Numbered from the stretch's first letter, positions 1 through 38,046 are shown. The stretch: 38,046 bases of DNA from an uncultured archaeon (GCA_964583985.1 CAZOYD010000032.1:1-38046); one strand, 5' to 3'. The notes: generated from the sequence alone by a model not told the origin. A program made the numbers and translations.

Positions 1-1
1 A

Positions 2-1000
2 TTATTCTATAATTGAATAAACTCGTTTTGGTCTTCCTATCTCTCCTTGAATTATTTGTTCTTTTATCAATTTTTCCTTAATTAAATAATCAAGAATTTC
101 CCTTAACATACTTCCTGTAAGTTTTGTTTGAATGCCCAATTCACGAGTTTTTATTTTAGGCTTATTTTTAATCAAATCTAAGATATTCTGAATGGGATTT
201 GGGTTTATTTCAACTGATTTAATTACGGTTTTAGCTTCAAGCATATTAATTACGCTTTCAGCCATATTTGGCATGTAAAAACCATTAAAGTGAAAATAAT
301 CATCGTCTAAAAATAAAACAGAATTAAAATAGTAATCAACTAAAATTATTCCTTCATTAACTATTAAATCATTAAATCTAACAAAACGGCAAGTTTTTTC
401 ACTAGTTTCAACTATTTCTGCTCCAATATTTTTTAGGAGATCGGTTATATATCCAAAATAGGTATCACCTGAATCGAAATCTAATTTTGAAAAATATATA
501 GTTACTTTTATTCCTTTCAAAAAGGCTCTATATAATGCTCGTTCTAGTTTTTTCAAAAGTAAAGGAGGTAATGATGACAAGATGATTTGTTTTTCTGCCT
601 TTTCAATAATTTCAAAAATATATTCTAATCCAATGGTAATATCAGAATGGTGATAAAAGGTGATATTTCTTACACAGATTCCTTGGTTACTTTCTTCAGC
701 AACGATATCTTCCTCTAAATTTTCAATTTTATTTAGGATCTTATCTGTTGTTTTTTTTAATTTCTCTGTTAAGGCAATTTTTGGGTTGATTCTAAAATAA
801 TTTTTTGGCTTTCCTTCTGAGGAAGTGATGAGCTTCTCTCTTTCTAAATATTTAAGATTATCTCTAACTTGAGCATAAGAATAGTTTAAGTCTCGCCTTA
901 TATTTTCTATAGACCCAAAACGGTTTTTTAGAAGATATTCATAGAGCTTAATTTGAATTTCAGAATAGCCAAATTCTTGAAGGAATCCCAGATTATACAT
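2..1000 (-). CDS. TrmB-family transcriptional regulator with a second, C-terminal winged-helix domain
   Basis: N-terminal TrmB-type wHTH (LQEFGYSEIQIKLYEYLL...YAQVRDNLKYLEREKLI...GKPKNYF), central effector-domain-like region (IIEKAEKQIILS...RAFLKGIKVTIY), C-terminal HTH ending in GRPKRVYSI. Confidence 0.8.
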   Translation of the reverse strand: MYNLGFLQEFGYSEIQIKLYEYLLKNRFGSIENIRRDLNYSYAQVRDNLKYLEREKLITSSEGKPKNYFRINPKIALTEKLKKTTDKILNKIENLEEDIVAEESNQGICVRNITFYHHSDITIGLEYIFEIIEKAEKQIILSSLPPLLLKKLERALYRAFLKGIKVTIYFSKLDFDSGDTYFGYITDLLKNIGAEIVETSEKTCRFVRFNDLIVNEGIILVDYYFNSVLFLDDDYFHFNGFYMPNMAESVINMLEAKTVIKSVEINPNPIQNILDLIKNKPKIKTRELGIQTKLTGSMLREILDYLIKEKLIKEQIIQGEIGRPKRVYSIIE

Positions 1001-1139
1001 TTTTATTTTACACTTTTTTACTTATTAAAATAGTTTGTGACGCATTATCTATGAAATTAATATAATCATCATTTTATTAAGCTCACAAATAATTATATAT
1101 TTCAAACCAATAAAAAATTATGGTAAGCGTGAAAAAGAA

Positions 1140-1271
1140 ATGGCTCAATGCAAAGATTGTAAGTTTTATAAACCAATAGATGATACAAAGGGAGATTGTT
1201 TTGGACATGAAGTTCCAGCAACATTAGATTCGGGAAATTGTCCTACAAATAGTTTTCAACCTAGAAATTAA
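1140..1271 (+). CDS. Unannotated 43-aa Cys-rich microprotein (CX2C-X12-C-X13-C), HiPIP/BssC-like candidate Fe-S or Zn protein
   Basis: Translated by hand from ATG 1140 to TAA 1269-1271: MAQCKDCKFYKPIDDTKGDCFGHEVPATLDSGNCPTNSFQPRN. It is too short for the ORF track and ends 15 nt before the next co-oriented gene. Confidence 0.75.
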   Translation: MAQCKDCKFYKPIDDTKGDCFGHEVPATLDSGNCPTNSFQPRN

Positions 1272-1286
1272 AAATTTTGATGACGT

Positions 1287-1910
1287 ATGCCAGCAAAAAT
1301 AGATTTTAAAAGTACTTTGAAGGAATTTTACCAACCAAGTTCCAAGGAGGTTATGATAGTGGATATCCCCGAAATGCAGTTCTTAATGATTGATGGAATG
1401 GGATCCCCTGGAGATTCAAAGGAGTATCAAGAAGCACTCGCTGCATTATATCCAATTGCTTTTAAAACCAAATTCTTGAGTAAAGAAAAAGGCAAGGATT
1501 ATGTGGTCCCTCCTCTTGAAGGTTTATGGTGGGCAGAAAACATGGATGACTTTACTGAAGGAAAGAGGGATAAATGGAAATGGACGATGATGATAATGCA
1601 ACCAGATTGGATCACTCAAGATATGATAGATAAAGCGATAAAAATAACACGAGAAAAAAAACCTGAACTATCTAAATTACTTTTAAACCTTCGATTAGAA
1701 AAATATAGAGAAGGAAAATCAGCACAAATAATGCATATCGGTCCATATTCAGAGGAGGGCTTTACAGTTCAAAAGGTACATGATTTCATCGTAAAAAAAA
1801 GCGGAAAATTTGATGGCCACTCTAATAAACATCACGAGATTTATCTCAGTGACCCGAGAAAAGCTGACCCTGCTACAATGAAAACGGTTATAAGACAACC
1901 CTTTGTATAA
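1287..1910 (+). CDS. GyrI-like small-molecule-binding domain protein
   Basis: Motifs FLMIDGMGSP, DYVVPPLEGLWW, AQIMHIGPYSEE and HHEIYLSDPRK are typical of stand-alone GyrI-like proteins. Confidence 0.85.
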   Translation: MPAKIDFKSTLKEFYQPSSKEVMIVDIPEMQFLMIDGMGSPGDSKEYQEALAALYPIAFKTKFLSKEKGKDYVVPPLEGLWWAENMDDFTEGKRDKWKWTMMIMQPDWITQDMIDKAIKITREKKPELSKLLLNLRLEKYREGKSAQIMHIGPYSEEGFTVQKVHDFIVKKSGKFDGHSNKHHEIYLSDPRKADPATMKTVIRQPFV

Positions 1911-1947
1911 TTTTTTTAAATTATCATTTACTTTTTTTATATTTTTT
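1911..1947. terminator. Oligo-T tracts between convergent genes (probable archaeal terminator)
   Basis: T8, T8 and T6 runs directly after the stop of the GyrI-like gene. Confidence 0.45.
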
Positions 1948-2024
1948 AAAAATTTGAAGCAGATATACTAATAAGCAAACATTTAAATTAGCAGTTATCG
2001 AAATTTTCAAACATATAGAACTAA

Positions 2025-2615
2025 TTATATTTTTCTACAGACTAGTTCACCTTTCCCAATGGGGACAATTAAAGCATCTACTCGATCATCCGATAGGGCT
2101 TTTTCAAGCATGGGTTTTAAAGTTTCATAATGATTAATTGCGTTATCGGCAACTAGAATACCACCTTTGATCATGTTAGGGATAAGTAAGTCATAACAAT
2201 CATCATATACTTCTTTTTCTGCATCTAAAAAACAAAATGAGATATTTTTGTAATTAGGAATATGTTTTCGAGCATCTTCTTCAATTAATTCAATTATATC
2301 AGTTGTATTAGTCTGGATAAATGTTTCAACTGCTATTTTTACTTTTTCTTTTAATATTTCAAATGTAGTTAATTTCCTACCAAGAAGTCGACATGCCAAT
2401 GATATCCATAATGCAGAATATCCTGCACTCGTACCAATTTCCAAATATTCTCCTTTAGGAGCACTTGCTGCTAATAATGACACGAATCTCCCAGTAACAG
2501 GAGGAATTTGGCGCAATCTTTCCATTCGGGGAGTATCATCAAGACGATCTTTTTGATCTAATTCTTCCAAATATTGCATTCGCTTTTTTATAAATTCAGG
2601 TATATCGTGGAACAT
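2025..2615 (-). CDS. SAM-dependent O-methyltransferase (COMT/CCoAOMT-like)
   Basis: [13 protein letters not shown] (motif I), FLDAEK and GGILVADN. Confidence 0.9.
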
Positions 2616-2712
2616 TGCGATTATATATTGTATTTTTTAGTATATTTTACATATATGGTTATTCGTATTTTTATTAAACTGATACTTTTAAAAAAGGAAA
2701 TAAAATATTGGG

Positions 2713-5118
2713 TTATTTCTCTAAGAAAAGAACTAAATCTTTTTGAAGAGATTTTCTATTTACTTTAGATTTCAATAATTCCTCAAGTTCAGGAAATTCA
2801 AAGGGGAACAAGTTTTCAAACGATCGCCTGAGAAGCTCTACATATTTTTTCTTATCATAGTGATGACGTTTCTCGTCATATAAATCAGAAAGAATGATTT
2901 TTTGTTCGGGAAAACGTGGATCTGCATCTGCATTCAAAATAATATAAAAAACATTCTTTCCTGGGGTTGCCATTATTCCTGATCGTTCCAATTGCCTGGC
3001 TGCAACTGCTTGGTAAGAGTTCACTTTGTACTGGCTTGGTTTTCGTGAGATTCGTTGTTTGATTGTTAGTTCTTCCTTTGATATGTTTCCTGTTTCGATC
3101 TTATTGACATAATGGAGTAGTAATTTTTTTGCTTCTGGTATTCGATTTTTGAACTCTTCAACCGTTTTAGCACCTTTAAAAATATTAATAAAAGCATATT
3201 GGGCATTTTTGATGATCGTAGGAATGTCTCGCCTCCTGACTTCAATCCCTCGGACTTTAATTTCTCCATCGCTCTTTATACCCCAATAATGGCTTAATGC
3301 GGGAACATCTGGTTCTGCTCTCGAGGGAAGAAATAGTATCGTATCAAATCTACCATCCCAACTCATGTGAATGCTGGTTTGTGCTGTGATATCTTCTGCT
3401 ATCTTTTTAGTCACTTCTTCGAATTCTTCGGAAGATCTACCCTTAGTATCTTGAAGCCACATTGAATCCACGATTCCATGAATGATCTTACATCCATTTT
3501 CTTGGGCAATTTCAGCAGCATGCATGAGAAAATCTCGAGAAAAGGCACAAACAGTTTGATGAGCTTCAATCTTGCCAAATCGAGCATTTTTAAATCCTAA
3601 GTAGCCAAAACTTACTACAAGAACCCACTTTAATGCTGTATCGACAAAATGATATCGAATACTATTGGTTTTTCTAACGTGTTCCTTACATTTCAATCTT
3701 TTTGTTAATGGCAAGCTGATTGCTTTGGAAATAATTCCTTGTCGCTTAGAGCAAATGTGAAAATCGAGACCTGGGACTTTAATTCCTGTACCATCATCCT
3801 TGCAACACGTGCAATTGACAGTTTCGGAAGAAACGTTAAAATTTGCCATGATAGAAGGATACATGGAGGAAAAATCTAATTCAACCACTTGATCGAAGAC
3901 ACCAATTAATGGTTCGAAGATATGTCCTCCACGATCACCTCTAATTAAATCCATTCCTGATCGAAACTCTTCAGGACTTTTTTTGAATGGAGGAATCAAA
4001 TGGTCAAGCTTGTATGCATAATAAAATTGAATTGATTGTAAAGCGCCACCAATAGTTATCCTGCTCAATCTTTGTAACGGGACTCTCGAAATTCGAGCAA
4101 CTTCAATGACTCCAGGAATATTGCCTTCAGTGAAGTGAAGACTTGCATATGAAGTGGTATCAAGATGAAATCTACCAGTGAAATAGACTTGATTTTTTGA
4201 ACGTCGCCGTATGATTCCATAAGACATGTAATGATCTGAACCTCCGGAAAGGTTGAAAATACAATCCTTTAAAGGTGTTTTATTTCGAGAGAAATATACT
4301 TGTTTTGAAACTCCATTTGCCGAAGCTCGCTCAGCTAAATAAGGAAACATGAAATCATCTCCTTTTTGGGTAAGGATGATGTCTGGATCAATTTGTTCAA
4401 CCATCTTACTGATTGCAATCAACGTTTCGGCCTCATCCGCATGATCAATTCGAATGGTTTGCTGTTTATATCCATCAGCTCGAGGGACGTTATCTTCGTC
4501 GTTTTCTACAATGCTAATTTCTGCATAAGCAAGAGGATCATTATAATATGATCTCATACCTCGCTGTTGTACCTTTACATCCAGCCATATTGCTTTAAGA
4601 GGAGGCAATTCGTAAAAGAGTTTTTCATTATCATCATTAAGTACAAAAGAGACGAGATGTATTCTTTGTTTTGCTTTTTCTTTTTTAATCTTTACTTTAA
4701 ATTGGCAACGAGATATTGGAAATAAATCATTCACGTAGTAATACATCTGGGATATGGGAAGATCAGTGTTGTACAATGTAAATATATCTAATTTATTAAT
4801 TTCTTCAATTGTTGCTTTAAATACCGACGGTTTTGCAACAGATACCCCCAAAACATTTGTTTTCACATAATCCTCAAGTTTTACATATTTTTCGCAAGAC
4901 CTTACCTTTTTTACGTTCGTATTTTGCATTAAAATGCCTTTTAATTGATCTAAAGTATAACCAGAACTTTTTTTGGGAACTGCAAAAAATTCAGGATGAA
5001 ATTCAGAATAAATCTTGACTATTTTTTCATCGTTTATCGTTTTAACCCAAAAAATAACGCCATTTGCATGCGTCGAAACATCCAGCAACCAGCCATCAAA
5101 ATTCTCTATCTCTTCCAC
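2713..5118 (-). CDS. polB2: Family B DNA polymerase, archaeal PolB2 (Dpo2) group
   Basis: Motif A LDFSSMYPSIM; motif B KWVLVVSFGYLG; motif C HGIVDSMWL in place of YGDTDS; degenerate exonuclease motifs (LDVKV, KGDDFMFPYL); Cys cluster ETVNCTCC...HIC; KVRGIEVRRRD; GTG start. Confidence 0.92.
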   Translation of the reverse strand: MEEIENFDGWLLDVSTHANGVIFWVKTINDEKIVKIYSEFHPEFFAVPKKSSGYTLDQLKGILMQNTNVKKVRSCEKYVKLEDYVKTNVLGVSVAKPSVFKATIEEINKLDIFTLYNTDLPISQMYYYVNDLFPISRCQFKVKIKKEKAKQRIHLVSFVLNDDNEKLFYELPPLKAIWLDVKVQQRGMRSYYNDPLAYAEISIVENDEDNVPRADGYKQQTIRIDHADEAETLIAISKMVEQIDPDIILTQKGDDFMFPYLAERASANGVSKQVYFSRNKTPLKDCIFNLSGGSDHYMSYGIIRRRSKNQVYFTGRFHLDTTSYASLHFTEGNIPGVIEVARISRVPLQRLSRITIGGALQSIQFYYAYKLDHLIPPFKKSPEEFRSGMDLIRGDRGGHIFEPLIGVFDQVVELDFSSMYPSIMANFNVSSETVNCTCCKDDGTGIKVPGLDFHICSKRQGIISKAISLPLTKRLKCKEHVRKTNSIRYHFVDTALKWVLVVSFGYLGFKNARFGKIEAHQTVCAFSRDFLMHAAEIAQENGCKIIHGIVDSMWLQDTKGRSSEEFEEVTKKIAEDITAQTSIHMSWDGRFDTILFLPSRAEPDVPALSHYWGIKSDGEIKVRGIEVRRRDIPTIIKNAQYAFINIFKGAKTVEEFKNRIPEAKKLLLHYVNKIETGNISKEELTIKQRISRKPSQYKVNSYQAVAARQLERSGIMATPGKNVFYIILNADADPRFPEQKIILSDLYDEKRHHYDKKKYVELLRRSFENLFPFEFPELEELLKSKVNRKSLQKDLVLFLEK

Positions 5119-5121
5119 TTT

Positions 5122-5397
5122 TCAGTCTTTCCCATTTAATCTTTTCTCGAGTTCTTCAATTCTTTTTTCCAATTTTTCGGTTTTTTTTTCTTGTTCGACT
5201 GCAAACGAGATAAACAATACTTCAGAAAGCATGACACGTGATCCCATGCTACCCGCATCAGAATGAATACGAGCATAATTCATTAGCCTATCAAAGATCT
5301 TCTGCTCATCAGGACGAAGTGCTCTCTTGAAATCTTTCCAGCTTTCTATTTCATGTTCCAGTGCAGGACGAAAACTTGGAACGGTTCTACCACACAT
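5122..5397 (-). CDS. Small helical PolB2-associated protein (arCOG07300-like)
   Basis: GRTVPSFR...WKDFKRALRPDEQKIFDRLM...A signature of the small gene that typically precedes polB2; ends 3 nt before the polB2 start; C-terminal coiled coil. Confidence 0.8.
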   Translation of the reverse strand: MCGRTVPSFRPALEHEIESWKDFKRALRPDEQKIFDRLMNYARIHSDAGSMGSRVMLSEVLFISFAVEQEKKTEKLEKRIEELEKRLNGKD

Positions 5398-5558
5398 GAT
5401 ACAAATTCATCTCTTCAATTCAAATATATAACCCAGAAGGATAGTCTCTCAATCAATTAAAAAGAACACGCATTGAAAATTTTCTAATTTTTATCATTAA
5501 CCTACAAATAAAAGAGATATATAGATCTTCGATCTTAATAAAGTTATATTCAAGATAA

Positions 5559-6533
5559 ATGAGAAAAATGGAATATAAGATAATTGATTCTCTTAGTTAT
5601 TTACCAACTGAAGAAGTATATATCGATCAATTAGTTTCTTTACCGCCTCAAATGTCTCGATATTTAAAAGATATTTTTGGTCCTAGAGTTGCTCCATTGT
5701 TAGGTATGACAGCAGAAGAACTCTATAATATGAAAGCGACATTAAGTACAGCAGAATTAAAAGAAGCTATTAAACCATTTCTGCCTAAAATAAGGAAACT
5801 AACAACTTCAGTTGAAGATTTTGTTCAGAAGCTTGATAATATGGGAGTTGAGAAAGCAGTTATTTTTAATCTTGATGAAGAAACTCCAAGTGGTATTTCA
5901 GGTCTTCCAAATGATTATTATGCTGATATAGTACACAAATACCCCGATAAATTTATAGGAATTGCTGGAATTGATCCCTTAAAGGGAATGGAGGCTGTAA
6001 GAGAAATTAGAAGGTCTTATGAATTAGGGATGCGGGGAGTTGCTGTACGACCATTCATGTTTAAAATTCCCCCAACTCACGCAAAGATGTATCCGATTTA
6101 TTCAACATGTGTTGAACTTGATATCCCAATTTGGTTTCACCTTTCAGTTAATTATTCAACAAATTCAATGGAATATGAAAGACCAGTTTATCTAGATTTA
6201 GTTGCTCAAGATTTTCCTGAATTAAAAATGATTGCAGGGCACGGTGGTTGGCCTTGGGTTAATGAAATGGTTGCAGTTGCATTACGTAATCCCAACATTT
6301 ACATGGATATTGCATCTCATCTTCCTAAATATTTGGGAATGAAAGGAACGGGTTGGGAACCACTCATTCATTTTGGAAACTCTATATTGCAGGATAAAGT
6401 TTTATTCGGTTCTACGTGGTTATTTATGGGATTGTCTATTGCTCAATTGGCTGATGGTATAATGAGATTGCCGTTAAAGGAAGAAGTAAAAAGAAAATGG
6501 CTTCATGATAATGCTGCGAAACTTTTTGTATAA
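5559..6533 (+). CDS. Amidohydrolase-superfamily protein (Amidohydro_2)
   Basis: PNDYYADIV..YPDKFIGIAGIDP, MYPIYSTCVELDIPIWFH, FPELKMIAGHGGWPW and DKVLFGS. The N-terminal HxH and the final Asp appear substituted (IIDSLSY; FGSTW). Confidence 0.85.
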   Translation: MRKMEYKIIDSLSYLPTEEVYIDQLVSLPPQMSRYLKDIFGPRVAPLLGMTAEELYNMKATLSTAELKEAIKPFLPKIRKLTTSVEDFVQKLDNMGVEKAVIFNLDEETPSGISGLPNDYYADIVHKYPDKFIGIAGIDPLKGMEAVREIRRSYELGMRGVAVRPFMFKIPPTHAKMYPIYSTCVELDIPIWFHLSVNYSTNSMEYERPVYLDLVAQDFPELKMIAGHGGWPWVNEMVAVALRNPNIYMDIASHLPKYLGMKGTGWEPLIHFGNSILQDKVLFGSTWLFMGLSIAQLADGIMRLPLKEEVKRKWLHDNAAKLFV

Positions 6534-6588
6534 TAATTAAATTAAAATTAACACTAAATTTACTAATTAGCATTAAATATATCAAAAA

Positions 6589-7029
6589 ATGAGTAATAGG
6601 TATTGCTTTATGAGCATGTACTTAAATGACCACGCTCCTTGTGGAATTTATTGTAAAAGATGTCCTGGAGTAAAAGCTTTTAATTGTCCTGGATGCCGGC
6701 AAAAAAAAGGTCAGATTTCAAAATTTCCTGTTTGTAAAACTTATGAATGCATATCTCGAAAGGGTTATAATTTTTGCCATGAATGTGATGAATTTCCATG
6801 TGAAATGCTTCAACCAATCGTTAATTTTGAGATATTTACTCCTCATAATTCAAAAGTGTATAATTCTCTGATGATCAAGAAATTGGGACTTGCTAAATGG
6901 AACCAGATCTGCGAAGAAAAATCAGACCTGTATTATAAAGGAAAGAAGATACAATACGGTGGAGATCCTCTTACTTTACAAGAAAAGAATCCGGATTTCT
7001 ATAAAAAGAAAGATATTAAAGAAGAGTAA
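6589..7029 (+). CDS. DUF3795-like Cys-rich protein
   Basis: APCGIYCKRCP...CPGCR...CKTYEC...KGYNFCHECDEFPC pattern. The true start may be a later Met. Confidence 0.8.
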   Translation: MSNRYCFMSMYLNDHAPCGIYCKRCPGVKAFNCPGCRQKKGQISKFPVCKTYECISRKGYNFCHECDEFPCEMLQPIVNFEIFTPHNSKVYNSLMIKKLGLAKWNQICEEKSDLYYKGKKIQYGGDPLTLQEKNPDFYKKKDIKEE

Positions 7030-7032
7030 AAT

Positions 7033-7785
7033 TTAGAACCAGCAATCCAAGGTCATATTTTTCATGCTGTTCCTTTTCTTGGGTTCTCGAGGTTTCCATT
7101 TCAATAAGCGTTTTTCACCCAAATAAGGATGTTGTACGAGAGTGTATTCAACAAAGTGCTCATCATCAATTATCGAAACTAAGACGTTTCCAAAATGAGA
7201 GAGAATTTTACCCCCTTTGGGTCTAAACGAGCTGAATTCATTAAGAGGCGCAGTGATGACGATTAATGGTTTAGTATTTGAAAGAATGCTTTTAATGCCA
7301 TTTATTGCCCTTAATAACTCCTCATAATTTTTCTTTTCATAACTAGGAAAGAGTGTAGTAATGCCAGATACGATGACAACTTTCACGTGCTCAAGTTTAG
7401 AAAGTTTATTTTCTAATATTTCAATGGTCTGATCCCAAGTAAAAGCTCGAGCGATCAGAATGTTTTCTAACACGATTCTTGGTGATAAGTTTTGGGAAAC
7501 TGCAAATTTGCTCACGTCATATGGATTAAAGCGATTATTCGCATCAATAAATGCAACCTTTACTCCTTCTCCTAAACCTCCATGTTCTCGAGATTTTTGC
7601 GAGATTACGGCAGTTGTTAATAGGATATTAGTAGTCTTTTTTTTATCGCCGTATAACAGATATACTAAATCTTTGTGAAACCCTTTTCCCCCTAATAATT
7701 CATCTAAAATTGGATCTCCACTAGAAATCAATGGAAGCACCTCGTTTTTTTTGTGTATTTTAAACCCTGAATCGAACGGCATCAT
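7033..7785 (-). CDS. RadA/RecA-fold protein with degenerate ATPase motifs (PolB2-associated type)
   Basis: ISSGDPILDELLGG, FIDANNRFNPYDV, VLENILIARAFTWDQ and GGKILSH match RadA. Walker A is reduced to YGDKKKTT, Walker B lacks Asp (VVIVSGI), and there is no N-terminal HhH domain. Confidence 0.85.
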   Translation of the reverse strand: MMPFDSGFKIHKKNEVLPLISSGDPILDELLGGKGFHKDLVYLLYGDKKKTTNILLTTAVISQKSREHGGLGEGVKVAFIDANNRFNPYDVSKFAVSQNLSPRIVLENILIARAFTWDQTIEILENKLSKLEHVKVVIVSGITTLFPSYEKKNYEELLRAINGIKSILSNTKPLIVITAPLNEFSSFRPKGGKILSHFGNVLVSIIDDEHFVEYTLVQHPYLGEKRLLKWKPREPKKRNSMKNMTLDCWF

Positions 7786-8071
7786 ATGATCGAACTTTTT
7801 TACAAAATAAAAGTTGGTTACTCCGACAATTTTCTGAACTTTGTGTTTATAAATGAAATATATCTGGAGATCATTTAATTTGATTTAAGCATTGTTCTTT
7901 TAAAAGAAAGAAGATTGCTTGGAGTCAGAGGGAGGAGAATGGAAGTAAAAGTGTTTTCAGTAATCATACCATTCATTAGAATGCCGACAATAATAGAATT
8001 TAGTTATTCTGAATGCATTTGATCAGCACCAAATTTTTCATTGAATATTAGATTTAAATAGGACACATAAT

Positions 8072-9124
8072 ATGAATAATTATCCAATAAAATTGAATAA
8101 CAATTTTAAAAAAGAGAATATAATGCTGGAACCAATTGAAAGTGGGAAAATAACATTAAAAGTATTAACTAGTAATGATGTGAGTATTACAAAATTAACG
8201 GAAGATCGATTTAATGGGAAGGTTATTCAACCCGGAAAAAGTGTAAATAGAGCACTTGCAGAACATGGATTTGCAATGAGTATACAAGTGCAAGAAGATG
8301 ATGCAAGTCATCTTTTTTTGTTAGATACGGGAGGATTAACTCAGGCAATCATAGAAAATTGTAAACAATTTGGTATCGATCTAAAGGGTGTAGAGAAATT
8401 AATATTAAGTCATGGACATTTTGATCATTTTGGGGGTTTGCCCAGTGTAATACCTGCACTTAGTAAGGGAACGCAGTTTTATTTAAACCCAGACTGTTAC
8501 CAACAATTTTTTGCGGCAATAACTGACTCTGGAGATGATTTACCAGTAGAAGATTTAACCACAACAGTTAAACGACTTGAAAAAGAAGGAAAAATGAAAT
8601 TAAGTGGAAAATTGCCCTTATTTAGTAAAAGTTTAGTCCAAAATCTAGCAAGTGAACATTCCATTGAAGTAATTGAAACAAAAAATCCCGTTCAATTATA
8701 TAAGGGGATAACAACAAGTGGGGAAATTGAATTATTTGATAAGGATGAATTAACAAAAGGCATGTATATAATGAAAAACAGAAAAGAATTTGAAAACCAT
8801 ACTTTTAGGGATGAAACTTCAATTTACTTCAATATCAAGGATAAAGGATTAGTTGTTTTGACAGGTTGCGGTCACTGTGGAATTGCAAATACTATCAAAC
8901 ATGGTCAAAAATTAACAGGTATAGATAAAATTTATGCCGTGATTGGAGGATTTCATGAAGAATGGAATCCAATTGAAAAAGTCCAAGAAAAAGTAAAATA
9001 TTTCGAAGATCTAAACCCAGAAATCATATGTGGAATGCATTGTACTGGTTTTAATTTTAATCAACTAATGGCTTATCATCCTTCTCATACATTAGGGATG
9101 GTAGGTACGGAATTTCATCTTTAA
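8072..9124 (+). CDS. MBL-fold metallohydrolase (COG1237 / DHPS-like group)
   Basis: AEHGFAM, LLDTG, LSHGHFDHFGG, GLVVLTGCGHCG, VIGGFH and MHCTG. The likely start is ATG 8123. Confidence 0.88.
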   Translation: MNNYPIKLNNNFKKENIMLEPIESGKITLKVLTSNDVSITKLTEDRFNGKVIQPGKSVNRALAEHGFAMSIQVQEDDASHLFLLDTGGLTQAIIENCKQFGIDLKGVEKLILSHGHFDHFGGLPSVIPALSKGTQFYLNPDCYQQFFAAITDSGDDLPVEDLTTTVKRLEKEGKMKLSGKLPLFSKSLVQNLASEHSIEVIETKNPVQLYKGITTSGEIELFDKDELTKGMYIMKNRKEFENHTFRDETSIYFNIKDKGLVVLTGCGHCGIANTIKHGQKLTGIDKIYAVIGGFHEEWNPIEKVQEKVKYFEDLNPEIICGMHCTGFNFNQLMAYHPSHTLGMVGTEFHL

Positions 9125-9221
9125 ATTTTTTTTTAATTATTTCCTTATAGATAAATTGTTAATGAGAATCAATACTATTGATTTAATGGAGTATAAAAAA
9201 AATTAAAATAAGTTAGAATTA

Positions 9222-10994
9222 CTAATCTTCCATTTGTCTCAATTCTCTACGTAAAATTTTACCGATTAGGGTTTTCGGAAGTTCTTCAATTATTTCGATG
9301 ATTCGGGGATATTTATAAGGGCTAATATTTGATTTACACCATTCCATTAAATCCTCTTTGGTGATCTTGCCTTGATAGTCTTCCTTTATGGATACGTAAG
9401 CTTTAATGGTTTCGCCGGTACCTTCGGGATGGGGCACCCCAATCACGCCAACTTCTCTAATGGCATCATTTTGGTACATTAAATTTTCTACTTCCGCGGG
9501 AAAAACGCCATGACCCTTATATTTTATCATGTCGCGCTTTCGGTCTTTTATCATGACATAACCGTCCTTGTCGATGCAGCCGATATCAGCGGTATATAAC
9601 CATGTTCTTCCTTGATCGTCCTTTCTGAGAGCATATTTACTCTCCTCTTCTTTTCCTAAATATCCCGGCGTGATCTGAGGTCCATGAGCGCAAATTTCTC
9701 CAAAATATTCGGGATTGTCAGTGCTTTCATCATCAGGGCATTGAGGGATGAGCGTCTTACCATCATTTATATCAACGATTTTCACTAACGTATCGGATAA
9801 GGGAAAACCCACCGTGTTGACCTTATAATCATGGAAAGGACCACAGCATAGATTTGGACTCGTTTCACTTAACCCGTATCCTTCGATAATAAGAGCTCCT
9901 GTGATATCTTCAAATTTTCTCTTGACTTCCTCTGGTAGCGAAGCGCCTCCGCTGACACATGCTTTTAAAGTGGTTAATTCCCCTTTATATTTTACAGAGT
10001 CGGGATCTTGGTTAATTAAATTCCAGAGAGTAGGGACTCCAGGGATAAAAGTTGCTCCTTCTTTCATTAAAAGCTCCAAAATTTTCGATTTTTTCTCAGG
10101 AGGTTGGGCGAATAGGATTAATTTGTACCCAACCGAGATTCCAAGACTCATGCCCGTCGAAATGCCAAATACGTGAGCAAAAGGAACTACGAGACCAATC
10201 CCTCCCTTACCATGTAATTCTTTGGTTTCAGGTAATTGATTTTCTATCCACGTGAGTCCTTGTTCTGCGTTTGCTGACATATTAAAGTGAGTCAACATTA
10301 CACCTTTCGGGATGCCGGTAGTTCCACCTGTATAAATCAAAGTGGCAACGTCCTTTTTCGGATCAATCTTGATTTCGGGTAGTTCTATTGGGGTTCCATT
10401 TGATAGGATGTCTTGAAATCCGAAAAAGTCTACATTGCCTACTTTAGTGGGCCACTTCTTCATCCTTGGAACTTTTCCTATGGCTTTTCCCAGCACTGCC
10501 TTAATTTTAGGTAAATATTCTCCCACTCCCGTTAGAATGATATGTTTTAAAGTGGGCATTTTACTCAAATCTTTGTCATGCAGATGCTCTTCGTATAAAA
10601 CGTCAAGAATAATCAGCGCTACGCTTTCTGAGTCATTTATCTGATGCACAATCTCAACAAAACGATGGAGAGGGATGATTGGGTTGGCTGTTGCTCCAAG
10701 GCGCTGCAACGCATAAAATGCGATAACAAATTGAGGGACATTAGGTAAATCGATTCCAACAATGTCTCCTTTTTTAATACCTAATTTTGAGAATCCTGTT
10801 GCAAATTGATCTACTAACCCATCCAATTCTTCATAAGTTAGTCGAATACCTTCAAAAAAAATAGCTTGCGAATTAGGATATTGCTTAGTAACATTTCGAA
10901 GGATATCGCCTAAGGCGATTTCTTTATAATCAATATGTTTGGGTACATTTTCAGGCCAGAATTTGTACCATGGAGTAGGGATTTCATCATTCAT
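9222..10994 (-). CDS. fadD: Long-chain fatty acid-CoA ligase (AMP-binding)
   Basis: YTGGTTGIPKG, EGYGLSETSP, LYTADIG, DRKRDMI and PKTLIGK. Confidence 0.9.
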   Translation of the reverse strand: MNDEIPTPWYKFWPENVPKHIDYKEIALGDILRNVTKQYPNSQAIFFEGIRLTYEELDGLVDQFATGFSKLGIKKGDIVGIDLPNVPQFVIAFYALQRLGATANPIIPLHRFVEIVHQINDSESVALIILDVLYEEHLHDKDLSKMPTLKHIILTGVGEYLPKIKAVLGKAIGKVPRMKKWPTKVGNVDFFGFQDILSNGTPIELPEIKIDPKKDVATLIYTGGTTGIPKGVMLTHFNMSANAEQGLTWIENQLPETKELHGKGGIGLVVPFAHVFGISTGMSLGISVGYKLILFAQPPEKKSKILELLMKEGATFIPGVPTLWNLINQDPDSVKYKGELTTLKACVSGGASLPEEVKRKFEDITGALIIEGYGLSETSPNLCCGPFHDYKVNTVGFPLSDTLVKIVDINDGKTLIPQCPDDESTDNPEYFGEICAHGPQITPGYLGKEEESKYALRKDDQGRTWLYTADIGCIDKDGYVMIKDRKRDMIKYKGHGVFPAEVENLMYQNDAIREVGVIGVPHPEGTGETIKAYVSIKEDYQGKITKEDLMEWCKSNISPYKYPRIIEIIEELPKTLIGKILRRELRQMED

Positions 10995-11266
10995 TTTTTT
11001 TACCTTCTTTTTTTCAGTATAAATAATCTATATTGTTTTGAATAAGTATTTAAAAGTTATTTGTAAAAGAGCGAATTATCAAAATCTAAGAAGATATAAA
11101 ATTTCTTTTTTGTATTCTTTATCAATTATTTATTCTTATTTCGATTCGATATAAGATCAAAATATTCAATATCCATTTTCATATTAAAACTTTATAACTA
11201 ATTCCATCAATTATATTACTTAACATATTATTTAATCCAAATAAAAAAATTGAAAATGATTTAAAA

Positions 11267-12979
11267 ATGACAAGTCCTTATGAAAATCGGTTCTGGATGA
11301 AAAATTGGGATCCAGATGTAAAAGATCTTGATCCTAAGGAGTTTGAAACCACGTATCCTGAAATGTTAAGAAAAGTATTCGATAAATATCCAGATCTCAT
11401 GGCCCTTTCGTATCAAGGTTTAGAAATCACATTTAATCAAGTAGATAAGTATTCTAATCAATTTGCAAACATGCTTATTAAAAATGGGTTTAAGAAAGGG
11501 GATGCCGTTGGAATTAATTTAGCCAATATTCCAGAGTATGTATATTCAGTTGTGGGTACGCTCAAAGCAGGGTGCATTGTTTCAGGAGTAAGTCCTTTAA
11601 TGTCTGACATTCAAATGCAATATCAATTGGACGATCTTGGAAAGGGAGGGAAGCAAGTCGCATTGGTAACACTTGATGCTATTTTCGAGCATCGATTGAA
11701 AAAGATAGCACCTACATTACCTCAACTTAAAATCGTGGTCGTAACAAGCGTTATAGGTTCATTTCCAAAAGAGCAACAAGAAAAAATTAAAGCCGTACAA
11801 GATATTCCTTCTGGAGAAGTCACTCCTCTTGAGGGGAAAATAGTATACAATTTTCAAGACGATGTTTTGAAAAAATTTTCTGATGAAATACCTAAAGTGG
11901 ATGTTTCTCCAGATGATATTGGTTGGATTCAATATACCGGGGGAACAACAGGACCACCTAAGGGTGCGATGCTTACCCATAGGAACTGCGTATCAAACAT
12001 AAAATGTATCCGAGCATGGCTTCAATGGAAAGAAGGAGACGGAATGCTTCTCTCAGGTTTCCCAATGTTTCATATCGCAGGTTTAACGGTAGCTGAAAGT
12101 GCCGTTGCCTTAGGATGGGGACAAATCCTTATAGCTAATCCTAGAGATGCATTACACATATGTAATCAGATAAAAACATACAATCCTACCGTTCTCGTAA
12201 ATGTTCCATCATTATATCAAATTTTAATTAATTTTAAGAAATTCAAACGATTAGATCATAGTAAATTAAGAATGTGTATTTCTGCAGCCTCTCCATTTCC
12301 AAAAGAGTCTCAAGAAAAACTTGAGGAGATAATCGGCAAAGGAAGATTACTCGAACTCTATGGAATGACAGAATTATCGCCTGTTGCAACAATGAACCCT
12401 TCGATTGGCAAGAAAATACTGGGAAAAGTTGGATTACCAATTCAAAATGTCAAATTGAAAATAGTTGATTCGGACACGGGTGAAGAAGTACCATTGGGAG
12501 AACCTGGTGAAATCTGCGTTGCTGGACCATTAGTTATGCAAGGATATTACAATAAGCCTGAAGAAACAGCGAAAGCAGTAGATAAAAATGGGTACATGCA
12601 TACCGGTGATGTGGGATTAATGGATGAAGAAGGTTATGTCCAGATTGTTGATCGAACAAAAGATATGATTATTGTAGGGGGATTCAAGGTCTTCAGCGCG
12701 AAGGTTGAGGATTCTCTATCCCAACATCCAGCAGTTGGCATGATCGCATTGGTTGGTGAGCCGAATCCAGATCGTCCAGGTTCTGAAATCGTAAATGCTT
12801 ACATTCAATTAGATCCCGAATTTGTATATGATGGCAATGAAGAAGCATTGAAAGAAGATATCATTAATTTTGCCAAGGAAAATTGTGCAGCCTATGAAGT
12901 TCCGAAGAAAATACACATTATGGAAGATATCCCGCTCACAGTTATTGGAAAAGTAGACAAGAAGGCTTTAAGAAAATAA
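11267..12979 (+). CDS. fadD: Long-chain fatty acid-CoA ligase (AMP-binding)
   Basis: YTGGTTGPPKG, YGMTE, MHTGDVG, DRTKDMI and PLTVIGK. Confidence 0.9.
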   Translation: MTSPYENRFWMKNWDPDVKDLDPKEFETTYPEMLRKVFDKYPDLMALSYQGLEITFNQVDKYSNQFANMLIKNGFKKGDAVGINLANIPEYVYSVVGTLKAGCIVSGVSPLMSDIQMQYQLDDLGKGGKQVALVTLDAIFEHRLKKIAPTLPQLKIVVVTSVIGSFPKEQQEKIKAVQDIPSGEVTPLEGKIVYNFQDDVLKKFSDEIPKVDVSPDDIGWIQYTGGTTGPPKGAMLTHRNCVSNIKCIRAWLQWKEGDGMLLSGFPMFHIAGLTVAESAVALGWGQILIANPRDALHICNQIKTYNPTVLVNVPSLYQILINFKKFKRLDHSKLRMCISAASPFPKESQEKLEEIIGKGRLLELYGMTELSPVATMNPSIGKKILGKVGLPIQNVKLKIVDSDTGEEVPLGEPGEICVAGPLVMQGYYNKPEETAKAVDKNGYMHTGDVGLMDEEGYVQIVDRTKDMIIVGGFKVFSAKVEDSLSQHPAVGMIALVGEPNPDRPGSEIVNAYIQLDPEFVYDGNEEALKEDIINFAKENCAAYEVPKKIHIMEDIPLTVIGKVDKKALRK

Positions 12980-13044
12980 ATTTTTATTTTTTTTATTTTA
13001 TTTGATTTTAAAGTTAAATTATTTTATTGAAATCTATTTTCCCC

Positions 13045-13545
13045 TTATTTTTGTCCCAAAGTTTTACTTACTCTTGCCATGGGACATTTTTCCTTATTAG
13101 TACAATTAGGACATAATGATAAAAAAGACAAGAGGAAATGAGTAAAAAATAAACCAAGTAAAATTAGAACAATAATCAAAAGAGTATCATTCCAATATAA
13201 AATTATTAGAGAAATAAATCCTAAACAATAATATAATAAGCCAAATATCCCTACTAAAATTGCACTTATTGCTATCGTTTTTTTGCTATATTCATTTTTT
13301 TTAAATACAATTTTTGATAAAAAGGGCATAAAATATAGTTGTAAAACTCCAGGACACACTTTATTTTGAAAAGGACATTGTGAACAAATAATTCCACCAG
13401 AAAAATTTGTTATTATCCAAAATGAAATGAATAAAACTAAAATTACAATCGATCTCAATGCTAATAAAATGATAATTCCCACAAAAGCAATTACAACAGA
13501 GATTGTGGAAATTAGTAACCTAAATATTAAATTTTGGGAAAACAT
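13045..13545 (-). CDS. Hypothetical membrane protein (about 4 TM) with two Cys clusters
   Basis: Hydrophobic segments; CSQCPFQNKVCP and CPNCTNKEKCP motifs. Confidence 0.7.
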   Translation of the reverse strand: MFSQNLIFRLLISTISVVIAFVGIIILLALRSIVILVLFISFWIITNFSGGIICSQCPFQNKVCPGVLQLYFMPFLSKIVFKKNEYSKKTIAISAILVGIFGLLYYCLGFISLIILYWNDTLLIIVLILLGLFFTHFLLSFLSLCPNCTNKEKCPMARVSKTLGQK

Positions 13546-13741
13546 CAGATATAATATTAAAAGAGTTAATTAATATAATTATCAAAAAAAATATTGTTTA
13601 TAAATCTTAAATTTGGAATTTCGGAAATATTAATTTCTATTTTTATAAATTTATTAATAAATTTCAGCCAAAATCAAACTTTTTATTAGAAAGAAATAAA
13701 ATATAGTATAACACGATTTTTAAAATCGTATATAATATAAC

Positions 13742-15475
13742 ATGAAATCAGTGAATAAAATGTCGTATAGTAGTAGATTTTGGAAAGAAAAATCCTATGA
13801 TAAGGGTATTGATGATCTCGATTCAAAAGAATTTGAGATCTCCTATCCCGAATTGATAAGAAGCACCTTTGAGAAATTACCCGATAAAGTCGCGATGGCA
13901 TATTATGGGACTGAAATTAATTATGCGAATTTAGATAAACTTTCAAATGAATTTGCAAACATGCTGATAGAACATAGATTCAAAAAGGGAGATGTTATCG
14001 GTGTTAATACTGCTAACATCCCTGAATATGTAATTGCAGTCCTTGGAGCTTTAAAAATTGGAATGATAGTTTCTGGCGTTTCTCCTCTCTTATCGGCTGT
14101 ACAAATTCAATATCAGTTGAATGATCTCGGATCTGGTGGCAAGCAAGTTGCCTTACTCACGCTTGATGCAGTTTTTGCAGGACACATTACCAAGATAGCT
14201 TCAAAACTACCATCACTAAAGCTTGTCATAACAACAAGCGTAGCAGGATTCATGCCAAAATTTTTAGGTATTATGGGTAAATTACTAAAAAAGATTCCTA
14301 AAGGAAAGGTTACTCCCCTTGAAGGGAAGACAGTTCTTGAATATCATAAAGATGTGAAAGGGAAATATGCTGATACTTTACCAGATATTAAATTTAATGC
14401 TGATGATATTGCCTTTATTCAATATACTGGAGGAACCACGGGTCCCCCTAAAGGAGCAATCTTAACACATCGAAACTTTGTCAGTGATGTAAAAATATTT
14501 CAACATTGGCTAAGTTGGGAATTTGGGAGTGGGACCGGATTATCTGGATTTCCATTCTTTCACATAGCAGGATTATTTACATGTGCTAACGTTCTCATGT
14601 TGGGGTACACGCAAGTATTAATACCAAATCCACGTGATACGGGTCATATTATTAAGGAAATGTTGAAATATAGACCTAACATCTTAGCAAATGTACCTAC
14701 TTTATATCAGATGCTTTTAAAAGATCCTAAATTTGCTAAAGTCGATAAAGATATGCTTGATTATGTGGTTTCCGCAGCAGCGCCGTTCCCTAAAGAATCA
14801 CAGGAAATCTTAGAAAGTATTGTAGGAGAAGGTAAGCTTTTAGAAGCCTATGGAATGACGGAGACTTCACCTTTATCTTGTGCAAATCCATCAAAAGGGA
14901 AAAAAAAATTGGGTTCAGTCGGATTGCCCTTGCCTAATGTGAACTTGAAATTAGTCGATCCAGATAGTGGTAAAGATGTACCTTTAGGTCAACCAGGAGA
15001 AATCTGCGTTAAAGGTCCAATGGTAACCACGGGTTATTATAATAAACCAGAAGAAACGAAAAAAGCCATTGATTCGGATGGTTACATGCACACTGGAGAT
15101 ATGGGCATAATGGATGAAGAGGGATATGTCCGTATAGTTGATAGAACGAAAGATATGATAATCGTCGGCGGATACAAAGTATTTTCTGTGAAAGTAGAGG
15201 ATACTCTTACCCAGCATCCTGCTATTGGAGCTGTTGCTACAATCGGTATTCCAAATCCTGATCGGCCCGGTTCTGAAATTGTAAAGGCATATATTCAAAT
15301 CGACCCGAATTTTTCGTTTGATGGAAATAAAGATGCATTAAAGGAAGATATTCTTCAATACGCGAAAGATAATTGTGCACCATATGAAGTGCCGAAAATT
15401 TTAGAATTCACGGAAGAACTTCCGCTAACTTCAGTTGGAAAAGTAGACAAAAAAGCTCTTAGAGCTTCAAAATAA
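13742..15475 (+). CDS. fadD: Long-chain fatty acid-CoA ligase (AMP-binding), paralogue of 11267..12979
   Basis: YTGGTTGPPKG, YGMTETSP, MHTGDMG and PLTSVGK. The likely start is ATG 13760 by alignment with the paralogue. Confidence 0.9.
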   Translation: MKSVNKMSYSSRFWKEKSYDKGIDDLDSKEFEISYPELIRSTFEKLPDKVAMAYYGTEINYANLDKLSNEFANMLIEHRFKKGDVIGVNTANIPEYVIAVLGALKIGMIVSGVSPLLSAVQIQYQLNDLGSGGKQVALLTLDAVFAGHITKIASKLPSLKLVITTSVAGFMPKFLGIMGKLLKKIPKGKVTPLEGKTVLEYHKDVKGKYADTLPDIKFNADDIAFIQYTGGTTGPPKGAILTHRNFVSDVKIFQHWLSWEFGSGTGLSGFPFFHIAGLFTCANVLMLGYTQVLIPNPRDTGHIIKEMLKYRPNILANVPTLYQMLLKDPKFAKVDKDMLDYVVSAAAPFPKESQEILESIVGEGKLLEAYGMTETSPLSCANPSKGKKKLGSVGLPLPNVNLKLVDPDSGKDVPLGQPGEICVKGPMVTTGYYNKPEETKKAIDSDGYMHTGDMGIMDEEGYVRIVDRTKDMIIVGGYKVFSVKVEDTLTQHPAIGAVATIGIPNPDRPGSEIVKAYIQIDPNFSFDGNKDALKEDILQYAKDNCAPYEVPKILEFTEELPLTSVGKVDKKALRASK

Positions 15476-15571
15476 TAATTTATATAAAATCCTTTCTTTT
15501 TTTTATTTTATTGGATAAAGATATCTACTTGCTAGAAAGAGTATAAAAAAAAAATTTAAAAATTCATAAAA

Positions 15572-15970
15572 TTAGCCCTTTTGTTTCATCCAGCAATAAA
15601 TGCCCAGAACGAAATATATTGCTACGAGAATAGTAGTGAGCAGTGTGTTTGTAAAAGCCATGGCGGGTAAACTTAAAAGTGCTAATTCGAATGAATTTAT
15701 TATTAGTATCATTAATAACCACATCAATGCTAACTCGAAAAATAATTTGATTTCTTCCCATTCCTTTTTAAAATATGCCATGAGGGAAGCCACTCCAAGA
15801 ACTAAAAGAGTTCCTCCAAATATTCTAAAGTAAACAGGATCATTAAAAGGCCACTGAACTAAACCGTATATATAAATATCGGGAATCACCAAATACAGAA
15901 ACACAAAAACAAAACTTGCAATAACGTCCAAAAGAATTGAAATTTTAGTTAATTTTTGAATTTCAGTCAT
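15572..15970 (-). CDS. Hypothetical 4-TM membrane protein
   Basis: Four hydrophobic helices; WPFNDPVYFRIFGG loop motif. Confidence 0.7.
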   Translation of the reverse strand: MTEIQKLTKISILLDVIASFVFVFLYLVIPDIYIYGLVQWPFNDPVYFRIFGGTLLVLGVASLMAYFKKEWEEIKLFFELALMWLLMILIINSFELALLSLPAMAFTNTLLTTILVAIYFVLGIYCWMKQKG

Positions 15971-16123
15971 TACATTATACCATTTTGTTTTAATTTTGAT
16001 TAAATTACATTAGATTTCAAATTGTAACTAAATTTACAAAAGTGTATAGTTTTTCCATATTAATAAAGATTTCTTACCTCTATTTTTTTAAAGGAAGAAG
16101 AGTCAGATCTCTTGTTAATATAC

Positions 16124-16912
16124 TCACTCCAAATTTTCAGCGACAATTTCAACGATTTTAGGCATTACGTCACCGATTTTCTCATGAATCACTATTTCTG
16201 CATGATCATCCATATCAGTTTCTTGAATGTTGATTATCACCAATTTAGCACCACAAGATAACACTTTACGGGGATAAAATGCTACAGGATAAACTAATAA
16301 AGAACTACCAAGCACGATCAATAAGTCACAATTAGAAATCATCTTATCCGCTTGCTCCAAGGTTTCTGATTGGAGGGGTTCCCCAAAAAATATTGCATTT
16401 GGTTTTAATAATCCTTGACATAGTTCACAAGAAGGACTTTTATTACTCCTAAGAACTTGATCGATCATTTTTGTAATTGGATATACAGTGTGACATCGCA
16501 TACATATTGCTTCATGGGCAGTTCCATGAAGTTCAATAACATTTTTAGTTTTTGCGCGTTTATGTAATCCATCAACGTTTTGTGTGAGTACTCCCTTGAG
16601 TTTGCCTAATTTCTGGAGTTTTGTTAAGGATTTATGCCCTTTATTGGGATTTGATTTGAATATATTCATACCCATTTCTAACATGAACTTCAGGTTTTTT
16701 CCGGTATCCGATACGTAAGAATGAATGCTTGCAAATTCATCAGGATTTACTTTTTCCCATAATCCAGTACCGGGGCTTCTAAAATCGGCTATTCCGCTCT
16801 CGGTACTCATACCCGCACCAGTTAACGCAATAATATTTTCTGAATTGATTATTAATTTGGCAATCTGTTGAATTTTATTCTCTAGATCTTCCATGTAATT
16901 ATCTCTTGTCAT
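16124..16912 (-). CDS. cobB: Sirtuin, NAD-dependent protein deacylase (Sir2 family)
   Basis: GAGMSTESGIADFRS, TQNVDGLH, ELHG, two CxxC zinc motifs, KPNAIFFGE and GSSLLVYP. Confidence 0.93.
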   Translation of the reverse strand: MTRDNYMEDLENKIQQIAKLIINSENIIALTGAGMSTESGIADFRSPGTGLWEKVNPDEFASIHSYVSDTGKNLKFMLEMGMNIFKSNPNKGHKSLTKLQKLGKLKGVLTQNVDGLHKRAKTKNVIELHGTAHEAICMRCHTVYPITKMIDQVLRSNKSPSCELCQGLLKPNAIFFGEPLQSETLEQADKMISNCDLLIVLGSSLLVYPVAFYPRKVLSCGAKLVIINIQETDMDDHAEIVIHEKIGDVMPKIVEIVAENLE

Positions 16913-17089
16913 GAATAAAATTACTTCAATAAATAGAAAAAATATATAATATGTTATTTTTATTATTGATTATAATATTATAATATGTTTAACTATTATA
17001 TAGTATAGTTTATGAGGTAATTATTTCTCACTTCAAAAATCAGAGTAACAAATCACAAAGCATTAAATCATTTTGAATAGAAGGTATAT

Positions 17090-17644
17090 TTGGTAATGTT
17101 AGATCATAAAAAATCATATATTTACAAAATTTGCGTTGTGGGTAACGGTGGGGTTGGAAAAACATCGATGGTTCTTAGATACTGTGAAGATTCGTTTAGA
17201 GAAAATTATCTAATGACTATTGGCTCAAATTTCAGCACTAAAACTGTAGAATTAGAAGATCACCCTCAACTTCAAATTAAATTGCAGTTATGGGATCTTG
17301 CTGGACAGAAACATTTCAGTTTTGTAAGACCACCCTTTTACCGTGGATCCACGGGCATTATTTATGTATTTGATTTATCACGACGATCTTCCTTTGCTGA
17401 TTTACAAGAATGGAGGGTTGAAGTAGAAAAAGTCATTGGTCAAAAGCCTTCTCTTATTGTTGGTAATAAATTAGACCTTGCTCGGCAAGGTAAGCGCGAA
17501 GTTTCTACTCAAGATGGAGAGGCTCTTCGAAATGAATTTAATGCGTTAAAATATTACGAAACAAGCGCAAAAGAAGGGGATTCAGTGGAGATAGTTTTTA
17601 AGGATTTAACACTAGAAATCTTACGAGCCGCGGGAAAAATTTAA
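17090..17644 (+). CDS. Rab-like small GTPase (Ras superfamily)
   Basis: G1 GNGGVGKTS, G2 TIGSNF, G3 WDLAGQ, G4 NKLD, G5 ETSAK; RabF-like KLQLW and FYRGS. Start is TTG 17090 or ATG 17096. Confidence 0.93.
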   Translation: MVMLDHKKSYIYKICVVGNGGVGKTSMVLRYCEDSFRENYLMTIGSNFSTKTVELEDHPQLQIKLQLWDLAGQKHFSFVRPPFYRGSTGIIYVFDLSRRSSFADLQEWRVEVEKVIGQKPSLIVGNKLDLARQGKREVSTQDGEALRNEFNALKYYETSAKEGDSVEIVFKDLTLEILRAAGKI

Positions 17645-17767
17645 AGCATAATACATTATCCCTGATATGCTTGAGTTAATAGACATGTAAAAAAATGTTC
17701 CGTTTTCTTGAAGAAATTAACAATTGAATTGGCTAAATAATATTAAAAATAGGGTAAAAAATTTTTA

Positions 17768-18511
17768 TTAATCTTTCGGTTCTTTCGGTTCTTTCTTTAT
17801 CAGACTCAAGAATTTCTCTATTTCGTCTTTCGAAGCCTCGTGAAATTTGTTATCTTCTGCTTTAATGTACGAGAGTCTAATATTTTCTTTCGTTGGCTCT
17901 TCGTCAATCGATTGTACCAGTGCATTTAATGTCAATTGAATCGCATCATCGAAAGACATGTCTTCCTTATAATTTTCAGTAAGGTATTCTCTTGCTGTTG
18001 CTTCTCCACTGCCTAAAGCATATGCTCTATATGACCGATAAATTCCACTTGGAGATGTCGTGTAAATTTGTGTACCGGCACCATCTATTGCAATAAAAAA
18101 CAGAGCACACCCGAATGGTCTGATTCCTCCGTATTGGGTGTATTGCTGGTTGATATCTGCGATAGTTTTGACCAACATATTCAATCGGACGGGTTCATCA
18201 TAAGTTAAGCGAAAAGATTGGGCTTGAACTCGCGCATAATTAATTAACGCACGTGAATCCGCATGTAAGCCAGAAATTGCGACTCCAATATGTTCATCGA
18301 CTTGGAAAATTTTATCGATTGAATCAGCTTTCATTAGTATTGAGGGAATCTTAATTTGAGCTGCTAAACACACGCAATCATGTGTTTTTACCGCAACGGC
18401 TAGTGTCCCACGCCTTACTGCCTCTAAAGCATATTCAACTTGAAATAATCGTCCTTCAGGTGAGAACACGGTCAATGCCCGATCGTAAGTTCGACCTCCG
18501 CCTCCAAACAT
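17768..18511 (-). CDS. psmA: 20S proteasome alpha subunit
   Basis: YDRALTVFSPEGRLFQVEYALEAV signature, SGLHADSR and YTQYGGIRPFG; SD-like AGGTG upstream. Confidence 0.95.
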   Translation of the reverse strand: MFGGGGRTYDRALTVFSPEGRLFQVEYALEAVRRGTLAVAVKTHDCVCLAAQIKIPSILMKADSIDKIFQVDEHIGVAISGLHADSRALINYARVQAQSFRLTYDEPVRLNMLVKTIADINQQYTQYGGIRPFGCALFFIAIDGAGTQIYTTSPSGIYRSYRAYALGSGEATAREYLTENYKEDMSFDDAIQLTLNALVQSIDEEPTKENIRLSYIKAEDNKFHEASKDEIEKFLSLIKKEPKEPKD

Positions 18512-18916
18512 TCTATAATTACACCTTTATTAATAGTATTTAATTTTAATTATGTGATAATATAATCAAGACAATTTTAATTTAATGATTATAAGCTAAA
18601 AATTGGTGATCTTAGAATTTTCATCATATATCCTTGATAATAGAATTAGAAAAAATCCTTTTTAACATTCTTACAATCATTTTTGTGATTTTGATAACTT
18701 GATTAAGATTTCCTTGAGAAGATCTCACTGATAATTATAAAGAATAGTCGACTTTTAAGTAGTCAAATTTTTTATCCCTAAATACTCTGAAAGAATCCAT
18801 TGATTATGAATTTGCTAAAGAAATGACTCGACTTGCATATATCAAATCAGAAGACTAGAAATTTCACGCAAATGAAATAATAAATTAAGGATTTAAAAAT
18901 AAATATAAAAATAAAA

Positions 18917-21904
18917 TTATTGTAAAACTAATATTATGCTTACAGGAGATTGATATATAATCTCCCCACCTACAACTAAGGTCCATTTTGCGTATATGAT
19001 GATATTTCCTATCGATGGAGCTAAGTACCCAGAAAATTGCATTCCTTCCCCAAAGTAAATAATTCTATTCAGGATTGTAAAATTCACACCAGTGAATGAA
19101 TCGGTACCGCTTAAGAATGTATATGTTGAATTCTCGAGTGGGTATAAGTCCTGAGGAACATATAAGCTATAGTTAACATCATTTGTAGTTGAAGTATAAA
19201 TCGATAAGTTAACCATAACATCCAAACCCGGAGCGGAATAATTAGTATCCGTGTTTTGCAGGGAAATTGTGAATTGAGCAGGATTGTTGGGATAGTTAAT
19301 CGTAGTTTCAATATCAAAATTGTATGTTAATGTGAGATTAGAAGGTCCTATTACTCCAGTGATATTCAGGTCCAAATATGCTTCTGGAGCGTTTTTTCCG
19401 TATCCAACGTTTCTAGTCTGCGCTTCAACAAATCCCGCTAGTTTTAATTGTTGTAAAGCCCCAGAAGTACTATAAGTTGGGATGTAATAATATACTGACC
19501 CTGCAAGAGGATAGAGTAAGATATTTCCATTTCGTGCTCCCGCTATTAAAGAGATCTGTTGCGTAGCTTCTGATATATAAGTTGAATTTGCTGATTGTGG
19601 TCCTAAATAGCTAGTAGCTGAATTTCTCGTATAATAAAAGATAGCTTGTCCAAAATTATCACCATGTCTCACGACATACATTCCTGCAAGTATATTTGCT
19701 GTACTTCCTTTATATTCAACGAGATCTAAACCAACATATTCAATTCCTTTACCTAGATCAGATTCAATATAGTATAGATCTCCCTCACCTGGACTTTTAT
19801 AAAAATCTACCTGACCCTTCCATATTGTTGGGTTATCTACATGATATGTGTAATCAGCGTTAAGTTGTTGTCTGAATAACGCCTCTGGATATCGTAGTTG
19901 ACTTTTTAACCAAGTAGGCATTGATTTCCATTCATATATTGAATTCGACACGTAAATGCTCCATAATGGTGCAGTTGGATCATTAAGTTTGTCTAATGAA
20001 GGACTTTCATAGAAAGTCATGCCCCCATCAACAACATCAACTAGGCAAACACCAAGAAATCTTAAAACTGGGGTCGTTGCATAGGAACCAATATACATGC
20101 TGGTATATATTGAAACGGCATAATATAATTTTCCCCTAGTGATATCAAAGACTAAATACGCATCATTATCAATGGATAATTGTGGAAGTAGGATATCTCT
20201 AACTCTTGTTTTCACGTTTCGATTGATTAAGTAATTGTTTTCTGGACTGGTTGAATATGCGATGAGCCCTAAATTTATTTTTTTCCAAAAACCTTCTAAT
20301 CCTGTTAATGTTCCATCTGGTTGTGATGAATACTTGAAGTGGTAATTAGTCGTATTTCCGGCCCATTGAGTTCCCAATAAAACATCCGAATCAAAAGCTC
20401 CTATTATTCCTTCTTGAGAGCTAATTCCAGTAGTTTCTTGTAAGTACATTTCACTTTCACTTTCTCCAAAAAACATGGGATAATCTTGAGTAATGTTAAA
20501 TTTTTGAGTAGTATTAATTAATTCACCAGAAAATGTATCCATGGCTAAAAATCCCTCTACATGATCCAAAAGTTCTGTGCTTCTTTGAACTGGATCTCCA
20601 GTAATTTCACTAAATCGAATTGTTTTTGGAGCAACCCAATATTCTTTGCCGTTAATGTATACGATATCAGCATCAGCTAATCCTTCATACGTGGATCCTA
20701 TTGATGCCGCGAGATAACGAACAGTAAATGTTTGATCGTATTGTCTTACTAAAGACACCATTTTTTGATCAGAAGTTGTTGTAGAACTACTGAAATTTTC
20801 CATGCTTCTTTCCGCAAACATGTCTAATCCAGCACAATCTTTTGTCCAATCCACTTCTCTTTGATATTTCTTAACCCATTGTTGTTGGAGCCAAACACTA
20901 GTATCATTCATGGTTATTGAAGGTCCGATGCTTATGAATAAGGGTACAACTAAAAGGATCATCAAAAGTAAACCAACATAACCAATTCTTTTAATTTTTG
21001 GAATTGTTAGAATATAATTTGTTGAATCACGAGAATAATTAGATCTTCCATAAATGTAAATTAATAATCCAAATATTGGAAAACTAATAAACCCAATAAC
21101 TAAAGACCATATTTGAATTAAATTTACACCATCCAAAGATTGTGTTGGAGTAGTAAAGAACCATAATCCAAATACGAGACCTATAGTTATGAAAATATTA
21201 CCAAGTGCATAATAATCATTTCTCCTTAAATATACATTTTTCACAATATTTAGTATAAGTCTGAAAATTACCACTGCAAACGTGAAATATATAATAGGCA
21301 AGATTATATTACTATAAAGATATATCGTGATATAATCTTTACTTACTGGAGTAAATAGCACGTTAAATGCATCAATAATAATTGTAGGTGTTATGTTCAA
21401 ATTTCCATTTTCGATTAAATAAGCAACCCATGAAAAAGAGGTTGTATTAAAGTCTAATAGAAAACCCAAAAAGTAGAAAAGCACAAAACCAGCAGTCCAC
21501 CAAAAGAGCAGACTCTTAACATAAGATGGTTTACCAAAACCTAAACGGGTTCCAAGAGCAGTTAAGAATGTTCTATCAGGAGGGATGCTCATTATAATGC
21601 TTCCTATTAGCGCTCCAATCAGTGCAGTCTTGTTAAAAAAGAAGTTAGTTGCCCAAAAATTCAAAAAGTACACATTTATAAAATCTGCGTTTGCTTTATT
21701 TGAATACAATTGTGCTTGTAAGTTGATATCAGCATACCAAGAAGGCCAGAGCCAAAAAATTGCTAGTACTGCTATTACGGCAATCAAAATAATGCCATAT
21801 AATAAGTATTTTCTAACTCGGGGCTTTTTTTTTAATGGATTGTAATGATAGCGTCTTGAACCTATTGGTACCTCATTATTTGTATTGTTAGATATTCTTG
21901 ACAT
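18917..21904 (-). CDS. UPF0182-family membrane protein
   Basis: Multi-TM N-terminal half; soluble region with RNVKTRVRDILLPQLSIDNDAYLV, VDVVDGGMTFY, LRYPEALFRQQL...YHVDNP and GNILLYP. Confidence 0.8.
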   Translation of the reverse strand: MSRISNNTNNEVPIGSRRYHYNPLKKKPRVRKYLLYGIILIAVIAVLAIFWLWPSWYADINLQAQLYSNKANADFINVYFLNFWATNFFFNKTALIGALIGSIIMSIPPDRTFLTALGTRLGFGKPSYVKSLLFWWTAGFVLFYFLGFLLDFNTTSFSWVAYLIENGNLNITPTIIIDAFNVLFTPVSKDYITIYLYSNIILPIIYFTFAVVIFRLILNIVKNVYLRRNDYYALGNIFITIGLVFGLWFFTTPTQSLDGVNLIQIWSLVIGFISFPIFGLLIYIYGRSNYSRDSTNYILTIPKIKRIGYVGLLLMILLVVPLFISIGPSITMNDTSVWLQQQWVKKYQREVDWTKDCAGLDMFAERSMENFSSSTTTSDQKMVSLVRQYDQTFTVRYLAASIGSTYEGLADADIVYINGKEYWVAPKTIRFSEITGDPVQRSTELLDHVEGFLAMDTFSGELINTTQKFNITQDYPMFFGESESEMYLQETTGISSQEGIIGAFDSDVLLGTQWAGNTTNYHFKYSSQPDGTLTGLEGFWKKINLGLIAYSTSPENNYLINRNVKTRVRDILLPQLSIDNDAYLVFDITRGKLYYAVSIYTSMYIGSYATTPVLRFLGVCLVDVVDGGMTFYESPSLDKLNDPTAPLWSIYVSNSIYEWKSMPTWLKSQLRYPEALFRQQLNADYTYHVDNPTIWKGQVDFYKSPGEGDLYYIESDLGKGIEYVGLDLVEYKGSTANILAGMYVVRHGDNFGQAIFYYTRNSATSYLGPQSANSTYISEATQQISLIAGARNGNILLYPLAGSVYYYIPTYSTSGALQQLKLAGFVEAQTRNVGYGKNAPEAYLDLNITGVIGPSNLTLTYNFDIETTINYPNNPAQFTISLQNTDTNYSAPGLDVMVNLSIYTSTTNDVNYSLYVPQDLYPLENSTYTFLSGTDSFTGVNFTILNRIIYFGEGMQFSGYLAPSIGNIIIYAKWTLVVGGEIIYQSPVSIILVLQ

Positions 21905-22015
21905 AATTTTTTTATAGATAATTTGCTTAAAATTAAAAATATTAATTTCCTTTAGTTTTTAAAAGAAATTGCTTTAATATAAAAGATAATTACCTAGCAT
22001 AAGAATTTTACTTGA

Positions 22016-22420
22016 GTGATTTACTTGGCAAAGAAAAAGAAGATACGCGAAGAATTTGAAATTGTTTTTAAAAGTGGGAATGAAAGGGAAATAAAAAACA
22101 TGTTAGATAAGAATCCTTGGCTCCTTGATGAAGTATCTTCTCAATTCGATGAAACAATGGGCATTCAAGAGCAAGTTATTGCTGCTTTAGGAGTGATGGA
22201 AGATGAATTGGGAAATTCGGTTCCAGTTGATGAGATAGCATTTTGCTTAAAAGTTGATCTGGGAGTTACAAAAACCGAAGAAGAAGTGAGAGAGATCTTA
22301 TTTGCTGTAGAAAAAATTGGTTTGGTAAAGGAGGAAGGAAATGGATGGAGTCTAACAAGTCAAGGTGGAAAAGTGTGCGATGATTTCTTAGTCAAAAACA
22401 TGAGAAGCTTTGATATTTAA
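22016..22420 (+). CDS. Hypothetical winged-helix protein
   Basis: C-terminal EEVREILFAVEKIGLVKEEGNGWSLTSQG wHTH wing pattern. Start is GTG 22016 or TTG 22025. Confidence 0.65.
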   Translation: MIYLAKKKKIREEFEIVFKSGNEREIKNMLDKNPWLLDEVSSQFDETMGIQEQVIAALGVMEDELGNSVPVDEIAFCLKVDLGVTKTEEEVREILFAVEKIGLVKEEGNGWSLTSQGGKVCDDFLVKNMRSFDI

Positions 22421-22542
22421 TTGATATTAAGATTTTTCCAAAAATTAATAGCTATCTTATCAATAATAATATAATTTTAGAGTTATATGGTTTAAAAAAA
22501 ATTATCAAGTATTTTATTCAATTTTTACTGATCATGATTTAA

Positions 22543-25500
22543 GTGAGAGATATGGATGAACAAAATGAAAATGAGAAAAAAAAAGATGATAATGAGGGTG
22601 AAGGGTTTGATCCCACAAAAGTAGCTTTTTTCTCAGATATGAATGATATGCAAGAAGAAATTATGGCTGAAGCTTATGAATTAGTTAAACATGCGCTATC
22701 ATTATTAGAAACCTACTATTTTGATGATGCAATAGAAATAATAAAGCAAGCGATGGGACTTTATGAACAAGTTGACCATAAGTTAGAGGTAGATGCTTTA
22801 CATGCAAAAATCACCGAAATTCAACTTATGAAAGAGAAACACTTTAGAGAGAAAGAATTAGAAATTGAGGTGGTGAAAGAAGATATCTCTCAGGAAACAG
22901 AAATTGGTGAAGAAAACAGGAAAAGAATCGAATTTTTACTTAGAGAAGCAGAAAAATTAATTAAAGATCATCAATTTGATAAAACTCTTGATATTTATGA
23001 TGAACTCACTCATTTATATCAAGAAATGAATGATTTTCAAGGTTTGGAAAAATTAAATGGGATGATTGAAGAATGTTATAATAAAAAGGCTGATTACCTG
23101 CATCAAATAAAAAGTTCTGAACCTTCAAGTGAAGATCTAATAGGAGAGAAACTAACTATTTTTGAAGAGACAAAATTAGATGAATCACAAATTTCTTCAA
23201 GAGCACTAGAGTTAGTAGGAAGAGCTTCTGAGCTCAGGAAAGGATATCTTTTTGATGAAGCACTAGAATTATATCAAGAAAGTATTAATTTATTTGAAGA
23301 AATTAATTGGGTAAATGAAGCTAAAAATATAAAAGAAATAATAGAAGATATCAATAAACAAAAGGTAATTGTTGAGGAAACCGCAGATCAAGCTCGATTA
23401 GAACGAAAAAGAATGGAACAGATCACCCAAAGAGAAGAAGAAAGATTGATAGAACAATCGAAGAATATCGAGCAAATGCAAATTCAAGAAAGAGAACTCC
23501 GATTAAAAGAACTTTCTGAAAAAAGGCAAGAAGAAGACGATTTTCGATTAGAAATCAGTAATAATGTGGATCATGCGGAGAAGTTAGTAAGAGAATATGA
23601 ACTTGAGATGAAAAAAGCAATAAAAGAAGGTTCAGTTTTGCCACAATCGATTTATTCTGAAGTTATTTCAATTTATGAATCAATTAAAGACATGGTTAGT
23701 CAAAGGGGATGGAATGATCAAGTCATTATATATGATCGACAAATAAAATTCTATACGAATAAACTTCTCCAAGATGGGAAACTTAGAGAAGTTGAAGCAA
23801 AAAAAGCTAAAAAACAAAAATCCTACGAAGAATCTCTTAAATTCACTAAAAAAGAAGAAAGAATTATTTTACCGATAGTTGAAGATGTGCGTTCTAAAGA
23901 ACTAGAGGAACAGGAATCACGAAAATTGATTGAGAATTTAATAAAATCAGCAGAGAGAATGGCGCGTGAGTATGATATAGCTTTTAAAAAGGCGATAAAA
24001 AGAGGTAATTTGGACATCCAATCAAAATATCCGGAGATATTGGAAATTTACACGCAAGCGAGAACTCTCGCGTCACAAAAAGGATGGACTGAGGAAGCAA
24101 GTGTTTATTCAACTCAGATTAAAAAATACACGGATTTGTACGATAAAGAATCAAATGTTCGCGAAATTGAAGCCAAAAAGATAGAAAAGGATAAAGAATT
24201 TGAAAAGTCACATCAAGTACGAGCAAAAGATGAATTGCCTGAGTTGAAAATTCAAAAATTAAAGTCTCTTGAACAAGATCGGATCCAACAAGAGCAAGAA
24301 TTAGCATTTCGCGAGCAAATTGATTCAATGGTAAATTCAGCTGAAAAAATGGCTCGAGAGTATGATATTGCTTTTAAAAAAGCGATAAAGCAGGGTAATT
24401 TGGACATCCAATCAAAATATCCCGAGATATTAGAAATTTACACGCAAGCGAGAACTCTCGCGTCACAAAAAGGATGGACTAAGGAAGCGGGTGTTTATTC
24501 AACTCAGATTAAAAAATACACGGATTTGTATGATAAAGAATTAAATGTGCGTGAAATTGAAGAAATTAAGCTGCAAAAGGAAAAAGAATTTGAAGATATG
24601 TACAAGATTCACCCAAAGAATGGATTATCTGAGCTGGGGCTTCAAAGAGTAAAGTCTCTTGAACAAGATCGGATCCAGCAAGAGCAAGAATTAGCATTTC
24701 GCGAGCAAATTGATTCAATGGTAAATTTAGCTGAAAAAATGGCTCGAGAGTATGATATTGCTTTTAAAAAAGCGATAAAGCAGGGTAATTTGGACATCCA
24801 ATCAAAATATCCCGAGATATTAGAAATTTACACGCAAGCGAGAACTCTCGCGTCACAAAAAGGATGGACTGAGGAAGCAAGTGTTTATTCAACTCAGATT
24901 AAAAAATACACGGATTTGTACGATAAAGAATCAAATGTTCGCGAAATTGAAGCCAAAAAGATAGAAAAGGATAAAGAATTTGAAGAATTAAAGAGAAAAG
25001 ATAAGGTTGGAACTGCAAAGGATTTCGAATTTGAAAAGTATAAACTTAGTGAAGAAACGCAGAAAATTCAAGAAGAAGATGGAGAATTTGAAAATTATAT
25101 CGATAATATTATCAATTCGACCTTGAAAGACGTTAGAGAATATGAAATGGCAATTAAAAGGGGTCAATTTGAGAGAGAGTGTCCATATTTAAAAATCAGT
25201 GAAATTTATGAAGATATATATAAACAGGTATATAAAAAGGGATGGAAAGATGAAGCAGAGTTATATAAAAAGCAAATTACCATATTTAGAGAAAAATGTG
25301 AAAGAGATAATCGATTAAGGCAATTAGAATTAGAAAAACTCGAGAAACAAAAAGTCTATGAAGAATCTCTAAGGGTTGGCATCGATGAAAAAGAAATAAA
25401 CGTGCAAAAATTTCAAGAATTAGAAGGAAAAAAAAGTACAAATGATGTTATACTTGAGGAAGCGATGAATCTCATCAATGAAGCTGAAAATGCAGTTAGA

Positions 25501-27417
25501 AGTTATGAGTTGACTATAAAAAAAGAGGTATTACTACTTACAAGTCCTTATGATGATGCTATTTTAAAATATGAACAGGCTAAAAAAAAGCTTAAAGAAA
25601 TTAATTGGATTGATGAATCTAACCGCTTAATAGCTACGATTAACTTTTATAAGGAAAAAAAGGCTAGAGATGATAGTATACGAGAATTGGCGATGCAAAA
25701 ACTTGAGGATGAGAAGAAAGAATCTATTAAAATGGATCGAGAAATTAAAAACGTACCAGATTTAAGAGAATTAAGTGCTATAGCATTCGAAACTAGTAAA
25801 AAAGAAAAAAATTCCGAAGTGGAAGTCATCCTAAATGGAATACAAGAAGCTGAAAAAATTGCCAAGCAATATGAACTTGAAATTAAGAAAGGAATTTTAG
25901 ATGTAGAATGTCCGTATGAGCATATTATTGAGATTTATCAAAAAGCCAAACGTCAATTTGAACAAATCGGTTGGACGGAACAAGCTTCCCAAATTTTAAA
26001 TTCTATTTCGTTTTATCAAGAAAAATTAATTTCTGATAAAAATTTAAGAGAATTGGAGAAACAAAAATTACAGAAAGAGGAAGAAGAACTTCACAAACAA
26101 AAGTTAGAGACTAAATTAGTACGTGAAGCAGAAGCGGAATTGATGAAACAAAAAGTACAGGCACTCGAATTAAAAAAACAGAAAGAAAAAGAGTACGAAT
26201 CTAAAAAGGATCAAGCTTTTAGCATGATGGATTTAGCAAAAAGAGAACTTAAGCTTGACAATTTCGAGACAGCTATTAAATATTACAATGAAAGTGAAAA
26301 AATATTTTCAGAAATTAATTGGAAAGAAGGAATTCAAATGGTAAAAGGCTCTATAAAAGCAATAGAAAACAAGAAGGAAAAAATAGAATATGAGAGAAAA
26401 TTAAAAATAAGACAAGAACAAGAAAGATTACAATTCCTTGAACAAATGGATGAAAAAATATCTAAAGCTGAGGAATTAAAGAGAATACAAGAAGAACAAA
26501 AGCGACAAGAATTTCTTATAACTCAACGTCAAAAAGAACAAGAAAAAACTATTTCTGAAGAAGCTTATGCATTATTAGAAATTGGTACCGAATTAAAAAA
26601 TCAGAAGAAATTTATTGAAGCACATGAAAAATATACGATGGCAAGGAATTTATTCGACAAGCTTGGTTGGAATCATGAAGTCAGCCGAATTAATAATGAA
26701 TTGCTTTTCATCTTAAAGAAAGAAAGGAAGCAACATGAGAAGCTCAAAACCTTAAAACAAGTCAAAATTGAGAAAGATCAAGAGATCGAAGCTCTTTTAA
26801 AAGAAGCAGAGATTAAAAGAAATGAACAAGAAGAAATTAAGAAAGAAGAAAAAAAAAAGAAGCGAGAAGAATTTGTTGAAAAGGAATGGGAACGAGCAAA
26901 TGGAGTCATTAAAGACCTTAAATATAACGAGGGAGTTATAATACTTAAAAAAGTAGCAAAAAAACTAAAAAAGATGGGGAAAGACAAACTCTTAAAACAG
27001 GTCAATAAGCAAATCGAAACACTCAAAAACGCAAGTTTAGTACCGTTAATTACAATATATGATGTTGAAAAAGGTGAAAATATGGAAAAATTTGAAATAT
27101 CCTATCGCGGTCTGGATTCTGCTCAAATTTCATTATCGAAAAATCAATTTCTGCGAGCAATTTCAGAATTAAATGAAGTTAAATTTAATCTTCAGCAAAC
27201 CTTGATAGGATTATCGCTTATTCCTTTTGTTGACGATACAATTAATTCCTTAAAAAGTGAAGTAGAGGGAAAATCGAGTATATCAGCAATCAGTACTCCA
27301 CATGAAATAGAGGAATCCGTTGAACAAGAAGAAGAAGAAGATTTAAGAACTCAAATATCGATAAGGAGAGAAGAAAGAAAAAGGCGAATACAAGAGCTTC
27401 TTGAAAAAGAAAAATAA
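22543..27417 (+). CDS. Giant alpha-helical repeat protein (about 14 TPR/MIT-like modules joined by E/K/R-rich helices)
   Basis: 1624-aa uninterrupted ORF; recurring A..Y..A...F...(G/N)W..EA....I module; no TM segment. The likely start is ATG 22552. Confidence 0.85.
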   Translation: MRDMDEQNENEKKKDDNEGEGFDPTKVAFFSDMNDMQEEIMAEAYELVKHALSLLETYYFDDAIEIIKQAMGLYEQVDHKLEVDALHAKITEIQLMKEKHFREKELEIEVVKEDISQETEIGEENRKRIEFLLREAEKLIKDHQFDKTLDIYDELTHLYQEMNDFQGLEKLNGMIEECYNKKADYLHQIKSSEPSSEDLIGEKLTIFEETKLDESQISSRALELVGRASELRKGYLFDEALELYQESINLFEEINWVNEAKNIKEIIEDINKQKVIVEETADQARLERKRMEQITQREEERLIEQSKNIEQMQIQERELRLKELSEKRQEEDDFRLEISNNVDHAEKLVREYELEMKKAIKEGSVLPQSIYSEVISIYESIKDMVSQRGWNDQVIIYDRQIKFYTNKLLQDGKLREVEAKKAKKQKSYEESLKFTKKEERIILPIVEDVRSKELEEQESRKLIENLIKSAERMAREYDIAFKKAIKRGNLDIQSKYPEILEIYTQARTLASQKGWTEEASVYSTQIKKYTDLYDKESNVREIEAKKIEKDKEFEKSHQVRAKDELPELKIQKLKSLEQDRIQQEQELAFREQIDSMVNSAEKMAREYDIAFKKAIKQGNLDIQSKYPEILEIYTQARTLASQKGWTKEAGVYSTQIKKYTDLYDKELNVREIEEIKLQKEKEFEDMYKIHPKNGLSELGLQRVKSLEQDRIQQEQELAFREQIDSMVNLAEKMAREYDIAFKKAIKQGNLDIQSKYPEILEIYTQARTLASQKGWTEEASVYSTQIKKYTDLYDKESNVREIEAKKIEKDKEFEELKRKDKVGTAKDFEFEKYKLSEETQKIQEEDGEFENYIDNIINSTLKDVREYEMAIKRGQFERECPYLKISEIYEDIYKQVYKKGWKDEAELYKKQITIFREKCERDNRLRQLELEKLEKQKVYEESLRVGIDEKEINVQKFQELEGKKSTNDVILEEAMNLINEAENAVRSYELTIKKEVLLLTSPYDDAILKYEQAKKKLKEINWIDESNRLIATINFYKEKKARDDSIRELAMQKLEDEKKESIKMDREIKNVPDLRELSAIAFETSKKEKNSEVEVILNGIQEAEKIAKQYELEIKKGILDVECPYEHIIEIYQKAKRQFEQIGWTEQASQILNSISFYQEKLISDKNLRELEKQKLQKEEEELHKQKLETKLVREAEAELMKQKVQALELKKQKEKEYESKKDQAFSMMDLAKRELKLDNFETAIKYYNESEKIFSEINWKEGIQMVKGSIKAIENKKEKIEYERKLKIRQEQERLQFLEQMDEKISKAEELKRIQEEQKRQEFLITQRQKEQEKTISEEAYALLEIGTELKNQKKFIEAHEKYTMARNLFDKLGWNHEVSRINNELLFILKKERKQHEKLKTLKQVKIEKDQEIEALLKEAEIKRNEQEEIKKEEKKKKREEFVEKEWERANGVIKDLKYNEGVIILKKVAKKLKKMGKDKLLKQVNKQIETLKNASLVPLITIYDVEKGENMEKFEISYRGLDSAQISLSKNQFLRAISELNEVKFNLQQTLIGLSLIPFVDDTINSLKSEVEGKSSISAISTPHEIEESVEQEEEEDLRTQISIRREERKRRIQELLEKEK
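23945..24984 (+). repeat. Three intragenic near-identical repeats with a 390-bp (130-aa) period
   Basis: TGGACATCCAATCAAAATAT occurs at 24011, 24401 and 24791. 24043-24204 is identical to 24823-24984. 24261-24480 and 24651-24870 differ at 2 positions. Confidence 0.95.
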
Positions 27418-27440
27418 AAAAAAATGAAAAATAACAAAAA

Positions 27441-27641
27441 TTAAAAAATTTCTTGAATTTCTGTTTCAAACGTGCTTGGGTTTAGATTCCTGACCGATTC
27501 TTCTATTAGATATTCTGTCTTTATCAAGTCCCGTATGCCAACTCTAATAGCTTCTGATCGATTAGGGAACTTTCCTTCAGCAACCAATATTTCTAAAACT
27601 TTTAAGTATGATTCTGGTAAATTAACTGAGATTAATTTCAT
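27441..27641 (-). CDS. Ribbon-helix-helix transcription factor, CdrS/aCcr1-like
   Basis: MKLISVNLPESYLKVLEILVAEGKFPNRSEAIRVGIRDLI: beta-ribbon plus the G.FPNRSEAIR signature. Confidence 0.85.
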   Translation of the reverse strand: MKLISVNLPESYLKVLEILVAEGKFPNRSEAIRVGIRDLIKTEYLIEESVRNLNPSTFETEIQEIF

Positions 27642-27667
27642 TTTCTATTACTTCCAATAAATTATAA

Positions 27668-27682
27668 TGTGAAAATATCACA
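27668..27682. promoter_or_regulatory. Palindrome TGTGA-AAATA-TCACA, candidate operator
   Basis: Perfect 5+5 inverted repeat 27 nt upstream of the RHH start codon. Confidence 0.3.
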
Positions 27683-27989
27683 GTGGTATATATGATACAA
27701 TGGATCGTTTACCTTTAAAAAGCTTGCTATGGAAAATGACCCCAAGAAAGCCGACATAATTGGAAGAGATATAGTTTTATTTCGACATAAACTTTAATTA
27801 TTTGGTAAAGATTAGAGAGTAAGAAATTTTTAAAATTTTCAAGAAAAAACTTATATCATTGATTTTCAAAACCTTATTAAATTTTATGTTACAAATTAGT
27901 GTATGAAAAATTATTTATACCAATGCCTTATATGTAACACAAAGGTAAAATTAACTTTTATTAAAATTAATAACATAAATTAAAAGGAA

Positions 27990-28322
27990 GTGCATAAAAT
28001 GTCAGAGATACAAGGCCAATTAAAAGCTCATTTGGAAAAAGGAGATGACTGGGAAAAAATGGAAACTCCAATTGATGGGGTGAATGTTGTTAAAATTCCA
28101 GCCACAAAAACACGACCTGCCTTACTTTTTCTGGAAATAAACCCCCTTAAAGAAGACGGAAAACCTTTTAAAAGAAAGGGGTTATTCGTTGGATCATATG
28201 AAATGTTCGTAAAGTTTGGAGAAGCGTTTAATGATGATAAGGTGTATCAATTAATTAAAGAGCTTGAAAAAGTCAATCCAAAAGTTTCTGCTAGTGGAAC
28301 AACAAAAAAATTAAAAATGTAG
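27990..28322 (+). CDS. Conserved archaeal hypothetical protein
   Basis: DWEKMETPIDGVNVVKIP...LEINPLKEDGKPFKRKGL pattern; the likely start is ATG 27999 after AAGGAAG. Confidence 0.75.
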   Translation: MHKMSEIQGQLKAHLEKGDDWEKMETPIDGVNVVKIPATKTRPALLFLEINPLKEDGKPFKRKGLFVGSYEMFVKFGEAFNDDKVYQLIKELEKVNPKVSASGTTKKLKM

Positions 28323-28452
28323 AGAATAAGACTTTTTCAATTTACTTTATCATATAAAATTAAAGTAAATTTAAATTCATAAATTCGTAAAATTAATTAT
28401 GGAAAGCATTTTGATTTCATATAAATAAAATAAGAAAATTTAGGTAGAAAAT

Positions 28453-28731
28453 ATGAGCGAATTTGATGGGAAACATTGTACTCAATGTGGTGGCGATTCA
28501 TTTCGGTTAGCCCATGATGAATGGATGAGAAGAACTTTTCGGTTTGTCGAGAAAGGTCAATTAAAACTTTGTGAAAAATGTGGAAGTAAATACCTAATTT
28601 GTCAACAATGTGGTTCTCTTTTTACAAGGGTACATCCTGCTTTAGAAGCTTGGGAAGTTAATCAAAAATGTGTTGTTTGCGGATTTGAGGATCCGGAAGT
28701 AAAAGCGTGGGATGGCGTTTCAGCTCGTTAA
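28453..28731 (+). CDS. Small multi-zinc-ribbon protein (four CxxC)
   Basis: CTQCG, CEKCG, CQQCG and CVVCG; SD-like TAGGT upstream. Confidence 0.8.
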   Translation: MSEFDGKHCTQCGGDSFRLAHDEWMRRTFRFVEKGQLKLCEKCGSKYLICQQCGSLFTRVHPALEAWEVNQKCVVCGFEDPEVKAWDGVSAR

Positions 28732-28978
28732 CATAATACAATCGTTTTTTTTAAGTAAAATTCTCATTTTTTAAGTTAGATCGTCTCGATTTTAGAGGAT
28801 ATCAATCATTAATAAAATTTGATTCCCATAACAAATTAACGTTATATATCGCTTAAAAATAAAAGGGAGCGAAGATTACATGCAACATAGTTTATTAAGC
28901 ACGCATGAAGAACATTTAAATTTTGATAGTGTATTTAATACTTTATTGATAAAATAAGATACGAGCGTTGAAGATATT

Positions 28979-29443
28979 ATGAGAGAGATACAAATAGAAA
29001 TTGCTACACCAGAAAACATCGACTCTTTAGAAAACCTCACAAAAGAATTAGTAGAATCATTAGGACAAACTTTTGATCCAAAACGTTTTGATTGGGGAAT
29101 AAGACGCAGGATATTCGATAGTTTGCAGCGCCATGGCATATTAATTGCTGTTGATAAAGAAAAAGATAATGAAGTAGTCGGAATGATCATCGCTGAATTG
29201 AGGATTGATCCTTTTGGCACTTCTGAAGGATATATTAAACAAGTTTTTCTTAAAGAAGGATATAGAGGTCTTGGGATTGGTGAATTGTTATTGAAAAAAG
29301 CTATTGAACACCTACAGAAAATAAAAGTCGAAAAGATCAAGGTAAATATAAAAGAGAAAGCCAAAGAGGCAGCTAGTTTGTACTCGAAAATGAATTTTAA
29401 AAAAGTGTATGAAGTTTTGGAACTAGATCTTACGGGAAATTAG
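28979..29443 (+). CDS. GNAT-family N-acetyltransferase
   Basis: Motif A VFLKEGYRGLGIGELLL; motif B AASLYSKMNF. Confidence 0.88.
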   Translation: MREIQIEIATPENIDSLENLTKELVESLGQTFDPKRFDWGIRRRIFDSLQRHGILIAVDKEKDNEVVGMIIAELRIDPFGTSEGYIKQVFLKEGYRGLGIGELLLKKAIEHLQKIKVEKIKVNIKEKAKEAASLYSKMNFKKVYEVLELDLTGN

Positions 29444-29459
29444 TGAAACAAGTTAGAAT

Positions 29460-30443
29460 GTGATTGTAAGATTGATCGATTTAGAGACTCCTTGGGTTGA
29501 AAAATACCGTCCAACGTCTTTTGGGGAGATTGTTAGCCAAAATGCAGCGATTAATAATCTAAAAGATTTTGTATTGAAAGAAGACATACCCCACATGATC
29601 TTCACCGGTCCTGCAGGCACGGGAAAGACGAGTACAGCGTTAATCATCGCAAAAACAATGGTAGGGAAAAAATCTTATCATAGAAACGTGCTGGAATTAA
29701 ACGCTTCCGACACCGTGAGGATGGATTATGTTAGAACGGTGATTAAGAATTTTATTAATCATTCCTTGATAATTGAAAAAAACTCCTTAAAATTCGTTAT
29801 TTTAGATGAAGCGGATAATATTCCAGGTCAAGTCCAGCAAACATTAAGAAGAATTATTGAAAAAACTTCGAATTCAGTAAAATTTATCTTAATGTGTAAT
29901 TACATTAATAAAATTATAGATCCAATCATTTCTAGATGTGCTGTTTTTAGGTTTGCAAATTTGAGCAGAGAAATGGTTATAAATCGGTTAAAGTTTATCT
30001 CAAAACAGGAGAATTTAAAAATCCCAAAGGAAAAATCGGTTGAATTCTTTGAAACCCTTTATTTTATTTCAGGAGGAGATTTAAGAAAAGCAATCAACAC
30101 GTTACAGATGTCAGTTGCCCTTGAAATGTTGGATGATTTGGATTTAGATGAGTTATTCAAGATTTCGGGGTATGTTGATAAAAATACAATGAATCGATTA
30201 GTTCTTAATTTAAATAATCATAATATGGGAAAAATAAAAGATCTGTTGGGTTCAATTGAAAATTTCGATAGTAGAAATTTCATACGTCAAATTGTTGAGA
30301 TTTTACCAAAACTAAATATAAATAAAGACAAACAACCATTAATTAATGCATTTATAGGGGAAATTGATTATCGAATAAGTCAGGGTGCAGATGAACGGAT
30401 TCAGATGACTGCTTTATTATCAGAACTAATGAGAGGTCGATAA
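29460..30443 (+). CDS. rfcS: Replication factor C small subunit
   Basis: PWVEKYRP, GPAGTGKT, LELNASD, ILDEAD, IISRC and GGDLRKAIN. Confidence 0.93.
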   Translation: MIVRLIDLETPWVEKYRPTSFGEIVSQNAAINNLKDFVLKEDIPHMIFTGPAGTGKTSTALIIAKTMVGKKSYHRNVLELNASDTVRMDYVRTVIKNFINHSLIIEKNSLKFVILDEADNIPGQVQQTLRRIIEKTSNSVKFILMCNYINKIIDPIISRCAVFRFANLSREMVINRLKFISKQENLKIPKEKSVEFFETLYFISGGDLRKAINTLQMSVALEMLDDLDLDELFKISGYVDKNTMNRLVLNLNNHNMGKIKDLLGSIENFDSRNFIRQIVEILPKLNINKDKQPLINAFIGEIDYRISQGADERIQMTALLSELMRGR

Positions 30444-30444
30444 T

Positions 30445-31491
30445 TTGAGTGAAGATATTCCAATATGGAGGATCAAATACTTACCCAAGACTCTTGATGA
30501 AGTTTACGGAAGATCTGATGTGAAAAATAAATTAAAAGAATATATTAATAGTAAGAATTTTCCTCATTTACTTTTCCTTGGACCAGAAGGGATCGGTAAA
30601 ACAACTATCGCAAGATTATTCTCTCAAGAATTTCTCGGTTCGTTTTATGAACCTAACTTAAAAATCGTGTATGCTGACGTTCCCTTAACAAGCGAAGAGC
30701 GAACCAAAGCTCGATCGGAAGCCCATTATTCAACTAATAAAATAGGTCGCTTAGCAGGAATGACTATCACTACTCCAGCATTCATCCAAGTGCAAATAAA
30801 ACCATTTGTAAGGGTGAAAGCAATGGGTGATGTTCCATTTAAAATTGTGATCGTGAAGAATTTTGAAACTCTAAGTTCTGATCAGCAAGGATTTAGAAGA
30901 TTGATGGAAAGCTTTGGTTCTAATTGTCGCATGATCCTCATATCACATAATATATCAGGGATAATTGATCCGATTAAAAGTAGATGTCAGCTTGTGATGA
31001 TACCTCCCATAAATGTTAAAGAATTCGAGGTATTGATTAAAACCGTTGCCAAAAATGAAAAAATCATGATAGAAAACGGGACTGAAGAAATTCTATATAA
31101 AATCACAAAAGGGAAAATAGCAAAAGCAATCGATTTGCTTCAAATTGCTTCAATCAATGATAACACGGTGAGTGTTGAAAAACTATACGAAAACTCAATG
31201 GTTTTTCACAAGGATTTGATTCGGAGTCTCCTTTTAATGACATTGAAAGGACAATTTCATAAGGCGAGGGAGCTATCTAGAAAGATCCAATCAAATTATA
31301 AATATACTGTTCAAGAATTATTTATCTTGCTTTACAATGAATTGACTAAGATCCCACTTGGAACTTATGCTTTGGCAAATTGTATAAACGTGATAGCAGA
31401 TGCAGACTTTCGTGCAATAGATGGACGGGATTCAGACATCCAGATTTCAAACTTGCTTTCTAAGTTATGTTACTATTCAGAATTCTTATAG
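30445..31491 (+). CDS. rfcS: Second, divergent RFC small subunit
   Basis: IWRIKYLP, Walker A GPEGIGKT, QQGFRRLME and IIDPIKSRC; Walker B degenerate (IVIVKNFETL). Confidence 0.85.
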   Translation: MSEDIPIWRIKYLPKTLDEVYGRSDVKNKLKEYINSKNFPHLLFLGPEGIGKTTIARLFSQEFLGSFYEPNLKIVYADVPLTSEERTKARSEAHYSTNKIGRLAGMTITTPAFIQVQIKPFVRVKAMGDVPFKIVIVKNFETLSSDQQGFRRLMESFGSNCRMILISHNISGIIDPIKSRCQLVMIPPINVKEFEVLIKTVAKNEKIMIENGTEEILYKITKGKIAKAIDLLQIASINDNTVSVEKLYENSMVFHKDLIRSLLLMTLKGQFHKARELSRKIQSNYKYTVQELFILLYNELTKIPLGTYALANCINVIADADFRAIDGRDSDIQISNLLSKLCYYSEFL

Positions 31492-32871
31492 GTGAAGAAC
31501 ATGAGTGAATCATCATTAAATAAAATGCCTTGGGTAGAAAAGTACCGTCCAAAATCAATGAGTGAAATGGCATTACCTTCCGCTAAATTAAAGGGTCATA
31601 AAGTTGATCTCTCAGAAGAATTAAAAAAATTTATTATCATCTTTTTTCAAGAAAAAAAAAAAATCAATGATGAAAATCATAAAATCAAATCATTCAATCG
31701 CACACATGAAGAAAAAGAGCAAAAAAAATTAATAAAAATATCTCCGGATAAAGTAGCGGTGTTATTAGAAGGACCTCCTGGTGTAGGAAAGACATCAATA
31801 GTATATGCTCTTGCAAACGATTTAAATTTGGATGTTATTGAGACAAATGCATCAGATGTGAGAACTAAAAAGGGTCTTGAGTCTAAATTAAATGAAAGTA
31901 TAAAATCTAGAGGAATTATGGATTTTATTTCTCAATCCAAGGATAAAATTCTTCTTATTGATGAAATTGATGGGCTCTATGGTGTAGCCGATAAGGGAGC
32001 CGTGCCAACAATTTTGAATATTATTGATTCCACCCAATTTCCAATAATAATGTGCTCAAATGAATACAAACAAAACCTACAACCATTGTATAACAAGATT
32101 CATAAATTAGAAATAAATCCATTATCCCAAGATGAGGTATTAAGAATTGCACAACGAATCTTGATCAAAGAAAAAATTACTAACCTTCAAGAAGGAATGA
32201 TAAATTCAATAATTGAGAAAAATCATGGTGATTTACGAGGAGTAATTAATGATCTTCAGGGTATTAGTCAAGGAAGTAGTGGAAAACTCGATTCAGAATT
32301 AATAAATAGTTTAAATAGGGATAGTACTGAAGAAATATTTCTGATCATTCGGGATTTGTTTCAAAATGTATCAACATTGAAACAAGCAAGGGATTTGACG
32401 AATAAATCTGATGTTGACTATAATTTTTTATATAAATGGGTTAATGAAAACATCCCATCGTTCATAAAATTGAATTCAGAGCTTGCTGTAGCATATGATA
32501 ATTTATCTATTGCTGATGAAATATTTGGTAGGATTCAAAAAACCCAAAATTGGTCGACATTACCATATTTCTATGACCTTTTTGCTGGGGGAGTATCTTT
32601 ATCTCAAAAATCTAGAAAAGAGAATCAAGGATTTAGAAAAGTATCTTTTCCAAGATATATATCAACAGGAATGTTTTCCTTAAACGCTAATGAACGTTTA
32701 GTAGTGGAAAAGATTAAGAAGAAATATGAAATATCTGAAATTGAAGCAATACAAGATTTTCTTCCATTTCTAAGAGTATTAGCTAGCGTTTCACGAAAAC
32801 AACTAAAACTAGTAAGTGATTGGTTGGAGTTAGATGCAACCGAAAAGAAACTTCTCAAAATCGATTCATAA
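31492..32871 (+). CDS. rfcL: Replication factor C large subunit
   Basis: PWVEKYRP, GPPGVGKT, IETNASDVR, LIDEIDG, GDLRGVINDLQ, WVNENIP and ADEIFGRI. The likely start is ATG 31501. Confidence 0.92.
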   Translation: MKNMSESSLNKMPWVEKYRPKSMSEMALPSAKLKGHKVDLSEELKKFIIIFFQEKKKINDENHKIKSFNRTHEEKEQKKLIKISPDKVAVLLEGPPGVGKTSIVYALANDLNLDVIETNASDVRTKKGLESKLNESIKSRGIMDFISQSKDKILLIDEIDGLYGVADKGAVPTILNIIDSTQFPIIMCSNEYKQNLQPLYNKIHKLEINPLSQDEVLRIAQRILIKEKITNLQEGMINSIIEKNHGDLRGVINDLQGISQGSSGKLDSELINSLNRDSTEEIFLIIRDLFQNVSTLKQARDLTNKSDVDYNFLYKWVNENIPSFIKLNSELAVAYDNLSIADEIFGRIQKTQNWSTLPYFYDLFAGGVSLSQKSRKENQGFRKVSFPRYISTGMFSLNANERLVVEKIKKKYEISEIEAIQDFLPFLRVLASVSRKQLKLVSDWLELDATEKKLLKIDS

Positions 32872-32877
32872 AAATAA

Positions 32878-32895
32878 TTACTCTTTTTTGAGTAA
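32878..32895 (+). terminator. Short hairpin with T-rich loop after rfcL
   Basis: TTACTC-TTTTTT-GAGTAA, 6 nt downstream of the stop codon. Confidence 0.45.
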
Positions 32896-33100
32896 GTGTT
32901 ATTATTAAATATAATACCAGATTAAGTCAGAATCTTGAGTTAAGCATTAGTATTAATAAATTTGGGTTAAATTTTTTCTGGATGGTGTTGAAAGTCTCAA
33001 GATTTCTGCAATAACTACTTTTTGATTTTTAAAATCGTATATATATATCTACCCAAATAGTTTTAAATAGAAATAAATTTTGTAACCTAATATTATCAAA

Positions 33101-33787
33101 ATGAAACGTAAGATTAAGATGGAAATAGAATTACATGGAGAAAAGGAAAGTGCAACATCAATGTCGAAAAGCACGCGTTTAACACTTGAAGTTACAGGTG
33201 CTGCTTTATTTGGTGCACTATCTCTTGTTCTTTCAGCATTTACAACTGAAATCATACCGAGAGTTCCCGGTTGGGGTATTGCAATCATTGATCCCGTATC
33301 TATCTTATGGATCACGTGTTTTTTGATTTTTGGGCCGAAATCAGGCTTATTATGTTGCTTTATTGGTACTCTTGCTCTTTTCCCATTCGATCCATATGCC
33401 CCAATAGGTCCCTTGATGAAATTCGCAGCTACAGTATCTCTAATTATCGTTCCAATACTGTTATTAAAGCTTTATAAAATCGAACCGGGTCTTCGAAATA
33501 GTCAAAAATATAAAAAATTAACATCGTATATCTTCACTGGGTTATTAGGAGTCGGATTAAGAATCATAGTAATGATGATATTTAATGTATGGTTATTCTT
33601 AACTTTATGGTCGAGCTTTTTGGGTGGTACAAATTTAGGATTTATTGGATTACCTTCTGTAAATGGTTGGAGTGCCTTGATATTTGGTGTGATTCTTATA
33701 AATGCCGAAACGAGCGTTTGGGATTTACTTATCCCTTATCTAATAGTATATGGCTTAAAATTGGATCAGAAATATGAAATCTGGTAG
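33101..33787 (+). CDS. ECF transporter S-component-like membrane protein
   Basis: GAALFGALSLVLS...IIDPVSILWITCFLIFGPKSG...IGPLMKFAA; about 5-6 TM. The likely start is ATG 33161 or 33120. Confidence 0.65.
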   Translation: MKRKIKMEIELHGEKESATSMSKSTRLTLEVTGAALFGALSLVLSAFTTEIIPRVPGWGIAIIDPVSILWITCFLIFGPKSGLLCCFIGTLALFPFDPYAPIGPLMKFAATVSLIIVPILLLKLYKIEPGLRNSQKYKKLTSYIFTGLLGVGLRIIVMMIFNVWLFLTLWSSFLGGTNLGFIGLPSVNGWSALIFGVILINAETSVWDLLIPYLIVYGLKLDQKYEIW

Positions 33788-33893
33788 AATTAGTATTACA
33801 TTATCAAGAAATACCTCTAATATAATATCTTCTTTTTATTTTCTTTTGATATATTTCAAAATACTTTAAAATATAAGATGAATTTGTAGAATT

Positions 33894-35165
33894 ATGAACT
33901 TATCAGCCGAAGTTCAAGATCTTATCTTAAATGAAGTAATAGAACGATTTTTAAAATATGTCCAAGTATGGACTACATCAGATAGTAATTCATCATCATC
34001 TCACCCCTCAAGTGTGAACCAACTTGAATTAGGAAAGATATTAGTTGAAGAATTAAAAGAATTGGGGTTAGAAAATATAGTGCATGATGAACATGGTTAT
34101 GTATATGCGAATTTACCAGCATCGGTTGGATTAGAGAAAGTACAACCTATTGGGCTAATTGCTCACTTGGATACTTCTGAAGCAGTAAGTGGGAAAAATG
34201 TAAAGCCGATATTCCATAGAAATTACAGAGGAGGGTCAATTAAGCTCCCAAATATTGAGGATTTAGAAATTTCCTTAAAAGATGCTCCTGAATTGGAAGA
34301 ATATATCGGGCTTGATATTATAACGTCCTCTGGTGATACGTTATTAGGAGCTGATGATAAAGCGGGTATTGCTGAGATTATGACCGCTTGTAAAATATGG
34401 CAGAAATACCCCGAATTTACTCACGGTCCAATAACCTTATGTTTTACTCCCGATGAGGAGATAGGAAAGGGAACTGAAAAAATTGATAAAAATCGATTAC
34501 CTGAAGCATGCTATACATTAGATGGAGGAAAAATGGGGGAATTAGAATATGAATGTTTCGATGCGTGGTTAGCTGAAATCAAGTTCATAGGATTAAGTGT
34601 CCATCCAGGTCATGCAAAAAACAAGATGATAAACGCGATCCATATTGCATGCCGATTTTTCAGCAATATCCCAGAATCGGAAAGCCCGGAACATACTGAG
34701 GAACGCGAAGGATTTTTCCATTTATCTGATTTAAAAGGAGATGAAGAGGAAGCAACAGCAAAACTTCTCATCAGAGATCACGATGCAGAAAATAACAATA
34801 GAAGAATTGATTATATAAAATCACTAAAAAATTTATTCGAGATTCGTTATCTTGGATTAAAGATTGATCTCAATTTTACGCATCAATACAAAAACATGCT
34901 GGTCTATATGGAAAAAGATAAGCACGTTATCGAGATTGCAAGGAAAGCCATTGAGGAAGCGGGATTAGAAGTCAATTCTCCTGCCATACGTGGAGGCACT
35001 GATGGTGCGAGGTTGAGTGAAATGGGAATCCCAACACCCAATCTATTTGGTGGAGGATCTCTATTTCATTCGAGAAAGGAGTTTATTCCTACAAAAGGAA
35101 TGTTGAAAGCAACTGAAGTGATCCTCAATTTAGCTCGTTTATGGAGTTTAGAAAAAAAAAAATAA
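33894..35165 (+). CDS. pepT: Peptidase T (M20B tripeptide aminopeptidase)
   Basis: IAHLDTS, TLLGADDKAGIAEI, FTPDEEIG, HPGHAKNKMINA, IRGGTDG and FHSRKEF. Confidence 0.95.
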   Translation: MNLSAEVQDLILNEVIERFLKYVQVWTTSDSNSSSSHPSSVNQLELGKILVEELKELGLENIVHDEHGYVYANLPASVGLEKVQPIGLIAHLDTSEAVSGKNVKPIFHRNYRGGSIKLPNIEDLEISLKDAPELEEYIGLDIITSSGDTLLGADDKAGIAEIMTACKIWQKYPEFTHGPITLCFTPDEEIGKGTEKIDKNRLPEACYTLDGGKMGELEYECFDAWLAEIKFIGLSVHPGHAKNKMINAIHIACRFFSNIPESESPEHTEEREGFFHLSDLKGDEEEATAKLLIRDHDAENNNRRIDYIKSLKNLFEIRYLGLKIDLNFTHQYKNMLVYMEKDKHVIEIARKAIEEAGLEVNSPAIRGGTDGARLSEMGIPTPNLFGGGSLFHSRKEFIPTKGMLKATEVILNLARLWSLEKKK

Positions 35166-35174
35166 TTTCCATCC

Positions 35175-36407
35175 CTATTTCTTTTCAATTATTTTAGAGA
35201 AATCAGTTACGGCAAAAATCACTATGCATATCGATAATAAAATCGATACATAAATGAAGGCCACCGTGTAAGAGAAAGAGTTATAAATAAAACCGAATAT
35301 TAAAGATTCACCGAGTGAGATTAATCCCACCGAAAGATAATAATATCCATAAGCCCTTCCCCTTTTATTCTTTCCAACAAGATCAGCAATATAAGCTCTC
35401 GAAATAGGATCAACGGATGCCATATAAAATCCAAACATTATCCATACTATTATAATTAAGATCAATGAAAAGAAATTTATATTAACGGGAACTGCTAGTA
35501 TGATAGATAATACTAATAATATAGATAAACCCGTTATAATCACCGGTTTTCTCCCTATTTTATCCGATAAGGAACCCAAGAAGGGTGAAAGAACCATATA
35601 AACGATATTAGAAATCAAATATAGAACTGGTATGAAGAAATCTGCGTATAAATAATCGATTGACCTTAGTTGTAAAAATGATATGTTAATGGATGCAAAT
35701 TCGATCACACCAAGGATGATTATTAACTTTATAAAGTTTTTATCAATTCGATCGACTTTCGGCACCTCAGACTGAAATTTCATTAATTCTGTAAGTTTTG
35801 TTGGATCAACATCTTTTATAAATAGGATCAAAATAATGGCACAGATACCAGGTACAATTGAGAACAAGATGATTTGCTGATAAGTCCATGCAAAATATAG
35901 TAAAATGAATGCTAATACAGCTCCAAGAACTGCTCCAGAAGTATCCATGGCTCGATGAACTCCAAATGATTTTCCTTTCTCAATCGCATAATAGGAAATA
36001 AGCGTATCTCTCGCGGATGTTCGAAGCCCTTTGCCAGCTCTGTCTATAGATTTCAATCCCAATACAATTTCCCAAGAAGGACTGAAAGCCATTAATGGTT
36101 TTGAAAGGTTAGAAACTGTATAACCAGCTACCACAAATGGTTTTCTTCTATTAAATTTATCACTCATCCATCCCGATAATCCTTTTAGAATGTTTGAAAT
36201 TGCTTCAGTTATTCCCGAAATGATCCCGATCGCAAATGCTGATCCCCCGATCGAAATTATAAATAAGGGAAAAAAACTTTGAATTGATTCGCTAGAAATA
36301 TCTGTAAATAGAGAAACTAACCCCAGCATAAATACTGGTATAGTTACTCCAAGTATTAAACGACCCTTATTTTTAGGCTTATCATCTGAAGATTCATTTA
36401 CAACCAT
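35175..36407 (-). CDS. MFS transporter
   Basis: About 12 TM; GWMSDKFNRRK and GSLSDKIGRK motif A copies; DRAGKGLRTSARD and FGVHRAMDTSGA. Confidence 0.92.
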   Translation of the reverse strand: MVVNESSDDKPKNKGRLILGVTIPVFMLGLVSLFTDISSESIQSFFPLFIISIGGSAFAIGIISGITEAISNILKGLSGWMSDKFNRRKPFVVAGYTVSNLSKPLMAFSPSWEIVLGLKSIDRAGKGLRTSARDTLISYYAIEKGKSFGVHRAMDTSGAVLGAVLAFILLYFAWTYQQIILFSIVPGICAIILILFIKDVDPTKLTELMKFQSEVPKVDRIDKNFIKLIIILGVIEFASINISFLQLRSIDYLYADFFIPVLYLISNIVYMVLSPFLGSLSDKIGRKPVIITGLSILLVLSIILAVPVNINFFSLILIIIVWIMFGFYMASVDPISRAYIADLVGKNKRGRAYGYYYLSVGLISLGESLIFGFIYNSFSYTVAFIYVSILLSICIVIFAVTDFSKIIEKK

Positions 36408-36462
36408 AAGAATAGATTATGGGAATGTGGGTTTATTATTAAAAAGGTATGTTTTTTTACTC

Positions 36463-38046
36463 TTAAAGCTTCACAAATAAATGCAATACTGCTCCAATTC
36501 CAAACGCATTTGAAATCACAGTCGCAAACATCAGTTGTATGATGAAGAAGGAACTCAGGATACCCGTCGAAAAACACTTGGTTTTTTCATAGATAAGTGT
36601 ATTTTGGATTATAACGATCAAGAAGATCAAATAGGTAAACAGGACTGAAGGGAAAAATGCCCATGACGATGTTAATGCAATCAAATTAATCTGAACATAA
36701 GTAGCGATGCAAATTATTACATAACTTTTCTGTCTTTCTGATTTTAAAAAACTAAGCAGTGGATAGATCACTTTTCGATACAAAATTTCTAAAGAAAAGT
36801 ATATTGGAAATGCAATTATTGCTAACATTAAATTTAAAGCATTTGAAGGCCACATGAATGCAAATGGATACGAAAATGAGAAGAGCACGTAAACTCCAAT
36901 AAAATACCCGCTACAAAAGATGGCAAAGAGGAGATTTTTGGGTTGAATTTGGGATTTCAAGAGTTCCATAAAATTAAATCTTCGGTTCTCTTGTTTAAGT
37001 TTCCTTGAGTAAATTCTATATGCAATGAATGCATAGATGAGAGAGATGTTTAAAGATGCAATGAAAATTCCTGCTATTCCAAAAATCTGGGAAAAGACTT
37101 CCCAATTTAAAATAAAAATTGTTATATAAACAGCGATCTTTATTCCTTGACGATATTTTGTGAATTTAGATGTTTTGATAGGCTTTAATAAAGAGACATC
37201 GAAATTTCTATCAATACCAATTGGAAATGATTTTGCAGCAAAAGATATCGTTAAAAGGATGATCGTGAATAAGAGACCTAATGTAATGATTATAGATACA
37301 TAATTTAAAAAGTATAAGATGTGAATGGGTCCATTTAATGTTTCCGACTTAAAAAACTTTAATTCAAACCAATTTATCGTGTCAATTAATACGGCATCAG
37401 AGAATAGCTGATGGGGGCTTCCCAACAAAAAGCCATTTATGGGAATCACCGCACAATTTGTAAGATTTTGTGCTTTTAACGCTTGATCCTTAAAATTCAA
37501 TGCGTCATCATGTACAGCCATTATTATTAAGAGGTTATGAGTGTTAGATTCATTAATGAGATTCACGGGGACATATTTAGTGTACTCTGGACTAAAAATC
37601 CCGAGCTGTTGGGGATTGAAGTTTACTAGGGGTGCCCAGGCTACCGTTACGTTAAACCGAGGATCGAGAGCTTGATTCATTAACACCACCATCCCTCCCA
37701 GGGAATGACCAATTAAACCAATCTGAGATGTATTCACCCCCGAATAAAATGGCATCGTTTCTAATGTATCTAACAGTTTGGAACAATCTTCAGCAAGCGC
37801 TGGTATATGGGTAACAGGGTCGATATCACTAATTGTTCCACCACTTTCTCCTTGGCCGTGATAATCCAATGCTACAACATAGAAACCTCGTCTTGTTAAT
37901 TCAATTGGAATTCTTAAATCAAAATCCCTCTGACTGCCAATTCCATGACAATAGATGACAAGGGGGCGAGTATCCTCAAAATCTAAATTTTTAGAGGGAT
38001 AATAGAGATTCGCATACAAAGTCGAACCTGAAGATTCAAATTCAAC
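36463..38046 (-). CDS. Alpha/beta hydrolase with a C-terminal multi-TM domain (5'-truncated by the window edge)
   Basis: YCHG oxyanion region, DYHGQGES, GHSLG nucleophile elbow, candidate Asp/His (HDDAL, PHQ). The frame stays open from 38019 to the window end (VEFESSGSTLYA). Confidence 0.85.
   Translation of the reverse strand, partial: VEFESSGSTLYANLYYPSKNLDFEDTRPLVIYCHGIGSQRDFDLRIPIELTRRGFYVVALDYHGQGESGGTISDIDPVTHIPALAEDCSKLLDTLETMPFYSGVNTSQIGLIGHSLGGMVVLMNQALDPRFNVTVAWAPLVNFNPQQLGIFSPEYTKYVPVNLINESNTHNLLIIMAVHDDALNFKDQALKAQNLTNCAVIPINGFLLGSPHQLFSDAVLIDTINWFELKFFKSETLNGPIHILYFLNYVSIIITLGLLFTIILLTISFAAKSFPIGIDRNFDVSLLKPIKTSKFTKYRQGIKIAVYITIFILNWEVFSQIFGIAGIFIASLNISLIYAFIAYRIYSRKLKQENRRFNFMELLKSQIQPKNLLFAIFCSGYFIGVYVLFSFSYPFAFMWPSNALNLMLAIIAFPIYFSLEILYRKVIYPLLSFLKSERQKSYVIICIATYVQINLIALTSSWAFFPSVLFTYLIFLIVIIQNTLIYEKTKCFSTGILSSFFIIQLMFATVISNAFGIGAVLHLFVKL

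Follow-up and report, generated by a model that had tools for sequence, protein, structure and literature searches.

The three genes described here very likely represent the Lokiarchaeal (Asgard) counterpart of the archaeal PolB2 mutasome known from the literature, and their products would be tethered to PCNA and jointly induced. The locus is a further example of a known system, not a new one. The association of the PolB2, PPB2 (arCOG07300) and RadA-like genes, already recognized in the initial annotation of this DNA, was described by Makarova et al. 2014 (PMC4104785), and Timinskas, Timinskas & Venclovas 2025 named the components PolB2, PPB2 and iRadA (PMC11791011). There, a PolB2-iRadA-3xPPB2 heteropentamer was modelled for 40 operons, with PCNA-binding motifs in iRadA or PolB2; the annotation's remark that the complex had not been characterized is thus out of date as far as in-silico work is concerned. 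The published set contains a close, contiguous Lokiarchaeal operon (TET04598.1/TET04596.1/TET04597.1) whose iRadA ends ...KNMTLDCWF and whose AlphaFold-Multimer model reached a pTM of 0.875 and an ipTM of 0.866 (PMC11791011). To this, our analysis makes three modest additions: the conservation of the C-terminal tails in the clade, a split gene layout and a common promoter element. The relevant features of the window, i.e. the whole analysed stretch of 38,046 nt, are:

2713..5118, minus strand: PolB2, a family B polymerase of the Dpo2 type with a GTG start, 801 aa
2722..2745, minus strand: PIP-box-like C-terminal tail of PolB2, QKDLVLFL, residues 792-799
5122..5397, minus strand: PPB2 (arCOG07300), 91 aa, its end 3 nt upstream of the PolB2 start
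5455..5487, minus strand: PPB2-PolB2 promoter, element TTAGAAAATT, then TATA-like TTTTTAATT, ~58 nt before the ATG
5559..6533, plus strand: amidohydrolase gene (Pfam Amidohydro_2, E 2e-35), divergent from PPB2
6589..7029, plus strand: Cys-rich DUF3795 gene (Pfam DUF3795, E 1.2e-11)
7033..7785, minus strand: iRadA (RadA-like), RadA/Rad51 core without N-terminal domain, 250 aa
7036..7059, minus strand: PIP-like C-terminal tail of iRadA, NMTLDCWF, residues 243-250, with a basic linker before it
7805..7838, minus strand: iRadA promoter, element TTCAGAAAATTGTCGG, then TATA-like CTTTTATTTTG; element ~50 nt before the ATG

Gene layout and linkage

The three minus-strand reading frames are as initially described. 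However, they are not adjacent: two plus-strand genes, for an amidohydrolase and a DUF3795 protein, had been overlooked between the RadA-like and the 91-aa gene. In the ORF map, the stops of the convergent DUF3795 and iRadA genes are 3 nt apart. With 1.6 kb and these two opposite-strand genes between it and PPB2, iRadA forms its own transcription unit. The original idea of a translesion polymerase with a small helical partner, an ATPase-dead RadA adaptor and clamp-docking tails in an Asgard host agrees with all our findings, including the names of the homologues; the single gene block that it assumed does not.

Across related genomes, PPB2 accompanies PolB2 in 78 of 80 loci, and of the 60 loci that have both genes, 58 show iRadA upstream in the same orientation. 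Within these 58 loci, iRadA is more than 0.5 kb away from PPB2-PolB2 in 56 and contiguous with PPB2 (gap ~127 nt) in only two, the inserts ranging from 0.13 to 7.1 kb. A DUF3795 gene lies in between in 46/58 loci, always on the opposite strand, and an amidohydrolase gene in 27/58. The linkage of all three genes is conserved across dozens of related species, and the split arrangement is the normal state of the system in this clade. The amidohydrolase gene is best regarded as intervening, its membership in the PolB2 system being only a candidate one.

The three proteins

PolB2 is matched by the Pfam models DNA_pol_B (E 5.6e-26) and DNA_pol_B_exo1 (E 9.7e-10), while the best NCBIfam model, NF004416, stays under its cut-off. 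Its close homologues (120 clusters, 75-100% identity) carry the names Promethearchaeota or Lokiarchaeota, in agreement with the Asgard origin proposed before. When aligned to the other PolB of this genome, Exo II has FM in place of FD, the segment of Exo III is deleted, and motif B KxxxNSxYG reads KWVLVVSFG, i.e. N and Y are gone. In motif C (HGIVDS, residues 547-552) DTD is replaced by IVD, as in the published Lokiarchaeal entries. The motif C and the degenerate exonuclease motifs pointed out in the initial annotation are thus both visible in this alignment. The motif A Asp is retained; together with the second motif C Asp it is invariant across the clade (alignment A1). The same alignment has conserved residues D180-V-K182, which we take to be the Exo I position, where family B polymerases have DxE. 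A disrupted exonuclease site combined with a substituted first Asp of motif C (DxD) is what defines PolB2 of the mutasome. The mutasome polymerase also has a loop, said to bind iRadA, in which a RadA-oligomerisation-like motif precedes a conserved D(K/R). Placed by sequence only, the candidate loop here is PEEF385-RSG...D395-R396, that is F385-x-x-G388 and then D395-R396, with F385, D395 and R396 invariant in alignment A1.

The 91-aa helical protein noted earlier corresponds to the reading frame 5122-5397 on the minus strand. Its AF2 model has helices at residues 9-18, 21-26, 29-47 and 52-89, preceded by an N-terminal arm, MCGRTVPSFRP, which is of low confidence (residues 1-5 with pLDDT < 50). 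Published PPB2 proteins have a conserved N-terminal 'MGRT' arm with Arg at positions 3 and 9 (PMC11791011); here the two Arg are at positions 4 and 10, shifted by one inserted Cys. The N-terminus MGRTVPSFRPALEH is found in 88 of 120 PPB2 homologues and MCGRT... in 13, and the homologues bear the precomputed Pfam annotation PF26485. A helical protein of ~90 aa with an MGRT arm is what characterizes the family. The published likeness of PPB2 to a sigma-factor domain was not reproduced, the structural matches being generic helical ones only.

For iRadA, the Pfam Rad51 match (E 2.9e-14) covers residues 19-146 only and begins at profile position 7. The AF2 model (pLDDT 90.9, pTM 0.85) has RAD51/DMC1/RadA as best Foldseek matches (E 4e-17, TM 0.80). 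In the alignment to P. furiosus Rad51 both Walker motifs are degenerate, as had been proposed: instead of GSGKT there is a P-loop shorter by one residue, DK-KKT (within YGDKKKTT, residues 45-52), and S140 stands where the Walker B Asp is expected (VVIVSGI, residues 136-142). A RadA/Rad51 core, the absence of the N-terminal domain and the loss of the ATP-binding residues are the hallmarks of the iRadA family. All motifs quoted in the initial annotation, including HGIVDS and both tails, could be located in the translations at the coordinates given there.

Two other readings of these proteins have to be considered. The distance from PPB2, the two opposite-strand genes in between and the separate promoter are what one would expect if the RadA-like gene were an independent RadA paralogue, nearby by chance and outside the polymerase system in this organism. 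We hold this to be very improbable, since the gene keeps its strand and upstream position in 58/60 related loci although the inserts vary so widely, shares a promoter element with PPB2 (see below), and coexists with separate, intact RadA genes elsewhere in the same genome; moreover, an iRadA orthologue has been modelled in the complex with high confidence (PMC11791011). Likewise, PolB2 might lack catalytic activity and act as a structural or regulatory pseudo-polymerase, an idea originally put forward for the PolB2 group as a whole; IVD instead of DTD in motif C and the missing N and Y of motif B point in this direction, and inactivation was predicted by the 2014 analysis (PMC4104785). However, Dpo2 of S. 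islandicus, an active exonuclease-free extender polymerase, carries a substitution of the same type (IID) and yet polymerizes robustly in vitro (PMC8764526), and neither the motif A Asp nor the second Asp of motif C varies within the clade, which makes a dead enzyme unlikely. By analogy with the published relatives, PolB2 would rather be active, elongating, without proofreading, primer ends that are mismatched or paired with a lesion, and would form a complex with one iRadA and a trimer of PPB2.

The C-terminal tails and the common upstream element

PIP-like tails had been proposed for both large proteins, and examining their conservation in homologues had been suggested as a check; both are kept throughout this Lokiarchaeal clade. 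The PolB2 tail, Q792-K-D-L795-V-L-F798-L799, lies three residues from the end and has the PIP box consensus Qxx[LIM]xx[FYW][FYWL] at positions 1, 4, 7 and 8. Alignment A1 shows no variation at Q792 and L795, and Q..[LIM]..[FYW] occurs within the last 18 residues of PolB2 in 120/120 homologue clusters. In iRadA, L246, W249 and F250 fit positions 4, 7 and 8. Position 1 is N243 and not the canonical Q, and because of this replacement we call the tail PIP-like and do not count it among the canonical PIP boxes. The pattern [LIM][DEN]x[WFY][hydrophobic] stands at the end of iRadA in 121/121 close clusters, behind a variable linker, and is retained in 37 of 54 distant full-length representatives; L246 is conserved to at least 90% (alignment A2). 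In the iRadA model the tail is of lower confidence, with a short helix at residues 246-249. Where both tails are readable (59 loci), the motifs are visible by eye in all 59 and match the strict pattern in 48.

How specific such tails are can be judged from the genome itself, in which Qxx[LIMV]xx[FWY][hydrophobic] is present within the last 14 residues of only 23 of the 3532 ORFs with a length of 100 aa or more, several of them known clamp clients. The clamp clients ending in Qxx[LI]xx[FY] are PolY (QKDLLSYV), PolD DP2 (QQKLSDFF) and Fen1 (QISLDSFF); the tail of PolB2, QKDLVLFL, resembles that of the Y-family polymerase. N at position 1 was found in none of this genome's confirmed clamp clients. 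Judged from these patterns, both the PolB2 and the iRadA tail are beyond chance, and QKDLVLFL is a good predicted PIP box. In the published HMM screen, neither protein of the nearest Lokiarchaeal operon was assigned a clamp motif (PMC11791011). The conservation of both tails goes slightly past the published work, whereas the contact with PCNA itself is a prediction. There is one PCNA gene in the genome (C2:12389-13207), so that the complex would be tethered to a single homotrimeric PCNA by the PolB2 tail and, probably, a second time by NMTLDCWF of iRadA, with N replacing Q.

Both transcription units, and also a HerA-like gene, carry the conserved element YAGAAAATT together with a TATA-like box. 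The element is found upstream of iRadA in 88%, of PPB2 in 84% (66/79 loci) and of the herA-like gene in 86% of the cases, compared with 6% of the genome's upstream regions (a ~14-fold enrichment) and 4% for PolY. At iRadA it is accompanied by GTCGG, is near-invariant between variable flanks in 55 of 56 species-level loci, and forms the top-scoring site genome-wide under a position weight matrix. Among species with 60-93% protein identity its conservation is far above that of the flanks. This suggests that iRadA and PPB2-PolB2 are co-regulated via the common element. In Sulfolobus, dpo2 is damage-induced via a promoter element read by Orc1-2, the DNA damage response element containing ANTTTC (PMC6061795). 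The reverse complement of the element found here, ATTTTCTGA, resembles the Sulfolobus consensus AGTTTCRGW over about nine bases; with respect to the gene, the element lies on the other strand. iRadA and PPB2-PolB2, although separately transcribed, may be jointly switched on through YAGAAAATT, plausibly following DNA damage.

For the tail of iRadA as well as for the element a different role can be envisaged. NxTLDxW[FL] might dock a partner other than PCNA (a different surface of the PolB2 complex, an active RadA or some other repair factor), leaving the clamp contact to PolB2 alone. N is indeed the commonest residue at position 1 among the 54 distant iRadA representatives (N in 16, Q in 2), the N-type pattern elsewhere in the genome matches unrelated-looking proteins, the tail was left unscored by the published PIP HMM, and the one published Lokiarchaeal model with PCNA had an ipTM of only 0.58 (PMC11791011). 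Still, the location at the extreme C-terminus behind a variable basic linker and the L-x-x-aromatic-hydrophobic spacing, close to that of the Fen1 tail, are those of a PIP box. The short helix predicted for the iRadA tail points the same way, as bound PIP peptides form a short helix. Since, in addition, iRadA tails of other archaea sit in the PCNA pocket in published models (PMC11791011), we regard a non-PCNA partner as rather unlikely. Less easily set aside, if still somewhat doubtful, is the possibility that the upstream element is not a DNA-damage switch but the site of another regulator (e.g. of cell cycle or growth phase) or a lineage-specific element for promoter strength. The likeness to ANTTTC is short and on the other strand, the element is present in only 1 of 28 promoters of Y-family polymerases, the genome-wide matrix scan gave no clear repair regulon, and no Orc1/Cdc6 gene is located within the window or adjacent to the locus. 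On the other hand, conservation well above the flanks, the enrichment and the recurrence at the HerA-like helicase gene, the four Orc1/Cdc6 paralogues of this genome and the Orc1-2-dependent induction of Sulfolobus dpo2 (PMC6061795) argue for the damage-linked switch.

Comparison with known systems

Eukaryotic Pol zeta (Rev3-Rev7x2-Pol31-Pol32) is likewise a damage-linked family B extender without proofreading and a heteropentamer (PMC11791011). Its accessory subunits, however, are unrelated and include no member of the RecA family. The Pol V mutasome of E. coli (UmuD'2C-RecA-ATP) is the same in outline: a translesion polymerase with one RecA/Rad51-family protomer on the sliding clamp and a small oligomeric subunit with an N-terminal arm extending to the active site. 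In contrast, its catalytic subunit belongs to family Y and not B, it borrows the active recombinase RecA and not a dedicated dead paralogue, and UmuC alone bears a clamp motif. In the bacterial ImuA-ImuB-DnaE2 mutasome, too, an inactive RecA-like protein serves as accessory to an error-prone polymerase. There, the polymerase is of family C, the clamp motif is carried by the adaptor ImuB, itself a dead polymerase of family Y, and the small subunits have no homology to those of the PolB2 system.

Dpo2 of Sulfolobus/Saccharolobus islandicus is another member of this polymerase group, likewise with IxD in motif C and lacking proofreading (PMC8764526, PMC7390963, PMC6061795), and ANTTTC is present as its reverse complement, GAAAAT, in the candidate Lokiarchaeal element. 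The Lokiarchaeal enzyme differs in its length of ~800 aa and in an N-terminal and exonuclease region that is far more complete, the candidate element in being longer (YAGAAAATT, plus GTCGG at iRadA) and on the other strand, and the locus in having no adjacent Orc1/Cdc6 gene.

With the PolB2 mutasome the locus shares the lost exonuclease, IVD in motif C, the MGRT arm, the lost Walker A/B motifs, the absent RadA N-terminal domain and the clamp-type C-terminal tails, and a close Lokiarchaeal orthologue is part of the published model set (PMC11791011). It differs by one extra residue in the PPB2 arm (MCGRT) and by conserved tails on both proteins, which are infrequent according to PMC11791011, where the two tails of the nearest relative went unscored. 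Finally, it is not one operon: an opposite-strand cassette of DUF3795, often together with the amidohydrolase gene, splits off iRadA, and such splitting, rare according to PMC11791011, is the rule in this clade.

The PolB2 locus and the published trio

Based on ORF and Pfam analysis, the region at window 2713-7785 holds five genes rather than three:

2713-5118, minus strand: family B polymerase (PolB2), 801 aa, GTG start
5122-5397, minus strand: 91-aa helical protein (PPB2), ending 3 nt ahead of the PolB2 start
5559-6533, plus strand: Amidohydro_2 gene (Pfam E 2e-35)
6589-7029, plus strand: DUF3795 gene (Pfam E 1.2e-11), Cys-rich
7033-7785, minus strand: RadA-like protein (iRadA), 250 aa

The three minus-strand genes of the initial annotation are all present, but the two plus-strand genes in between had been left unmentioned. 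Located on the opposite strand, this cassette of amidohydrolase and DUF3795 (window 5559-7029) divides the PolB2 system, the DUF3795 stop being 3 nt from that of iRadA. Further neighbours in the window are a TrmB-like regulator, a GyrI-like protein, a methyltransferase, a metallo-beta-lactamase, three AMP-binding ligases and a Sir2 protein; Orc1/Cdc6, SRAP and DUF72 genes were sought beside the PolB2 system within the window, and none was found. The ligase genes are paralogous and acyl-CoA synthetase-like (9222-10994, minus; 11267-12979, plus; 13742-15475, plus; all within window 9222-16912), and the adjoining gene codes for a Sir2-family deacetylase (16124-16912, minus), a pairing that recalls the control of such enzymes by acetylation.

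Every motif string quoted in the initial annotation was found in the translations. Alignment to Rad51 of P. furiosus confirms that both Walker motifs of the RadA-like protein are broken: Walker A is one residue shorter (GSGKT to DK-KKT) and the Asp of Walker B is replaced by Ser. Aligned to the other family B polymerase of this genome, the PolB shows the degenerate exonuclease motifs claimed for it (Exo II FD to FM, Exo III segment absent), together with a changed motif B (KxxxNSxYG to KWVLVVSFG) and motif C (DTD to IVD); the Asp of motif A is retained. The three proteins match the published trio of PolB2, PPB2 (arCOG07300) and iRadA; Makarova et al. 2014 described the association of their genes (PMC4104785). 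Our own structure models agree with this assignment: the iRadA model (pLDDT 90.9) has its best matches in RAD51/DMC1/RadA (TM 0.80, E 4e-17), and in the PPB2 model an arm of low confidence is followed by four helices, of which the last comprises 38 residues. There is no solved PolB2 structure; the nearest are Thermococcales PolB enzymes, with the match confined to residues 335-761. In comparison with the PDB (Foldseek, VIA-align) the PPB2 model gave only generic helical-bundle matches (best Z 7.9), therefore the published sigma-factor similarity of PPB2 is neither confirmed nor refuted. Homologues of PPB2 carry the precomputed Pfam family PF26485.

A heteropentamer of PolB2 : iRadA : 3 PPB2 was modelled for 40 operons by Timinskas et al. 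2025, who also described an N-terminal 'MGRT' arm of PPB2 (PMC11791011). Among the operons in their supplementary tables is a Lokiarchaeal one (TET04598.1/TET04596.1/TET04597.1), in which iRadA ends ...KNMTLDCWF and PPB2 begins MGRTVPAFRPALEHEIESWKDFKRALRP..., and for which the complex model has a pTM of 0.875 and an ipTM of 0.866 (PMC11791011). Thus, the complex, of which no characterisation was known initially, has been characterised, though in silico only. With the gene association and the heteropentamer models published, the central idea of the initial annotation is biologically sound, but already in print. On its own, one more Lokiarchaeal copy of the system is a minor addition; the data across the clade sharpen three testable points, namely the two tails, the two-unit nature of the "operon" and a common promoter element. 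No multi-subunit translesion polymerase of family B other than the PolB2 mutasome is known from prokaryotes, and we know of nobody who has purified the complex.

In this sub-clade, PPB2 begins MCGRT (window 5383-5397, minus strand), so that the MGRT arm, otherwise invariant, is longer by one residue. The codon just 5' of GRT encodes I, V or L in several relatives and no ATG is near, pointing to either unusual start codons or wrongly called starts (loci behind both observations: L056, L070, L072, L078, L079, L081).

Clamp-type tails of both large subunits

Judged by the names on close homologues and on 80 related genome loci, the organism is a Lokiarchaeon (phylum Promethearchaeota, kingdom Promethearchaeati). 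The C-terminal tails noted initially on both large proteins are conserved among the close homologues. A Q..[LIM]..[FYW] tail lies within the last 18 residues of PolB2 in 120/120 close homologue clusters, Q792 and L795 being invariant in the alignment, and iRadA ends in a [KR]N[MT]T[LI]D[CS]W[FL]-like motif, preceded by a variable linker, in 121/121. Both motifs could be seen by eye in all 59 species-level loci with both tails readable, and the strict pattern held in 48 of these 59. More distant iRadA proteins (clusters at 50% identity, 54 full-length representatives) show L-[DEN]-x-aromatic-hydrophobic near the end in 37 cases, with N at the first tail position in 16 and Q in 2.

The genome holds one PCNA gene (C2:12389-13207, minus). 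The tails were compared with those of its clamp clients, identified by Pfam.

C-terminal tails of clamp clients and DUF72 proteins (C, contig; L, locus handle; both DUF72 genes lie elsewhere in the genome)
PolY: QKDLLSYV
PolD DP2: QQKLSDFF
Fen1: QISLDSFF
DUF72, first (C9:75288-76094, L127): QKKLTEYF (end KQKKLTEYF)
DUF72, second (C19:441-1310, L128): QTSLKNFL (end NQTSLKNFLT)

Measured against these tails from the organism itself, QKDLVLFL of PolB2 is a good PIP box. NMTLDCWF of iRadA is similar to the tail of Fen1 but is without the glutamine; therefore, of the two tails initially described as PIP-like, that of iRadA should be termed PIP-like only. A search of PDB sequences with the C-terminal 22-24 residues of each protein, aimed at PIP peptides of solved structure, gave no match. 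DUF72 is reportedly enriched near polB2, and the PIP-box-like ends of the two DUF72 proteins would fit a role in DNA repair. The other family B polymerase (989 aa, C25:18027-20999; L120:128-3097, minus), located outside the window, shows PIP-like QKSLFSFI close to its N-terminus and has ...KKMDDFF at its C-terminus, so that it may have two clamp contacts. Another protein encoded outside the window, NERD nuclease-related and 271 aa long (C28:12181-12996, L129), ends IQKQLSDFY and is possibly another clamp client.

In the published survey, clamp-binding motifs were found in iRadA or PolB2, "rarely in both", and neither motif column has an entry for the close Lokiarchaeal operon (PMC11791011). 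The presence of both tails throughout the clade is therefore a small addition to that work: a clamp-type tail kept by both large subunits was missed by the published screen.

Two transcription units and a common upstream element

In 58 of the 60 related loci holding both genes, iRadA is found 5' of PPB2 on the same strand, but only in 2 of these 58 are they contiguous; the gap spans 0.13-7.1 kb. The PolB2 "operon" is really two units. DUF3795 lies in the gap in 46/58 loci, each time encoded on the opposite strand, and the amidohydrolase in 27/58. This could reflect a functional tie of DUF3795 to the PolB2 system or synteny only, and since the flanking genes are fairly syntenic too (38-50/80 loci), its position does not establish a functional role.

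Each unit is preceded by a conserved promoter element, YAGAAAATT with a TATA-like box after it, which also occurs at a HerA-like gene:

window 7805-7838, minus strand: element 5' of iRadA
window 5455-5487, minus strand: element 5' of PPB2-PolB2
C1:77704-77760: element 5' of a HerA-family helicase gene (C1:76177-77703; Pfam DUF87 E 7.8e-28)

Upstream of iRadA, a nearly invariant TT[CT]AGAAAATTGTCGG is located about 50 nt ahead of the ATG and is followed after about 9 nt by TTTTATTTTG; both are kept in 55 of 56 species, among variable bases. PPB2 is preceded by AAAT[CT]AGAAAATT and then, at the same spacing, TTTTTAAT. The pattern [CT]AGAAAA[CT]T-N14-19-TATA-like box with an ORF close behind has three sites in the genome, which are those of iRadA, PPB2 and the HerA-family helicase gene.

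Occurrence of the core 8-mer T[CT]AG[AT]AA[AT] from -130 to -35 of each start codon
iRadA: 49/56
PPB2: 66/79
herA-like orthologues: 25/29
PolY orthologues: 1/28
ORFs of this genome of at least 200 aa: 143/2294 (6%)

Orthologous upstream regions of iRadA, PPB2 and the herA-like gene thus carry the 8-mer in 84-88%, compared with the genome-wide 6%. These counts are good comparative evidence for one common regulator and make the iRadA unit, the PPB2-PolB2 unit and the herA-like gene a candidate regulon. Wider searches did not enlarge it. With a strict iRadA-type matrix over the whole genome, the better matches besides iRadA lay inside coding sequence or lacked a TATA-like box; the one at C5:29703 was rejected as a promoter, being the reverse strand of a gene's first codons. 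The relaxed element pattern gave 50 matches versus about 22 in shuffled sequence and is therefore too noisy for use. When all upstream regions were scanned with the matrix, iRadA and PPB2 ranked first and second, and the rest of the top 30 was not visibly a repair regulon. The Y-family polymerase promoters were discarded as members, as their count is at background level.

A possible relation to the Sulfolobus damage response

Such a strongly conserved common element is a concrete handle for finding a damage-response regulator in Asgard archaea. Its reverse complement ATTTTCTGA is similar to the core of the Sulfolobus damage-response element AATAGTTTCRGWDTACTCWS (ANTTTC), which is bound by Orc1-2, a protein also controlling dpo2 (PMC6061795); the match is short and we therefore treat this likeness as a lead only. 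Four Orc1/Cdc6 paralogues are present in the genome. A far-reaching reading, which we regard as rather unlikely in its entirety, would join these observations: the PolB2 mutasome of Lokiarchaeia would be a bivalent clamp client, with the PolB2 and iRadA tails in two of the three sites of homotrimeric PCNA, and its two units together with the HerA-like gene would make up a small regulon responding to DNA damage via YAGAAAATT, related to the Orc1-2-read element of Sulfolobus. If true, the archaeal relatives of eukaryotes would have a damage switch of the Orc1-2-read type as an ancestral trait.
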